A stretch of DNA of 64,000 nucleotides. Origin: Alphaproteobacteria bacterium (lineage in GTDB: Bacteria > Pseudomonadota > Alphaproteobacteria > Rhizobiales > Hyphomicrobiaceae). Below, one piece after another: positions 1 through 64,000 of this stretch. The translations under genes and the position numbers were made by a program. The DNA lies in contig JAHJSN010000036.1 in NCBI GenBank assembly GCA_018830445.1, positions 2,096-66,095 of the forward strand. Reading direction: 5' to 3'. Numbering within the stretch: the stretch's first letter is position 1; each line of letters begins with the position of its first letter. Below the pieces are notes generated by a model. The model worked only from the letters and a program-made list of their open reading frames with translations. It did no database searches and was not told the DNA's origin.

Positions 1-209
1 CCGGTTCCGGTGCCCTTGGGGCAGCCGGTCTGCGCCATGAAGCCGTCTATCACGCGATGGAAGACGATGCCGTCGTAGAAACCTTCGCGGGCAAGCTTCT
101 TGATGCGCTCGACGTGCTTGGGTGCGAGGTCAGGGCGCATCTCGATCACGACGCGGCCCTTGGTGGTTTCGATGACGAGGGTGTTCTCGGGATCCTTGTA
201 GTCGGCCAT
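1..209 (-). CDS. ppiB: Cyclophilin-type peptidyl-prolyl cis-trans isomerase, cytoplasmic form (partial; C-terminus lies beyond the window start)
   Basis: Reverse translation from the ATG at 209 reads MADYKDPENTLVIETTKGRVVIEMRPDLAPKHVERIKKLAREGFYDGIVFHRVIDGFMAQTGCPKGTGTG, the cyclophilin core. It is absent from the ORF track because there is no stop in the window. Confidence 0.85.
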   Translation of the reverse strand, partial: MADYKDPENTLVIETTKGRVVIEMRPDLAPKHVERIKKLAREGFYDGIVFHRVIDGFMAQTGCPKGTGT

Positions 210-258
210 TCGGGCTTCTCCTTGTCGGTTTCAAAGGGCGGTCGGGTGGCCCGGGATT

Positions 259-870
259 TCAGGACTTGGCATCGGCCAGGACATAGACCTTGAGCATCTT
301 GTCGGGATCGTCGACCTGGCCATTGTTCGAGGCCGAACCCTTCTTTACGGCATCGATGTGCTGCATGCCCTCGGTCACCCTGCCGAACACGGTGTACTGG
401 CCGTTGAGGTGCGGGGTGCGGGTGAAGGTGATGAAGAATTGCGAGTTGGCCGAATCCGGGCTTTGGCTGCGGGCGGCACCAAGTGTCCCGCGCTCGAAGG
501 GCTCGGGGCTGAATTCGGCTTTCAGGTCGGGATACTTCGAACCGCCGGTGCCAGTGCCGGTGGGATCGCCCGTCTGGGCCATGAAGCCTGGGATGACACG
601 ATGGAAAACGACGCCATTGTAGAAACCCTCGCGCGCCAGCTGCTTGATGCGATCAACGTGGTTGGGCGCGACATCGGGGCGGAGCGCGACCAGAACCTTG
701 CCGTGCTTGGTTTCGATGACCAGCGTATTTTCCGGGTCGTTGGCGGCAACAGGGCTCGATGAAGCCTCAGGCGAACCATTCGTATCCTGTGAGATCTGAG
801 GCTCGTTGGCGCAGGACGCCAAACCCAGCGTCAGGGCGAAAGCTAGGAAGTGAAGTGCGGTGCGCAACAC
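259..870 (-). CDS. ppiA: Cyclophilin-type peptidyl-prolyl isomerase, exported or lipoprotein form
   Basis: ORF 259..996 contains VVFHRVIPGFMAQTGDPTGTGTGGS and SQFFITF. A LTLGLASC lipobox follows the proposed GTG start at 870, which lies 7 nt after AGGAGG. The part of the ORF upstream of 870 looks non-coding. Confidence 0.85.
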   Translation of the reverse strand: MLRTALHFLAFALTLGLASCANEPQISQDTNGSPEASSSPVAANDPENTLVIETKHGKVLVALRPDVAPNHVDRIKQLAREGFYNGVVFHRVIPGFMAQTGDPTGTGTGGSKYPDLKAEFSPEPFERGTLGAARSQSPDSANSQFFITFTRTPHLNGQYTVFGRVTEGMQHIDAVKKGSASNNGQVDDPDKMLKVYVLADAKS

Positions 871-992
871 GTGCGGGCCTCCTAGAGGTGGCTGATCGAC
901 TGATGAGGCGATAAATGCCCGCGCCTTATGACCGGAATCCGGCCGCGCAGCAAGTCGGGGCGGGAATTGATACTGGAAACGAGGGCAGGCGA

Positions 993-2090
993 TCAATTGG
1001 CAAAGCGGAAGTGCATGACGTCACCGTCCTTTACGACGTATTCCTTGCCTTCGAGGCGCATTTTACCGGCTTCCTTGGCGCCGTTTTCGCCGCCGAGCGT
1101 CACGTAGTCATCGTAGGCGATGGTTTCAGCGCGGATGAAGCCCTTTTCGAAGTCGGTGTGGATGACGCCGGCGGCCTGCGGGGCCTTGGTGCCCTTCTCG
1201 ATGGTCCAGGCGCGGGCTTCCTTGGGACCGACGGTGAAATATGTGACCAGGTCGAGCAGCGTGTATCCAGCGCGGATCAAGCGGTTGAGACCGGGTTCCT
1301 CGAGGCCCATCTCGGCAAGAAATGCCTTGCGCTCTTCGTCGTCGAGACCGGAAAGCTCGGATTCGATCTTGGCTGAGATGACGACATACTCGGCGCCTTC
1401 GGTGGCCGCCCGTTCGGATACCGTGCGGGAGAAAGCGTTACCTTCGCCGGCTGATGCCTCATCGACGTTGCAAACGTAGAGTACCGGCTTCGCAGTCAGG
1501 AGCTGCAGCAAATCGAAGGTCTTGCGTTCATCGTCACAGATTTCTGCCTGGCGCGCGGGTTTGCCGTCGCGAAGCAAGGGCAGGACCTTGTCGATGACGG
1601 TCATCGTCGTTTTCGACTCCTTGTCGCCGCCCTTGGCTTTCTTCTCCAGTGACGTGCGGCGGCGTTCCAGTGAATCAAGGTCGGCAAGCATCAGTTCGGT
1701 TTCGACGGTGTCAGCGTCGGCGACAGGGTCGATACGGCCCTCGACGTGGGTGATGTCGGTGTCCTCGAAGCAGCGAAGAACGTAGGCGATCGCGTCGACT
1801 TCGCGGATGTGGGAGAGAAACTGGTTGCCGAGACCTTCGCCCTGGGATGCGCCGCGGACCAGACCGGCGATGTCGACGAAGGTGAGCCGGGTCGGGATGA
1901 TGGTCTTCGACTTGGCAATTGCGGCGAGTTTTTCGAGGCGTTCGTCGGGAACGCCGACTTCGCCGACATTGGGTTCGATGGTGCAGAAGGGGTAGTTGGC
2001 CGCCTCGGCCGCCGCCGTCTGCGTCAGAGCATTGAAGAGTGTCGATTTGCCGACGTTCGGCAGACCGACGATGCCGCATTTGAAGCCCAT
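993..2090 (-). CDS. ychF: Ribosome-binding ATPase YchF (Obg-family GTPase fold)
   Basis: MGFKCGIVGLPNVGKSTLFNALT P-loop and a C-terminal TGS-like ...EGKEYVVKDGDVMHFRFA. The start was moved to the internal ATG at 2090 (MGFKCG). Confidence 0.95.
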   Translation of the reverse strand: MGFKCGIVGLPNVGKSTLFNALTQTAAAEAANYPFCTIEPNVGEVGVPDERLEKLAAIAKSKTIIPTRLTFVDIAGLVRGASQGEGLGNQFLSHIREVDAIAYVLRCFEDTDITHVEGRIDPVADADTVETELMLADLDSLERRRTSLEKKAKGGDKESKTTMTVIDKVLPLLRDGKPARQAEICDDERKTFDLLQLLTAKPVLYVCNVDEASAGEGNAFSRTVSERAATEGAEYVVISAKIESELSGLDDEERKAFLAEMGLEEPGLNRLIRAGYTLLDLVTYFTVGPKEARAWTIEKGTKAPQAAGVIHTDFEKGFIRAETIAYDDYVTLGGENGAKEAGKMRLEGKEYVVKDGDVMHFRFAN

Positions 2091-2212
2091 GGCAGGCAGT
2101 ATCCTTGTCGTTCTTGGATGATTTCGAGTTGAGCTACAATGGCTGGCTCGGCGGGACAATCGACAAACCGGCGCATTGGGGAGGCGCCGCAAGACGGGCG
2201 GGCTGGTGCATA

Positions 2213-2995
2213 TCAGCCATCGTCCTTGTTGCCGCTATCTTTCGCGGCCCTGCTTTGCATCCACTTGCGCAGGTTTTCGGCTATCGCGTTCTGGCGCTTG
2301 GCGATTTGATCGCCTGCGGGATGACCGCCGGTATTGCGGGAGCGCTTCGGTTTTGTTGCAGAGGGGCCATCGCCGGCGTCCTGGCTTCGGCCCCTACGTT
2401 CGGGCTTCTGGCGGTCGGGTTCGTCGCCTTGGCCGAGCCTGCGGGCAACGGCGGCGGTAAACTTCGCCAGATCGCCTTCGGCCATCGGGCCGGCGCTTTC
2501 GGCAATGGCATCAAGCAGAGGTTCGAGCCATTCATAGTCGGAACGGGCGAAATCATGCAGAACGTAGCCTGCGACCAGTTCCTTGGATCCGGGATGGCCG
2601 ACGCCGATGCGGATGCGGGTGTAGTCGTTGTCGATATGGGCCGAAATGGAGCGCAGGCCGTTGTGGCCGGCGTTGCCGCCGCCGAGTTTGGCCTTGAGCT
2701 TGCCGGGCGCAAGGTCGATTTCGTCGTAAAGAACGATGACGTCGTCGTCATCGATCTTGAGAAAGCGAGCGGCTTCGCCGACGGACTGTCCCGATTCATT
2801 CATGTAGGTCTGCGGCTTCAGGACAACGACGCGCTCGGCGCCGATGCGACCCTCCGCGACGAGGCCCTGGAAGCGGCGCCGGAACGGGCCGATTTCGTGC
2901 CGCTCGGCGATCCGGTCAACCGCCATGAAACCCACGTTGTGGCGATTGCGCTCGTATTTCTGGCCGGGATTGCCAAGGCCGACAATCAGCTTCAT
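2213..2995 (-). CDS. pth: Peptidyl-tRNA hydrolase with a basic C-terminal tail
   Basis: [23 protein letters not shown]..., [13 protein letters not shown] and RIRIGVGHP are Pth signatures. Confidence 0.95.
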
Positions 2996-3100
2996 GGCGT
3001 ATCCTTTCTAAGTAAAACGGCCGCCCCAGCCGGTTCAATCGACTGAGACGGCCGGTCATGCAGCAGGGCGGGGACTTTGAGATCCTATCCGCGCGCCTGA

Positions 3101-3736
3101 CTAATCCGCGCCTTTTTCCTTGTCGGCCTCGGCGCCGTCGCCTTCGGCATCGTCAGCACCGCCAGCCGGGCCTCTGCCGACAACGGTCGCGATGGTGAAG
3201 TCGCGGTCGTCGATGACAGGAACGACGCCTTCAGGCATGGCAACTGACGAGACGTGGATGGATTCGCCGATCTCCACCTTGGCAAGGTCGATCTCGAAGA
3301 CATCGGGGATGTTGGCCGGCGGCGCCCAGACTTCAAGGTCGTGGCGAACGATGTTGAGGACGCCGCCGCGCTTCAGGCCGGGGCAGGAGCCTTCGTTCTT
3401 GAACTTGACAGGGATGTGGACGCGGACACGGTCGCCTTCGGCGATGCGCAGGAAGTCGATGTGAACGGGTGTGTCCTTGACGGGATGAACCTGCACGTCG
3501 CGGGAGACGACGAGTTGTTCCTTGCCGTTCACTTTCAGCCGGATGACCTTGGCGCCGAATTGGCCCTTCAGGTACATCTTCCAGACTTCGTTGTAATCCA
3601 GGGAAATCGGTTCTGGTGGCTGTTTGGCGCCGTAGATTACGGCGGGAACCCGGCCTTCGCGGCGGACTTGGCGTGCGGCCCCCTTACCGACACGTTCGCG
3701 CGCGGCGGCTTCGAGCTCGATTGTCTCGGTTGCCAT
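3101..3736 (-). CDS. rplY: 50S ribosomal protein L25 / general stress protein Ctc
   Basis: GKGAARQVRREGRVPAVIYG... with an acidic C-terminal tail. The ATG at 3736 is preceded by GGAGAA. It sits in the conserved pth-rplY-prs neighbourhood. Confidence 0.9.
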   Translation of the reverse strand: MATETIELEAAARERVGKGAARQVRREGRVPAVIYGAKQPPEPISLDYNEVWKMYLKGQFGAKVIRLKVNGKEQLVVSRDVQVHPVKDTPVHIDFLRIAEGDRVRVHIPVKFKNEGSCPGLKRGGVLNIVRHDLEVWAPPANIPDVFEIDLAKVEIGESIHVSSVAMPEGVVPVIDDRDFTIATVVGRGPAGGADDAEGDGAEADKEKGAD

Positions 3737-3907
3737 TTGTCGCTTCTCCATTAAACAAGACAAGGGACCCGCCGTCCGGTGGGTCCCGCAAATGCTTCGC
3801 GCTCCGGCCTCCAAGGGTGCCGGCTGGCGCGCTCACGCTCATGTCAGGTGAGGCGAACGCTTATAGCTGCGTCCGTCCTGATTGGCAACGGGCCGGGATA
3901 AAAGGCG

Positions 3908-4897
3908 TCAATCGGAGCCGAACAGACCTGAAACGCTCTTCTCGCGGAAGGTTCTCAGGATCGCCTTTGCCAGCAGCGGGGCAATCGGCAGGATGTCGAT
4001 GTTGCGGGCGGCCCGGACGGCGTCCGTCGGCAAAATGGTGTCGGTGATGTACAGCGAGGAGATCTGCGAATTGCGGATCTTGGTGACTGCTCCGCCGGAA
4101 AGCACCCCGTGGGTGATGTAGGCATGGACGTCGATGGCGCCGCCTTGCATCAAGGCGTCGGCCGCGCTGACCAGGGTTCCGCCGGAATCGACGATATCGT
4201 CGAGGAGGATGCAGCGTTTGCCGGTCACTTCGCCGATGACGCTCATGACACTCGACTTGCCGGGGGCCTCGCGCCATTTGTTGCAGATGGCTATTGGAAC
4301 TTCCAGCCGATTGGCCAACTCGCGGGCGCGCACGACGCCGCCGGCGTCCGGGGACACCACCATCAAATTGTCCGTAGGGAAGCGGCTCTTGATGTCCCTG
4401 ACGATGACGGGCGCGGCATAAAGGTTGTCGGTCGGGATGTCGAAGAACCCCTGGATCTGGCCGGCGTGAAGATCAAGGGTGAGAACACGGTCCGCGCCGG
4501 CGCGTTCGATCAGGTTGGCGACCAGCTTGGCGGTAATCGGCGTGCGCGGCTTGGGTTTACGGTCCTGCCGGGCGTAGCCGAAATAGGGAATGACGGCGGT
4601 AATGCGAGCTGCGGAGGCGCGCTTCAAACAGTCGATCAGGACGAGAAGTTCCATCAGGTTGTCGTTTGCCGGGAACGACGTCGACTGGATGATGAAGCAG
4701 TGCTGTCCGCGGACGTTCTCGTGGATCTCGACGAAGACTTCCTTGTCGGCGAAGGTCTCGACGTGACTTGCGGTCAATGGAACGTGGAGGAGTTCGCTGA
4801 TCGCGGCTGCCAGCGGTCGATTGCTGTTGCCGGCCACGAGTTTGAGGTCTGGCGGCGGATTGACTGAATCCTCGCCATCAAAGGCATCGAAAGACAT
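3908..4897 (-). CDS. prs: Ribose-phosphate pyrophosphokinase
   Basis: KLVAGNSN..., [23 protein letters not shown] and the PRPP loop [12 protein letters not shown]. Confidence 0.95.
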
Positions 4898-5110
4898 ACG
4901 CGCACCCTCTTCGCGTCACTTGGATGACAGGTCTGTAACAAGGTCGGCAGCGCGGTGTAAACAGCACTTGTTGCCATTGCGTCCAACAAAACTCTTTCGC
5001 GGTTCGAATGAACCGCGGACAGAGGCGGCCAAAACGAAGCCCGGCGGGACCCTGTCCTCGCCGGGCTCAACTCATGCGTCGTATCGCTGCGGGTCGCGAA
5101 CGAACGACGG

Positions 5111-6187
5111 TCAGTTGGTTTTCGTCGCTCCCGCGTTGTCGGGCAGCAGCTTCAGGATGCCCTGGGCCGCGGCGGCAGCAGCAGCGTCGGCGGTCTTGCC
5201 CCAAGGCCCATCCAGTGAGCCGGCCTGGATCGCATTCTTCTGGGATACCGTGCCGAGCTTCTTGCCGGCCGGGTCTTTGACGTCCCAGTCGATGTTGATC
5301 TCCTGCTGGCCCGCGGCTGCGGCCTGGCGCAGCGCAACGCGTCCCTCGATACGGTAGGACTTCGGCGTTGGAGCGCCTGCAAGGGCAACTCCGTTGCGCG
5401 AGAGTTCGGTGCGAATAGCCTTGGTCAACGAAATGGTGCCGTCGCCGGGCGCGCCGGTGACACTCGGCACGATCGCGAGGACGCCGTTTTCAATGCTGCC
5501 TGTCACCGTTCCATTGGGCACAGTCGCGCGTGCCTGCTGGATCTGGTTGTTCACCGCCCCTTGGGCGACGGCTGGGGCCGCAGCAGAGCCGGCGGGAACC
5601 ATATTGGCGATGGCCGGGGCGGCAGAGGTTGCCGGAGGCAGCCAGGACGCGAGTTGCGTTGCGGTTTTTTCCGAAATCGCACTCATGACGCCCGGATCCA
5701 CCGAAGACCACGGGTCCGGGCTGGTGCCGGCCGGGGTGATCTCCTCGCCGCTAATGCGGTTGACCCGCTTGCCGACCGGGTCGGTTACATCCCAGATGTA
5801 GGAGACCTTGGTCGAATTTTTCTCACGCGCCGATACGACGTAGCCGCGCAGGGTGTACTGCACGCCGGGTCCTTCAGCGACTGTGATGTTCCTTGTGCGC
5901 AGGGCGCTGGTCAGTTGCGTGCGCAGCTGTGAGGCGACCTGGTCGGGAGCGCCAATGACCGGTGCGATGGCGATCTTGGTGCCGCTCGCTGTCGTTGACT
6001 GGTCGAGAGTTGGCGCACTGGCACCTCCATCGCCGAGGATGGTAGGTCCGGTGGTGCTGCACCCTGTCAGTGCAATTCCGATTATGGCGGCGAGGCTCGT
6101 GAGCGTGATCGAAGTGCGCGCACGCCACGCCGCAGCTGCATTATTGGTCGTCACGACGACGTCCCCCTGTAATGACCCGCTGATCAT
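5111..6187 (-). CDS. Lipoprotein of unknown function with an internal duplication
   Basis: N-terminal hydrophobic segment ending in the lipobox ALTGCS. Two related halves are visible (...IAPVIGAP...YTLRGYVV...SYIWDVTDPVGKRV... and ...IVPSVTGAP...YRIEGRVAL...NIDWDVKDPAGKKL...). Confidence 0.6.
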   Translation of the reverse strand: MISGSLQGDVVVTTNNAAAAWRARTSITLTSLAAIIGIALTGCSTTGPTILGDGGASAPTLDQSTTASGTKIAIAPVIGAPDQVASQLRTQLTSALRTRNITVAEGPGVQYTLRGYVVSAREKNSTKVSYIWDVTDPVGKRVNRISGEEITPAGTSPDPWSSVDPGVMSAISEKTATQLASWLPPATSAAPAIANMVPAGSAAAPAVAQGAVNNQIQQARATVPNGTVTGSIENGVLAIVPSVTGAPGDGTISLTKAIRTELSRNGVALAGAPTPKSYRIEGRVALRQAAAAGQQEINIDWDVKDPAGKKLGTVSQKNAIQAGSLDGPWGKTADAAAAAAAQGILKLLPDNAGATKTN

Positions 6188-6357
6188 CCGGCGGCCGGCG
6201 TACTAACCTTGCGGCCTCAACAAGTTCTACGTCCGGTACTCGTTAGATTGCAGGTTTAGCTTGGTGTTGGTGGCCGCGTCCAGCCACTTTTGGTTGCAAG
6301 CCCTCGCAAGCTTAAGGCTGCCGGGGGGGTAGCGCCCCCGATCTGTGGATATTGCAT

Positions 6358-7338
6358 TTATGCAACGACAATGGCGGCTATTTGACGGCCGTAATCCTGC
6401 TCCCGACGATGGGTTGTACGGCGGAAGCTGAAAAATTTCGATTCGTTCTCATAGGTGCAGCAGACACTTGAGACGATGCTGGCAATTCCTTTGGTTTCCA
6501 GATCGGCAAGGATGAAGGCTGGCAGATCGAAGTGTGGTTTGCCGTCAGGATCAGCTGTTGTAAAAAAACGGCGAAAGTCGCGGTTGCTGGCTACCAGACT
6601 TTCCTGGAAGTCGGCGCCGACTTCGTAATTGGGTTGTGTGATGCAGGGGCCGAGCGCAGCATGGATGTTTTCGCGATGCGCGCCGAGTTCTTCCATGGCC
6701 GCGATCGCCGCGTCGAGAATTCCTGCTACCGCGCCGCGCCAGCCGGCATGGGCCGCAGCCACAACGCGCGCCTTGGGATCGGCCAGCAGAACGGGGCCGC
6801 AGTCGGCCGTCAGGATGCCGATGGCGAGACCGGGCGTGCGGGTGACGATGGCGTCGGCACGTATTTGCTGGCCAAAACTTCCTGAAGTCGTGTTGGGCGG
6901 CTTGCCTGAGCCAACACTTCCTGAAGTCGTGTTGGGCGACTTGCCTGAGCCAACACTTCCTGAAGTCGTGTTGGGCGACTTGCCTGAGCCAACACTTCCT
7001 GAAGTCGTGTTGGGCGACTTGCCTGAGCCAACACTTCCTGAAGTCGTGTTGGGCGGTTGTCCCGCAGGAAAGGGCGCTTCAGCGGGCAAGTGGGCTTCGA
7101 CGATCACGGCATCTGCGCTGTGTATCTGGTAGGGCGTGAGGACGGCCGGGTCGGTCGCGCCAAGGTAATTGGCGACGCGGGCGCGGTTCTGGAGGACGGC
7201 GTCGCGGTCGTCTTTGGAGCCCAACCCGCAGTTGAGACCTGCATAAATGCCCTCGGACACGCCGCCTGCACGGGTGAAGAAGCCGTGGCGGATGCCCGGG
7301 AGGTCGGCGAGATTGTCGGCCTCGATGGGAGATAGCAT
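6358..7338 (-). CDS. pgeF: PgeF/YfiH (DUF152) purine nucleoside phosphorylase / laccase-domain protein carrying an internal 13-aa tandem repeat insert
   Basis: GIRHGFFTR.GG.S...Y..LN, QIHS and DC.P....D......AAAHAGWRG are YfiH family motifs. The protein is about 65 aa longer than the compact core because of (PNTTSGSVGSGKS) x 4.6. Confidence 0.85.
   Translation of the reverse strand: MLSPIEADNLADLPGIRHGFFTRAGGVSEGIYAGLNCGLGSKDDRDAVLQNRARVANYLGATDPAVLTPYQIHSADAVIVEAHLPAEAPFPAGQPPNTTSGSVGSGKSPNTTSGSVGSGKSPNTTSGSVGSGKSPNTTSGSVGSGKPPNTTSGSFGQQIRADAIVTRTPGLAIGILTADCGPVLLADPKARVVAAAHAGWRGAVAGILDAAIAAMEELGAHRENIHAALGPCITQPNYEVGADFQESLVASNRDFRRFFTTADPDGKPHFDLPAFILADLETKGIASIVSSVCCTYENESKFFSFRRTTHRREQDYGRQIAAIVVA
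6877..7056. repeat. 39-bp perfect or near-perfect tandem repeat, 4.6 copies, in frame inside pgeF
   Basis: The unit ACTTCCTGAAGTCGTGTTGGGCG(G/A)CTTGCCTGAGCCAAC starts at 6877, 6916, 6955, 6994 and 7033 (last copy partial). Each junction forms the palindrome CCAACAC-N11-GTGTTGG. Confidence 0.97.
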
Positions 7339-7369
7339 GTCGGCTCCTCGGTAGCTTTCCAGTCAAGGT

Positions 7370-7540
7370 AGTGTTCTGGATCAAACATTTGATTCCCGGG
7401 TGGAGGTCGTCAAATGTTTGTGAATCCAGAACACAATCAAAAGGTTGCCTAGTGTTCCGGGCTGACATTGTTCCGGACTGACATGCAGGTTCCCGGCAGG
7501 GAACCATATGTCAGAGTCGGAACACTAGTGTTCTGGATCA
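7370..7540. repeat. Pair of long imperfect palindromic (REP/MITE-like) elements bracketed by a 14-nt direct repeat
   Basis: Hairpin 1 has arms 7371..7392 (GTGTTCTGGATCAAACATTTGA) and 7410..7434. Hairpin 2 has arms 7449..7468 (CTAGTGTTCCGGGCTGACAT) and 7508..7528, with an inner GGTTCCC/GGGAACC stem. AGTGTTCTGGATCA occurs at 7370 and 7527. GAACACTAGTGTTC is a palindrome at 7520..7533. Confidence 0.85.
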
Positions 7541-7667
7541 GGCGCTTGCCTCCGGTCAGATCGTCCGCACGGCTCGCATCGCGCCAATGATGCAGCTGGA
7601 TGAGCACCGCTAATGTTGCGCATCCCGGCAGCCGGCCCGAAATCAACGCATGGGAGTATTATGAGTC

Positions 7668-8078
7668 ATGGCCACCCCGACGAAAGAAACCCCCCGCTAC
7701 AATAACCCCTTCAGGTTCACGTTCCCCGGCCTCGACGGATCGGCGGTCGAGAATGGCGCCCAGGCCTACAAGGCATGGCTGCAATGCATGATGACCATGA
7801 GCGCCGAAACTACGAAATTCGTCACCAAACGGCTGCAGCGCGACGCCCAGCTTCCGCTCAACATCCTCCGGTGCCATACCCCGCAGGACGTCATGCAGGC
7901 GCAGGTTGAATTCCTCAGAACCATGGCAGAGGACTACACCAGCGAGGCCGATAGGTTAGGCCGGATCGTCTCCGAAAGCTTCCATTCGATAGATCGGCCG
8001 CCGGCGCTTGCCTGGCCGCAGCCCGTCGAAGAGGCTGTGGACGACCGTTCCACCAAGGAATCTCGCAAAGCCGCTTGA
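7668..8078 (+). CDS. Phasin-like (PHA granule-associated) small protein, tentative
   Basis: 136 aa, helical and Q/A/E-rich, with an N-terminal NNPFRFTFPGLDGSAVENGAQAYKAW resembling phasin_2-type N-termini. It lies near phaC. There is no enzyme motif. Confidence 0.45.
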   Translation: MATPTKETPRYNNPFRFTFPGLDGSAVENGAQAYKAWLQCMMTMSAETTKFVTKRLQRDAQLPLNILRCHTPQDVMQAQVEFLRTMAEDYTSEADRLGRIVSESFHSIDRPPALAWPQPVEEAVDDRSTKESRKAA

Positions 8079-8254
8079 ACTCGGGTCGCCCGCTTTCCAC
8101 AGCGGGCTACCCGCGGATCTAAGCGCATCCAGCACGGGTGGGAGGCGCCATGTCCGCGCGCGCATCGCGCCCAGCCAATTGCCGCACGTTGATCGATGTC
8201 AACGAATGGTGCCTTGAAACTGTCCACCGTCCCGCCATCAACGGTGGACAAATC

Positions 8255-11131
8255 ATGAAGTTCGAGCCCCAGCGCAAACTAGCCGCAGCCCCCATCGAAA
8301 TGGCCGCGCCGGACCTTGTGGTCCTCCCGACATGCTGTGGGCTCGTTGTGCTGGATAGAAGCCAGTTCGACGGCGATGCTGCTCAGCCTGATAAAGCAAT
8401 GGACACAACACATTCAGAACTGGACCGAGCGGCCACGCCCCACGCTGCAACGCCTGCGGTATCGCCAGCTTATTCACAGTCCAAGGAAGCTGTCCTGGCC
8501 TGTCATCAGGTTGATCCCGACAAGGGCCTCGCCAGCGAGGAGGTCGAGCAAAGGCGCTTGATCGCAGGCTCCAATGAAATCGAGCAGGCAAAGCCCACCA
8601 GCGTTCTCACGCTGATCGTCAGGCAATTCGTCAGCCCGGTGATCTGGCTCTTGATAGCAGCAGCGGTCATCGCGGCGGTGTTCGCCGAATACACCGACGC
8701 ATTCGCCATTGCAGTCGTAATCATTCTGAACGCGGCTATCGGCTTCGTGACCGAGTACAAGGCCCGCCGCTCCATGGAAGCGATCCGCACGCTGGGGCAG
8801 ACGCGCAGCCGGGTCCTACGCGACGGCAGCTTTCGAACCCTGGCGAGCCGTGAGTTGGTACCCGGAGATATTGTTGCGCTGACGGCAGGAAATCTCGTTC
8901 CCGCCGACATTCGCATCGTTTCGATGACCTCGCTCCAGGCGAGCGAGGCGGCCCTCACCGGCGAATCTGTACCCGTCGAAAAGCATCTCGCCGCCGTGGC
9001 ATCTGATGCGGCCATCGGCGACCGCTCCTCGATGCTGTTCAAGGGAACCGCGGTGACCCGTGGCGATTGTACCGGCGTCGTCACGGCAACCGGCATGCAG
9101 ACCGAGATCGGTCACATCACGCGCCTGATGATGGCCGCCCCCGACAGCCAGACTCCGCTTGAAAAGCAGCTGCAATCCCTCGGCGGCCAGTTGCTTTGGC
9201 TAACGATTGCACTGTGTGTCTTGATTTCAAGCATCGGAATGCTGGCCGGCCGGGATGTCTTCTTGATGATTCACGCCGGCATCGCTCTGGCCGTCGCCGC
9301 CATTCCCGAAGGCCTGCCAATTGTCGCAACCGTCGCGCTTGCCGGCGGCATGTGGCGCATGGCCCAGCGCAACGCGCTCGTAGAACGCATGGCCGCCGTC
9401 GAGACACTCGGTTCGACGACCGTGATCTTTACCGACAAGACCGGCACGTTGACCGAGAACCGGCTGGTCGCCGCGGAAGTCTATGTTCCTGACGGACGCC
9501 ACCGCCTCCCCCTGCAACAAGAGCGCGACGCGAAACTGCCGACAAGCCTCAGGAACCTTCTTGAGGCCGGGGCACTATGCAATCACGCCGAGCTTTCCCC
9601 CGGCACAACGCCCGGCGAGGATTCCGGCGACCCGCTGGAGATCGCACTTCTCCAGGCCGCGCGTGATCATGGCATCGACTCGGCCGCCTTGTCGTCCGAT
9701 TGGCCGCAGATGGCGGAGCGCCCATTCGACAGCAAGATAAAGCTGATGACCTCCGCCCACCGCGGACCCGACGGCGTTTTCCGGCTGGCCAGCAAGGGTG
9801 CCCCTGAACGCATCATCGATGCTGCAGGTTTTTCCACGGGAAGCGACGGCAGCGCGCAGCCGCTGACCCATGCCGCCCGTGAGGAATGGCGTGAACGCGC
9901 CCTGGAAATGGCCACCTCCGGACTGCGCGTACTCGCCATTGCCGGCAGCATCGGCGGTCAAGCTGACATCGACGAGTTGGGCGATCTTATCCTCCTCGGT
10001 CTCGTCGGTTTCCGCGATCCGCCCCGCAGCGATGTCCCCGAAGCGATCCTGGCTTGCCAGCAGGCGGGCATCCGCGTCGTAATGGTGACCGGCGACCACG
10101 TCGCGACCGCCTCGGCCATATCGAACCAGGTCGGCATTCATTCGAATGGCCGCGCTGCCGGCATCGATGGCACCCGGCTTGACGACCTGTTTGCCGCTGG
10201 AAGCGATGGCCAGGAGGAAATCCATCTGTCCAACGTCTTTGCCCGCGTCACGCCCGAGCACAAGTTGCGGCTGGTCGAACGCATGCAGCAGGCCGGCGAG
10301 ATCGTCGCGATGACCGGCGACGGCGTCAACGACGCCCCGGCGCTGCGTCAGGCCGACATCGGCGTCGCTATGGGCAAACGCGGCACCGACGTCGCCCGTG
10401 AAGCTGCCGACATCGTCCTGCTTGACGACTCGTTCCCGACCATCGTCGATGCCATCGCGCAAGGCCGCGTGATATTCGACAACATCCGACGCTTCGTTGT
10501 CTATCTGCTTTCCTGCAATCTGAGCGAAGTCCTCGTCGTTGCCCTGGCAATTCTGCTTGGCCTGCCGCTGGCTCTTCTGCCCCTGCAGATTCTGTTCCTC
10601 AATCTGGTGACCGACGTGTTTCCCGCATTTGCCCTGGCCGCCGGCAAAGGCGACCCCAATATCCTCAAACGCCCTCCCCGCCCGCCAAGCGAACTGTTGA
10701 TCGGAACCCGCCAGTGGGCACTCATCGTCCGGCACGGCTTGACTATCACTGCCGTTACCCTGGCTGCCCTGGCAATCGCCGAGCGCGGATATGGACTATC
10801 GGCCCACGACGCAACGACCATATCATTCCTGACGATTGCCTTTGCGCAGCTCTTCCATGTCTTCAACATGCGCAACCTGGGCACCCCGTTGTTGAATAAC
10901 GACGTCACCCGCAATCCTTGGGTATGGGGCTCGCTCGCGGTTTGCATCGCCCTTCTGCTGATCGCAGTCTACGTCCCGCCGATCGCAGCGGTTCTGCAAT
11001 TGAAGGCGCCGACGCTCTCGGCCTGGCTCACCATTCTCAGCCTTGCGCTTGTTCCCATCGCCATCGGCAGAATCGCTGAGATCTGGCCATGGGACCCGTT
11101 CATCAAAACGACTGTCGTGAAGCTGCGTTAG
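8255..11131 (+). CDS. Cation-translocating P-type ATPase (P2-type, Ca2+/Mg2+-like)
   Basis: Contains TGES, PEGLP, DKTGTLT, MVTGD and TGDGVNDAPALRQADIGVAMG, plus about 10 predicted TM segments. The start is uncertain: 8138, 8255 (GGTGGA upstream) or 8399. Confidence 0.92.
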   Translation: MKFEPQRKLAAAPIEMAAPDLVVLPTCCGLVVLDRSQFDGDAAQPDKAMDTTHSELDRAATPHAATPAVSPAYSQSKEAVLACHQVDPDKGLASEEVEQRRLIAGSNEIEQAKPTSVLTLIVRQFVSPVIWLLIAAAVIAAVFAEYTDAFAIAVVIILNAAIGFVTEYKARRSMEAIRTLGQTRSRVLRDGSFRTLASRELVPGDIVALTAGNLVPADIRIVSMTSLQASEAALTGESVPVEKHLAAVASDAAIGDRSSMLFKGTAVTRGDCTGVVTATGMQTEIGHITRLMMAAPDSQTPLEKQLQSLGGQLLWLTIALCVLISSIGMLAGRDVFLMIHAGIALAVAAIPEGLPIVATVALAGGMWRMAQRNALVERMAAVETLGSTTVIFTDKTGTLTENRLVAAEVYVPDGRHRLPLQQERDAKLPTSLRNLLEAGALCNHAELSPGTTPGEDSGDPLEIALLQAARDHGIDSAALSSDWPQMAERPFDSKIKLMTSAHRGPDGVFRLASKGAPERIIDAAGFSTGSDGSAQPLTHAAREEWRERALEMATSGLRVLAIAGSIGGQADIDELGDLILLGLVGFRDPPRSDVPEAILACQQAGIRVVMVTGDHVATASAISNQVGIHSNGRAAGIDGTRLDDLFAAGSDGQEEIHLSNVFARVTPEHKLRLVERMQQAGEIVAMTGDGVNDAPALRQADIGVAMGKRGTDVAREAADIVLLDDSFPTIVDAIAQGRVIFDNIRRFVVYLLSCNLSEVLVVALAILLGLPLALLPLQILFLNLVTDVFPAFALAAGKGDPNILKRPPRPPSELLIGTRQWALIVRHGLTITAVTLAALAIAERGYGLSAHDATTISFLTIAFAQLFHVFNMRNLGTPLLNNDVTRNPWVWGSLAVCIALLLIAVYVPPIAAVLQLKAPTLSAWLTILSLALVPIAIGRIAEIWPWDPFIKTTVVKLR

Positions 11132-11240
11132 GTGAATTGGAATGGCGCTCGCACAGTGACAGTTGCCGGCCCAACGTTAACCCGGCACCACAACAACGAA
11201 ACCCGCGCGATTAGCGATCCGCACGACCTGAGGAACCGGC

Positions 11241-13127
11241 ATGGACACACCAGCCAGCACGTACCCTGAACCCGAAGAGAAAGACCGCGGCGACAACGTG
11301 CGCTTCACACCTGTTGAACTCTCACCATCGCTTCCCCCGCCAAGAGTCGCCCAATCCGATTTTGACGCGAGCCTCATGCGCGACTCCTACTCGGCGACCG
11401 CCGCCGCCGAGGTATTCGACCGCTCCTTTCACGCTTCGCTGGCACGCTACACCGCAGGTATCTCGCCGGCCGCACTCACCACCGCCTTCCTCGACTGGGC
11501 GATCCACCTGGGATTATCTCCCGGCAAGCAATTCGAACTCAACCAGAAAGCCTTTCGCAAACTCGCCCGCTTCAACCGCTATCTGGCGAGCCAGGCGATG
11601 GTTCCAGGTTGCCGCGATCGATGCATCGAACCCCTCCACCAGGACCACCGTTTCTCTTCGGAAGCATGGCAGGAGTGGCCCTTCAACGTCATCTACCAAT
11701 CGTTCCTGCTGCAACAGCAGTGGTGGCACAATGCGACCTGCGGCGTCCGCGGCGTCGACCCGCGTCATGCCAGGGTCGTGGAGTTCACCACGCGTCAGAT
11801 CCTCGACACACTCTCCCCCTCGAATTTCCTGTTCACCAACCCGGAACTTCTTCAGGCCACCCGCGAGCAGATGGGTCTCAATCTCATTCGCGGCACCATG
11901 AATTTCATGGAAGACGCCACCGAGGCGTTGGGCGGCATGCCTCCCAGGCACAGCCTCACGCATGCCGTCGGCAAGGACGTCGCGACCACGCCCGGGAAAG
12001 TTGTTTACCGCAATGACCTGATCGAACTCATCCACTACACCCCGAGAACGCCGCAGGTCCATTGCGAACCGGTCCTGATCGTCCCCGCCTGGATCATGAA
12101 GTACTACATCCTCGATCTTTCACCGCACAATTCAATGGTCGGCCATCTACTGGATCAGGGCTTCGACGTCTTCATCATCTCCTGGCGCAATCCAGGCCCC
12201 GAACACCGCGATTTCGGCTTCGACGATTACCGGCGCCTCGGACCGATGAAGGCGCTCGACATCATCGGCGAAGTCACCGGCGTAACGAACGTCCATGCCG
12301 CCGGCTATTGTCTGGGCGGCACCCTCTTGGCGATAACCGCCGCCGCCATGGCCCGCGATGGCGACGACCGATTGAATTCGGTCACGCTACTGGCGGCCCA
12401 GACCGACTTTTCCTCACCCGGAGAACTCGGCCTGTTCATCGATCACAGCCAGCTGGCATTCCTCGAAGACATGATGTGGGAGCAAGGCTTCCTCGACAGC
12501 CACCAGATGGCCGGCGCATTCCAGCTGCTGCGATCGAACGATCTCGTCTGGTCACGGATGGTACGCGAATACCTTTTGGGCCGTGAGGAAAACGGCAACG
12601 ACCTGATGTCGTGGAACGCCGACGCCACCCGCATGCCCTACCGCATGCACGCCGAATATCTGCGCCAGCTCTTCCTGGACAATGATTTGGCCGAAGGCCG
12701 CTTCCGCGTTGCCGATATGGCAATTTCGATCAGCGACATCCGCGCGCCGATTTTCGCAGTTTCGACATCCCGCGACCATGTATCACCGTGGCAGTCGGTA
12801 TACAGGATCCACCAGCTTGCAGATACGTCAGTCACTTTCGTTCTGACGGAAGGCGGCCATAACGGCGGCATCGTCTCCGAACCCGGCCACCCTCATCGAA
12901 AATTTCAGATCGCAACCCGTGCGCCCGACGATAATTTCATCGAGGCGGACACCTGGTCTGCCACGATACCCCTCCAGGACGGATCTTGGTGGGTCGCCTG
13001 GTCAGGATGGCTCGCCGGGCGCTCAACCGGTCAACGATCCGCGCTGCCCGGTTCCGGAGCGCCGTCCGGCATGCCTCTGCCCGCGCCGGTTTGCGACGCT
13101 CCGGGCACGTATGTTCTCGAAAGATGA
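11241..13127 (+). CDS. phaC: Class I poly(3-hydroxyalkanoate) synthase
   Basis: 628 aa with the lipase-box variant GYCLGG (catalytic Cys), ILDL.P.NS...L...G..VF.ISW and WN.D.TR.P motifs. Confidence 0.93.
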   Translation: MDTPASTYPEPEEKDRGDNVRFTPVELSPSLPPPRVAQSDFDASLMRDSYSATAAAEVFDRSFHASLARYTAGISPAALTTAFLDWAIHLGLSPGKQFELNQKAFRKLARFNRYLASQAMVPGCRDRCIEPLHQDHRFSSEAWQEWPFNVIYQSFLLQQQWWHNATCGVRGVDPRHARVVEFTTRQILDTLSPSNFLFTNPELLQATREQMGLNLIRGTMNFMEDATEALGGMPPRHSLTHAVGKDVATTPGKVVYRNDLIELIHYTPRTPQVHCEPVLIVPAWIMKYYILDLSPHNSMVGHLLDQGFDVFIISWRNPGPEHRDFGFDDYRRLGPMKALDIIGEVTGVTNVHAAGYCLGGTLLAITAAAMARDGDDRLNSVTLLAAQTDFSSPGELGLFIDHSQLAFLEDMMWEQGFLDSHQMAGAFQLLRSNDLVWSRMVREYLLGREENGNDLMSWNADATRMPYRMHAEYLRQLFLDNDLAEGRFRVADMAISISDIRAPIFAVSTSRDHVSPWQSVYRIHQLADTSVTFVLTEGGHNGGIVSEPGHPHRKFQIATRAPDDNFIEADTWSATIPLQDGSWWVAWSGWLAGRSTGQRSALPGSGAPSGMPLPAPVCDAPGTYVLER

Positions 13128-13140
13128 TACTCGTGAAGTA

Positions 13141-13154
13141 CTGATAAAGATCAA
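13141..13154. promoter_or_regulatory. Near-consensus FNR/FixK box (cTGAT-N4-ATCAA) upstream of the fnr-type gene
   Basis: CTGATAAAGATCAA has one mismatch to TTGAT-N4-ATCAA and lies about 130 nt upstream of the 13283 start. Confidence 0.45.
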
Positions 13155-13246
13155 TATAATGCTGCCTTTCAACGCCCTGTCTGGGAAAAAAGACTTCCGT
13201 CGCACTGCTGACATAGCTTGTCCTGCCACTACATATTCAATAACAT

Positions 13247-13268
13247 TGATAAACAGCAGTGTTTATCA
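13247..13268. promoter_or_regulatory. 22-bp perfect palindrome TGATAAACA-GCAG-TGTTTATCA (unassigned operator-like site)
   Basis: 9-bp perfect inverted arms with a 4-bp spacer, 15 nt upstream of the fnr-type ATG. Confidence 0.4.
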
Positions 13269-13282
13269 GACAGGCAGACCGA

Positions 13283-14041
13283 ATGGCACACGACCCAATA
13301 CACCTTGGGCGAAACAACTGCGCCACTTGTGCGATACGCCATCGCGCGGTCTGCGGTGCGCTCGCCGATGAAGAACTCAAGGAACTCGGTGCCATTGGCC
13401 GCATGCGCCAATTCAAGGCTGGTGACATCATCCTTGCCGATGAGGAGCCTACGACGTTCTTCGCCAACATCGTTTCAGGAGTGATCAAGCTTGAAAAGAC
13501 GTCCGCTGACGGCCGCCAGCAAATCGTCGGATTGGTCTTCCCGCCCGACTTTCTCGGCCGCGCATTTGCCAAATCGAACCCTTATTTTGCCCAGGCCGCA
13601 ACCGACGTGGAGGCCTGCACCTACCCACACACTGCTTTCGAGAACATGCTGAAGAAGCACTCGGGCCTCGAACATCGCCTGTTCGAAAACACGCTCAACG
13701 AACTCGACGCCGCCCGCGAATGGATGTTTGTCTTGGGCCGCAAGAGCGCGCAGGAAAAAGTCGCGAGCTTCCTGCATCTGATCGCCAAACGCCAATCCAT
13801 GGTCGGATGTTCGCATGGCCACGCAGAAAACGAACCATCCGGTGCCTCCCGATTCGATCTACCGCTGACCCGAGCTGACATCGCCGATTTTCTCGGCCTC
13901 ACGATTGAGACGGTGAGCCGCCAGCTTTCGAACCTGAAGCGCCAGGGAACTATTCAACTGCTCAGCGGACGCGAAGTCTTTGTTCCGAACGTCGACCGGC
14001 TCGCATCCTTGGCATCTGGCGATGACGAGGCCGTCGCCTGA
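13283..14041 (+). CDS. fnrL: Crp/Fnr-family transcription regulator, FnrN/FnrL type (oxygen-sensing Cys cluster)
   Basis: N-terminal C-x2-C-x7-C (CATCAIRHRAVC) plus a central Cys (VEACTYP), a cNMP-like fold, and an HTH with the E--SR recognition motif (LGLTIETVSRQLS). The ORF-track GTG at 13259 is an alternative start. Confidence 0.88.
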   Translation: MAHDPIHLGRNNCATCAIRHRAVCGALADEELKELGAIGRMRQFKAGDIILADEEPTTFFANIVSGVIKLEKTSADGRQQIVGLVFPPDFLGRAFAKSNPYFAQAATDVEACTYPHTAFENMLKKHSGLEHRLFENTLNELDAAREWMFVLGRKSAQEKVASFLHLIAKRQSMVGCSHGHAENEPSGASRFDLPLTRADIADFLGLTIETVSRQLSNLKRQGTIQLLSGREVFVPNVDRLASLASGDDEAVA

Positions 14042-14127
14042 GCGTGCCACCGGCGAGCCAAATCTTGCGCTATCAGCTGATTACCCCCCGCCGCCGGCAC
14101 GACCCTATTTTTTCGGCTTCGTCGGCG

Positions 14128-14715
14128 TCACAACGAATGTATCCCGCTCAATCTCCCGGCGTGCCTGCGCGAACGCTCCATGATGCCCTCCCGCAATTCG
14201 TCGAGATCTGCCGCCGTCAGCATCTGCCGCGCCAAGGGTAACACCGTCGCATTCTCCCACTTGATGTGCCGCCTCAGGGAAACGAAGTACCCGCGCAGCA
14301 TGTAACCCAGCATTTCCGCGTTGCTTGCCCGTCCATCGTCGGCAAGCCGCTCAAGCTCCTCGGCGATCTCGAAGGAGAAAGCCTCGTCGTGATCATGCTC
14401 GTGCTCAAGTTGCTCAAGCACCGAGCGCACCCTTGCATCGCCGTTATTGCGCTTCTTGAGCAACGGAAACAGATATCGCTCTTCGAGTACGATGTGGTCG
14501 GGGAGCCCCTGCCGCAGCACTGTTACGGCGACCTCTGCCTGCGATTTTATCGTTTCATGAGGCAGTCCATCGGCAAGCCGTTCCAGGACGTCGCACAACT
14601 CGAACTTGAGCAGATGATCGACTTCGATCACCGCGATTGGATCGATCCTGTCGAGTGGCTGGCCGGCATCTCCCCGCCCTCCCACCAATCGCAAATGCAA
14701 GGATTGAGGTGACAT
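14128..14715 (-). CDS. Hemerythrin HHE cation-binding domain protein
   Basis: Repeated H..EE..LFP-type motifs (DHIVLEERYLFPLL, HIKWENATVLPL) and a LEHEHDHDE His/Glu cluster. It is divergent from ccoN and shares the FNR box. Confidence 0.75.
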   Translation of the reverse strand: MSPQSLHLRLVGGRGDAGQPLDRIDPIAVIEVDHLLKFELCDVLERLADGLPHETIKSQAEVAVTVLRQGLPDHIVLEERYLFPLLKKRNNGDARVRSVLEQLEHEHDHDEAFSFEIAEELERLADDGRASNAEMLGYMLRGYFVSLRRHIKWENATVLPLARQMLTAADLDELREGIMERSRRHAGRLSGIHSL

Positions 14716-14853
14716 ACGCCTCCCGAGCTCCAGTCGTTTCGGGGCCATCCCAACGCATCGCTCTCAACATCCATAAGGCCTGTTGCCAATGCGGGCCGCC
14801 ACGCGGCGCAACCCCGTCAGCATCAAAGGTAGGTGCGGCGAAATGAGCACTCA

Positions 14854-14867
14854 TTGATCCTGATCAA
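14854..14867. promoter_or_regulatory. Perfect FNR/FixK box TTGAT-CCTG-ATCAA
   Basis: An exact match to TTGAT-N4-ATCAA, about 115 nt upstream of the ccoN ATG and about 140 nt upstream of the divergent hemerythrin gene. Confidence 0.85.
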
Positions 14868-14981
14868 TGTCTGTGAAGTCCACGGAGGACATCAAATCAA
14901 CGCGGGGAATGGGGGCACCGGAATCCCGTTTGAGCCTGCCCATTTCCGGCAGGTCCCGCATTGAACGGAGAATCAAAAATT

Positions 14982-16646
14982 ATGGCTGCGAATGAAAACC
15001 GCGAGGAGTTGTCCGCCTTCTCCGATGCGCTGGCCGTACTCGGCGCGGGTCTGGGGGCGGTTCTAGGGTTGTATTTGACCGTGTATTCAAACGACCCGGT
15101 CATGAAATTTCATGGTGCGCTGTTGGGCGGAACCTCCATCCTCGGCGCCCTTTACGTTTTGTCGTCGTTGACTGGCAAGCCGGGTGAACCGCGCGACTTC
15201 TACCACGACGGCCCGATCAAGTTCGCTGCAATCGCAGCGGTATTCTGGGGCATCGCGGGCTTCATCGTCGGCGATATCATCGCCTGGCAGATGGCATTTC
15301 CCTGGCTCAACTTCGATCTTCCCTGGACGAGTTTCGGCCGCTTGCGCCCGCTGCACACTTCGGCGGTTATCTTTGCATTCGGCGGCAACGCGCTTCTCGC
15401 CACTTCGTTCTACGTCGTCCAGCGCACCACCAAGGCGCGCCTGTTCGGCCGCTGGTCGCCTTGGTTCGTCGTCGTCGGCTACAACTTGTTCATCGTGATC
15501 GCCGGCACAGGCTATATCCTCGGCGTCACCCAGAGCAAGGAATACGCCGAGCCGGAATGGTACGCCGACCTGTGGCTGACCGTTGTCTGGGTCGCCTATC
15601 TCGTCGTCTTCGCCGGCACGCTGATGAAGCGCAAGGAACCCCACATCTACGTGGCGAACTGGTTCTATCTCGCATTCATCCTGACGATTGCGATGCTGCA
15701 TATCGTCAACAACCTGACCCTTCCGGTCTCCTTCACCGGCACCAAGAGCTACATCCTCTTCTCCGGTGTGCAGGATGCCATGACGCAATGGTGGTACGGC
15801 CACAACGCAGTCGGCTTCTTCCTCACCGCGGGCTTCCTCGGGATGATGTATTACTTCATCCCGAAACGCGCCGAGCGGCCGGTCTATTCCTACCGCCTGT
15901 CGATCGTCCACTTCTGGTCGCTGATCTTCCTCTACATCTGGGCCGGTCCCCACCACCTCCACTACACCGCCCTGCCTGACTGGGCGCAGACCCTCGGCGC
16001 GACCTTCTCGATCATGCTTTGGATGCCCTCCTGGGGCGGCATGATCAACGGTCTGATGACCCTGTCGGGAGCCTGGGACAAACTGCGCACCGACCCCGTC
16101 ATCCGCATGCTGGTCGTGTCGGTGGCTTTCTACGGCATGTCGACCTTCGAAGGTCCGCTGATGTCGCTGAAAGCGGTCAACTCGCTGTCCCACTACACCG
16201 ACTGGACCATCGGCCACGTTCACTCCGGCGCCCTAGGCTGGGTCGGCATGGTCTCCTTCGGCGCCCTCTACTGCCTGTTCCCATGGCTGTGGAAACGTCG
16301 CGGCCTCTACTCCATGCGCCTTGTCGAATGGCACTTCTGGCTCTCGACCATCGGCATCCTGTTCTACATCACTGCGATGTGGGTATCGGGAATTCTTCAG
16401 GGCTTGATGTGGCGCGCCTACGACGAACTCGGCTTCCTCAAGTACTCCTTCGTCGAAACCGTCGATGCCATGCACATCCCCTACATCATCCGTGCCGGCG
16501 GCGGCCTACTGTTCATCATCGGCGCTCTGATCATGGCCTACAATCTGTGGCGCACAGCCCGCGGCGACGAACCCGTCGACGCCGAAAACCAGCCTCTCGT
16601 TGCAGCCGCACCGGCCCTTCGTGAAAAGCTTGCAGCAGCCGAATAA
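14982..16646 (+). CDS. ccoN: cbb3-type cytochrome c oxidase subunit I
   Basis: 12+ TM heme-copper oxidase core with conserved His ([22 protein letters not shown]). The ATG at 14982 follows GGAGAA. Confidence 0.96.
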
Positions 16647-16658
16647 GGAGTGACATCG

Positions 16659-17390
16659 ATGCTCAGCAAACATGGTGTCTTCGAACGCCACACTTGGCTT
16701 CTCTCCATCGGCGTCCTCATCGTCGTTGCGATTGGCGGTCTGGTGGAAATCGTCCCGCTTTTCTACCTCAAATCGACCATCGAAAAGGTGGAGGGCATGC
16801 GGCCCTACACCCCCCTCGAACTGGTCGGCCGTGACATCTATATCCGCGAGGGGTGCTACGTTTGCCACTCGCAGATGATTCGCTCGCTTCGCGACGAGGT
16901 CGAGCGTTACGGACACTACTCGCTAGCGGCCGAAAGCATGTACGACCACCCATTCCAGTGGGGTTCGAAGCGGACCGGGCCTGACCTCGCCCGTGTCGGC
17001 GGCAAGTATTCGAACGACTGGCATCTCGCCCACATGACCGATCCTCGATCGGTCGTGCCGGAATCGATCATGCCGGGCTACCCGTGGCTTTCCCAGCGCA
17101 GGCTCGACGCCTCCGAAATGGCTGAGAAGCTCAAGACACTGGCTGCCGTCGGCGTACCATACACCGAGGAGATGATCGCCAACGCCGCCAGCGACCTTGA
17201 GGCTCAGGCCAGTCCGGAGAGTGATGGAGCCGATGCGGTCGTAACCCGTTATCCGAAGGCCGTGATCGGCAACTTTGACGGTAAGCCCGATGAGTTGACG
17301 GAACTCGACGCGATGATCGCCTACCTGCAAATGCTCGGCACGCTCGTCGACTTCACCAAGTTCGATGCGGCCGGACCCAACCTGCGCTAG
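16659..17390 (+). CDS. ccoO: cbb3-type cytochrome c oxidase subunit II (monoheme)
   Basis: [19 protein letters not shown] (CxxCH) and GPDL.R.G.KYS..WH..H. The ATG at 16659 follows AAGGAG. Confidence 0.95.
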
Positions 17391-17400
17391 GAGGCATACA

Positions 17401-17592
17401 GTGACCTACGAAACCGTGGCAGGGTTCACCCAGAGCCTCTCGCTCATCCTCTTCTTCACACTCTTCATCGGCGTCGTCGCCTATGCCGTTTGGCCCGGCA
17501 ACTCGCGGAAATTCGAGCAAGCCAGCCGCATGCCTCTCGACACCGACGAACATAATGAAAACGCCACCCGCGATATCGGAGGCCGCAACTGA
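17401..17592 (+). CDS. ccoQ: cbb3-type oxidase small subunit CcoQ
   Basis: Single-TM small protein (LSLILFFTLFIGVVAYAVWP) between ccoO and ccoP. The GTG follows AGGAGG, and its stop overlaps the ccoP ATG. Confidence 0.7.
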   Translation: MTYETVAGFTQSLSLILFFTLFIGVVAYAVWPGNSRKFEQASRMPLDTDEHNENATRDIGGRN

Positions 17593-18464
17593 TGGCTGAT
17601 AAGAAGCGCATTGACGACGTAACGGGCGTCGAAACGACAGGACACGTTTGGGACGACGACCTTGAGGAGCTCAACAAGCCGTTGCCCAAGTGGTGGCTCT
17701 ACGTCTTGTACGCATCCATCATCTGGGCGATCGGCTATTGGGTGCTTTACCCGGCCTGGCCAGGTATCAATGGCTACACCGAAGGTTACCTCGGCTATTC
17801 CCAGCGAGCCGCAGTCATGGAGCAAGTCGCTGCCGGCAAGGCCGCGCAGGCCAAATACCGTGAGTCGATCGCCAAGGCCGAACTTGCGGAAATCAAATCC
17901 GATCCGGATCTGCTGAACTTCGCACTGGCAGGCGGCAAGGCGGCGTTCGGCGATAACTGCGCGCCATGCCACGGGCGCGGCGCCGAGGGGTTCAAGGGTT
18001 ACCCGAACCTCAACGACGACGATTGGATCTGGGGCGGCGACCTCGCCGCAATCGAGCAGACGATCCGCCACGGCATTCGCAGTCCCGATGCCGACACCCG
18101 CGTCAGCGACATGCCGAAATTCGGGCAGGACCAGTTGCTCGATGCCGCTCAGATCGGCGATGTCGCCGAGCACGTGCTTTCCCTCGGCGGCAACTCGACC
18201 GATCCAGACGCCGCAGCCCGTGGAGCCGCGCTGTTCGCGGAAAACTGTGCCGCCTGCCACGGCGAAACAGGCAGCGGAATGTTGGAACTCGGCGCTCCCA
18301 ACCTGACCGACGCGATCTGGCTCTATGGCGGTGAAAAGGCCGATGTTGTAGAATCGATAAAAACCGGCCGCGGCGGCGTCATGCCGCCCTGGCACACGCG
18401 CCTCGATGACGTCACCATCAAGCAGCTCGCCGTTTATGTCCACGCGTTGGGCGGCGGCAAGTAG
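17592..18464 (+). CDS. ccoP: cbb3-type cytochrome c oxidase subunit III (diheme)
   Basis: N-terminal TM segment and two CxxCH motifs (CAPCHG, CAACHG). Confidence 0.95.
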   Translation: MADKKRIDDVTGVETTGHVWDDDLEELNKPLPKWWLYVLYASIIWAIGYWVLYPAWPGINGYTEGYLGYSQRAAVMEQVAAGKAAQAKYRESIAKAELAEIKSDPDLLNFALAGGKAAFGDNCAPCHGRGAEGFKGYPNLNDDDWIWGGDLAAIEQTIRHGIRSPDADTRVSDMPKFGQDQLLDAAQIGDVAEHVLSLGGNSTDPDAAARGAALFAENCAACHGETGSGMLELGAPNLTDAIWLYGGEKADVVESIKTGRGGVMPPWHTRLDDVTIKQLAVYVHALGGGK

Positions 18465-18657
18465 TCTCCATGGAAGGCGGGTTTGTCGCACGCGGCGATT
18501 GACCCGCCGCAACGAGCCCGCCATCCGCTGAATGTTATCATGTTCGCAGAGCCGGGGCCGCCCGGGCAAGGGCGATTACCGATCCCGCTCCGCAGCCCGT
18601 CGGCCCCGTAATCGCACACTGGCAAAAGACCGCTTCTTGCCCGAGGACAGCACGAGC

Positions 18658-20211
18658 ATGGCGACCAGCCCCGAGACCTATATCATCGCCAAATCCGAAA
18701 GCGGCAAGGCTCCAGGCGACGTCGTCGAATCCGGCAACGAAGCCGCACCGGGAATCGCCCGCCATGACGTCAAGGCCGTCAACGCCAAGGACGAGCGCAG
18801 CTTGTATGCCGAGCGCGTCGCGATCCATCCCAAGCGCGCGCGCGGCACATTCCGCAATCTGAAATGGATCACCATGGCGCTCACCCTCGGCGTCTATTAC
18901 CTGACGCCGTGGCTGCGGTGGGATCGCGGACCAGCGCTGCCCGATCAGGCTGTCCTCATCGACTTCGAGCACCAGCGTCTGTTCTTCGGACCGATGGAGA
19001 TCTGGGCCCAGGAGTTCTATTACGTCACCGGCCTGCTCGTACTCGCCTCGTTGGCCCTGTTCCTTGTGACGGCACTGGCTGGCCGCGTGTGGTGCGGCTA
19101 CGCCTGCCCGCAGACCGTCTGGACGGATCTTTTCGTCATGGTCGAACGCTGGGTGCAGGGCGACCGCAATGCTCGCCTGCGCCTTCAGAAGTCCCGGTGG
19201 TCGACGGAGAAGATCTGGAAGATTTCCCTCACTCACACACTCTGGCTGCTGATCTCGGTGATCACCGGCGGCGCATTCATCTTCTACTTTCGCGATGCAC
19301 CGACACTAGCGCAGGAACTCTTCTCAGGAACCGCACCCTACGTCGCCTACCTGTTCCTCGGCATCTTCACCTTCACGACCTACGCGCTCGGCGGCCTCGC
19401 TCGCGAGCAGGTCTGCATCTACATGTGTCCCTGGCCTCGCATCCAGGGCGCCATGTTCGATGACCACTCTCTTCTGGTCAGCTACCGGACGCACCGCGGC
19501 GAACCCAGAGGCCCGCACAAGAAAGGCGAGCCCTGGGAGGGGCGCGGCGACTGCATCGACTGCAAGCAATGCGTCGTGGTCTGCCCGATGGGCATCGACA
19601 TTCGCGACGGTGCGCAGCTGGAATGCATTCAGTGCGCCTTGTGCATCGACGCGTGCAACGAGATCATGGACAAGATCGACCGTCCGCGAAACCTCATTGC
19701 CTATGATACCTTCCATAATCTGAAGGCTGCCGAGACCGGCGGCAGCGTCCCGGTCAAGATTTTCCGGCCGCGCACCATTCTCTACATGGTTCTATTGCCC
19801 GCCGTCCTTGGGCTGATGGCCTATGGCTGGGTCAACCGTTCGGAATTGCAGGTCAACGTCCTGCGCGACCGCAACCCATTGTTCGTGCGCCTATCCGACG
19901 GCGGCGTGCGCAACGGTTATACCGTCAAAATTTTGAACAAGCGGCACGAGACACGCAACTTCAGGATTTCGATCGACGGACTGCCCGACGCCGCCGCGAC
20001 ACCCGCAATCAATATTGTCGGCATCGAAACTGCCGACCCTGAAATAGCCGTTGTGCCCGATGACTTGAGAGCCTTGCGGGTCTACCTTTCGCTACCGGCG
20101 GACACGGTGAAATCATTGAAGGACGAGGCAACCGACCTGACATTCGTCGTCACCGACACCGGCGACGGCTCCCAAACCCGCCGCACCACCAACTTCCGGA
20201 GACCCAAATAA
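18658..20211 (+). CDS. ccoG: cbb3 oxidase accessory protein CcoG/FixG (4Fe-4S ferredoxin-type membrane protein)
   Basis: CGYACPQ, CIYMCPW, CIDCKQCVVVCP and CIQCALCIDACN. The start was set at ATG 18658 (MATSPETY). Confidence 0.92.
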   Translation: MATSPETYIIAKSESGKAPGDVVESGNEAAPGIARHDVKAVNAKDERSLYAERVAIHPKRARGTFRNLKWITMALTLGVYYLTPWLRWDRGPALPDQAVLIDFEHQRLFFGPMEIWAQEFYYVTGLLVLASLALFLVTALAGRVWCGYACPQTVWTDLFVMVERWVQGDRNARLRLQKSRWSTEKIWKISLTHTLWLLISVITGGAFIFYFRDAPTLAQELFSGTAPYVAYLFLGIFTFTTYALGGLAREQVCIYMCPWPRIQGAMFDDHSLLVSYRTHRGEPRGPHKKGEPWEGRGDCIDCKQCVVVCPMGIDIRDGAQLECIQCALCIDACNEIMDKIDRPRNLIAYDTFHNLKAAETGGSVPVKIFRPRTILYMVLLPAVLGLMAYGWVNRSELQVNVLRDRNPLFVRLSDGGVRNGYTVKILNKRHETRNFRISIDGLPDAAATPAINIVGIETADPEIAVVPDDLRALRVYLSLPADTVKSLKDEATDLTFVVTDTGDGSQTRRTTNFRRPK

Positions 20212-20735
20212 TGGCGACGTCCTCGAACCAGTACTCCAGAAGCGGCAATGGCGATGGATGGACCCTGAACGGCTGGCATGTCCTGGCCGGGCTGACGGCA
20301 TTCTTTGGCGTCATGATCGCCGCGAACGGCATCTTCCTCTACTACGCCATGACGACGTTCACCGGCATCGAAACCGCGGATGCCTACCGCATCGGAGTTG
20401 CCTATAACGCCCGCCTCGAGGAAGCCCGCCAACTCGACAAGCTCGGCTGGGATGGGAAATTGAAATCCGCCGGCGGCGCAATCGAACTCACCTTGAAAAA
20501 TGCCAACGGAGAACCGGTTCGTGGCGTCCGCGTCGAAGGCAAGGTCGGCCGGCCGTCGACCGACGCCTTCGACCGGCCCGTTACATTCCAGGACGCAGGC
20601 GGCGGCATCTATCGCAGCGAGTCGGTCGAACTGGCTCCGGGCAATTGGATTGTCGCCATCGAGGCCAGCGATCCCCTGACCAAGGGCGCATTGCCCAGCT
20701 ACCGGCTGAAGGAGCGGCTATGGCTCTCGCAGTAG
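20211..20735 (+). CDS. ccoH: CcoH/FixH assembly protein
   Basis: 174 aa with a single N-terminal TM segment and an NGWHVL motif. It holds the canonical position between ccoG and ccoI, and its start overlaps the ccoG stop. Confidence 0.85.
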   Translation: MATSSNQYSRSGNGDGWTLNGWHVLAGLTAFFGVMIAANGIFLYYAMTTFTGIETADAYRIGVAYNARLEEARQLDKLGWDGKLKSAGGAIELTLKNANGEPVRGVRVEGKVGRPSTDAFDRPVTFQDAGGGIYRSESVELAPGNWIVAIEASDPLTKGALPSYRLKERLWLSQ

Positions 20736-22960
20736 ATTTCGATACCCAACGGATCGCCCCGCAGGCCAGCCGCAAAGTTGCCCAACCCGGCGAAGCGCAG
20801 GAGCACGTCGTCCTCGCGGTCGAGAACCTCAACTGCGGCGGCTGCATGCGAAAGATCGAGCGCAGCCTGCACGAAGCCCCGGGTATCGCCAGTGTGCGGG
20901 CCAACCTGTCCGCAAAGCGCGTCAGCGTGACCTTCGACCCGCAGACGACGGGCACCGAAGCGATCATTTCCACGCTGGCCGGAGCCGGCTTCCGCGCCGC
21001 CGATCTTGCCGTCTCCCCAGCGAGCGAAACCATCAGCGCCGACCGCGACCTGCTGCGCAGGCTGGCGGTGGCGGGCTTCGCTGCGGCCAACATCATGCTG
21101 CTGTCGGTATCCGTCTGGGCAGGCCTTGCAAGCGACATGGACCCCGAGATCCAGTCGCTGTTCCACTGGCTCTCCGCCCTTATAGCGCTGCCCGCGATCG
21201 CCTACGCCGGCCAACCCTTCTTTCGCTCGGCCCTGACCGCGCTCAACGCCTGGCGCCTCAACATGGACGTGCCGATCTCGCTGGCGCTGCTGCTGGCAAC
21301 CGGCATGAGTCTCGCGCAAACGATTCGCGGCACCGAGCAGGTCTACTTCGACGCCGGGGTCTCGCTCGTCTTCTTCCTGCTGATCGGCCGCTATCTCGAC
21401 CAGAGCCTGAGGAGCCGGGCCAAAGGCGCCGCGCAAAACCTTCTCGGCCTGAAGTCGGGCTGGGCAACCGTCCTCAACGATGACGGCACGAGCGAGCGCC
21501 TGCCTGCCCGCGCGTTGCTTGCAGGTATGCGCATCCTCGTTCCGGCAGGCGAACGGATTGCGGTAGACGGCCGCATCGTCTCCGGCACCACCGACATCGA
21601 CGAGCAACTCATCACCGGCGAAACGCTCCCGCGCACAGCCCGCCCCGGCGATACCGTTTACGCCGGCACCACCGCATTGACCGCCCCCGTCGAAGTCGAA
21701 GCCACCGCCGCCGATGACGCAACCCTGATTGCCGAAATCGCCCGGCTGATGGAAACCGCCGAGCAGAACAAGGGCCGCTACGTCCGCCTTGCCGACAAGG
21801 CCGCCGCTCTTTACGCCCCCGTCGTCCATGCGCTCGGCCTTGCGACGTTCCTCGGCTGGGTCTTGCTCGGCGCCAGCTGGGAAACGGCGCTGACGACGGC
21901 CATCTCGGTGCTCATCATCACCTGCCCCTGCGCCCTGGCCCTGGCTGTCCCCGCAGTCCAGGTTGCCGCCACCAGCCGCTTGTTCAAGCATGGCGTCATC
22001 ATGACGGCATCCGACGGCCTGGAAAGGCTCGCCGAAGTCGATACGATCGTTTTCGACAAGACCGGCACCCTGACGCTCGGTGAGCCGGAACTGACCAACG
22101 CCACCGATATTCCCGACAGCACGCTTGCCGCGGCGGCAGCGCTTGCGATGACAAGCCGCCACCCTTACGCCCAGGCTGTTGTCCGCGCCGCCCGCAACCG
22201 CGGCCTGGAGTTCCAGCCGCTCAGCGACGTCAATGAAACGCCCGGTGCCGGGCTCTCGCACTCCGGCGAAAATGGCCTGGAAGTCAGATTGGGATCGGCC
22301 GAATGGTGCGGGGCCGCGAACCCGGCAGTCGCCATTGGCACCGATAGCACCGGCGACAACGCCGCCTCGCTCTACTACTTGCCGGCCCCTGGCAGCTCGC
22401 CGGTTGCATTTCAATTCATCGACGCAATGCGTGCCGATGCCGCCGAAACAATCGCGCTGGCCCGCACGGCAGGCTTTCAGGTGACGCTGCTTTCGGGCGA
22501 CCGAGTAAAAGCAGTCAAGCAAACCGCAACGGCGGCTGGCATCGAAGATTGGCTCGCTGCACGACGCCCGCACGAAAAGATCGCCGAACTCGACAGGCTG
22601 AAGGCAGCAGGCCATCGCGCGTTGATGGTCGGAGACGGTCTCAACGATGCACCCGCGTTGGCCGCCGCCCACGCCTCGCTGTCACCGGCTTCGGCCGCAG
22701 AAGTCAGCCAGATCGCCTCCGACGGCATCATCCAGGGCAGCCGTCTGGCGCCGATAATCGAGACGATTGCCGTTGCCCGCCGCGCCCGCCGCATGTCGCT
22801 TGAGAACTTCGCGATCGCCGCTGCCTACAATGCGATCTGCATCCCGCTTGCCATGCTGGGCTTCGTGACCCCGCTGATCGCGGCGATCGCGATGTCGGCC
22901 TCCTCCATCATCGTGACTGCGAATGCCTTGCGCCTGACGACGGCCAAGCTCAAACTGTGA
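20721..22960 (+). CDS. ccoI: Copper-translocating P1B-type ATPase CcoI/FixI
   Basis: N-terminal HMA domain with NCGGC, the TM CPC motif (ITCPCAL), DKTGTLT and VGDGLNDAPALA. The ATG at 20721 follows AGGAG. Confidence 0.95.
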
Positions 22961-23050
22961 ACTGACACGGCAGCCCGGCAACGCCATCTGGCAACGCCGG
23001 CATGCATGACCTGCCTGTCACAAGCCGGAACAACACGGGGACTCGCCACG

Positions 23051-23215
23051 ATGACCGCGCTCGCCTGGCTCATACCCGCAGCCCTGTTTCTCGGCCTCAT
23101 TGGACTTGCGGGCTTTCTCTGGGCGTTGAAGTCCGGACAGTTCGAAGATCTCGACGGCGCCGCCTACCGCATCCTTGAGGATGACGACGAATCAACGTCC
23201 AACGATAAGCGATAA
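23051..23215 (+). CDS. ccoS: CcoS/FixS cbb3 maturation protein
   Basis: MTALAWLIPAALFLGLIGLAGFLWALKSGQFEDLDGAAYRILEDDD is the typical CcoS sequence. Confidence 0.88.
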   Translation: MTALAWLIPAALFLGLIGLAGFLWALKSGQFEDLDGAAYRILEDDDESTSNDKR

Positions 23216-23273
23216 ACTCGAATGACTCCGGCTGGCGGCCGTTCAACCGGCCACCCAAGTGCCGCAACCTTTC

Positions 23274-24068
23274 CTACTCTGGCGAAACGTGAACCAGATC
23301 GCGGTAAGCGTGCCAGGTCGCATGCCCGACGAGCGGAAACGCCACGACCAGCCCCACGAACGCCAGCGCAATACCGCAAGCCATGATCCCCGCAATCAGC
23401 GCCGCCCAAAGCATCATCGGCACTGGGTTCTTCACAACCGTCTGAATGCTCAGGAAGATTGCGGTGATGAAATCGACCCTCTCGGTCATCAGCATCGGGA
23501 TCGAAACGACCGAGACCGCATAAGCCAGCAGCGCCAGGCCCGCGCCAACCATGGTCCCCGTGATCAGCAGGCCGAGACCGTGACTCGTGAACAGCAGTTC
23601 AGGTACGAACCGCTCGGCCGGGGGCAGAACTGCATCGCCGAAGAATACCGCAAACAGCAGGAACGCAAACCGCAGCCAGGCCGAGAAAATGAATAACAGC
23701 ACGAACCCCATGTATACGAGCTGCAATGGCGATTGCGTCTTGACCCGCAGGACCGAGCTGATGGTGACAGGCTCCCCTGCCGCCCGCCGCCGCGAAATCT
23801 CATAAAGCCCGACGGCAAACAGCGGACCCAGGATCAAAAATCCGCCTGCTAGCGCCAACACCACCGACTGCAATCCTACAAACGTCAAGCCGTCCACGAG
23901 CGCAATGGAAACGGCGGCAAAGACCGCACCGTAACCAAGACTGAGCCCGGGCGTCGCGACAAGATCCCTCCACCCGGCCGCAAGCCAATTCCATGGCTCG
24001 TCGAATACGACCGAATTCACCACGTAATTCGACGCTGTTTCAGCCTCGCCGCGACCAATTGCAACCAT
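23274..24068 (-). CDS. DUF2189-type integral membrane protein (often found beside cbb3 clusters)
   Basis: PWNWLAAGWRDL...PG.SLGYG and about 6 TM segments. The family assignment is from memory of the motif. Confidence 0.6.
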   Translation of the reverse strand: MVAIGRGEAETASNYVVNSVVFDEPWNWLAAGWRDLVATPGLSLGYGAVFAAVSIALVDGLTFVGLQSVVLALAGGFLILGPLFAVGLYEISRRRAAGEPVTISSVLRVKTQSPLQLVYMGFVLLFIFSAWLRFAFLLFAVFFGDAVLPPAERFVPELLFTSHGLGLLITGTMVGAGLALLAYAVSVVSIPMLMTERVDFITAIFLSIQTVVKNPVPMMLWAALIAGIMACGIALAFVGLVVAFPLVGHATWHAYRDLVHVSPE

Positions 24069-24167
24069 CGTGTCCCTATCCGATCAACGCCGCATGCCTC
24101 GCCAGTCCCAGGCCTCACCAGTCCCAGACGGGCCAGCCGCCCTTACCACGTATTCTGAACGACGCCA

Positions 24168-24181
24168 TTGAGTCAGGTCAA
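24168..24181. promoter_or_regulatory. Candidate FixK-type box TTGA-N6-TCAA
   Basis: TTGAGTCAGGTCAA lies 100 nt upstream of the DUF2189 gene start and about 110 nt upstream of the MarR gene. The two inner positions deviate from TTGAT/ATCAA. Confidence 0.3.
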
Positions 24182-24287
24182 TCCGGCTTTTTGGGCGCCC
24201 CTCACGGCGATGTGAGCCCGACAGGCTTGCAGGCATCGAGTGAAAGTGCAAAACATGATAAATGTGCAGATGCACTCAACGAAGCGG

Positions 24288-24734
24288 ATGGTTTCTGAAA
24301 TGCAGACCTCTTTCAACGAGCCGATCAATTGCGGCTGTTTCAACGTCAGGCGCGCCGCCCGCAAACTGACCCAGGTTTACGACCGCCATCTGAAGCCATC
24401 AGGGCTGCAGGCAACCCAGTTCACCTTGCTGGCCATGCTTGCAGACAGCCAGGTACACGATGGTGTGCTGATGACCGAACTCGCTGCAAGAATGGGAATG
24501 GACCGCACAACCCTCACCCGCAACCTTGCTGTCGCCGAAAGACCGGGCTGGATCGAGATCAATCAGGGTGTGGACCGGCGGCAGCGGCGCATCAAGCTGG
24601 CAGCCGCGGGCAGGGAGCGGCTGCGCAAGGCTATGCCGCTTTGGCGAAACGCCCAAGACGAACTCGAACAGGCACTCGGCGCCGCCAGCCTCAATTCACT
24701 TCTCAAATTGACCCATCGCCTCGACGCTCTCTGA
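24288..24734 (+). CDS. MarR-family transcriptional regulator
   Basis: Winged-helix pattern ...GLQATQFTLLAML...MTELAARMGMDRTTLTRNLAVAERPGWIE...DRRQRRIKLAAAGRE. The start is ambiguous (24240, 24288 or 24300). Confidence 0.85.
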   Translation: MVSEMQTSFNEPINCGCFNVRRAARKLTQVYDRHLKPSGLQATQFTLLAMLADSQVHDGVLMTELAARMGMDRTTLTRNLAVAERPGWIEINQGVDRRQRRIKLAAAGRERLRKAMPLWRNAQDELEQALGAASLNSLLKLTHRLDAL

Positions 24735-24815
24735 TTCCCCGCCAACGGGAAAAAGCCGGTGGTACAAATGCCGCCAAAATACGTGTAGCAACACTTAAAT
24801 GGTGGAGACATATCG

Positions 24816-25460
24816 ATGACCGACATGACAATCTCCCCCCGGAAGACCGGCTCGCGAGGACCCACCCAGCTGCGCTGGCTGACCGCCGGCATGCTGGCTT
24901 GGGCCGCACTCGTCGTCACGCTCGCCGTGCGCGGCACGTTTGACGTCCCACCGAACGCACCCGCGCTGCCGACAGTCGCGGCAATGGCGACACCGGTGTT
25001 GCTGTTTGCTGCAGCGATGATTGCCGCTCCGAACCTGCGCGCCCGCGCCATGGCCTTGGTCCCCGTTCTGCCCACGCATTTCCAGGCCTGGCGAATTCTC
25101 GGAGGATTATTCCTGGCCGTTTATGCCTTCGGTCACCTGCCGGGCTTTTTCGCCTGGCCTGCGGGACTGGGTGATGTTGCCGTCGGAATCGCGGCAGCGT
25201 TCGTCGCACTCACCCTGTCCCGCAACGGTGACATCCTCCATCGCGGTGGTTTCCGGACATTTCATTTCCTCGGCCTGAGCAATTTCGTCATCGCATTCGC
25301 CACCGGTCTCGCCGCGCGCAACGCCATTTCAGGATTTGTGACCGGCGTCACCACGGCACCGATGGGCCAGATCCCGCTCGTCTTGATCCCGGCCTTCGTG
25401 GTGCCCGCGTTCATCATCCTGCATCTCATCGTATTGATGCAGTCCTATGCCCGCCGTTAG
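24816..25460 (+). CDS. Integral membrane protein of unknown function
   Basis: 214 aa with about 6 hydrophobic segments and coding-like GC3, immediately downstream of the MarR gene. It is followed by a GGGAGCGCC/GGCGCTCCC hairpin (25475..25497). Confidence 0.6.
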   Translation: MTDMTISPRKTGSRGPTQLRWLTAGMLAWAALVVTLAVRGTFDVPPNAPALPTVAAMATPVLLFAAAMIAAPNLRARAMALVPVLPTHFQAWRILGGLFLAVYAFGHLPGFFAWPAGLGDVAVGIAAAFVALTLSRNGDILHRGGFRTFHFLGLSNFVIAFATGLAARNAISGFVTGVTTAPMGQIPLVLIPAFVVPAFIILHLIVLMQSYARR

Positions 25461-25775
25461 CGCGGACGCTTGAAGGGAGCGCCATCAGGCGCTCCCGCGC
25501 GAAACCGCACAATAATATGAACCGGCTGGACCCGTTTCTTGCAGTCTCCCCGCACCTGCCGCCAATCCGCCATACCCGCGCTGAATTCTCCAATTCGAAT
25601 ACTTGATAATGCGAAAAAGTGCATTGATCCGAGGCAACCAGCCTGCGTGTTCCACATGCCATTCGTCGCCCGCGCCACTTGGACAACTTGGCAGTCCGGC
25701 CCGACACCTGTAGATACTCGCATCGCTGTTGGCCCCAAGCCAAACGCACCGATGACAGCAAAGTAGCGAGGACCT

Positions 25776-26678
25776 GTGCAAAAGAGCAGGCATCTAAAGG
25801 ACCTGGAAGCCGAAAGCATCCACATCCTTCGTGAAGTCGCCGGCCAATTCGAGCGGCCTGTGCTTATGTATTCAATCGGCAAGGACTCATCGGTCCTCCT
25901 GCAACTTGCCTTGAAGGCCTTCTACCCCGCCAAGCCTCCATTCCCGTTACTCCACGTCGACACGACCTGGAAGTTCCGCGAGATGATCGCCTTTCGGGAC
26001 GAAACCGCCACCCGGCACGGCCTGAACCTGATCGTTCACATCAATCAGGACGGTATTGCAAGAGGCATCAGCCCCATCACTCACGGCAGTGCCTCCCACA
26101 CCGACATCATGAAGACGCAGGCGCTTCGCCAGGCCCTCGTCAAGCACAAGTTCGATGCCGCGATCGGTGGCGCACGCCGCGACGAAGAAAAATCGCGTGC
26201 CAAGGAGCGCATTTTTTCCCACCGCACCGCTGATCATCGCTGGGATCCCAAGAAGCAGCGCCCCGAGCTCTGGCAGACTTACAACGGCCGATTGTCACCG
26301 GGCGAGACGATGCGCGTCTTTCCGATGTCGAATTGGACCGAACTTGACGTTTGGGAATACATACTCGCCGAACAAATCCCCGTCGTGCCGCTCTACTTCG
26401 CCGCCGACCGCCCGGTGATCGAGCGCGACGGCACGTTGATTATGGTCGACGACGACCGGATCCAGCTCGATCCCGACGAATCGCCGCAGATGATGCGAGT
26501 GCGCTTCCGCACACTTGGCTGTTATCCATTGACCGGGGCCATTCCCTCAACTGCCGAAAGCGTCGCCGATATCGTCAACGAGATCAAAACCGCCCGTACC
26601 TCCGAACGCCAGGGCCGGGTGATCGACCAGGATCAGTCCGGGTCGATGGAAAAGAAGAAAGAAGAGGGGTACTTCTGA
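25776..26678 (+). CDS. cysD: Sulfate adenylyltransferase subunit 2
   Basis: [12 protein letters not shown]......[15 protein letters not shown] (PAPS-reductase-like fold) with a ...[13 protein letters not shown]-terminus. The GTG start follows GAGGA. Confidence 0.95.
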
Positions 26679-28597
26679 TGAATGAGGCAGCAGCGCGCCC
26701 CGCGAGCACCACTGACGCCGCCGGTCCCGGCCACGCAAGCCCCGATGGTGAAATGCCCATCCTGCGCTTCCTCACATGCGGCAGCGTCGATGACGGCAAA
26801 TCATCTCTGATCGGCCGCCTGCTCTTCGACTGCCAGCTGATCCATGACGATACCCTTGCAAGCCTGACCGCCGAAAGCCGCCAGTTCGGCACCACCGGCG
26901 GCAAGCTCGACCTTGCCCTCCTCGTCGATGGCCTGCAGGCCGAGCGCGAACAGGGCATCACCATCGATGTCGCCTATCGCTACTTCTCGACCCCGCGCCG
27001 CAAATTCATCGTCGCCGACACCCCAGGCCACGAGCAGTACACCCGCAACATGGCCACCGGCGCCTCGCGCTGCGACCTCGCGATCATTCTCGTCGATGCC
27101 CGCAAGGGAATCTTGACCCAGACACGGCGCCACAGCTGCATTGCCCACCTTCTCGGCATCGAACACGTCATCCTCGCCGTCAACAAGATGGACCTGATAG
27201 CCTTCGATGAGGAACGTTTCACCGAAATAGACAACGCCTACCGCGCTTTCGCCGACGAGCTTGGCATTGCCAAGGTCACCGCAATTCCACTGTCGGCACT
27301 TGACGGTGACAACATCTCAAGGCGCAGCGATAGAATGCCCTGGTATGAGGGGCCGACGCTCCTGGAAAAGCTCGAGTCCGTCGACGTATCGAGCGCTGCG
27401 GCAGCCGCTCCCATGCGCATGCCGGTGCAGTGGGTATGCCGTCCCGACCTCGATTTCCGGGGTTACGCCGGCACTCTGACTTCGGGTTCTGTCCGTACCG
27501 GCGACAACGTCGTCGCACTGCCGGGCGCCCGCTCCAGCATCGTTACCCGCATCGTGACCGCCGACGGCGACCTCGAATCAGCCACGGCCGGCGACGCCGT
27601 CATGCTCACCCTTGCCGATGAGATCGACATCTCGCGCGGCGACGTCATCTGCCTTAAGAATGACCGGGCGGAAGTCGCCGATCAGTTCTCCGCCGACATC
27701 GTCTGGATGAGTGAGCAACCCCTCCTCAAGGGCCGTCCCTACATTCTGCGCTGCGGCCAGCAGACAACCATCTGCCAGATCAGCGAACTCAAGCATACCC
27801 TCAACGTCGAGAACCTCGATCACATTGCCAACCGCAAGTTGGAGCTGAACGAGATCGGCCTGTGCAATCTCACTGTCACCAAGCCCATCGTCTTCGATCA
27901 CTATCATGACAACCGCTCGACCGGCGGTTTCATCCTTATCGACCGTGTGACGAATGAGACCGTCGGCGCGGGAATGATCCGCTTTTCGCTGCGCCGTGCC
28001 CACAACGTCCATTGGCAGGCTGTCGACATCCACAAGAGCGCACGCTCAACCCTCAAGCATCAAAGGGCCTGCTGCCTGTGGTTCACGGGACTTTCCGGTT
28101 CGGGAAAATCGACGGTCGCCAACCTGCTCGAGAAACGTCTCTACACGCAGGGGCGACATACTTATCTCCTCGACGGAGACAACGTCCGCCACGGCCTCAA
28201 CCGGGACCTGGGCTTCACTGATGCCGACCGCGTCGAGAATATCCGCCGCGTCACCGAGGTTGCCCGGCTCATGGTCGATGCCGGCCTCATCACGCTTGTA
28301 TCCTTCATCTCGCCATTCCGCGCCGAGCGCCGGTTTGCCCGCGAACGCTTCGAAGGCGAAGAGTTTCTTGAAATCTTTGTCGACACGCCCCTGAAAATCT
28401 GCGAATCCCGCGACGCCAAGGGCCTCTATGCAAAGGCGAGAGCTGGTGAAATCAAGAACTTCACCGGCATATCCTCACCTTACGAAGCCCCCGATGCCGC
28501 CGAAATAGTGTTGCCGGGCGGCGCCAAGTCACCAGAAGATCTGGCTGACGACATCGTCGCGTTTCTGATAGAAAAACAGTTCATCGACGAAATCTGA
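26678..28597 (+). CDS. cysNC: Bifunctional sulfate adenylyltransferase subunit 1 / adenylylsulfate (APS) kinase (NodQ-like CysN-CysC fusion)
   Basis: GTPase motifs [17 protein letters not shown] and NKMD, then the APS-kinase P-loop [13 protein letters not shown]. The ATG at 26678 overlaps the cysD TGA. The part of the ORF track upstream of it is out-of-gene read-through. Confidence 0.95.
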
Positions 28598-28610
28598 TTG
28601 GAATCCCTTC

Positions 28611-29801
28611 ATGGCTACCAGCGACGCCGTCCCACCGGGTGTCGAAACGTCCCCAGGTCGAGGCGAGCAGACTCGCACCGCCGCGAAAGATCACCGCCTC
28701 TTGGATCACTTGGCCGCCTGGCGGGTCAAGACCGCCCATGCTTTTGCGACTCAGATCGGCGAATTGATCGCATTCGTGCGCCGTAACCTCTTTTACGCAT
28801 ATCTTTCGACCTGTGCCCTGTCGGTATTTTCACTCGCCATGAACCTGCTTGCACTGGCTGGAACCCTCAAGATCGCCTCGATGGTATTGTTCGATTGGAG
28901 CAAAGCGATCAAGCTCGCCGCAGCCTTGGGAATATCCATTGAAGGCGCCACGAAAGTCGACGTCGCCTGGATCGGCGCGGGCATCATCCTGCCGATCTAT
29001 CTTACCGCCGGTATTGCCGCCTTCATGGCCAGGAGAAGCCAGGTTGCATTGTCGGGGGAAGCCGAACGCGTTCTCTACCAGCGCTGCCTCCACCACCCCT
29101 CGCTGGACAGGCTTCTTAGGTCGGAAAATTTCCGCGCGTCAGCCCAGCGCGCCATCACCGTCTACGCGAATAGCTGCTTGTCCCTGGCGCTGATCCCCGG
29201 CCAGACGACTCTTTGCGCGATCATCGTGGTGATCCTCGCCTTCTTCCAGCCGATGCTGATAGCAATCGTTCTGGTCGTGCTGCTGCCGCTGCTGCTGCTC
29301 TATCTCGTGACTGGCAGGCGAGCGAGCGCCGCCAATACAATCCTCAAGGTCACGGATGCAAATCGCAAATTGCTCTTTCGTTCCATCATCGCCAACAAGC
29401 GCCAGGAGACATCCGCCGAAGCGCTGCAATCCACGCGCGACCAAATCCTGCAACTGACCGACGATATAGCAAGACAACGCTCCGTAGTCAGAGCCACCAA
29501 ATCGATCCCCGAGGCCGCGCTGTCTATCGTAACCGGATGCGTTCTGGCAACCGCCGTGGTTGTCCTGGCCAGCACGCCCGCGACCTCTGAACGCCTGATC
29601 TACCTGCTTATCGGATTCATCATGATCCGGTTTATGTTCGGTTACTTGAGAGGTGCGTTCGCGCAAATCCAGTCGATCGTGCAGAATCTCGACGAGATCC
29701 GCTTCATCAACAGCACGATCCTGAGCGAAAGCGTGACCGATGGAACCGAGATTCTGTTGGGTCGAGACGACGACGACGAACTCGACGATGCGGAAGAGTG
29801 A
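28611..29801 (+). CDS. Membrane protein with ABC-exporter-like 6-TM topology but no nucleotide-binding domain
   Basis: The TM1-2 / long loop / TM3-4 / long loop / TM5-6 arrangement is typical of type I ABC exporter TMDs. No Walker A/B or LSGGQ motif is present. It has an acidic C-terminus and starts 13 nt after the cysNC stop. Confidence 0.5.
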   Translation: MATSDAVPPGVETSPGRGEQTRTAAKDHRLLDHLAAWRVKTAHAFATQIGELIAFVRRNLFYAYLSTCALSVFSLAMNLLALAGTLKIASMVLFDWSKAIKLAAALGISIEGATKVDVAWIGAGIILPIYLTAGIAAFMARRSQVALSGEAERVLYQRCLHHPSLDRLLRSENFRASAQRAITVYANSCLSLALIPGQTTLCAIIVVILAFFQPMLIAIVLVVLLPLLLLYLVTGRRASAANTILKVTDANRKLLFRSIIANKRQETSAEALQSTRDQILQLTDDIARQRSVVRATKSIPEAALSIVTGCVLATAVVVLASTPATSERLIYLLIGFIMIRFMFGYLRGAFAQIQSIVQNLDEIRFINSTILSESVTDGTEILLGRDDDDELDDAEE

Positions 29802-29849
29802 CCCCGTTCGCAATTGTGCTCGGACCTTATAGGCCGCATCGGTCGAACT

Positions 29850-31334
29850 CTAGAGGATCACATCGTCATCATCGATGAGGTTATGATCGACATTGACGAG
29901 CCTGACGCCGCTGCCCCCGTAGGAAACGATGGTATCAGCCCCATCGTCGTTGATGGAAAGCTGTCTGACCGAGTTGAGGCCGGCGACCCTGCTCAAGTCC
30001 AGAAGATCCTCACCGACGGTGAAATTGACGATCCTGTCGAACCCCCAGCGGCCTGCGAAAACCGCCATATCGATCCCGCTGCTAAACACGTGGAGATCGT
30101 TGCCAGCGCCGCCGAGCAGGACATCGTTTCCGCCTCCCGCGAACAATCGGTCGGCGCCGCCGCCGCCCACCAGCCTGTCATTGCCCGACTGCCCCCTCAG
30201 GACGTCGTTTCCGGCCCCGCCAAAGAGCTGGTCGTGATCGTTTCCGCCGACCAGAATGTCATTGCCATGCGCCCCGAAAAGCCGGTCGTTGCCTGCCTGC
30301 CCGAACAGTTGATCTATTCCGACAGCGCCGCTGAGCCTATCATCGCCGTTATTGCCGAAAAGGCGATCATTGCCTGCCAGACCATTGACCACATCGTTCC
30401 CGTCACCGGCCTGGATGACGTTTCGAACCTGGTTGCCGATAATTACATCTCTCGCCGATCCACCCGTGGCGTTTTCGATGATCACGCCGTTGGCTATGGT
30501 AAAGCCGCCATAGACCCCCTCCGCGCTGGAAAGCCTTCCCCCGGCATAAGCATCGCCACTGCGTAGCGACGCAGCACGCAAATCGATGGTCGATTCTTCA
30601 TCGCCGCCGTAGACGATGCTGTCGCGTCCACCGCTATCCCAGATTGTTTCGTAGAAGGTGCCGACGTCATTCCCCTCAGGCAGTCGGTAGGTATCGTTTC
30701 CTGTTCGGTAGCTATTGTTGGCGCCATACATCTTCTGGATCGCATGGATGTCGAAGGCCATCGGCCCTCCCGACCAGCCGTAACCGGGAGTGACATCAGG
30801 ATCCAGATTATCAGCGAGCCGCCCGTCATTATATCCCATGACGGTATAGAGGCCCTGGTTATGGCCGAACCTGCCGCTATCGAATTGGTTGTCGACTCCC
30901 GGAAAGAGCCCGGATCCGCCTATGCGGTCGTGCGTGTGAGCCATGCCCAAGCCGTGACCGACTTCGTGCAGGATCGTCACGAATCCGTAGCCGCCCTTCT
31001 CAAGGCCGCCATTTACGTTGGCGTAATCCCACCCCGTGCCCTCGTAGTTGAAGTAACCTTGCTGCTGGCCGCCCCACGGCATTTCGAACGAACCAAGCGT
31101 ATCTGACCCAACCACCGAGTTGTCGACGTTATGCAGGATGAAGTCCGCAATCGAGGCATTCGCCGTCTGCACGAAGTGGATATTGGCAACGTTCGACCAT
31201 TGCGACAGCGCGATCGAAAACTGCGCTTTCTCATATGAATTCCAGAGAAAATAGTCATCGCTGAAGTGATACGAGATCGTATTGCTTGACACCCGATCAC
31301 CGCTGTCGAGCGCCTCGTAATATACATTTGCCAT
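29850..31334 (-). CDS. Serralysin-family zinc metalloprotease with RTX calcium-binding repeats
   Basis: Metzincin site HEVGHGLGMAHTH, a Met-turn-like TVMGY, then more than 10 GGxGxD-type nonapeptides (GNDRLFGNNGDDRL...GGAGNDVL...) and an acidic-hydrophobic C-terminus (DDDDVIL) typical of T1SS substrates. Confidence 0.9.
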   Translation of the reverse strand: MANVYYEALDSGDRVSSNTISYHFSDDYFLWNSYEKAQFSIALSQWSNVANIHFVQTANASIADFILHNVDNSVVGSDTLGSFEMPWGGQQQGYFNYEGTGWDYANVNGGLEKGGYGFVTILHEVGHGLGMAHTHDRIGGSGLFPGVDNQFDSGRFGHNQGLYTVMGYNDGRLADNLDPDVTPGYGWSGGPMAFDIHAIQKMYGANNSYRTGNDTYRLPEGNDVGTFYETIWDSGGRDSIVYGGDEESTIDLRAASLRSGDAYAGGRLSSAEGVYGGFTIANGVIIENATGGSARDVIIGNQVRNVIQAGDGNDVVNGLAGNDRLFGNNGDDRLSGAVGIDQLFGQAGNDRLFGAHGNDILVGGNDHDQLFGGAGNDVLRGQSGNDRLVGGGGADRLFAGGGNDVLLGGAGNDLHVFSSGIDMAVFAGRWGFDRIVNFTVGEDLLDLSRVAGLNSVRQLSINDDGADTIVSYGGSGVRLVNVDHNLIDDDDVIL

Positions 31335-31585
31335 GTCTCGCCCTCGGTTTTCTGCGTCTCTTCCTGGCGGACCGTTTCCGCTTGGGGTCGAAACGTCACA
31401 TTAGCTCAGCGATGCTTTAAACCGGCCCTTCAATCGCGAAAGCCCTGCCAGCCAGACACCACTCCCAAACAGGAAATGCGGAGGCTTCCACCACCAATAC
31501 TCGACGAACGCTGTTTGAAGAAAGTCTGCAACCTGCAAAAGACTTGATCACAGCGACCCCTTGACACCGAATCGCACGATCAACA

Positions 31586-32608
31586 TTAGCATTCCGTTAG
31601 CACACGTGCGACCTCCGGGCGATCCGGCGCAGCGCATCCGTATGTCGAATCCGGATATCGCAACTTCTTCGCGAACCGAGAAGCCATCGAATTCCTCGCG
31701 ATGGCTGCAAAATCCCGCTTCGAGAAGCCGAACGCCTGTTCGACGAGGGCGAACTCGCTTGCCATGTCGCAATCGAACGCGCCTGGATCGTCTGTGTTGA
31801 TGCTGAAATTCATTGCAAGATCGCGGGCCCGGCCGACCGGATGGCAGGCCATGTCGCGGACCGCACCCATTTTCAGGTTGCTGGTCGGGCAGAATTCGAT
31901 GTGAACGTTCTCCTCGCGCAGGCGCTCGATGAGACGGTCATCCTGAAAAGCGGCGATGCCGTGCCCGATCCTGTCGGCACGCCCGACATCGAGCGCTTCG
32001 GCAACTTCATCTGGTCCACCCAATTCGCCTGCGTGAATCTCTATCCCCAGCCCGCAATCCTTGAGCGCGTCGAACATGCGCATGAATCGCGTCACCGGAC
32101 GGTCCCGTTCCAGCCCGGCAATGGATATCCCGCAGATCCCGCCGGTTTCCGCGAGCGCAACGCAGCGAGCTATGTCCTTGTCGATGAGATCGTCGGGTAG
32201 GCTGCGCGGAATGAGGAACAGGAACTCGACCTGCACTTGCCCGCGCTCACACGCCGTCGCCCGCTCCCTGAATTCCGCGAACTGGTCGACCATTTCCGCG
32301 AGATCGCGCGAGAACATCGTCGGCGAGATCATCATCTCCGCATAGACGACGCCTTGCCGGCAGAGCGTTGCCATGTGCTGATCGAGGACCGGGAGATACC
32401 GGCGCCAATCCGCGCTCTTGTAGTGTTCGACGCGAACCAGCCAGTCCGCGAACCCCTGCGGACCTTCTTCGAACCCCACCGGCCGCAGCCGTTCGGGATC
32501 GGCCAGCAGCTGCTCACCCGTGGTTTCCAGCCGACGCAGGAGTTCCGCGTTCAGCGTCCCGATCAGATGGCAGTGGAGTTCAATTTTAGGTACCGCTTCA
32601 TGGACCAT
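31586..32608 (-). CDS. Adenosine/adenine deaminase-fold metallohydrolase
   Basis: IELHCHLIG (HxH), IEIHAGE, RIGHG and SINTDDPGAF are the adenosine deaminase superfamily catalytic motifs. The start was set at ATG 32608 (MVHEAVPK), 46 nt inside the preceding gene. The longer 432-aa ORF-track version is R-rich and looks non-coding. Confidence 0.85.
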   Translation of the reverse strand: MVHEAVPKIELHCHLIGTLNAELLRRLETTGEQLLADPERLRPVGFEEGPQGFADWLVRVEHYKSADWRRYLPVLDQHMATLCRQGVVYAEMMISPTMFSRDLAEMVDQFAEFRERATACERGQVQVEFLFLIPRSLPDDLIDKDIARCVALAETGGICGISIAGLERDRPVTRFMRMFDALKDCGLGIEIHAGELGGPDEVAEALDVGRADRIGHGIAAFQDDRLIERLREENVHIEFCPTSNLKMGAVRDMACHPVGRARDLAMNFSINTDDPGAFDCDMASEFALVEQAFGFSKRDFAAIARNSMASRFAKKLRYPDSTYGCAAPDRPEVARVLTEC

Positions 32609-34053
32609 TTGTCGCCCTTCGGGTTCATCGGCGGAACGATATCGACATAGCCGTCCTGGGAGACGATGAAGATCATCGACGGATACTTGCTGCTGGTTAC
32701 GTAGTTGGCAGCCGAGTTGTAGCGTCCGCCGCGCTGCCAGGTGCCGCTCGGTGTCGAGCCCCCGTCCATGATCGCGCCGACCGCATGCACGTTCCCCTCG
32801 ACATCGGCGATCAGCGTTCCGTCGATCGCCGTCAGCTGCGTCGTTACTTCCGGTGTCAACGCCACCGGACGGATCGGAATGCATTGCGAAGACAGCCGTT
32901 GCGCTTCATGCCGCGCGCCCGGAGTGAACAGGATGTTGGTCCCAACCGGCTGCTCTGCTGCGATCGTCGCGATGTTCCAAAGCGTTTCCAGCCCCACGGC
33001 ATCGACCATCGGCAGGCATTTCTTCACGTGCGCCTGGAAAACGTCCTTGGTGAGAATCCGGTCGACCTCCACCGGCGTGCCATAGGAGACCATCCCAAGC
33101 AGCTGTTCGCCGCGCTGCATGGTCCAGATGCCACGCCCCTTGAACAGGATCTGGTGGCATTCCTGGATCTGGTCGAAATCGACAAAGCCATAGAAGTAGT
33201 CGCCATCGAACAAGAGCGCGAACTGCTGGGAAGCCATTTCGATGAGCTTGCGCGCACCGGTATTGTGCGACAGGTGGATAGGCCGCCGGAACTCGATGCT
33301 CGGCTTGATATTGGCGCTACCCCGCTTTGCCAGCACGATATATCCAGCGCCTGCGCGCCCCTCGTACTGCGCCGCCGCCAGGTCGCAGCACAATTCATAG
33401 AGGCCGTAATTCATCCGGCCTGTCGCTTCCTGGGAAAGTTTCTGCAGGTAGAGCTGGGCTGCCGCCCGCGACAAGAGATCGGGAGCGAGCCCGAAGAACG
33501 TGTCCGAATGGCGCGGCGACAGGCAGTACTGCAACGAAACGTAGACCAGCGCATCGAACAGCCGCTTGATCTCGAAAGGACGAGGTTTTCCGCGAGCCTC
33601 TTGAGCATCGTTCGATGTGTCCGTTCCGGCTACCGGCTCACGCCGGGAAATGAGGAACCCCACAGTACGGTGATCGATATCGGTCCGCGTCGACTTGTAG
33701 ACGAACTCGCCTTGCTCGCAGCCAATCTCGAGCCCATCGAAGTAACCCAGAATCGCTTCCTCGATAGCCGGATCGCGCTCATCCTCGCACGACACGAGCT
33801 CTATGCACTTGCTGTTGGCGGCCCGCTTCCTGCGGCTGGACTCGATGAAGACGGGAGTCGTATCGACGCTGGATGCGATCTGGACCCCATCCGAATCGTG
33901 GATCATCACGACGAAGGTGATGTCGCAATCCGCATTGAACTTGACCAGAAGGCTTCGAACTTGCTCGAAAGACTCCAGCGATACCAGGATGCGCTTACCC
34001 GCCGACGGCGCCTGCGGCTGCCGCTGCGGCCTTGTTTCCGGTTCTTTCAACAC
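32563..34053 (-). CDS. Uncharacterised 496-aa protein with a C-terminal DisA_N/diadenylate-cyclase-like (DAC-like) module
   Basis: The C-terminal 110 aa align by eye to the DAC core: TAIDGTLIADVEGNVHAVGAIMDG (DGA segment), GGRYNSAANYV (GTRHRAA segment) and SMIFIVSQDGYVDIV (VSEETG segment). I recognise nothing in the N-terminal 350 aa. GTG start. Confidence 0.55.
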   Translation of the reverse strand: MLKEPETRPQRQPQAPSAGKRILVSLESFEQVRSLLVKFNADCDITFVVMIHDSDGVQIASSVDTTPVFIESSRRKRAANSKCIELVSCEDERDPAIEEAILGYFDGLEIGCEQGEFVYKSTRTDIDHRTVGFLISRREPVAGTDTSNDAQEARGKPRPFEIKRLFDALVYVSLQYCLSPRHSDTFFGLAPDLLSRAAAQLYLQKLSQEATGRMNYGLYELCCDLAAAQYEGRAGAGYIVLAKRGSANIKPSIEFRRPIHLSHNTGARKLIEMASQQFALLFDGDYFYGFVDFDQIQECHQILFKGRGIWTMQRGEQLLGMVSYGTPVEVDRILTKDVFQAHVKKCLPMVDAVGLETLWNIATIAAEQPVGTNILFTPGARHEAQRLSSQCIPIRPVALTPEVTTQLTAIDGTLIADVEGNVHAVGAIMDGGSTPSGTWQRGGRYNSAANYVTSSKYPSMIFIVSQDGYVDIVPPMNPKGDKWSMKRYLKLNSTAI

Positions 34054-34110
34054 GATTGACTATGCCTCATCTTTATACTGGCCACAGCGGCGTCACCTTG
34101 CCCATCGCCC

Positions 34111-34995
34111 TCATGCCGGAGCCATGATATCGCGGAAATCCCCGCCGCCGGCGACATACATGTCCTCGAGCTTTGGCAGCGTCTTGAACTTCGCATTTCC
34201 GAACCACGCCGCCCCATTGACATCGACCTCCCTCATATCGACGAGTTCAAGAAAGCTTGCACCTTCGAAGCCGCAGGTTTTCTGAAACATCGCACGCGAG
34301 AACGAAGCCGGCCCGGAGAACTCGCAATTGGTGAACGCCGCCGAGTCGCCGAATCGCGCATCGGAGAATTCGGCCGAGTTGATCTTGGAGTCCGTAAACC
34401 ATGCGCCGCGCGCAAAATCGATGGACTCGAACATTGCTTGCCCGAGGATTTGCGATTGCCGGAATTGCCCCGGCTGCATGAATACTGAGTTCGCAAAATC
34501 GGCAAGACCGTAGAAGGTTGCCCGCTCGAAACTGGCTTCCCCCATGAACGAGACCTGGCGGAAAACCGCCGAACCGTAGAACGTCGAGCCCTGGAACCAG
34601 CAGTCGGCCTCGAATTCGCTTCCGCAGAAATCGGCACGTCCAGGAAACACCAGGGCAGCGAAATCGACGTCCTCGGTAAACCGCGTTCCCGAGAAGTTGG
34701 CGATTGCAAGCGCATCGCACACGGCAACCAGCGCCGGATCGCTTCCTGCGAGACCGCGCACCTCAAGCATATTCTGCGACCAGGAATTCCATGCCGCGCG
34801 CCCCGCCGCGAACCGGCCCATCGTTGCAAGACGCTGCTCGAAATGGGCCTTCTCCGAGATCGGGCCGATATCGCCGAGCAGAGCCCGGGCAAGCTGTACG
34901 ATGTCGTCCCCGTAGTCTGTATTGTCGACCCACGGGTTGAGGAGCTTCAACTCCGCGACGACCGTTGAATTACGCTGTGGATTGAACTTTGTCAT
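34111..34995 (-). CDS. Pentapeptide-repeat protein
   Basis: About 35 consecutive A(D/N)LxF-type pentapeptides (ANFSGTRFTEDVDFAALVFPGRADFCGSEFEADCWFQGSTFYGSAVFRQVSF...) after a non-repeat N-terminal region of about 95 aa. Confidence 0.88.
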   Translation of the reverse strand: MTKFNPQRNSTVVAELKLLNPWVDNTDYGDDIVQLARALLGDIGPISEKAHFEQRLATMGRFAAGRAAWNSWSQNMLEVRGLAGSDPALVAVCDALAIANFSGTRFTEDVDFAALVFPGRADFCGSEFEADCWFQGSTFYGSAVFRQVSFMGEASFERATFYGLADFANSVFMQPGQFRQSQILGQAMFESIDFARGAWFTDSKINSAEFSDARFGDSAAFTNCEFSGPASFSRAMFQKTCGFEGASFLELVDMREVDVNGAAWFGNAKFKTLPKLEDMYVAGGGDFRDIMAPA

Positions 34996-35309
34996 CGGCC
35001 TGGCTGATCCAACTCTTCGAGTTTGCCCGAGAGTTCAAGTCAGCACCAAGCAATCGACGCTGGAACCGGGACCAGTTCGTTTCAATTTGCATCAAAACGA
35101 AATGCACCTTTCAACTCTCGAACGTCACCGCCGTAAGCTCTCCCATTGGTGGATGAGTTGCGTCGGACATTCCAGTTGAACGGTAATTGGTCTGCGTAAA
35201 GATACCGCTAAGTTTAACGGGAAAAGGCGTTTGATTAACCTCTTCTGGAGACCGTCGAATCTGTCCCGGAAAGACTGCAAGCTCAACACTCTATCAAGCC
35301 GCCTGCTTT

Positions 35310-36419
35310 TCAATTCATCGACCTCCGCCGCACCAGAACCTTCGCCAGGAACGCCAGAACTTCCCCGCTTGGCTTGAGCCCTGCCTCCGCAAACATGTTT
35401 TCCAGATCGTCGGTCACGAAGCTGCTGAAAAAGGGTTCGTGGAATCGCACCGGAAAGGCTTCCAGTAGTCCGTCCCAGTTCGGCTTGTCGCCCATCTGCA
35501 GACTATCGATGAATACGAAAAGTCCGCCCGGCTTCAGCACCCGGCAAATCTCGCGCGTCACCACCCGGCGCACCTCGGAAGGCAACTCGTGATAAAGAAA
35601 AATGCAGGTGACGATATCCTGGCTCGCGTCCTCGAACGGCAGCTTCTCCGCGTTCGCGAATACGAACCGGGCCGCTCGCAACCGCCCCATGTGCCCGCGA
35701 GCCTCCTCAAGATAGGGTTCGCTCAAATCGCAACCTGTCAGGCGCATTGCCGGATAGGCGCGTCTCACATCGCGCAGGAATCGCCCGGTACCGCAGGCCA
35801 CATCGAGAAGTCGAATGCGGCGCTGATCCCGCCCCCGCATGAATTCCGCGATTGGCCGCAGACCCGCCCGGCGCATTGCCGCCGCCGCTCCATAAAACAG
35901 CGTCTCCACTTGCACGTCGTATAGCCGCGCGGAACTCTCGGTGAGATAGCCGCCCGTCTGAAAATGAAAATCCTGCGTGAAGTAATCGGGCAACTGGCTG
36001 GCGTGTGGCAGGTCATTGTTTTGGTTCGCCACGGATCGTGCACTTCCAGCATCTCTTCCGACGCGCCGGGAAACCACCTCGGAAGAGTCGACGAACATCG
36101 CGCGCAATCGGCTGAGATACTCGACAGGTCGAAGCGCTTCTTCGTCACCCGGCGGATAAAGCCCCTCCGCCACGGCTCTGGCGTCGTGGCGCAACAACGC
36201 ACGCACATCGCCGAGCAGTTCCTCGCGGCCTGGAACCGGAAGTGAGGGTGAAAACTCGGCAGGCGCCGAGGTTCGTCCGAACTGCCGCCGCAGCATCAAA
36301 TTGACACCGCTATACCAGGTCATCCGCGCGACGTTCCCAGCAAGCTGCACCGCCATGCGCAACCGATCCGAGGGACTGAAAGAAACCGCTGCGCTATCTT
36401 GGTCCATCCCGCGATCCAT
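35310..36419 (-). CDS. Class I SAM-dependent methyltransferase
   Basis: Motif I LLDVACGTGRFL, post-I DLSEPYL and LKPGGLFVFID. The start was set at the internal ATG 36419, because the first 40 codons of the ORF overlap a 15-bp-arm hairpin and look non-coding. Confidence 0.8.
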   Translation of the reverse strand: MDRGMDQDSAAVSFSPSDRLRMAVQLAGNVARMTWYSGVNLMLRRQFGRTSAPAEFSPSLPVPGREELLGDVRALLRHDARAVAEGLYPPGDEEALRPVEYLSRLRAMFVDSSEVVSRRVGRDAGSARSVANQNNDLPHASQLPDYFTQDFHFQTGGYLTESSARLYDVQVETLFYGAAAAMRRAGLRPIAEFMRGRDQRRIRLLDVACGTGRFLRDVRRAYPAMRLTGCDLSEPYLEEARGHMGRLRAARFVFANAEKLPFEDASQDIVTCIFLYHELPSEVRRVVTREICRVLKPGGLFVFIDSLQMGDKPNWDGLLEAFPVRFHEPFFSSFVTDDLENMFAEAGLKPSGEVLAFLAKVLVRRRSMN

Positions 36420-36461
36420 CGCCAACTTATTGAAATTACCCTCAAACGCGCCGAGTGGCCT

Positions 36462-36514
36462 GTCTCGCCTAAATCGGTGTGCTGGCCGCAACCGCTGACG
36501 ATTTAGGCGAGACA
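36462..36514. other. Perfect 15-bp-arm stem-loop upstream of the methyltransferase gene
   Basis: GTCTCGCCTAAATCG (36462..36476) pairs with CGATTTAGGCGAGAC (36500..36514), with a 23-nt loop. Confidence 0.8.
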
Positions 36515-36723
36515 TGAAGGCCACTAGCGAAAACAATGGCTAAGTGTGTCGTTCAGCGCGCCTCAACTGACAACTCCTGTGCGGCACCAAAAGGTCAATT
36601 AAGGCGCGACGCCACACGAGCTCAAAGGATGAGAACCGTGACCATTTGGGCCAAAAACTTTCGCATAATCCTCATTTGTGCAATTGCTAAGATGCGCTGA
36701 ACAATAACGGAGTTCGCTTGAGA

Positions 36724-37428
36724 ATGCCACGCTACGCAAAAATCGTCATCCTGACCGGAGCCGGATTATCCGCAGAATCGGGACTGGCTACGTTCCGCGA
36801 TACCGGCGGCATCTGGGCCAAGTACGATTATCGCGACGTGGCGACCCCAGACGGCTTCCAGCGCAACCCCAACCTCGTCTATGATTTCTATAACATGCGC
36901 CGCCGCGAGAGCGCCAATGCCGCACCCAACGCCGCCCACGAAGCGCTGGCGCGCATTCAGCGCGATTACCCAGGCGACGTTCTCCTCGTCACCCAGAACA
37001 TCGACAATCTTCTGGAGCAGGCCGGAGCCGAAAAGATCATCCACATGCACGGCGAGATGACCAGGATGCTCTGCACGCATTGCGATGCGCGACTGCCGTG
37101 GGCCGCAGACCTTTCCCCCGACCTTGCCTGCCCGGAATGCGAATTGATCGGCGGCATGCGCCCGGCAGTCGTCTGGTTCGGAGAGGTTCCCTATGAGATG
37201 GCCCGCATCGCCAAAGCGCTCGGCGAATGCGACCTGTTCATATCTATCGGCACCAGCGGCAACGTCTACCCGGCGGCAAGTTTCGTCGCAGCCGCCAGCG
37301 AGGCAGGCGCACACACCGTCGAAATCAACCTGGAACCTTCGGACACGACAAACTATTTCGCCGAGCACCTGCACGGCCCCGCCACCGAAATTGTGCCGTC
37401 CTACATCGAGCGCCTGCTCGCCGGGTAG
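36724..37428 (+). CDS. cobB: NAD-dependent protein deacylase (sirtuin, CobB/Sir2 family)
   Basis: VILTGAGLSAESGLATFRD..GIW, QNIDNL, HG......C..C and a zinc ribbon C-x2-C...C-x2-C (CTHC...CPEC), then GTSG.VYPAA. Confidence 0.93.
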   Translation: MPRYAKIVILTGAGLSAESGLATFRDTGGIWAKYDYRDVATPDGFQRNPNLVYDFYNMRRRESANAAPNAAHEALARIQRDYPGDVLLVTQNIDNLLEQAGAEKIIHMHGEMTRMLCTHCDARLPWAADLSPDLACPECELIGGMRPAVVWFGEVPYEMARIAKALGECDLFISIGTSGNVYPAASFVAAASEAGAHTVEINLEPSDTTNYFAEHLHGPATEIVPSYIERLLAG

Positions 37429-37437
37429 CCGCGTCGT

Positions 37438-37586
37438 CCTAGACCATCCTGATCCGCTCCTCGTGTCTGGGGATAGGCCTCGCTCAAGCGAAGCAACCCC
37501 CGTTGCGCTCCATGCGCCTTAGTCGACACGTCGGGGCGGGTCACCACTCAAGTCACCCGTATCCCCAGCGGACATGATGGTCTAGG
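37438..37586. repeat. 149-bp element bounded by imperfect inverted repeats of about 20 bp (MITE/REP-like) between convergent genes
   Basis: Left end CCTAGACCATCCTGATCCGCT...CTGGGGATAGG. The right end is its near reverse complement ...CCGTATCCCCAGCGGACATGATGGTCTAGG. Confidence 0.8.
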
Positions 37587-37596
37587 CGCGCTGCAA

Positions 37597-38868
37597 TCAG
37601 CGGCGCAACACCGCCACCGCCTCGACGTGCGCCGTATAAAGAAACTGATCGACCGGCGTCACCGCTTCGAGCCGGTATCCCCCATCGACGAGAATGCCGA
37701 GATCCCGCGCCAGGGTCGCCGGATTGCACGACACCGCCACAACCGTCGGCACCTTGGACTTTGCCAGCATCTCGGCTTGCGCCCTGGCACCTGCCCGCGG
37801 CGGATCGAACACGACGAGGTCGAACGGTTCCAGCTCCTTGCGCGACAACGGCTCCTGGAACAGATCGCGGCGGCGCGTTTCGATGCCGCGCACGCCCTGC
37901 GTTCTGCGATTGCCATCCTCCAGCGCCTCGATCGCAGCCACGTCACTGTCCATCGCCACGACCTTGACCTTCGAGGCCAGCGCAAACGTGAATGCCCCGA
38001 CCCCGCAAAACAGATCCGCGGCCTGCTTCGCCCGCCGTCCCAACGCTCCGACGGCAATTCCCGCTATCGCCGCTTCGGCTTGCGAAGATGCCTGCAGGAA
38101 CCCCGCGGGCGGTGGCACCACCTCGGCGGCACCGCACCGGATGAACGGCCGAACCACCTGGTAAAGCGGATCCCCGTCGAGACTGAGCCGCACAATCCCC
38201 AGGCTGGCGGCCTGCTCGGCCAACGAACCCCGCAATTTCGGCGAACTGCGTTGCGCACCTCCGGCGATATCGACATCGAGCCCGTTCTCGGCATGAAGCA
38301 CGCTCAGACGCATCTCTGCACGATCGTCGATCAACGGCCCGATCAGCTTACGCAATCCAGGCAGCAGCGAGACGATTCCTGGTGACAGCACGGGACAAAC
38401 TTCAAGGTCGATGAGGTCGTGCGTGCCGGCCACATGGAAACCGATGTCGACGGCCTTTCCCGAACGCCGAGCCGTCAACACCGCACGACGTCTGTCGCCG
38501 AGACCGACCGAAATCATCGGTGCCAGATCGCACTGGATCCCGCGTGCCGCCAATGCCTGCGTGATCAGCGCACTTTTCCACGCCCGATACGCAGCCTGTC
38601 CGAGATGTTGCAGGGCGCACCCACCGCAACCGACACCTGCGCTTTTTTCCGCCGCTGCAACCGGACCGAAATGCTTGCACAGCGGAGCGACACGTGACGC
38701 GGCGGCATCGACGACCCGAATGAGGCGTCCGCGATCGCCTTCCACCACCGCCTCGACGGTCTCGCCGGGCAGCGCGAACGGCACGAACACCGCACCATCG
38801 CCGGTTTCGGCAACGCCGTCTCCCAGCGCGCCCAGACGCTCGATCGTCAATGTTGCGCTATTCCCCAT
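37597..38868 (-). CDS. 23S rRNA (uracil-5)-methyltransferase RumA/RlmD-like (TRAM + SAM MTase)
   Basis: N-terminal TRAM-like IERLGALGDGVA, a Cys cluster (C..C.GCALQH) and the MTase motifs DLFCGVGAFT and FDPPRAG. The start is ATG 38868 or GTG 38883. Confidence 0.85.
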   Translation of the reverse strand: MGNSATLTIERLGALGDGVAETGDGAVFVPFALPGETVEAVVEGDRGRLIRVVDAAASRVAPLCKHFGPVAAAEKSAGVGCGGCALQHLGQAAYRAWKSALITQALAARGIQCDLAPMISVGLGDRRRAVLTARRSGKAVDIGFHVAGTHDLIDLEVCPVLSPGIVSLLPGLRKLIGPLIDDRAEMRLSVLHAENGLDVDIAGGAQRSSPKLRGSLAEQAASLGIVRLSLDGDPLYQVVRPFIRCGAAEVVPPPAGFLQASSQAEAAIAGIAVGALGRRAKQAADLFCGVGAFTFALASKVKVVAMDSDVAAIEALEDGNRRTQGVRGIETRRRDLFQEPLSRKELEPFDLVVFDPPRAGARAQAEMLAKSKVPTVVAVSCNPATLARDLGILVDGGYRLEAVTPVDQFLYTAHVEAVAVLRR

Positions 38869-39595
38869 TCCGTGTCGCACCAATCAGGTATTCCTCGTTG
38901 CCTTTTTTGCCGGGAAGCGGTGAGGGCAGACGACCGAGCACGTTCCACCCCTGCTCCTCCAGATAGTCTCGTACGCCCATGTAGGCATGAATGACAGCAT
39001 TGTCATCGCGCACCACACCGCCCTTGCCGATACTCTTCCGCCCCACTTCGAATTGCGGCTTCAGGAGTGCGACCAGCCAGCAGTCGGCGGCGGCAAACGA
39101 CAGCGCCGAAGGCAACACCTGGGCAAGCGAAATGAAACTGACATCGACCACAATCCCCTCGACGGGCTCCTTGATTTCAGTCTGCGTCAGGTGCCTGACA
39201 TCATGCCCTTCGAGCGACACCACGCGCGCATCTGTTTGCAGTTCAGCGGCCAGTTGATCGTGACCGACATCGACGGCGTAGACCTTCTTCGCGCCGTCTT
39301 CCAGCAGGACCTGCGTGAAGCCGCCGGTCGAAGCCCCTACGTCAAGGGCCACCTTCCCCGCAGCGGAGAATTCGAAACCGCGCAGGCCCGCCGCCAGTTT
39401 CGCGCCGCTGCGCGCAACGTAGGCGTTGGCTTCACCGTCCACCGTGAGAACCGCATCGGGCTCGACCAGCTGCCCGGCCTTTTGCGCTTCCTTGCCTTCG
39501 ACCGTTACCGCGCCGCGCGCAATCAGGTCGCGCGCCCGTGATCGCGACTGCACCAGGCCGCGATTGACAAGAACATAATCCAGGCGCTGCCGCAT
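38858..39595 (-). CDS. tlyA: TlyA-family 16S/23S rRNA (cytidine-2'-O)-methyltransferase
   Basis: S4 domain RLDYVLVNRGLVQSRSRARDLI..G.V.V and FtsJ-like LDVGASTGGFTQVLL. The start was set at ATG 39595. Confidence 0.9.
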   Translation of the reverse strand: MRQRLDYVLVNRGLVQSRSRARDLIARGAVTVEGKEAQKAGQLVEPDAVLTVDGEANAYVARSGAKLAAGLRGFEFSAAGKVALDVGASTGGFTQVLLEDGAKKVYAVDVGHDQLAAELQTDARVVSLEGHDVRHLTQTEIKEPVEGIVVDVSFISLAQVLPSALSFAAADCWLVALLKPQFEVGRKSIGKGGVVRDDNAVIHAYMGVRDYLEEQGWNVLGRLPSPLPGKKGNEEYLIGATRNGE

Positions 39596-39643
39596 GGCCC
39601 ACAACACTTGCTGAAAACTGAAACGACGGCCGCGCAAGCCGGG

Positions 39644-39812
39644 CTAGTGTAGCGCACCTAACGTTTGGTCCCCGCTTGCGGCTTGGCTCGATGCCAAACG
39701 TTTGGTGCAAAAGCTACACTAGAATCATGGCTTTGCTCGTGTTCCTTATGGCTCCGACACTTGGACGACAGTGTGCTGCAACGGGAACCAAGTGTCGGAG
39801 CCGGAACACTAG
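39644..39812. repeat. Two adjacent long palindromic elements with CTAG-terminated arms
   Basis: Hairpin C (39644..39722) has CTAGTGTAGCGCACC.AACGTTTGG pairing with CCAAACGTTTGGTGC..GCTACACTAG. Hairpin D (39739..39812) has GTGTTCC..GGCTCCGACACTTGG pairing with CCAAGTGTCGGAGCCGGAACACTAG. Confidence 0.85.
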
Positions 39813-40029
39813 GGCCGGCGCATGGCACTCGAAGGCGAATGGCATCGTATTGCATGACATTCTATGAGGGCTGGATCGCCCGCTCCGCAAGCCCCTGGCG
39901 CAATCAAAATGAAGGGTTGGCCTCACCAAGGCGAACCCGCTGCCGCGAGCCTTTGCCTTTGCCGTTATGGCCCACCGGGAAAAACCGGGCCGACGCCATG
40001 AAATAGGTCTGGGACGAAGCCGGCGTACT

Positions 40030-40839
40030 TCAAGCAGCTTCGGATTTGGTTTTTCCGGCGCGGACAGACTGTGCCCTGCCTGCGGCCGGCGTCAGCGGCG
40101 CGCGCTTGGCCGAAACCGGCGTCGACGGGCCTGCCGATGCCGCGAAGTCCCCTGCCGCATTGGTGGTTTCGACCGGATTGGCGGTCACCGCCGCATAGGC
40201 ATCATCGCGATTGGTGCGGCACACCATGCGGGCCTCGACCACGGCGGGCAGCACGTCCTTCAATTCCAGGAGCATACGCTCGTAGGCATAATCGACAGCG
40301 TCAAGCTGCCTTGCCGCGGCTTCGTGCAGCGACTCGATTTCCCGGGCCTTGCCGAGGCCTTCGGCAACGATGGCGTTCACCCGCGTCCACTGCTTATCCG
40401 AATCCATCAGCTGAGGCTCGCTATTCGAAACGCCCGCACAAGCATCGCCATCAGAGGCGCCAACGCCCACAGGTTGCTCATCGAATGCAACCGCAGGCTC
40501 CTTGACGCCATCGAAGTCCGCATGACGAAAACGAATCATTGACTGATTCGCTGCTGCTTGGGGACCCTCTTTGCCCACTGCGGCCCAAACCCATTTGCCA
40601 AGCTTCACCGCTTGCCCGGTTCGCGACTTGCCCGGCGATCGTTCCCGACGAGCCGTCAATTCGTCTGCCGAACGCCGGCGCAGCCTCATTCTCCCCCAGG
40701 CCGGCCCGGCCGCCGCGATCGATCCAATGCCACCAGCGCCTGACAGCCGGAATCCAGCCAGCCCAAAACTGGCAATCAGAATGAGGGATACGATTGCAAT
40801 TCCCTCGACGCCGAGATGGGAAAACAGTTCGAAGGTCAC
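40030..40839 (-). CDS. Hypothetical membrane-anchored protein
   Basis: 269 aa with an N-terminal TM segment (GIAIVSLILIASFGLAGF) and coding-like GC3. No motif recognised. Confidence 0.5.
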   Translation of the reverse strand: MTFELFSHLGVEGIAIVSLILIASFGLAGFRLSGAGGIGSIAAAGPAWGRMRLRRRSADELTARRERSPGKSRTGQAVKLGKWVWAAVGKEGPQAAANQSMIRFRHADFDGVKEPAVAFDEQPVGVGASDGDACAGVSNSEPQLMDSDKQWTRVNAIVAEGLGKAREIESLHEAAARQLDAVDYAYERMLLELKDVLPAVVEARMVCRTNRDDAYAAVTANPVETTNAAGDFAASAGPSTPVSAKRAPLTPAAGRAQSVRAGKTKSEAA

Positions 40840-41169
40840 GGGACAGAACCTTGGTGTTCAAGTGGTCACACTATTTGAAGCCGGCCTGCGCAACGACTAC
40901 TGGGTCAGAACCGATGAGGCCAATCGCCATGTAAAGGGGATGGCCGGAACATCATAACTCAATTTGCATAAAAAAATTAGAAGAAAACTAACTAGCTGGA
41001 AAAGAAAGACAATATATTAATGAGGATGCATGTCAAACATTCGAAAACTCCATGGTTTTAGCCATCTGGGGCGATAAAAACCAAGCAATTGATTCAGGTG
41101 TAGATAGAATGACATTAAGAAATAGCAGCCGCCTCCGGAAATTGGGCCCGTCCGAAAACGAATCACCAC

Positions 41170-41817
41170 TCATTTCTTCCAGCCGCTGATATTAGGTGCG
41201 CGCTGATAACGATAATGCCCGGTAATCTCGCTCCCGAACAGCCAGTCTTCTTCCCGCACACCGTATCCCCTATTGTGAATCACAAGCGGCACGCCCTCAA
41301 GGGTCTTGCTGTCGGAAACGATTGCGATATGACTTTTCGAAAAGGTCCCGTCGGGCAGATGGTAGGCAACCAGATCGCCCGGCCGATAGTCCTCTGGTTT
41401 ATCGCTGACCGGCAGTTTCGTGCCGTATCGCTGAAAAAACTTCTTCATCACGACGACCCGCCGGTGATCGATATTCCGGTCTCCCGAACCGAGCCGGGAT
41501 TCGTGAATGAGCTGCTGCAGGTCGATCCCCAGGGCGCGATATGCGCGAACGACAACGTCGGTACACACCCCGATATACCAGGGCACGTCGCCCATCGGGT
41601 ATTCGAGTTTGCGATAAGCTGGATCGTAGATGACTGGCACTGCGCGCTGAGCATGTGCCGCCGCGACAAGGTCTCTGGCAAACGCACCCTGTTCTTCGTC
41701 GAGCGCCGCCCCGGCCGGCGGACAGCACATCATCAGAAGCAGAACCCAGGTAGCCAAGATTTGGCATTTCTGGACGGGGCGTAATGCAAGCGGAGCGCTC
41801 AACAGAAAATCTCCCAA
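41170..41817 (-). CDS. DUF1287-family exported protein
   Basis: IYDPAYRKLEYPMGDVP...GVCTDVVVRAYR.LGIDLQ and ...PGDLV....DG...SHIAIVSD....PLVIHN match the DUF1287 pattern. The start codon is uncertain (non-ATG candidates). Confidence 0.7.
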   Translation of the reverse strand: MGDFLLSAPLALRPVQKCQILATWVLLLMMCCPPAGAALDEEQGAFARDLVAAAHAQRAVPVIYDPAYRKLEYPMGDVPWYIGVCTDVVVRAYRALGIDLQQLIHESRLGSGDRNIDHRRVVVMKKFFQRYGTKLPVSDKPEDYRPGDLVAYHLPDGTFSKSHIAIVSDSKTLEGVPLVIHNRGYGVREEDWLFGSEITGHYRYQRAPNISGWKK

Positions 41818-41903
41818 TGAACCAGTGCGACTTGAATCGGCACCGGATCAGCCATTGCCGTTTCTGGGAACCAGGATCGCAGAATAAAACAGCCACAAAG
41901 AGG

Positions 41904-42797
41904 CTATTTGCAACACGACCGTTGCAAGTCCTTCAAGGCGAGGCTTTGAATAACATCCGCCAGACTCCATCCCGCCTGCCTGAGACTTCTCAAACTCGTC
42001 GCCGCGTCCGACTTCGAGAGTTTTCGTCCCGACTCGTCTCGAACCAGGCCGTGGTGGCGGTACATTGGATCAGGCAGGCCGAGCAGCAATTGCAGCACAC
42101 GATGGATCGAAGTGGCCGCGCGAAGATCCTGCCCCCTTACGATATGGCTCACGCCCTGACAGGCGTCGTCCACCACGACCGACAAGTGATAACTGGTCGG
42201 CACGTCCTTGCGCTGAATGATGACATCGCCCCACGCCATTGGATCGGCGGTAACGATTTCGGTTTTGCCGAATTCATCCATCTCCCGCCAGTTGATTTCT
42301 CCCCCGGCCCGCTGGCGCGACAGCATGCACGCCTTCGCCATGTCGAGACGCATGGCGAACGGCTCACCTTCTGCCGTGCGCCGTTCAACTTCCGCCGCGC
42401 TCATGTTGCGGTGCAGACCGGGATAAACCGGCGCCCCGTCCGGATCGAACCCACCGCCTGCCCCCGCCGCCGCGGCGCTTATCTCCGCGCGCGTTGCAAA
42501 ACACTTATAAAGCAGCCCCATGTCGACGAGCTTGTCCGCGGCCCGCCGATAGGCGGCAAAATTCAGCGACTGGCGCAGAACCGGTTGCTCCCAGGCCACC
42601 CCGATCCAGGCAAGATCCTCATAAACGGCATCGACATAGTCTTCGCGGCTTCGCCCCAGGTCGATATCCTCGATGCGCAGTAGCAAGCGACCGCCCGCTT
42701 CCTGCGCCAGCCGTTGGTTGATGAGAGCCGACGCGGCATGCCCGAGATGCAAATAACCGTTCGGACTGGGCGCAAACCTGAATACCGGTCCGAACAT
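41904..42797 (-). CDS. gluQ: tRNA glutamyl-Q(34) synthetase
   Basis: FRFAPSPNGYLHLGHA (HIGH), a truncated GluRS catalytic domain with no anticodon-binding domain, and KLSKS. The start was set at ATG 42797. Confidence 0.88.
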   Translation of the reverse strand: MFGPVFRFAPSPNGYLHLGHAASALINQRLAQEAGGRLLLRIEDIDLGRSREDYVDAVYEDLAWIGVAWEQPVLRQSLNFAAYRRAADKLVDMGLLYKCFATRAEISAAAAGAGGGFDPDGAPVYPGLHRNMSAAEVERRTAEGEPFAMRLDMAKACMLSRQRAGGEINWREMDEFGKTEIVTADPMAWGDVIIQRKDVPTSYHLSVVVDDACQGVSHIVRGQDLRAATSIHRVLQLLLGLPDPMYRHHGLVRDESGRKLSKSDAATSLRSLRQAGWSLADVIQSLALKDLQRSCCK

Positions 42798-42926
42798 GGA
42801 TTGATTTTCGCTCAAGTCGCCCAACGTTGATGATTTCGGCGTCCGCTTCATCGAACGGACATCCCGAACCTATTCGGCACCGCGCCATTGACCTGCAGCA
42901 CTGGCATCCATGACAATCTAACCATC

Positions 42927-43586
42927 ATGCCGGGTCCATCCAAGCGCCGTAGCGCCAACACCACCATTGAGACGGCCGACGACATCGCCCGCGGCTGCCG
43001 CTCATTGCGCCGCCGCTGTCCCCACATGCGCGAAATCCACGACCGCCTCGGCGACCCGCCGCTACGCAGACGCCAGGCAGGATTCACCGGGCTGGCGCGC
43101 ATCGTCGTCGGCCAGCAACTGTCGATCGCCAGTGCCGATGCGATATGGACCCGCGTCCATACCGCAATCGCCCCCCTCGGCCCGGCGGCCATCCTCAAGC
43201 AGAGCGAAGACGACCTGCGTCGCCTCGGGCTCTCCCGGCCGAAAATCAGGACGCTCCGCGCGATCGCCGCTGCCACCGCCGAAGGTCGGATAGATTTCGA
43301 TGAACTGTACCGGGTGAGCGCGACTGACATTCATCAACAACTCACCGCCCTGCCGGGCATCGGCCCCTGGTCAGCCGATATCTACTTGATGTTTTGCCTT
43401 GGTGCTTGCGATGCCTTCGCACCCGGCGATCTGGCGCTCCAGGAGGCGACCCGGCTCCTCCTGGATTTGCAGGAGCGGCCCACCCCCGACGAGTTGACCG
43501 ACATCGCCGAACGCTGGCGGCCTTGGCGCGCGGTCGCTGCACGGCTCCTCTGGGCGGACTATGCAAACCGCCGCAGGCGAACTTGA
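42927..43586 (+). CDS. DNA-3-methyladenine glycosylase II family (HhH-GPD)
   Basis: IVGQQLSIASA..IW and the HhH motif LTALPGIGPWSADIYLMF, followed by FAPGDLAL (catalytic Asp). Confidence 0.85.
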   Translation: MPGPSKRRSANTTIETADDIARGCRSLRRRCPHMREIHDRLGDPPLRRRQAGFTGLARIVVGQQLSIASADAIWTRVHTAIAPLGPAAILKQSEDDLRRLGLSRPKIRTLRAIAAATAEGRIDFDELYRVSATDIHQQLTALPGIGPWSADIYLMFCLGACDAFAPGDLALQEATRLLLDLQERPTPDELTDIAERWRPWRAVAARLLWADYANRRRRT

Positions 43587-43844
43587 AACAACCGCCCGCT
43601 ACCCCCGGCATCCCGCCTGTCACACCGTTCACACCTTGAATTCCACCAGCAGCACCGCCATCTGAGCGGTGCGCCAAAGCCGCAGTTTCATGCCATAACA
43701 GCCTCGGACACCTTCTTTTTTGCAGCCGCTTGTGTGTTGCAAAGGGGTGCTTCACAGAGCTGTCATGGATGTCTAGTATCCGAACGCTGGTCTGGTGGCG
43801 CGGACCGATTCTTTGGAAAGAACCCAACAGGAGGCACGAACGTG

Positions 43845-44402
43845 ATGCGTTCTGCTGCAATGCTGGAAAACTCTCCGGCCTTGGTCCTCAACGCCGACTT
43901 CCGGCCCTTGAGCTATTATCCGCTGTCGTTGTGGAGCTGGCAGGAATCCGTAAAAGCGGTGTTCCTGGACCGCGTCAACATCGTTTCGGAATACGACCTT
44001 CAGGTCTCCAGCCCCACCTTCAAGATGCGGCTGCCGAGCGTGGTTTCATTGAAGACGTATGTGAAACCGGCGCTTTATCCGGCGTTCACACGCTTCAACG
44101 TATTCCTGCGCGACCGCTTTTCCTGTCAGTATTGCGGAGCCCAGCACGACCTGACGTTCGATCACGTGATCCCCCGCTCACGCGGAGGCATGACGCGCTG
44201 GGACAACGTCGTCACCGCGTGCGCTCCGTGCAATCTGGCGAAGGGCGGAGACATGCCGGAAGTCGCAGGCATGGTGCCGATGCAGGCGCCCTACCGTCCG
44301 ACCGTATTCGAACTGCATCGAAACGGCCGGCTGTTCCCGCCGAACTATCTGCACGAGAGCTGGCTCGACTATCTGTACTGGGATACCGAACTGGAACCAT
44401 AA
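43845..44402 (+). CDS. HNH endonuclease family protein
   Basis: CQYCG......LTFDHVIPRSRGG...WDNVVTAC..CN..KG. AGGAGG lies upstream of the GTG/ATG at 43842/43845. Confidence 0.88.
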   Translation: MRSAAMLENSPALVLNADFRPLSYYPLSLWSWQESVKAVFLDRVNIVSEYDLQVSSPTFKMRLPSVVSLKTYVKPALYPAFTRFNVFLRDRFSCQYCGAQHDLTFDHVIPRSRGGMTRWDNVVTACAPCNLAKGGDMPEVAGMVPMQAPYRPTVFELHRNGRLFPPNYLHESWLDYLYWDTELEP

Positions 44403-44427
44403 ACCGGTGACGGACGGCACATGTAAC

Positions 44428-44455
44428 AAGGGCGCCCGATGGGCGCCCTTTGCTT
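44428..44455. terminator. Bidirectional intrinsic terminator between convergent genes
   Basis: AAGGGCGCCC-gat-GGGCGCCCTTTGCTTT has an 8-bp GC stem flanked by an A-run and a T-run. Confidence 0.8.
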
Positions 44456-44460
44456 TCCAT

Positions 44461-44763
44461 TCATGCCGCGCTGCGTTGCGGCGGTGCGCACATCACTTCC
44501 GCAATGAGCTCCACCGCCTTGCTCCAGTCGCCATTGACTGAGGCAGCATGACTTTGAAGTCCGAAGGCCTTCAGGGCATCCGCTGGCGCCCCGCCGTCCC
44601 GGAAGACGCGCGCGCAAACCTGCCGGGCGAAACCGAGCGTCTGGTGCCACTGCATCTGATCGACGTACTCTGGGCTCATCTGCATTTCGATGTTCTCCAT
44701 GAACTTCAAGAACCATCTCTGCTGGCTTCGGATATCGGCGGCAGGCGCGAGGAATGCTGACAT
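44461..44763 (-). CDS. Hypothetical 100-aa protein
   Basis: From ATG 44763 (MSAFLAPAADIRS...) GC3 is high. The upstream 61 codons of the ORF-track version are low in GC3. No motif recognised. Confidence 0.5.
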   Translation of the reverse strand: MSAFLAPAADIRSQQRWFLKFMENIEMQMSPEYVDQMQWHQTLGFARQVCARVFRDGGAPADALKAFGLQSHAASVNGDWSKAVELIAEVMCAPPQRSAA

Positions 44764-45740
44764 GCTGTAACGCGCAACCTGGTCACACAGCATTTTGATG
44801 GAGTAGCTCCACCGCATTCGACGCGCCTGCCAGCTCTTGGGAGACCGACCGCACCGGTTCAAGTCTCGCTTTCGATTCTCAAATCCGCTGACCAGAGAGC
44901 ATTGACGAACGACAAACGCATGAAACGACGCTGAGACTTTACGCAACTGCCAACTCTTGACTGCCGGTTATTTCCCGGCCGTCACGCCTCCGATCAACTG
45001 GGACACCACATCGCTGATCGGACGCCACGTATCTTCATCACTATTCACGACGCTTCTCACTTGACTGGGCCGTGAGCGGCAAGCGCGAGATTTCCGCACC
45101 TCGCCTCATGCCGCATCACGGCGTACCGACTGGACACATGGACATACGGGGCTTTCGTAACGCCCATGCACGAACGACGCTTGACTCAACTGGAACGACG
45201 CAGACTTGACGCAATACGGTCCGGCGCTTTTGCACCGATACGCTGGAACTTCATCCGGCTCGCCTTCCGCCTCAACTCGTCGAACACAGCGGGGAGTGCC
45301 CTCTTCGGAGTGGCGGCGGATACGAACGCGGAACTCAAACTGACGCGATACTGTACGAACTCTGACGCACTGCGACCCGGAGACGCTCCCGGACCAGACA
45401 CCAACGCTTCACCACGCAATACCAACTCAGACACGGGCACGCGGTTACCAACGAAACTCTGCGACATGGGAAGAACGCCACTCACCGTTACGACGCGATA
45501 CAGGTACGACTGGAAAACAAACGCGATACGAATTCGGGAAGCCAGAACGGACGCGGCTTCGATACTTACGCGAGAACAATGCTGACACCGGGACCATTGG
45601 CGGGGAGCCGGGCCGGGAACTAGCAACGACGCAAAACAACTCGAACGGGGTACGCTTGACTGGTCGGGAACCTTTGCTTGCCAACATCGACCGGCTGCTT
45701 GGGGTTCCTTGCTTTTTTGGCCGGCGGGATTGGGCCGCCG

Positions 45741-45756
45741 TTAAGGAACAATTAAC
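45741..45756. promoter_or_regulatory. Perfect CtrA-type box TTAA-N7-TTAAC
   Basis: TTAAGGAACAATTAAC lies in non-coding DNA. Confidence 0.5.
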
Positions 45757-45905
45757 CGTTCCATTTGGGCAACATCAAGACGCCAAAACGTCAGCCCCCT
45801 GGTAATTTGATTGACCGGAGATGAACAAGCCACAGCGACTGCTTCGGCGTCGCACACGGCACCTCAGGCTATTGGATTAGCGATTTGATTCAGCGGAAGA
45901 AATAG

Positions 45906-46403
45906 TCAGCCACGATCGACAGCTGCAAACGCAGCTTTGAGTGAACCGATGGAGATCACGAAAGACAATAGCGCGTTCCAGCCCGCGAATGTCAGCCCGA
46001 GAAACCACCATTCAGGCGTGTCGCAGCGCACGACTTTGGCCTTTTCCAGATCGCCGAGAAGATCGACCGCACTTGTGGATAACTCTTGCCCGCCCGAACA
46101 CGCCTCCGGTCCGGGCCAGAACCCGTACTCGGCACCGGCCTGGTAGACCCCCAGACCGGAATTCGCCAGAAACGCCAGCGCCACGACCAAGAAAATGATC
46201 GCGGCCGCCCGCGCCTGATCGGCACTGAGAAAGACGAGGGCCGCAAACATCAACGGCACGCCGGCATAATAGGCGTAGCGCTGCTGGTAGCACAGCGCGC
46301 AGGGCTCATAGCCGCCGATGTATTGGAATGCGAGCGCCGCGAGAATTACCGCCGCCGCCAGGAACAGCATCGTCCCGCCAAGCTCGTAGGCGTGTGATTT
46401 CAT
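45906..46403 (-). CDS. dsbB: Disulfide bond formation protein B (DsbB/BdbC family)
   Basis: 4 TM segments, a first periplasmic loop CALCYQQR (CxxC) and a second Cys pair (EACSGG...VRCD). Confidence 0.8.
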   Translation of the reverse strand: MKSHAYELGGTMLFLAAAVILAALAFQYIGGYEPCALCYQQRYAYYAGVPLMFAALVFLSADQARAAAIIFLVVALAFLANSGLGVYQAGAEYGFWPGPEACSGGQELSTSAVDLLGDLEKAKVVRCDTPEWWFLGLTFAGWNALLSFVISIGSLKAAFAAVDRG

Positions 46404-46467
46404 CGGATTTGCAGGTCCGGAACGCATGACTCGATCCCCGTGTCGCCAATGTTTTCGATCGGTGATG

Positions 46468-47049
46468 CTACAATAGATACTTGATGGCTATGAACCCGCC
46501 GAAGAGCAGAACCACGAACACGGTAAACACCAGCCCGAGTCGCTTCTCGATGAATTCCCGGATCGGCGGACCGAACCAGTAGAGCAGCGCCGCAACCGCG
46601 AAGAACCGCAACCCCCGCGACGCAACGCTCGCCAGCATGAACATGAAGATGTTGAGATGCGTCGCGCCGCTGGCGATCGTGATCACCTTGTAGGGAAACG
46701 GCGTCACACCGAACACGAACACGATCCACGCACCGTAGTCGTTATACTGCGACGCGAACGTCGCGAACTTGTCCGAGTAACCGTAGAATTCGAGCATCGA
46801 CTTGCCGACGGTCTCGAACAGGAAATAGCCGATCAGATAACCGAACACGCCGCCGAGCACCGAACCGGCGGTCGCCACCATTGCGAAGTACCAGGCCTTC
46901 GCCCGCTCGGCCATGACCATCGGAATGAGCATGACGTCTGGCGGAATCGGAAAAAACGAACTTTCGACGAAGGAAACGCCGAAAAGCGAAGGGACGGCAT
47001 GCTTGTGGCTGGCAGCCCGCATCGTCCAGTCATAGAGGGATCGGATCAT
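46468..47049 (-). CDS. YqaA/DedA-family inner membrane protein
   Basis: ESSFFPIPPDVMLIPM... and GR...FFAVAALLYWFG match the DedA/SNARE-associated pattern. The start was set at ATG 47049. Confidence 0.8.
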   Translation of the reverse strand: MIRSLYDWTMRAASHKHAVPSLFGVSFVESSFFPIPPDVMLIPMVMAERAKAWYFAMVATAGSVLGGVFGYLIGYFLFETVGKSMLEFYGYSDKFATFASQYNDYGAWIVFVFGVTPFPYKVITIASGATHLNIFMFMLASVASRGLRFFAVAALLYWFGPPIREFIEKRLGLVFTVFVVLLFGGFIAIKYLL

Positions 47050-47104
47050 GGCACCGGGGAAGTAGAGGAAGGGAGCTAAATTGTCTACACGGATTACCGC
47101 AGGA

Positions 47105-48367
47105 TCACGACAACGAACCTGCGACATCCTCTGCCGTAACGAAACTGCGCGACAACTGCAGCACCAGTTCATTGATCAGGAATCGGCCGGCACCGATCGC
47201 CCTTACCCGGCGCCCGCCGTCGATGACTTCGAGTACGCCCTGGCCAACGAGTCGTTCAACGGTTTCACAATCCGGAATCACACCGCCGACTTGCCGCAGC
47301 CGCTCGATATCGAGCCCTTCGCGGAGCCTGAGACCCATCAGCAGCATTTCGTCGGCCGCCGCCTCCCGCGCGATCGGCTCTGCTTCGACGATCCCGTGCC
47401 CCTCGGCTTCGACCAGCCCTGCCCAGGTTTCCGGATGGCGTTCGATGACGCTCGCCATCCGCCCGTGTTCTCCGGCAATACGACCATGCGCACCCGGCCC
47501 CACCCCGGCATATTCGCCATACCGCCAGTAGACGAGATTGTGCCGGCTCTCCTCGCCGCAACGGGCGTGGTTCGAAACCTCATAGGCCGGCAGGCCGGCG
47601 GCCTCCGTCATCGCCTGGGTGGCTTCGTACATGTCTGCGGCTTCATCCTCGTTCGGCACCGTGAGTTGACCCGCCGCATAAAGCTTTTCGAACGTCGTTC
47701 CAGGCTCGATGGTGAGTTGATAGAGCGAAAGGTGCGAGGGGTTGAACGCCAATGCCTCGGCGAGTTCCGCGCGCCACGCTTCAAGCGTCTGAACGCTGCG
47801 CGCATAGATCAGGTCGAACGACACCCGCTCGAACGTATCCGCAGCGATCTTCAGCGCCGCTTTCGCTTCTTCGACGGTGTGAATCCGGCCCAGCGCCTTC
47901 AGGTCTTCCGCGATCAGCGATTGAATGCCAAGCGAAACCCGGTTGACCCCAGCGGCGCGATAGTCGCGGAACCGTCCCGCATCGACCGACCCCGGATTGG
48001 CTTCGAGCGTGATTTCTGCGCCGTTGTCGACATCCCACAGACGCGCAACTTCCGCGAGGATCGCCCCAACCGTCGCGCCTTGCATCAGCGAAGGCGTACC
48101 GCCGCCGAAAAAGATGCTGCCGACGCTCCTTGGACCGGTAAGTTCGCGAAAGTGCCGCAACTCATTCAGGTATGCCGCAAGGAAACGCGCTTCATCGAAG
48201 CCCGAGCGTCCGTCGCGCCCGCCAAAGCGAACGTGGCTGTTGAAATCGCAGTAGGGGCACTTCTGCGCACAGAACGGCCAATGGATATAGACGCCGAAAC
48301 CCGGCCCGCCGACCGCCGGGCAAAGCCGCTTATCGACAGCCGTCAGTCCGTCGGTTTCCTGCGTCAT
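47105..48367 (-). CDS. hemW: Radical SAM family heme chaperone HemW (HemN-like)
   Basis: [18 protein letters not shown] (CxxxCxxC), GGGTPS and an HemN_C-like C-terminus. The ATG at 48367 overlaps the rdgB stop (ATGA). Confidence 0.9.
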
Positions 48368-49257
48368 TCGTACCGGCTGCCTGCCAGCAGCGCTTTCGCC
48401 AACAACCGCCACCGCGGCTCCTCCTCGAGAGTCCGACTGTCCGTGATCCACGCCTGCACAGCCTCCAGGAACGACTCCAGATCGGCGTTTTCCCATTCAG
48501 CGCCGTTCGTCTTGAGATCGCTGCGAAGGTTGGCGACGAATGTGCCAAGCTCGGCCTGTGTCGACAAGTTCGCCGCAGCAGCCGCCAATCCTTCGTAGGC
48601 GCCGGCCCCATGGCTCGCTTCGCAATCCGCCGTATGGGCGAGCCCTTCGAGTTTGGCCGCCTTGAACAAGGCAAACGCGCGCGAGCGATGCGACATCGCG
48701 TGCTTTTCGGCAGGTTCCATCTCACCGAACGTTTGGCCCTTGCCGTCGGGCAGGAACATCGGGTCGTAGCCGAAGCCGTTGCCGCCGCGCGCCGGCCACA
48801 CGAGCACGCCATCGACGCGCCCTTCGAAGACTTCCGTTTGCCCATCCGGCCACGCCAGGCACAACCTACAGATGAAGTTGGCTCGCGGTCCTGGGGCCGC
48901 CCAGCCGTGGCGCGCACTCACTTCTTCGGCGACTTTCGTCATGGCCAGCGAAAAGTCCTTCGACGGCCCCGCCCAGCGCGCCGAGTAGATCCCAGGCGCG
49001 CCGCCGAGAACGTCGACTTCAAGTCCCGAATCATCCGCCAGCGCCGGCAGCCCCGACGCCTTGGCCGCGGCCAGCGCCTTCAGCTTCGCATTGCCCGCGA
49101 ATGTCGTTTCGGTCTCCTCCGGCTCCGGCAGGTCGAGATCCCCGGCCGAAACCGCGTCGAGTCCGAACGGCGCGATGAGCTGCTTGATCTCCCACACCTT
49201 CCCCGCATTGTGGCTTGCAACGACGAGCCGCATTCCATGTTCAAGGTTATGCGTCAT
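48364..49257 (-). CDS. rdgB: dITP/XTP pyrophosphatase RdgB with an extra C-terminal domain of about 90 aa
   Basis: [27 protein letters not shown] and GFGYDP.F are Ham1 family motifs. The core ends near ...[10 protein letters not shown]. 90 further residues are in frame ([16 protein letters not shown]...). Confidence 0.88.
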
Positions 49258-49679
49258 GAAAGCCCCCAGATGCGCGGCTCGGCAAACTCCAGCGAGTTGC
49301 CGGCGGTATCGCGGAAATAGATCGAACGCCCGCCCTGCGGCCACTCGAAATCAAGCTCGATCACGACGCCCTTCTCCTCAAGATGCGATTTCCAGCACGC
49401 GATCTCACCGGCCCCGGCGCGAAAGCAGATATGCCCTTGTCCGGTGGCTCCATGCGAAGACATTTTGATTTTTGCATCGGCAGCCGACGCAACACGCGTC
49501 GCGTTCGGATTGAAGATCAGCAGCATCTGCCCGCCGCACTTGAAGAACACATGGCGGCCCGGCTGCTTCGAGAACACTTCGAAGCCGAGAACACCGCTGT
49601 AGAACTGTTCTGCAGCTTCGAGATCCTCTGCATAGAGACTCGATTCGAGTATGCCTTGAGGCACGAGACGGTCCACCAC
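49254..49679 (-). CDS. VOC (glyoxalase/bleomycin-resistance/dioxygenase) family protein
   Basis: 141 aa with beta-alpha-beta-beta-beta pattern motifs ([17 protein letters not shown]...HICF...YFRD..GN.LEF). The GTG start follows GAGGAGGAG. Confidence 0.75.
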
Positions 49680-49717
49680 CTCCTCCTCTCTTCCGATTTT
49701 GGCAGCGCGCTTCCAAT

Positions 49718-49765
49718 CGGCCCAGTCATCAGCCCAGTCATCGGCCCAGTCATCGGCCCGGTCAG
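49718..49765. repeat. 12-bp microsatellite, 4 copies (CGGCCCAGTCAT-like)
   Basis: CGGCCCAGTCAT CAGCCCAGTCAT CGGCCCAGTCAT CGGCCCGGTCAG lies between the rph stop and the VOC gene start. Confidence 0.9.
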
Positions 49766-50475
49766 CTGATTGTAAGCTTCTGGAGTTGTAGCAGCTCGCC
49801 GATGCCCTTGCGCCCTAGCTTCATCAACTCATCGAAATTTTCCTGGCTGAACGGATTGGTTTCCGCCGTGCCCTGCACCTCGACGATACCGCCCGAGCCC
49901 GTCATGACGAAATTGGCATCCGCATCGGCATTGGAATCCTCCGCGTAGTCGAGATCGAGAACCGGCGTCCCCTTGTAGAGGCCGCACGAAACAGCTGCGA
50001 CCTGATCTGGAAGCGCGTCCCGCGTCACCATCTCACGCACTTTCATCCACTCGATGCAATCGCTGAGCGCCACCCATGCGCCGGTTATCGCAGCGGTCCT
50101 GGTTCCGCCATCGGCCTGGATAACGTCGCAATCCACCGTGATCTGCCGTTCGCCGAGCTTCTCAAGGTTGACCACTGCCCTGAGCGAACGCCCGATCAGC
50201 CGCTGGATCTCATGTGTTCGCCCCGACGGCGAACCGCGGGTGACTTCGCGCCGCGTGCGGTCGCTCGTTGCGCGCGGCAGCATGGCGTATTCGGCCGTGA
50301 CCCAGCCGCGCCCCTGCCCCTTGAGCCACGGCGGCACCCGTTCTTCGAGCGAGGCCGTGCAAAGCACGTGCGTATTGCCGAATTTGATCAGGCAGGAACC
50401 CTCCGCGTGCATCGAGACGGCGCGTTCGATGGAGATCCGGCGAAGTTCGTCGGGCTGGCGATTTGATGGGCGCAT
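49762..50475 (-). CDS. rph: Ribonuclease PH
   Basis: [12 protein letters not shown]......HAEGS.L..FG.T.VLC and GRSLR......[19 protein letters not shown]. The start was set at ATG 50475. Confidence 0.95.
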
Positions 50476-50747
50476 TTTTTCGGGCTCTTTATAGGGATGT
50501 GGCGCAGCGACGCTCCGGGCAGTGGTTGTCACCAGCCAGGACTGCGGGCTCCAAGGTGGCCGGACCCTAAAAGAGCGATCAATCAGGTTCAACCTGAAAA
50601 GCCCGCGAATGGCACGCGGGATGCCGATTTACCCGAAACCGGACCACAAGCTGGCAAAATCAGCGTTTGACGACGCCCCCTCCCACCCCTAGCTATTTAT
50701 GGGATCAAGCGACCCTGACGATTGAGGAAGAACGCGACTGAGACGCA

Positions 50748-51830
50748 ATGAAGGAACAAAAACTCGAAACGAACGACCGGCTGTTCACCGTGGATGCTCT
50801 GAACGAGCGCTCACGAACAATCCTTCGTCAGATCGTTGAATCCTACCTTCAGACCGGCGAACCGGTCGGCTCGCGCAACCTTGCGCGCGTACTGCCGATT
50901 AATCTGTCCCCCGCATCGATCCGCAACGTCATGCAGGACCTTGAGCACCTCGGCCTCATTACGGCCCCCCACACGTCCGCCGGCCGCCTGCCGACCCAGT
51001 CCGGCCTGCGCATGTTCGTGGACGGCCTCCTCGAAGTCGGCGACCTCTCCGACGAAGAGCGCCAATCGATCGAATCCCAGATTCGCGCGCGCCGAACCGG
51101 AGGCTCATTCGACAACCTGTTGAGCCAGGCCGGCGAGATGATTTCGGGCCTGTCTCACTGCGCCGGCATCGTCTTCGCCGGCAAGCAGGTCGAGCGGCTC
51201 AAACAGGTCGAGTTTGTGCCCCTGTCGCCGGGCCGCGCGCTCCTTATCCTGGTCGGTGAATCCGGCGAAGTCGAGAACCGCGTCCTCGATCTGCCAAGTG
51301 ATCTGCCGCGCAGCGCCTTGCAGCAAGCCTCCAACTATCTGAATGCCAACGTCCAGGGCCTGACGATCCCGGAAGCAATGGCAAAGTTGAAGGCCGAACA
51401 GTCGAAGGCCCGCGCCGAACTCGACGAACTGACCCAGAGCGCCATCAACGCCGGCCTTGCCGAATGGTCCGGATCGCTCGGCGACCGCAAGAGCCTCATC
51501 GTCAGCGGCCGTTCGAACCTGTTGAAGGAGGTTTCCGCCCAGGAAGACCTGGAACGCATCCGCCAGCTGTTCGACGATCTCGATTCGAAGCGCGACCTGA
51601 TGCAGATTCTCGGCATTGCCGAGGAAGCCGATGGCGTAAAGATCTTCATCGGCTCTGAAAACAAGCTTTTTTCACTTTCCGGCTCCTCGATCATCGCCGC
51701 GCCTTTCCACGACGAAGACCGCAAGATCGTAGGCGTCATCGGCATTATAGGTCCGACCCGCCTCAATTATGCGCGCATCATCCCGATGGTCGATTACACC
51801 GCAAAGCTGGTCGGAAGGCTTCTGACCTGA
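50748..51830 (+). CDS. hrcA: Heat-inducible transcription repressor HrcA
   Basis: LNERSR.IL..IVE.Y...GEPVGSR.L......LSPASIRNVM.DLE..GL...PHTSAGR.PT. Confidence 0.95.
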   Translation: MKEQKLETNDRLFTVDALNERSRTILRQIVESYLQTGEPVGSRNLARVLPINLSPASIRNVMQDLEHLGLITAPHTSAGRLPTQSGLRMFVDGLLEVGDLSDEERQSIESQIRARRTGGSFDNLLSQAGEMISGLSHCAGIVFAGKQVERLKQVEFVPLSPGRALLILVGESGEVENRVLDLPSDLPRSALQQASNYLNANVQGLTIPEAMAKLKAEQSKARAELDELTQSAINAGLAEWSGSLGDRKSLIVSGRSNLLKEVSAQEDLERIRQLFDDLDSKRDLMQILGIAEEADGVKIFIGSENKLFSLSGSSIIAAPFHDEDRKIVGVIGIIGPTRLNYARIIPMVDYTAKLVGRLLT

Positions 51831-51838
51831 AGCGAGAC

Positions 51839-51866
51839 CTTGAAATCCTGCACGTTCGACTGATAT
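51839..51866 (+). promoter_or_regulatory. Candidate RpoH (sigma-32) promoter for grpE
   Basis: CTTGAAA, a 13-nt spacer, then ACTGATAT (partial match to CCCCATNT), about 100 nt upstream of the grpE ATG. Confidence 0.4.
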
Positions 51867-51963
51867 CGAGAGCGGTCTACAGCTTTGCGTCCAGCGCAGC
51901 CTGACGTGATCTCGCAGATCACGAGCCGCCGGACCCGCCAGAATAAATTCGATCGGAGAAACC

Positions 51964-52797
51964 ATGGCCGACGAGCCCACCAAGCCCTCGATGAACCAGA
52001 ACGACAATTCGCCGCGTAGCGCGGGCGGCTCGGATCCGTCGCGGCCGGGGCACTCATCGGCGCGCCGCAGCACGATCATCGACCCGGATCAGTTGTTCGA
52101 CGATCCCGAGCAGGAAGACCTGGCTGACGACGTCCCCTTCGATGCCGCTGAAATGATGGCCGCGCGCCTTGAGGAAATGGAAAAGCAGCAAGCCAACCTG
52201 GCTGACCGGCTCGCCAAGGCGCAGGAGGACATCCACCGTTATCAGGCCGAGATCCAGAACCTGCACCGCCGCCGCGAAAAGGAGACCGAGGAAACCAGCC
52301 GCTACGCGATCGCCAAGTTCGCGAACGACATCGTCACGATGGCCGACAACTTCGAACGTGCCATGACCTCCGTCCCCGCTGAGGCAATCCACGACAACCC
52401 TGTGCTGAAATCGCTGCTCGACGGCGTTACCATGACCGAGCGCGAATTCCTCAATGTTCTCGAGCGCCATGGCGTCAAGCGGATCTCGCCGAAGGACGAA
52501 CTGTTCGATCCCCACAGGCATCAGGCGGTGATGGAACAAGAAGACAAGGCGGTACCCTCCGGCACCGTGCTGCAGGTCTTTCAGGCCGGCTACGTTATCG
52601 CCGACCGTGTCCTGCGCCCCGCGATGGTCGTCGTTGCGCGCGGCGGCCCCAAGCCGGTCAAGCCGATGGCACCGGCTGAATCCGAAGCCGATGCTGCCGC
52701 AACCACCTCCGAGGAAGCAGCGTCTCCCGCTCAGGATCGCGCGCAAGGTCCCGAAGCGAACGAAGAGCCGCCAGTGGGCGACAACGGCACCGCCTGA
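51964..52797 (+). CDS. grpE: Nucleotide exchange factor GrpE
   Basis: Coiled-coil ...R..AE..N.RRR.EKE then FDP..H.A......VV.V.Q.GY.....VLRPAMV.V. It has long low-complexity N- and C-terminal tails. Confidence 0.93.
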
Positions 52798-52885
52798 GCA
52801 CCGCCGCCAATTGGTCACCGGCTCACCTCGCCACAGTCGAATTGTCAGGGTATTGCTCCCGCCCCCACAGCAACGCAGGTGTGCC

Positions 52886-53138
52886 ATGTCTCGCAAACAG
52901 AAACGCAATCTGCGGCTCGGCCGCCATAACCTCGAAAGCTTCGCTGACCAAACGGCGAGCTTTTGAGGCTACGAGCAAACGCCGTCGCTCCTACCCTTCA
53001 GAAACCCACGTCAAAAGCGGCGAACGCATCGTCCACGGCGACGTCGAACTGATCGAAAAGCTCGGCCGCAACGATCCCTGCCCCTGCGGCACCGGACGAA
53101 GGTTTCAAGCGCTGCTGCCTGAAATCGGGCCGCCATGA
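52886..53138 (+). pseudogene. SEC-C-motif small protein, apparently frameshifted
   Basis: Frame 0 reads ...[26 protein letters not shown] then [10 protein letters not shown]. Skipping one base after TTT gives KRCCLK, which completes the canonical CPCGxGxxFKxCC SEC-C zinc motif. An ATG-initiated basic N-terminus ([11 protein letters not shown]...) sits in a third frame and stops at 52966. Confidence 0.45.
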
Positions 53139-53184
53139 TGGCGCTCTGCGCGCCCACTATTTTCAGGGAACGCAGCTAAGCGAA

Positions 53185-53212
53185 AACAGGCCGCGCTTGC
53201 CGCACGGCCTGT
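53185..53212 (-). terminator. Intrinsic terminator downstream of the SPFH gene
   Basis: AACAGGCCG pairs with CGGCCTGTT across an 11-nt loop. On the minus strand the stem is followed by TTTTCGCTT. Confidence 0.7.
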
Positions 53213-53248
53213 TCCGCATTTCACATCGGATTAGAAGCCGGTTCGCCT

Positions 53249-55102
53249 CTATTGAGCCGGAGCGGCTGCCGGCGGTGCTGCCAGGCTCTGGTTTCCGCCC
53301 TGCCCGAGGACCCCCGACAGGATCGCCGCCGCGCCGGCAAGCCCGCCGTCTCCGCCGCCGCCGCTCACCATGGTGTGCGGCACCAGCCTTGAGATCAGCC
53401 CGACGAGTTCCGGCTTCTTCTCGAGCGCGCTCAAGGTCTTGTCGAGCGCCTGCAACAGCGCCACCCGGTCCTGCCCGAGAACGTCGGCCTGCGCCCGCTG
53501 GCCGCGCGCCAGTTCTTCGAGGAACTGGCGTTCGGCGCGCCCCAGCGCCGCCCGCTCGGCCTCGCGCTGGTTTGCCACCTGCACCGCGATTTGAGCCTCG
53601 ACGAGTCGCGGCTGTTCGTTGGCGGTCGCGCGCGCCTGCTCGGTTTCGATTCGCTTGGCCTGCGCGATGGTTTCTCTCTCGTAGGCCTTTTCCAGCTGAT
53701 CGGCGAGCTGTTCGCGCAGCCTCTGCACCAGGAGTTCCGGTGGCACGGCCGGTTCGCCGAGACGAATTTCCTGCACCTGAACGCCCGCCTTGCGGCCCTC
53801 GCGCTTTACCGCGTCTTCGATATTCTGTTCCAGTGCATCACGGTTTTCGATGAGGTCGAGAACCTGCGTCTTGCGGCGGATTTTCTTGGTCGGATCGTTC
53901 GGATCGGGCACTTCGATCTCGGAACCAGCCACGTTGCGGACGATCGATCGGATCACCGGCGTCAGGATTCGGTTCTCGATTTCCTCAAGCCCGCCGACAG
54001 CACCGACCACGACTGGCGCATTCTTCGGGTTGACCTGCACGAGCACGCGCAATTCCTGCGGAATATCCCAACCCTCCACCTTTACGAACACGGCCTTGTC
54101 GGCGGCCTCTTCCGGCACGGGTTGCGGCTCCGAACGCTCCGTCTGCTTGATGTTGCCCTGCTGGTCGACCGCCAGATCGATGATCCGCTTGGTGAATCCG
54201 CCCTTGTACTCCCAGGTTTTCACCCGCGTATCGACGAGCGTCACCTGATACGCCTTGCGGTTGAGATAATAGGCGCCCGGCAGCAGCGGATCGCGCCATA
54301 TCCCCACGCAGCCCTGCGGCACCAGCGGCACCGACAACGCGCCGGGCACGGCTTCACTGGCCTTGACCTCTTCTTCGACGCAGGAAACCCCCGGCTTCGA
54401 AACGTTGCTCTTGACCACGCCGACGTGACCCGCAGGAATGATCGTGGCGCGCGTGTCGTCATCGGACTGCGCGTCGAACTGCTTGACGCGGACGTCGAAC
54501 AGATAGCGGTTGAGGCGGTATTCGCCGGGCTTCAACACCGTTTCCTGAGGGCCGCGAAAGCCGCCTTCGGTCAGGTAGGTCTTGGCTACAAGCATCGCGC
54601 TGGTCCGCTCGTCGGAAATTTTCGGCGCGATGAACATGCCCTCCGGCATCGATTCCCCATCGACGGCAACGATCTCGCCGTAATATCCCTCCGGCACCTT
54701 GACGATCGGAAACTCCTCGACCTGATACAGCACCCGGACGAGTGGCATGAAATGGAAGCCCGGACCCAGGATCTCCGCCTGCGGTCCCTTTTGACCGGAA
54801 AGAGCGATGATCCGCCCCGGCGGCAGTTCTTCGAAGGCGTAGATGCGCTTCAGATGCCCGACGCTGTCGGCGTCGATGAAGACGAATGACGTCGAAGCCA
54901 GAAGGAACAATCCTATGAGAATCGAAACGAGACCCGAGACAGTCCCCGAGAAACCGGAAATCGCCTGCCTCACGCCATCGAGGCGCTTGTCGCCCGAACC
55001 AGCGCTAGGCACCGGCAATCGCTGTCCGGAGCGGCTGCCCCCCAGGAACAGGCGCCAGATGCCGTAGCCAAGTGCCAGGAATCCTAAAACAACATAGATC
55101 AT
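53249..55102 (-). CDS. SPFH/band-7 (flotillin-like) membrane protein
   Basis: Two N-terminal TM segments, an SPFH-like core (GHLKRIY...ILGPGFHFMP...V...P) and a long C-terminal E/A/Q/R-rich coiled coil. Confidence 0.65.
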   Translation of the reverse strand: MIYVVLGFLALGYGIWRLFLGGSRSGQRLPVPSAGSGDKRLDGVRQAISGFSGTVSGLVSILIGLFLLASTSFVFIDADSVGHLKRIYAFEELPPGRIIALSGQKGPQAEILGPGFHFMPLVRVLYQVEEFPIVKVPEGYYGEIVAVDGESMPEGMFIAPKISDERTSAMLVAKTYLTEGGFRGPQETVLKPGEYRLNRYLFDVRVKQFDAQSDDDTRATIIPAGHVGVVKSNVSKPGVSCVEEEVKASEAVPGALSVPLVPQGCVGIWRDPLLPGAYYLNRKAYQVTLVDTRVKTWEYKGGFTKRIIDLAVDQQGNIKQTERSEPQPVPEEAADKAVFVKVEGWDIPQELRVLVQVNPKNAPVVVGAVGGLEEIENRILTPVIRSIVRNVAGSEIEVPDPNDPTKKIRRKTQVLDLIENRDALEQNIEDAVKREGRKAGVQVQEIRLGEPAVPPELLVQRLREQLADQLEKAYERETIAQAKRIETEQARATANEQPRLVEAQIAVQVANQREAERAALGRAERQFLEELARGQRAQADVLGQDRVALLQALDKTLSALEKKPELVGLISRLVPHTMVSGGGGDGGLAGAAAILSGVLGQGGNQSLAAPPAAAPAQ

Positions 55103-55206
55103 TGCGGGGCCTCGCCACCAAAAGAAGAATCATTCGTCCGTACGATAAAGGCACACGATTCAATAAGTTGTTAATTATATTGCAGTTGCCATGTGAGACG
55201 AGACGT

Positions 55207-55812
55207 CTACAGGACTGTAACCCGGCGAAATGTCAGGTTTAACCGGCCGCCGCCATCCAGCAAGTCCGAGCTCCCCGGTACGATCCGGTCGATCCCATGG
55301 TACGCCCGCCGCGCCGCGCCTCCAAGAACGGCGACATCCCCGGAACGCAAAATTACGCGCGCCTTGGGATCTCCGCGCCTATGGCCACCGACGTGAAACA
55401 CCGCCTCGTCGCCTAAGGAAACCGACACCACGGGAGCATTCATTTCGGCTTCGTCGGCATCGACGTGGCTGCCCATCTTCGTGCCGGAAGTGTAAAGGTT
55501 GATCAGGCAAGCCTGCGGCGGTGCGGCAAATCCCGCAACCTTCGACCAAAGATCGAGGAAAGCCTGCGGCATCCGGGGCCAGGGCTCGCCGGTTTCCGGG
55601 TGCATCGGCTGGTAACGGTAGCCGCCAACCTTGTCGGAGACCCATCCGAGGTCGCCGCAATTGCTCATCAAAATTGAAAACGGCCTGCCCGATTTCGGCA
55701 TCGAAGGCCTATAAAACGGGGCTTTGACGAGCACCGCTTGCACCAGCAAGAGCCACTCCCGCTGCCGATCCGGCGGCAGATAACCGGGCAAATGCTGAAA
55801 TCCATCGATCAT
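55207..55812 (-). CDS. alkB: Alpha-ketoglutarate/Fe(II)-dependent DNA/RNA dioxygenase AlkB
   Basis: MSNCGDLGWVSD..GYRY, the H-x-D motif (GSHVDADE), H in AYHGI and RLNLTFR (2OG-binding Arg). Confidence 0.9.
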   Translation of the reverse strand: MIDGFQHLPGYLPPDRQREWLLLVQAVLVKAPFYRPSMPKSGRPFSILMSNCGDLGWVSDKVGGYRYQPMHPETGEPWPRMPQAFLDLWSKVAGFAAPPQACLINLYTSGTKMGSHVDADEAEMNAPVVSVSLGDEAVFHVGGHRRGDPKARVILRSGDVAVLGGAARRAYHGIDRIVPGSSDLLDGGGRLNLTFRRVTVL

Positions 55813-55906
55813 TATCGTGATCACCTTGTCCTGCGACCGGCAAGACACATATCGCTAGAGACGTGAATGATCCTCACAATCCCCAACAAATGCACCCCTG
55901 GTCGCA

Positions 55907-55934
55907 GTTGCACAGTAATTTTGCCCGCTTATAT
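55907..55934 (+). promoter_or_regulatory. Candidate RpoH-type promoter (TTG-N17-CTTATAT) far upstream of dnaK
   Basis: gTTGCAC...N...CTTATAT fits the alphaproteobacterial CTTG-N17-18-CYTATNT pattern except for the first C. It lies 320 nt upstream of the dnaK ATG. Confidence 0.35.
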
Positions 55935-55946
55935 AACGCAGGTGAT

Positions 55947-56121
55947 CCAACACCGGTTTACCGAGTGTTGGCGAGATGAAGTGCCCAACACCGGTTTACG
56001 CTCCAACATCGGTCTACCGAATGTTGGGCCAGAAGCGAGTGTTGGCGAGATGAAGTGCCCAACACCGGTTTGCACTCCAACATCGGTCTACCGAATGTTG
56101 GGCCAGAAGCGAGTGTTGGCG
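55947..56121. repeat. 74-bp tandem repeat (about 2.3 copies), each unit carrying two palindromes
   Basis: Unit starts (GAGTGTTGGCGAGATGAAGTGCCCAACACCGGTTT...) are at 55963, 56037 and 56111. The internal hairpins are GTGTTGG-N13-CCAACAC and CCAACAT-N11-ATGTTGG. Confidence 0.95.
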
Positions 56122-56255
56122 ATTATTAGAGTGACGAAGGGGACCGTGCCCAGGCGCCTGTTGGTGGCGCATGTCTTCAACAGGCGGCGAGGCTGAGCCT
56201 AGGCGCCTAGAGAAAGGGCCTACACGGTCTGCCGCAACCAAAAGGAAGATTTGGA

Positions 56256-58175
<1,920 letters not shown>

Positions 58176-58200
58176 ACTTGCTTCAACATCTGCCAAATGC

Positions 58201-58226
58201 GGGACCGGGGCATTGCCTCCGGTCCC
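58201..58226 (+). other. Stem-loop in the dnaK-dnaJ spacer (possible attenuator or processing site)
   Basis: GGGACCGG pairs with CCGGTCCC across a 10-nt loop, 26 nt after the dnaK stop. There is no clear T-run. Confidence 0.5.
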
Positions 58227-58400
58227 GAATTCCTTAAATCTCTGTCTATTCGTCCCGGCGAGGCCCGCAACTCGGATGCGCGCTTCGCCAATCAGGACCA
58301 CAAATGAAGGACTCCGGCAGGCTCAGGTGATTTGGCGCGATGAAATCCGACAGCCAATCGTCCTGGGGCGCCCGGCAGCTGCAAGGACACGATGACGACG

Positions 58401-59549
58401 ATGGCCAAGCGGGATTATTATGAGGTTCTGAACGTCGGGCGCGGAGCGTCCGATCAGGACCTCAAGTCCGCTTATCGCAAGCTCGCCAAGAAGTTTCACC
58501 CCGATGCAAACCCTGGCGATACCGAAGCTGAGCAGAAGTTCAAGGAAGTCAGCGAAGCCTACGAAGCCCTGAAAGACCCCCAGAAGCGCGCCGCCTACGA
58601 TCAGTTCGGCCACGCCGCTTTCGAAGGCGGTCGCGGCCCCGGCGGCCCGGGCGGGTTCGGCCCCGATTTCGCGTCTTCGATGTCCGACATTTTCGACGAT
58701 TTGTTCGGCGAATTCATGGGCGGACGGCGCGGCGGCGGAGGACGCCGCGGTGGCCACGAGCGCGGTTCGGACCTGCGCTACAACATGTCGATCAGCCTGA
58801 GCGAGGCGTTCACCGGCAAGTCTGCGCAGATCCGCGTGCCGACCAGCGTCACCTGCGAGAAATGCGAAGGCACCGGCGCCAAGCCCGGCACCAAACCGGT
58901 CACCTGCCCGACCTGCCACGGCGCTGGGAAGATCCGCGCCAGCCAGGGCTTTTTCACCATCGAGCGACCATGCCCGACCTGCCACGGCCGCGGCGAAACC
59001 ATCAGTGACCCCTGCGCGTCATGCAGCGGAGCTGGCCGTGTCGTCAAGGAGCGCACGCTTTCGGTGAACATTCCCGCCGGCGTCGAGGATGGCACACGCA
59101 TTCGCCTGGCAGGCGAAGGCGAAGCGGGCTTGCGCGGCGGCCAGACCGGCGACCTTTACATCTTTCTTTCGATCGAGCCGCACGCAATCTTCCAGCGCGA
59201 CGGCTCCGACATCTTCTGCCGGGTGCCGATCTCCATGACCACCGCCGCACTCGGCGGTCAGATCGAGGTGCCGACAGTCGAAGGCACGATCTCGCGCGTC
59301 AAGATCCCCGAAGCGACCCAGAGCGGCAAGCAGTTCCGCCTGAAAGGCAAAGGCATGCCGGTACTGCGCTCCAAGCTCACCGGCGACATGTACATCCAGG
59401 TCGAAGTCGAAACGCCGACCAACCTGTCGAAGCGCCAGCGCGAACTCCTCGAGGAATTCCAGAAACTGAGCGACACCGGCACCAGCCCCGAGAGCCAGAG
59501 CTTCTTCGACCGCATGAAGGGATTGTTTGACGGCGGCAGGACAGGCTGA
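58401..59549 (+). CDS. dnaJ: Molecular chaperone DnaJ (Hsp40)
   Basis: J domain (KRDYYEVL...[11 protein letters not shown]), a G/F-rich region and four CxxCxGxG zinc motifs. Confidence 0.98.
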
Positions 59550-59690
59550 CCCGAATTGCGAAGTGAACCGGCAAATGCTGAAAACCGTACAAAAGGTCCA
59601 AGTGAAATTGTCCTCCATGACCAGATGCGGAAAATCATGCTGCGATCGCCAAAACCTCGATCCACTTTCCAGAAGTTGCACGCAGTACCG

Positions 59691-60149
59691 ATGATTGTCA
59701 GGGTCTTCGCTCTGTCGGCATTGACTGTTTTCTCCAGTCTCGGCTTGACCGCCCCCTCAGCCGCGCAGAAAGCGGTGCAGGCGCCGCCCACCGAAGAGCC
59801 CAAAATGCCGGACATGTCTCAATTGGAATTCGGCAAACTTCTCCTCACCCAGCGGTGCGCCAATTGCCACGGCACAGCCGCCGGTGAGGATCGCTTCGCG
59901 GCACCGTTGCATCATCTGTTCGGGCGCATGCCGGGATCGATTGAAGGCTACACCTTCTCGAACAACATGAAGAATATCACGACGCCGTGGACTGCCCGCA
60001 CGCTCGACAACTGGCTGGCCCAGACGACCTTCGATACACCCGACATTCGCATGCGCCATGTCGGCATAACCAAGCATGATCAACGATCCGCCGTTATTGC
60101 CTACTTGAAGACCCTTGCCGGCAATTCGGCTTCGCCCGATGCGCAATAG
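59691..60149 (+). CDS. Class I c-type cytochrome (c2-like), exported
   Basis: Signal peptide MIVRVFALSALTVFSSLGLTAPSAAQ and a heme site CANCHG. Upstream in-frame ATGs (59625, 59637) are possible starts. Confidence 0.75.
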   Translation: MIVRVFALSALTVFSSLGLTAPSAAQKAVQAPPTEEPKMPDMSQLEFGKLLLTQRCANCHGTAAGEDRFAAPLHHLFGRMPGSIEGYTFSNNMKNITTPWTARTLDNWLAQTTFDTPDIRMRHVGITKHDQRSAVIAYLKTLAGNSASPDAQ

Positions 60150-60175
60150 CCTGGCAAACCGGCGACTGAATCGTC

Positions 60176-60493
60176 TTAACGGTGCCCGCCATGGCTGCCG
60201 TCGTCTTGCCTGAACCCGGCGCAAATATCCTGCACTCGCGTGTCATGGCCGATAAACTGGCAGATTTCCCGCTTGGTATTCGGGTTGTTGCGAATTGCGT
60301 GAGCGCTGACCTTGCTGCCGTATCCGCGGGCAACGCTGGCGAGGTAGTTGTCGCCGCAATACGGTGTCGCAATTTCGTTGCCCTGAACGATCTGCCAGGG
60401 TCCATTGCAGCGGATTTTCGCGACCGCGCCGGATGGCCAGGCAGCAACCGTCGCGATTAAAACAGCACCCGCAATGCTCAGTGTAAGTTTCAT
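60176..60493 (-). CDS. Small exported Cys-containing protein of unknown function
   Basis: MKLTLSIAGAVLIATVAAWPSGAVA signal peptide and 4 Cys in the mature part. GAGG lies upstream of ATG 60493. Confidence 0.55.
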   Translation of the reverse strand: MKLTLSIAGAVLIATVAAWPSGAVAKIRCNGPWQIVQGNEIATPYCGDNYLASVARGYGSKVSAHAIRNNPNTKREICQFIGHDTRVQDICAGFRQDDGSHGGHR

Positions 60494-61054
60494 GGTTCCG
60501 CCTCTTAGAGCTTGATGCACCGGTTTTCCGGGCCCTTGACTGTAATGGTCGCGCTCCAATGCGCGGCTTGCAACAAAACAAGTCGAGACAAGGTCTCACA
60601 CCTGCGTGACGTCGGCATCTCGGACGGACTTCAACATGTAATCCGCCCGAGCCGCTACCTTGGGTTGGCAGCAGGAACTACCGGAACACGAACACCGCAA
60701 GGCGGTTCGCGCCAGCCGGGTCTCAGTGAGCCCGGACATATGGCTTCTTACTCAAGGAAGCCGTCGGCTATCCGACGTTCGCGGCAAAACTAAAGCGGCC
60801 CCGGCAAGTTATCGAGCCCGGATGACAACTTGCCGAAGCCGGACCAATATGCGCCAAGCTCCACGACAAACTGCAAAGGTTGCGCAGGCTTTCATTTGCC
60901 GGCTCGGTAAGTCCCCACTTCGTCAGCCCAAATGCCGCAAGCCCCGTGACGTCAACGCGACATGGCCTTAAGACTTCCCGCCTGACGTTGGAGCATTCGT
61001 ATTCGCACACCCCGATGTCGATACCGGCACGCAAATGAGACTTGAGGGAAAACA

Positions 61055-62758
61055 ATGGGACGCCTCGCCAGACCGCTGGAGAATTTACGCCAACGCTACG
61101 ACGTCATCGTCGTCGGCTCTGGCTATGGCGGGGCCGTCTCTGCTTCCCGCCTGGCCCGCGCCGGCAAAAAGGTGGCCGTCCTGGAGCGCGGCCGCGAGTT
61201 TGTCACTGGCGAGTTCCCCGCTCGCTTTCCCGAGTTGCGCAGCGAACTGCGGCTCACCGGCAAGTCGATGACTTCGGGTTCCGCGACTGCATTGTTCGAC
61301 CTGCGCATCGGCGAGGACATCCATGTGCTCGTCGGCTGTGGCCTCGGCGGCGGCTCGCTAATCAATGCCGGCGTCTGCCTGCGACCCGACCCGCGCGTTT
61401 TCGGTGACGAAGTCTGGCCGGGCCAGATCCGTCAGGACGGACTGCTCGATGAGGGTTACCGCCGCGCTGAAGCATGGGTGCGCCCGGCAACGCACCCGCG
61501 CGCAGCCGAAATGAGAAAGTACCAGGCCATCGCCGGCGCAGCCGAGGCGACCGGTTGCACCATGCGCGACACGCCCGTCGCCGTCAGCTTCGATGAAAAC
61601 GTCAATCCAGCCGGCGTGCGCCAGCCCGCATGCACCTCCTGCGGAGACTGTTGCTCGGGTTGCAACGTCGGCGCCAAGAATACCGTCGCACTGAGCTACC
61701 TTCCCGACGCCGTGCGCCACGGCGCCGAGATCTTCACCGAAGTCAGCGTCGAACGCGTTTTGCAACGCCCCGGCGGCGGTTGGCGGATCGAGGCCGCCCG
61801 CTCCGGAACCAAGCCGGGCGACAGGAGTGCCGTTAGCGGCAGGCTCGCGATCGAGGCGGATGTCGTCATCGTCGCTGCCGGCACGCTGGGTTCGACCGAG
61901 ATCTTGCTGCGCTCCGCCGAGGCCGGACTGCCCGTCTCCGATCGTTTGGGCAAACGCTTCTCCGCAAACGGCGATATCATCGCCTTCGGCTACGGCGGCA
62001 AGGAAACCGTCAACGCCATCGGCATCGGTCATCCTGCAAAGATCGAGGGCTTTGACGTCGGCTCGGCCGTGACCGGCCAGCTCGAATATCGCGATGCCGA
62101 AAACCTCGACCTGGAATATGCCATCCAGGACGGAGCGCTTCCCTCTCCCATCGCCCCCGCTCTCCCGGTGATGTTCCTGCCGAACGGCCGCCTTCTCGGT
62201 GCCGTGCAAAGCCTCATCAGCGGCGTCTACAAGGGCCCGTTCTCGCGCCTTCAAACGTTCTTCGCGGTATCCCACGACAGCGCTTCCGGTGAGTTCCGGC
62301 TTGATGGCGGAAGGCTCGCACTTGTCTGGCCGGATGCCAAGGACGAACCCGTCTATAAGCGTCTGGGTGCCGCGCTCTCCGCCGTTTCCGCGCACGTCGG
62401 CGGATCGTATGTGCAAAACCCGCTTGCCGGAACGGTGATGGGCAGCCAGCCCGCCACCGCCCATCCCCTTGGCGGCTGTGGCATGGGCGTGGATCGCTTG
62501 AGCGGCGTCGTCGATCACGGCGGCCGCGTCTTCGACGCTTCGACCCCAGCGAACACGACCGCCGTTCACGAAGGCCTTTATGTCATCGACGGCTCGATAA
62601 TTCCCCGCTCGCTCGGCGTCAACCCGCTTCTCACGATCACGGCACTCGCCGAACGAGCGATGCTCAACATGCGCGCCGATTACGGCCTATCGTTCAACGC
62701 TGATGCGACCGTCCCCGCGATGCCCGCGGACGTTTCGGCACCCGCCAGGTTCGGGTAG
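61055..62758 (+). CDS. GMC-family FAD-dependent oxidoreductase (cholesterol-oxidase-like)
   Basis: N-terminal Rossmann motif YDVIVVGSGYGGAVSASRLARAG.KV.VLERG and a C-terminal GMC motif HPLGGC.MG......VVD..G.V.......LYV.DGS..P...GVNP..TI.A.AER. Confidence 0.88.
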   Translation: MGRLARPLENLRQRYDVIVVGSGYGGAVSASRLARAGKKVAVLERGREFVTGEFPARFPELRSELRLTGKSMTSGSATALFDLRIGEDIHVLVGCGLGGGSLINAGVCLRPDPRVFGDEVWPGQIRQDGLLDEGYRRAEAWVRPATHPRAAEMRKYQAIAGAAEATGCTMRDTPVAVSFDENVNPAGVRQPACTSCGDCCSGCNVGAKNTVALSYLPDAVRHGAEIFTEVSVERVLQRPGGGWRIEAARSGTKPGDRSAVSGRLAIEADVVIVAAGTLGSTEILLRSAEAGLPVSDRLGKRFSANGDIIAFGYGGKETVNAIGIGHPAKIEGFDVGSAVTGQLEYRDAENLDLEYAIQDGALPSPIAPALPVMFLPNGRLLGAVQSLISGVYKGPFSRLQTFFAVSHDSASGEFRLDGGRLALVWPDAKDEPVYKRLGAALSAVSAHVGGSYVQNPLAGTVMGSQPATAHPLGGCGMGVDRLSGVVDHGGRVFDASTPANTTAVHEGLYVIDGSIIPRSLGVNPLLTITALAERAMLNMRADYGLSFNADATVPAMPADVSAPARFG

Positions 62759-62843
62759 CATTTGCCCAGCGGAACTGCCGCCGAATTCGCGGCAGATGTA
62801 AGCAATCGAATGTCGTCGCAATCTTCCTGAAACCCGCCGCCGT

Positions 62844-63506
62844 TCAACCTGTGTTGCTGTCCGCGCGTCCGTGCGTTTGCACGTAGAGCGCCGCTTCGGT
62901 GCGGTTGCGCACCTGCAGTTTCTGCAGGATGTTGGTGACGTAGTGCTTCACCGTTTTTTCTTTGATCTCCAGATTGTCGCCGATTTCCTTGTTGCTCATG
63001 CCTTTGCCGATGAGCCGCAGAATCTGGATTTCTCGGTGCGTGAGATGTGAAAGCGGCACCGGTTCGTCGCCGCGCAGCTCTGCGGATTGATCCAGGTCGA
63101 CGAGCAGCTTGATGGCCAGCGCAGGCGAAAGATAAGACCCCCCCTCGTGAACCGATCGGACGATCTCGACAAGCGCGGCTCCGCCGACTCCCTTGAGGAC
63201 GTAGCCGCGGGCACCGAGTCGTAGCGCATTTGAAACGGCGTCGTGGTCCTCTCGCACGGTCAGCATGACGACCTTCACAGCCGGCGCAGCGTCGGCAATC
63301 TCGCCGATGGCCACGAGCCCCGACCCTGGCATGTTCATGTCGAGCAGCAGGACGTCGGGCAGTTCGTCGACCGCCAGCCTGACCGCTTCATCCTTCGATC
63401 CGCCTTCGCCGACGATGTCCATGCCGGCGGCGCTAAGCGTGCGGACGACCCCCTCACGAAGCATTGGGTGATCGTCGACAACTGCCACCCTGATCCGATC
63501 AGACAT
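62844..63506 (-). CDS. NarL/FixJ-family response regulator (REC + LuxR HTH)
   Basis: IRVAVVDDHPMLREG, the phospho-acceptor context DVLLLDMNMPG and a C-terminal LuxR HTH LTHREIQILRLIGKGMSNKEIGDNLEIKEKTVKHYV.NIL.KL. Confidence 0.93.
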   Translation of the reverse strand: MSDRIRVAVVDDHPMLREGVVRTLSAAGMDIVGEGGSKDEAVRLAVDELPDVLLLDMNMPGSGLVAIGEIADAAPAVKVVMLTVREDHDAVSNALRLGARGYVLKGVGGAALVEIVRSVHEGGSYLSPALAIKLLVDLDQSAELRGDEPVPLSHLTHREIQILRLIGKGMSNKEIGDNLEIKEKTVKHYVTNILQKLQVRNRTEAALYVQTHGRADSNTG

Positions 63507-64000
63507 AACCGAACTCCTCAACCTCGTGCTCAATGGGGATCCGCGCCGTCAGGCGTGTCCCAGACATCACGCTACTCTTGACCTCCAGTTGACCGTGCAG
63601 AATCTGTATTCGTTCTTTGAGCCCCACCAAGCCCAGTTGCCCTTGATTAATGACGGCATCGATCATGAAGCCCGGACCTTTGTCGCTGACCTCGATAACC
63701 AAAAGGTCGTCTATGATATCTGCTCTGACCTTCTGACCTTGGCCGCCTGCGTGACGCGTCGCATTGTTTAGGCCTTCCTGCACCAGCCTGTAGGCTGTGC
63801 CCTTAATGGCATGCGGAACCGTCTCAGGCAGGCCGTAGCCCAATTCAAGATCAACCGGCGTGCCTGTCCTTTGGCGATGGGCACGAACAGCGCTGTTGAT
63901 GGTAGCCGCCAGCGTAAGCGGTTCCAGTTCTGGCAGCGAAAGCCCAGCCGATAGGTTGCGGATTTCTCCCAGCGCTTCTTGCAGGGCTTCCCGGATCGCC
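63499..64000 (-). CDS. Sensor histidine kinase, HisKA_3/HATPase_c type (partial; N-terminus lies beyond the window end)
   Basis: The frame is open to the window edge. It contains the N-box RLVQEGLNNATRHA, the G1 box VSDKGPGF and the G2 box GLVGLKERI. Its stop overlaps the response regulator start (ATGTCTGA). Confidence 0.88.
   Translation of the reverse strand, partial: AIREALQEALGEIRNLSAGLSLPELEPLTLAATINSAVRAHRQRTGTPVDLELGYGLPETVPHAIKGTAYRLVQEGLNNATRHAGGQGQKVRADIIDDLLVIEVSDKGPGFMIDAVINQGQLGLVGLKERIQILHGQLEVKSSVMSGTRLTARIPIEHEVEEFGYV

Follow-up and report, generated by a model that had tools for sequence, protein, structure and literature searches.

A diadenylate cyclase-fold protein encoded beside a stand-alone adenosine deaminase in Filomicrobium: a candidate nucleotide-based module

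Canonical diadenylate cyclases (DACs) have housekeeping roles. A DAC protein, DS-2C, is required for anti-phage defence by DS-2, in which CBASS is combined with a DAC, and the DAC catalytic residues are needed for this function (DefensePredictor, PMC13092281); DS-2C from Hymenobacter (H. elongatus and H. wooponensis) produces c-di-AMP in vitro (Ragucci et al. 2026 preprint, 10.64898/2026.08.10.743927). The DACNH domain is itself a degenerate DAC-like domain (PanDA paper). Precedents for an adenosine deaminase (ADA) as an effector or signal enzyme are provided by Cad1 (PMC11645235), RADAR (PMC9994260), and Kongming (10.1101/2024.12.20.629578), the deaminase of which, KomA, acts on adenine nucleotides and yields an inosine nucleotide messenger. 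The literature searched contained no description of a DAC coupled with an ADA, and none of the PADLOC system models matches the operon described below. An earlier note on this DNA, which stated that the operon matched no named system, was supported in this respect; however, studies from 2026 on DS-2, PanDA, and Panoptoo have linked the DAC family to named systems.

The operon lies in a 64-kb stretch of DNA, which was analysed as a whole and is referred to here as the window, and consists of genes for a pentapeptide-repeat protein (PRP; gene 1), a DACNH-DAC protein (gene 2), and a stand-alone enzyme of the ADA superfamily (gene 3) (Table 1). The ORF listing of the window confirmed the three genes, and the earlier note was exact on the gap of 57 nt between genes 1 and 2 (34054..34110) and the overlap of 46 nt between genes 2 and 3 (32563..32608). 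The listed ORF for gene 3 is longer (31586..32884), and the gene was delimited as in Table 1 because its homologues begin at MVHEAVPK. The spacer 5' of the operon, also correctly described as low in GC, has 50% GC (34996..35309) versus 61% for the window. The order of the three genes is identical in each Filomicrobium/Hyphomicrobiaceae locus recovered, and their adjacency is, therefore, not a matter of chance.

Table 1. Positions of the genes, protein domains, and upstream element in the window
Feature	Position	Strand	Description
Gene 1, pentapeptide-repeat protein (PRP)	34111..34995	-	294 aa, ATG start
Gene 2, DACNH-DAC protein	32563..34053	-	496 aa, GTG start
Gene 3, stand-alone ADA superfamily enzyme, DAC-linked clade	31586..32608	-	340 aa
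Gene 2, orphan alpha/beta N-terminal domain and helical linker	33484..34053	-	residues 1 to ~190; AF2 model
Gene 2, DACNH domain	33136..33408	-	residues 216-306; Pfam PF21750, E = 1.2e-14, 54.5 bits vs cut-off 27
Gene 2, predicted diadenylate-cyclase (DisA_N) fold domain	32629..33006	-	residues ~350-475; Foldseek of model and variant motifs
Gene 2, C-terminal tail (…KWSMKRYLKLNSTAI)	32563..32628	-	last 46 nt dual-coding with ADA gene start
Conserved 19-nt cis-element CTTAGCGGTATCTTTACGC	35194..35212	-	~200 nt before PRP start codon; intergenic alignment

Regarding gene 2, the top 50 PDB matches obtained by Foldseek with the model of its C-terminal domain were all DisA, CdaA, DacA, or DacM, the first being Mtb DisA (E = 7e-4) and CdaA/DacA having TM values of ~0.55-0.60. 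The module is thus predicted to have a DAC fold, in agreement with the earlier alignment of three of its segments to the DisA_N/DAC core; these segments are present as quoted, and IDGT, GGRYNSA, and VSQDG are invariant throughout the family alignment. Gene 2 itself scored under every DAC threshold of Pfam, and its family profile did not match the DAC sequences of the PDB, while two relatives exceeded the Pfam DAC gathering score (P0025, 29.5 bits; P0150, 30.6 bits). When paired with the canonical DGA, TRHRAA, and SEE motifs through an alignment with 2fb5, the motifs of gene 2 (D411-G-T413, R444-Y-N446, and S465-Q-D467) show DGT for DGA, RYN for RHR, and Gln in place of the first SEE Glu. Two Asp residues are invariant in the family, namely, the catalytic one of DG[AT] and the one opposite the second SEE Glu, a metal ligand in CdaA structures, and the variant motifs are strictly conserved across phyla.

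A search against the DS-2C family (NF053872) gave E = 1.6e-71 over residues 192-489, with 241 bits vs a cut-off of 630 bits. Gene 2 was rejected as a member of DS-2C/CdaG and is a relative only, its connection to the anti-phage protein DS-2C lying at the level of the DACNH-DAC superfamily, to which both belong. The DACNH domain is common to gene 2, DS-2C/CdaG, and short DACs of 290-310 aa. The RG-x-RYNS variant of RHR also occurs in Hymenobacter homologues with the DS-2C architecture (DACNG+DACNH+DAC), the sequences aligned here being other than the assayed DS-2C of H. elongatus and H. wooponensis.

Start/stop overlaps of 1-49 nt suggest that the DAC and ADA genes are translationally coupled: the overlap is 46-49 nt in four loci (L004, L005, L006, and L008) and 1-4 nt in short-DAC loci, and the C-terminal tail of gene 2 is retained in relatives down to 45% identity. 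Considering that this coupling suggests a stoichiometric complex, the DAC domain might have lost its cyclase activity and regulate the ADA only as a subunit that binds adenine nucleotides or dimerises; the resulting sensor-deaminase complex would be RADAR-like and use no second messenger. The three motif changes and the lack of a Pfam DAC match for the window protein are consistent with this explanation, and degeneration has a precedent in gene 2 since its DACNH domain is already degenerate. We nevertheless regard it as clearly improbable: both Asp residues are invariant, the motifs are maintained across phyla, and RYN is common to the DS-2C-type family, which includes active cyclases.

The N-terminal 350 aa of gene 2 had been described as unrecognisable, which does not apply to the ~90 residues of the DACNH domain, but does to residues 1 to ~190, for which no Pfam match was found. 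The core of this N-terminal domain was modelled with a pLDDT of ~80-90; it had no significant match in the PDB by Foldseek, its comparison with DACNG by hhalign gave a probability of 3.7%, and it is restricted to the long forms of Hyphomicrobiaceae, where it may receive an input or bind a partner. The PRP is composed of a conserved N-terminal region of ~65 aa, a WNxW cap, and beta-helix repeats, and matches Pfam Pentapeptide_3 (E = 5e-26) over five stretches. The N-terminal region of ~95 aa regarded as unique in the earlier note is truly unique for ~65 aa, but ends in the common WNxW cap. Qnr/MfpA was rejected as an assignment (NF033086, 16.9 bits vs cut-off 240). Only 18 homologues of the PRP were found, all of the Hyphomicrobiaceae lineage, and every Filomicrobium-type locus, as well as L005 and L006, has the PRP gene immediately 5' of the DAC gene. 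Relative to the DAC+ADA core, both the PRP and the extension at the N-terminus of gene 2 are Hyphomicrobiaceae additions.

Gene 3 encodes a complete ADA barrel (Pfam A_deaminase, E = 6e-55), in which HxH, HAGE, GHG, and NTDDP are all conserved, as previously noticed. It scored 198 bits against TIGR01430, below the housekeeping Add cut-off of 216.55, and belongs to a clade in which partner genes are always present; its interpretation as an ordinary housekeeping add gene without partners was, therefore, rejected. The PADLOC model CARF_ADA matched gene 3 over the ADA part of the model only (E = 2.7e-31), and the best match in the PDB was 3ou8 (E = 2e-30), Cad1 (9c67) being found with E = 7e-18. 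In adenosine deaminase, HxHL is followed by an Asp that binds the ribose 5'-OH. This Asp/Glu is replaced by Ile/Leu in the DAC-linked ADAs, the clade signature of which is HCHL[ILV]G. These enzymes are bare barrels of 320-340 aa, and a domain search revealed no recognisable dinucleotide-binding or sensor domain in them.

A survey of 89 DAC loci separated two groups: the gene adjacent to the DAC encoded an ADA in 24/24 DACs of the DGT/RGGRYNS/SQ[DE] type and in 0/65 of the DS-2C-like DGA/SEDG type. In an ADA-centred metagenome scan, those members of the clade for which upstream sequence was available had a DAC immediately 5' of the ADA. ADAs linked to a DAC, cytidine deaminase (CDA)-like, or STAND gene form one clade, and the sister clade has mixed housekeeping gene neighbours. 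The expectation that the partner genes co-occur in other genomes was thus borne out, and the trio proposed as a unit does have a fixed order in Filomicrobium/Hyphomicrobiaceae; however, this distribution indicates that the conserved core is a cross-phylum DACNH-DAC and ADA pair, with the PRP as a lineage-specific third partner. A short DAC and the ADA occur alone, with no third gene, in three loci (L093, L103, and L070), and the ADA is, therefore, the sole candidate output and DACNH the sole candidate input in these loci. A protein of the cytidine-deaminase fold takes the place of the DAC in a small subclade (L095 and L112). In at least 13 non-Filomicrobium loci, effector-nSTAND1-FGE-sulfatase NTPases adjoin the ADA, and these STAND NTPases bear TIR, trypsin, or CHAT effectors of their own.

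These neighbours may indicate that the ADA acts on a messenger pathway and is not an effector, the receptor or effector being encoded elsewhere; outside this lineage, for example, it could be the STAND NTPase next to the pair. The ADA may convert ATP to ITP as the cyclase substrate, convert c-di-AMP to an inosine-containing dinucleotide, or switch the signal off in the manner of a ring nuclease. The DGT and SQD changes co-vary perfectly with the presence of the ADA, as if the cyclase chemistry had adapted to its partner; moreover, the ADA has no sensor domain, and the stand-alone ADA of Kongming, which is of similar size, makes a messenger precursor and is not a killer. On the other hand, the pair is also found without a STAND protein or other candidate receiver, in the three loci with the minimal pair and in the window, and we know of no natural inosine cyclic dinucleotide. 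Since the DGA motif of canonical DACs contacts the ribose and phosphate and not the base, its alteration does not necessarily imply that another base is recognised. We consider this explanation to be unlikely.

In Filomicrobium, the order TrmA-CobB-MTase-[trio]-...-CysNC is syntenic in all recovered genomes, and the GC and GC3 of the trio are native to the genome; the trio is, therefore, not on an island. The impression of an accessory stretch was thus not sustained, nor was a location in a defence island, since no defence genes were found beside the trio within the window. A SIR2 gene 1.7 kb from the trio, on the opposite strand and syntenic with trmA, encodes a protein of 236 aa, which we read as a probable CobB-type sirtuin from its size and zinc-ribbon Cys pairs. 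Among the aligned intergenic regions, CTTAGCGGTATCTTTACGC is the sole invariant block; it occurs once per locus in 17/17 Filomicrobium-type loci, always 5' of the PRP gene, is absent from the remaining loci (0/159), and has one match in the window vs 0.04 expected. This element may serve the operon as its promoter or operator.

Given its fixed chromosomal position, the operon could serve Filomicrobium in physiology or under stress and not in defence against phages, and it may be a domesticated module for c-di-AMP or purine homeostasis, e.g., under osmotic or nutrient stress in this halotolerant genus, with no role in phage conflict. Its site by trmA-cobB and cysNC, its native composition, the absence of defence neighbours in the window, and the housekeeping roles of canonical DACs are in line with this possibility. 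The DAC is 78-91% identical across Filomicrobium species, comparable with the 81-85% of CysNC, and the conserved upstream element suggests dedicated regulation. Against it, DAC/ADA clades elsewhere are embedded in conflict-type contexts, with TIR/trypsin/CHAT-nSTAND1-FGE genes, IS elements, and a Phd/YefM-like fusion, the nearest characterised relative of the DAC is an anti-phage protein, and gene 3 is no orthologue of Add. We assign this possibility a low probability.

For the enzymatic activities, substrate, direction of control, and biological role of the operon, we infer, with a confidence just short of even, a nucleotide-based signalling or conflict/stress module with the ADA as its output. 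The DAC protein would constitute the input and signal part, with the degenerate DACNH domain as a candidate input; a further candidate, present in Hyphomicrobiaceae, is the additional N-terminal domain acting together with the PRP encoded upstream. The DAC domain would make a c-di-AMP-type dinucleotide or at least bind an adenine nucleotide, and the ADA would deaminate an adenine nucleotide, such as ATP/dATP to ITP/dITP as in Cad1 and RADAR, which may arrest the cell or starve a replicating invader. Governed by the dinucleotide or by a direct complex with the DAC protein, the ADA might be activated, as in CBASS, or released from repression, as in Panoptes/PanDA. Several points count against this module: gene 2 falls short of the Pfam DAC scores and its family profile missed the DACs of the PDB, catalysis could be weakened or modified by the DGT motif and by Gln at the first SEE Glu, no dinucleotide-binding domain is recognisable in the bare barrel of the ADA, and the CDA-like replacement of the DAC is hard to fit with a strictly dinucleotide-dependent ADA. 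Moreover, mobile defence systems typically differ from this operon, which in Filomicrobium is syntenic, native in composition, about as conserved as cysNC, and free of defence neighbours.

Among known deaminases, the housekeeping Add/Pa0148-type enzymes (PDB 3ou8) are TIM barrels like gene 3 and have every one of its metal and catalytic motifs, but carry Asp, or Glu in 3ou8, where its separate, gene-linked clade has Ile/Leu. Cad1, the CARF-ADA of type III CRISPR, has a homologous ADA domain and resembles the proposed operon in concept because its conversion of ATP to ITP by an ADA is under the control of a cyclic adenylate; however, its ADA is fused to CARF, whereas gene 3 has no CARF or other sensor domain, and its signal comes from Cas10, whereas that of the operon would come from the DAC. 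RADAR, which acts on ATP/dATP, similarly combines a sensor with an ADA output in two proteins (RdrA ATPase and RdrB), but RdrB has ~850 aa and matches gene 3 over ~40 residues only (24.5 bits vs cut-off 800), and the operon has no RdrA-type AAA+ ATPase. Kongming (KomA ADA, HAM1-like KomB, and SIR2 KomC) is, like the trio, a three-gene operon with a sensor-less PF00962 deaminase, but has HAM1-like and defence-type SIR2 partners that are absent from the present operon.

From the side of the cyclase, PanDA/Panoptoo, in which the minimal DAC PanS is paired with the 2TM-beta effector PanE, also consists of two genes, for a DAC protein and one effector-like partner, and c-di-AMP-type chemistry was apparently recruited outside its housekeeping role in both cases. 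PanS is a constitutively active, bare DAC of ~150 aa, whereas the DAC described here carries DACNH and further input domains, and PanE is a membrane beta-barrel protein, whereas gene 2 is paired with a soluble deaminase. DS-2C shares with gene 2 a homologous DACNH and DAC (~33% identity over residues 194-476), the RG-x-RYNS motif, and the nature of a cytoplasmic multi-domain DAC outside the housekeeping families. It differs in having DACNG where gene 2 has an unrelated N-terminal domain and in the motifs DGA/SED vs DGT/SQD, and its partners are a CD-NTase and a phospholipase, whereas gene 2 is partnered by an ADA, together with the PRP.

The three genes, which encode a pentapeptide-repeat protein (PRP, gene 1), a protein with a diadenylate cyclase (DAC) domain (gene 2), and a member of the adenosine-deaminase superfamily (ADA, gene 3), appeared in the ORF table as co-directional minus-strand genes with a 57-nt gap and a 46-nt overlap, which bears out the layout described in the earlier note, and the spacer 5' of them was, as noted there, lower in GC (50% vs 61% in the window). 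The composition of the trio is native (GC 0.59-0.61; GC3 0.71-0.77, similar to that of the neighbours). The stop/start overlap between DAC and ADA is kept among relatives, at 46-49 nt in the long forms and 1-4 nt in the short forms. The overlap in the window is dual-coding with both frames conserved.

Gene 1 matched Pentapeptide_3 in Pfam over five stretches (E = 5e-26), and its tandem A(D/N)LXX repeats, with a predicted right-handed beta-helix, are those of a PRP. A PDB sequence search with this protein returned no match, and an identity as a DNA-mimic PRP of the Qnr/MfpA type was rejected based on its score against NF033086 (16.9 bits vs a cut-off of 240). Its family comprises only 18 members, all within this lineage, and the PRP accompanies the long DAC protein in Filomicrobium-type genomes and in the loci L005 and L006.

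Features of the window and of the recovered loci (L numbers) with related genes
Feature	Locus	Coordinates	Strand	Remarks
Gene 1, PRP	window	34111..34995	-	294 aa (ORF table)
Gene 2, DAC protein	window	32563..34053	-	496 aa, GTG start (ORF table)
Gene 3, ADA	window	31586..32608	-	340 aa; start MVHEAVPK set from homologues; ORF ends at 31586
DAC/ADA overlap	window	32563-32608		DAC tail …RYLKLxSTAI (kept to relatives of 45% identity) and ADA N-terminus MVHE.VPK.ELHCH
Variable insert between ADA and cysNC	window	28611-31334		absent from five related genomes
Serralysin-like RTX peptidase	window	29850-31334	-	Peptidase_M10_C and HemolysinCabind
Membrane protein	window	28611-29801	+	396 aa; 15-bit PycTM match, probably noise
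SIR2 gene, CobB-type sirtuin	window	36718..37428	+	236 aa; typed by size and zinc-ribbon Cys pairs; syntenic with trmA
19-nt motif CTTAGnnnTnTCTTTACRC	window	35194-35212	-	once per Filomicrobium-type locus, at 200-260 nt 5' of the PRP start
Possible 7-bp hairpin TTCGTTT…AAACGAA	window	35076-35101	-	in the putative leader; kept only in the closest relatives (L010, partly L011)
nSTAND1-FGE NTPase	L005	5454-8846
nSTAND1-FGE NTPase	L007	7789-10950
nSTAND1-FGE NTPase	L009	5641-8874
nSTAND1-FGE NTPase	L023	11879-15067
nSTAND1-FGE NTPase	L090	8982-12467		followed by a Trypco1 gene
nSTAND1-FGE NTPase	L095	8982-12542
nSTAND1-FGE NTPase	L105, L108, L112 and others
S1-P1 nuclease	L007	11103-11909		73% identical to the copy of L023
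S1-P1 nuclease	L009	3894-4832
S1-P1 nuclease	L023	15191-15994
Second TIR protein and second, unrelated PRP	L005	13360-15305		2-4 kb downstream
Cytidine-deaminase-fold gene(s)	L095	7209-7973
Cytidine-deaminase-fold gene(s)	L096	557-1321
Cytidine-deaminase-fold gene(s)	L112	4582-6069

Regarding gene 2, Pfam assigned residues 216-306 to DACNH, a domain N-terminal to DAC (E = 1e-14), and residues 192-489 matched positions 201-503 of the 576 positions of the NCBIfam model NF053872, 'DS2_3_antiphage' (E = 1.6e-71), at 241.4 bits against a cut-off of 630. The assignment of the C-terminal module to DAC rests on structure and on relatives above the Pfam cut-off because PDB sequence searches with gene 2 and its family profile gave no DAC match; gene 2 itself did not match PF02457 at E <= 1, and its relatives P0025 and P0150 scored 29.5 and 30.6 bits (gathering cut-off 27). 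An AlphaFold2 model built on an alignment with 15 homologues (pLDDT 78, pTM 0.77) was compared with the PDB using Foldseek, and all of the top 50 matches were DisA, CdaA, DacA, or DacM, the best being DisA from M. tuberculosis (E = 7e-4), with a target-normalised TM of 0.5-0.6 for CdaA/DacA; the DAC fold, in which helices brace a central beta-sheet, was thereby confirmed in the model, as had been read from sequence in the earlier note. Residues 1-190 form a confidently folded alpha/beta domain in the same model, for which Foldseek found nothing significant in the PDB (best, a GAF domain, TM 0.34); residues 1-215 had no Pfam match, and hhalign gave a probability of only 3.7% for DACNG, the other domain N-terminal to DAC.

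When a DS-2C-like relative was aligned with 2fb5, a DAC structure, it became clear that the canonical motifs DGA, G-T-R-H-R-A-A, and S-E-E correspond in gene 2 to DGT, G-G-R-Y-N-S-A, and S-Q-D, and DGT, GRYN, and SQD are invariant throughout the gene 2 family. A catalytically dead DAC that serves as a regulatory subunit is a reading that these replacements would fit, and we consider it distinctly unlikely. The RYNS variant is also present in Hymenobacter proteins with the architecture of DS-2C, the DAC protein of the DS-2 anti-phage system (DACNG, DACNH, and DAC), with RYN/SED occurring in the DS-2C-type family, and DS-2C from H. elongatus and H. wooponensis, the sequences of which lie outside the alignment showing the variant, made c-di-AMP in vitro (Ragucci et al., 10.64898/2026.08.10.743927). 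The catalytic residues of DAC are also required for DS-2 defence (DefensePredictor, PMC13092281). Since RYNS is common to a family with active c-di-AMP synthases, the replacement of RHR is by itself no argument against the activity of gene 2.

The full-length architecture of gene 2 is rare, with 27 proteins in a word-indexed search and two or three representatives at 50% identity in an exhaustive search. The DACNH-DAC superfamily as a whole, with 2190 representatives, falls into two motif classes: the DGA/SEDG class of long DS-2C/CdaG-like proteins, and the DGT/RGGRYNS/SQDG class, to which the window type belongs along with numerous short proteins (290-310 aa) made up of DACNH and DAC only. 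Starting from the DAC, with each species represented by one genome, we detected an adjacent ADA in 24/24 DGT-class loci vs 0/65 DGA-class loci, and a scan of metagenomes that started from the ADA showed the converse linkage; co-occurrence in other genomes, on which the earlier proposal depended, was thus found for DAC and ADA. In a simple neighbour-joining tree of sequences from the latter scan, ADAs linked to a DAC, a cytidine-deaminase-fold gene, or a STAND NTPase formed a single clade, and its members with upstream sequence had the DAC immediately upstream, except for L095 and L112, with a cytidine-deaminase-fold gene in this position, and L099, with an upstream ORF without assignment. The neighbours of the sister clade were unrelated housekeeping genes. 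Short metagenomic contigs are the source of many of the gene contexts considered here.

Some variation was noted on the input side. In the Hyphomicrobiales loci L007 and L023, the DAC protein carries a different N-terminal domain and an SBP_bac_5-like gene takes the place of the PRP upstream; this suggests that the N-terminal extension and upstream gene may act jointly as input. P0149, a DGT-class DACNH-DAC protein of 393 aa, has a weak N-terminal match to the Phd/YefM antitoxin (23.8 bits vs a cut-off of 29.8), which hints at a possible toxin-antitoxin-like variant.

Gene 3 matched A_deaminase (PF00962, Pfam) with E = 6.4e-55, and its clade keeps the motifs HxH, HAGE, GHG, and NTDDP, with HxH, HAGE, GHG, and (N)TDD being invariant or nearly so in 23 members. 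In adenosine deaminases, the Asp after HxHL binds ribose. The corresponding residue is Ile or Leu in the ADA clade and Glu in 3ou8 (Pa0148-type), and, therefore, plain adenosine appears to be an unlikely substrate of the DAC-linked ADA. The score of gene 3 against TIGR01430 (Add), 198.4 bits, is just under the cut-off of 216.55. This score, the residue after HxHL, the separate clade, and the linkage to partner genes led us to reject housekeeping add as the identity of gene 3, and the deaminase is, as the earlier proposal required, other than the ordinary enzyme.

As to function, which we infer throughout for both the trio and the pair, a short DAC and ADA stand alone in L093, L103, and L070, and this minimal unit must, therefore, hold both input and output. 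We favour for this reason, tentatively and at slightly less than an even chance, an assignment of the DACNH-DAC protein as sensor and signal generator and of ADA as output on an adenine nucleotide. The DACNH-DAC protein would sense an input and generate a dinucleotide signal, and ADA would act on an adenine nucleotide; the dinucleotide would either activate ADA or repress it until a phage sponge removes the dinucleotide. CBASS (type I), Pycsar, or PanDA would provide the model for this logic, and Cad1/RADAR that for the output. This sensor-output assignment does not explain the replacement of DAC by a cytidine-deaminase-fold protein in L095 and L112. Signal editing or the synthesis of an inosine dinucleotide by the DAC-ADA pair is an unlikely alternative in our estimation, supported by the finding that the DGT/SQD site co-varies perfectly with ADA and by the precedent of Kongming, in which nucleotide signals are base-modified (10.1101/2024.12.20.629578). 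We regard as very unlikely the more specific proposal that the pair makes a base-modified cyclic dinucleotide, c-di-IMP or cyclic AMP-IMP, with ADA supplying ITP or deaminating c-di-AMP and DGT/SQD being an adaptation of the cyclase; neighbouring STAND NTPases or the PRP could then be the receivers. If true, inosine-containing cyclic dinucleotides would for the first time be known as natural messengers, and the Kongming principle would merge with cyclic-dinucleotide immunity.

Outside the Filomicrobium lineage, the pair adjoins a large NTPase of the effector-nSTAND1-FGE-sulfatase type in several phyla. We counted at least 13 such loci, a minimum figure because the length of the contigs restricts the count. 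The N terminus of the NTPase beside ADA is TIR, trypsin, or CHAT, and its orientation to ADA is usually tail-to-tail; these proteins are 1050-1200 aa long, with a C-type-lectin-like FGE-sulfatase domain and a varying effector end. They are predicted conflict sensors and targets of diversity-generating retroelements. No such NTPase was found in the window or any Filomicrobium-type locus. In some cases, the pair is also flanked by IS elements or an S1-P1 nuclease, the nuclease accompanying TIR-nSTAND1-FGE and the DAC-ADA block in three Hyphomicrobiales loci (L007, L009, and L023). Only in L005 does the complete trio of PRP, DAC, and ADA occur together with a TIR-nSTAND1-FGE NTPase. In a small subclade (L095, L096, and L112), one or two cytidine-deaminase-fold proteins (MafB19-deam/Bd3614-deam) replace DAC and still adjoin a CHAT-nSTAND1-FGE NTPase.

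In the window and every Filomicrobium-like genome recovered, the trio occupies one chromosomal site, in the order trmA-cobB-methyltransferase-[trio]-(RTX-type peptidase, membrane protein)-cysNC; cysNC directly follows ADA in five Filomicrobium-like genomes. The DAC protein is 78-91% identical across species, on par with CysNC, and no defence genes were found near the trio in the window, where the PADLOC matches of the trio neighbours were limited to a generic one for a methyltransferase and a single PycTM match of 15 bits, the latter regarded as noise. The stretch had been described as accessory-looking, which was not supported in this genome because the site is fixed, defence genes are lacking nearby, and DAC is as conserved as CysNC; a defence island or recent horizontal transfer was rejected here based on synteny and composition. 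The Filomicrobium version, chromosomally fixed and with an added PRP and N-terminal domain, may represent the domestication of a conflict module to serve host physiology, and a domesticated non-defence role in Filomicrobium is an explanation to which we assign a low probability. Upstream of the PRP gene, a candidate promoter or operator is provided by the 19-nt motif, which is kept even where the remaining intergenic region and upstream gene differ, and which was found in L001-L004, L010-L018, L020, L021, L097, and L098 and in none of the other 159 loci. Rfam searches detected no ydaO (c-di-AMP) or other riboswitch in the window or operon leader, including the putative leader hairpin; no tRNAs were found in the window, and scans for sigma-70 and terminator consensus sequences were uninformative.

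The DAC-ADA pairing, its active-site signature, the nSTAND1-FGE link, and the PRP-bearing three-gene form appear to be undescribed in the literature searched, outside of which lies Galperin's 2023 DAC classification, from which the name DACNH comes. Full-text searches returned nothing on DAC or nSTAND1 combined with an adenosine deaminase, and the deaminase partner is unmentioned in two papers on nSTAND1-FGE NTPases and in the two 2026 DAC preprints. The pair is small, soluble, and accessible to study with two proteins, and raises the questions of whether a bare ADA barrel is under the control of a dinucleotide or a pseudo-dimeric cyclase, whether inosine cyclic dinucleotides occur naturally, and why pairs adjoin nSTAND1-FGE-sulfatase NTPases, which are targets of diversity-generating retroelements in multicellular bacteria.

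We rate the trio and the pair among the nucleotide-second-messenger conflict modules, and the view that the trio matches no named system withstood comparison with DS-2, RADAR, Cad1, Kongming, and PanDA, each of which fails on a defining feature. DS-2C/CdaG (NF053872) has the architecture DACNG-DACNH-DAC, whereas gene 2 has DACNH without DACNG and is far below the equivalog cut-off; the DS-2 operon contains a CD-NTase and phospholipase (CBASS), whereas the neighbours here are PRP, ADA, a methyltransferase, and an RTX-type peptidase, with no CD-NTase or patatin gene in the trio flanks. Gene 2 is a relative of DS-2C/CdaG only. In PanDA/Panoptoo, the neighbour of a minimal DAC (~150 aa) is a 2TM-beta (S2TM-beta) effector, and membership is ruled out by the extra domains of the 496-aa protein and its soluble ADA partner. 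In Cad1, a CARF sensor is fused to ADA, whereas gene 3 is an ADA barrel alone, without CARF; the PADLOC CARF_ADA model matched it at positions 257-583 of 605, the ADA part only. RADAR consists of an ~850-aa RdrB and the RdrA ATPase, whereas the trio operon has no AAA+ gene, and gene 3 scored 24.5 bits over ~40 residues against NF041744 (cut-off 800). The ADA of Kongming is operonic with the HAM1-like KomB and SIR2 KomC, whereas no HAM1-like gene is present here and the SIR2 gene nearby is of the CobB type. DAC domains were shown in anti-phage immunity only in 2026, in DS-2 and PanDA/Panoptoo, with CBASS components or membrane effectors as partners. The present locus represents a third DAC arrangement, conserved across phyla, in which the DAC proteins form a clade apart, bear an active-site signature specific to that clade, and are strictly paired with an ADA dedicated to them, tying c-di-AMP-type signalling to the theme of adenine-nucleotide deamination in Cad1, RADAR, and Kongming.
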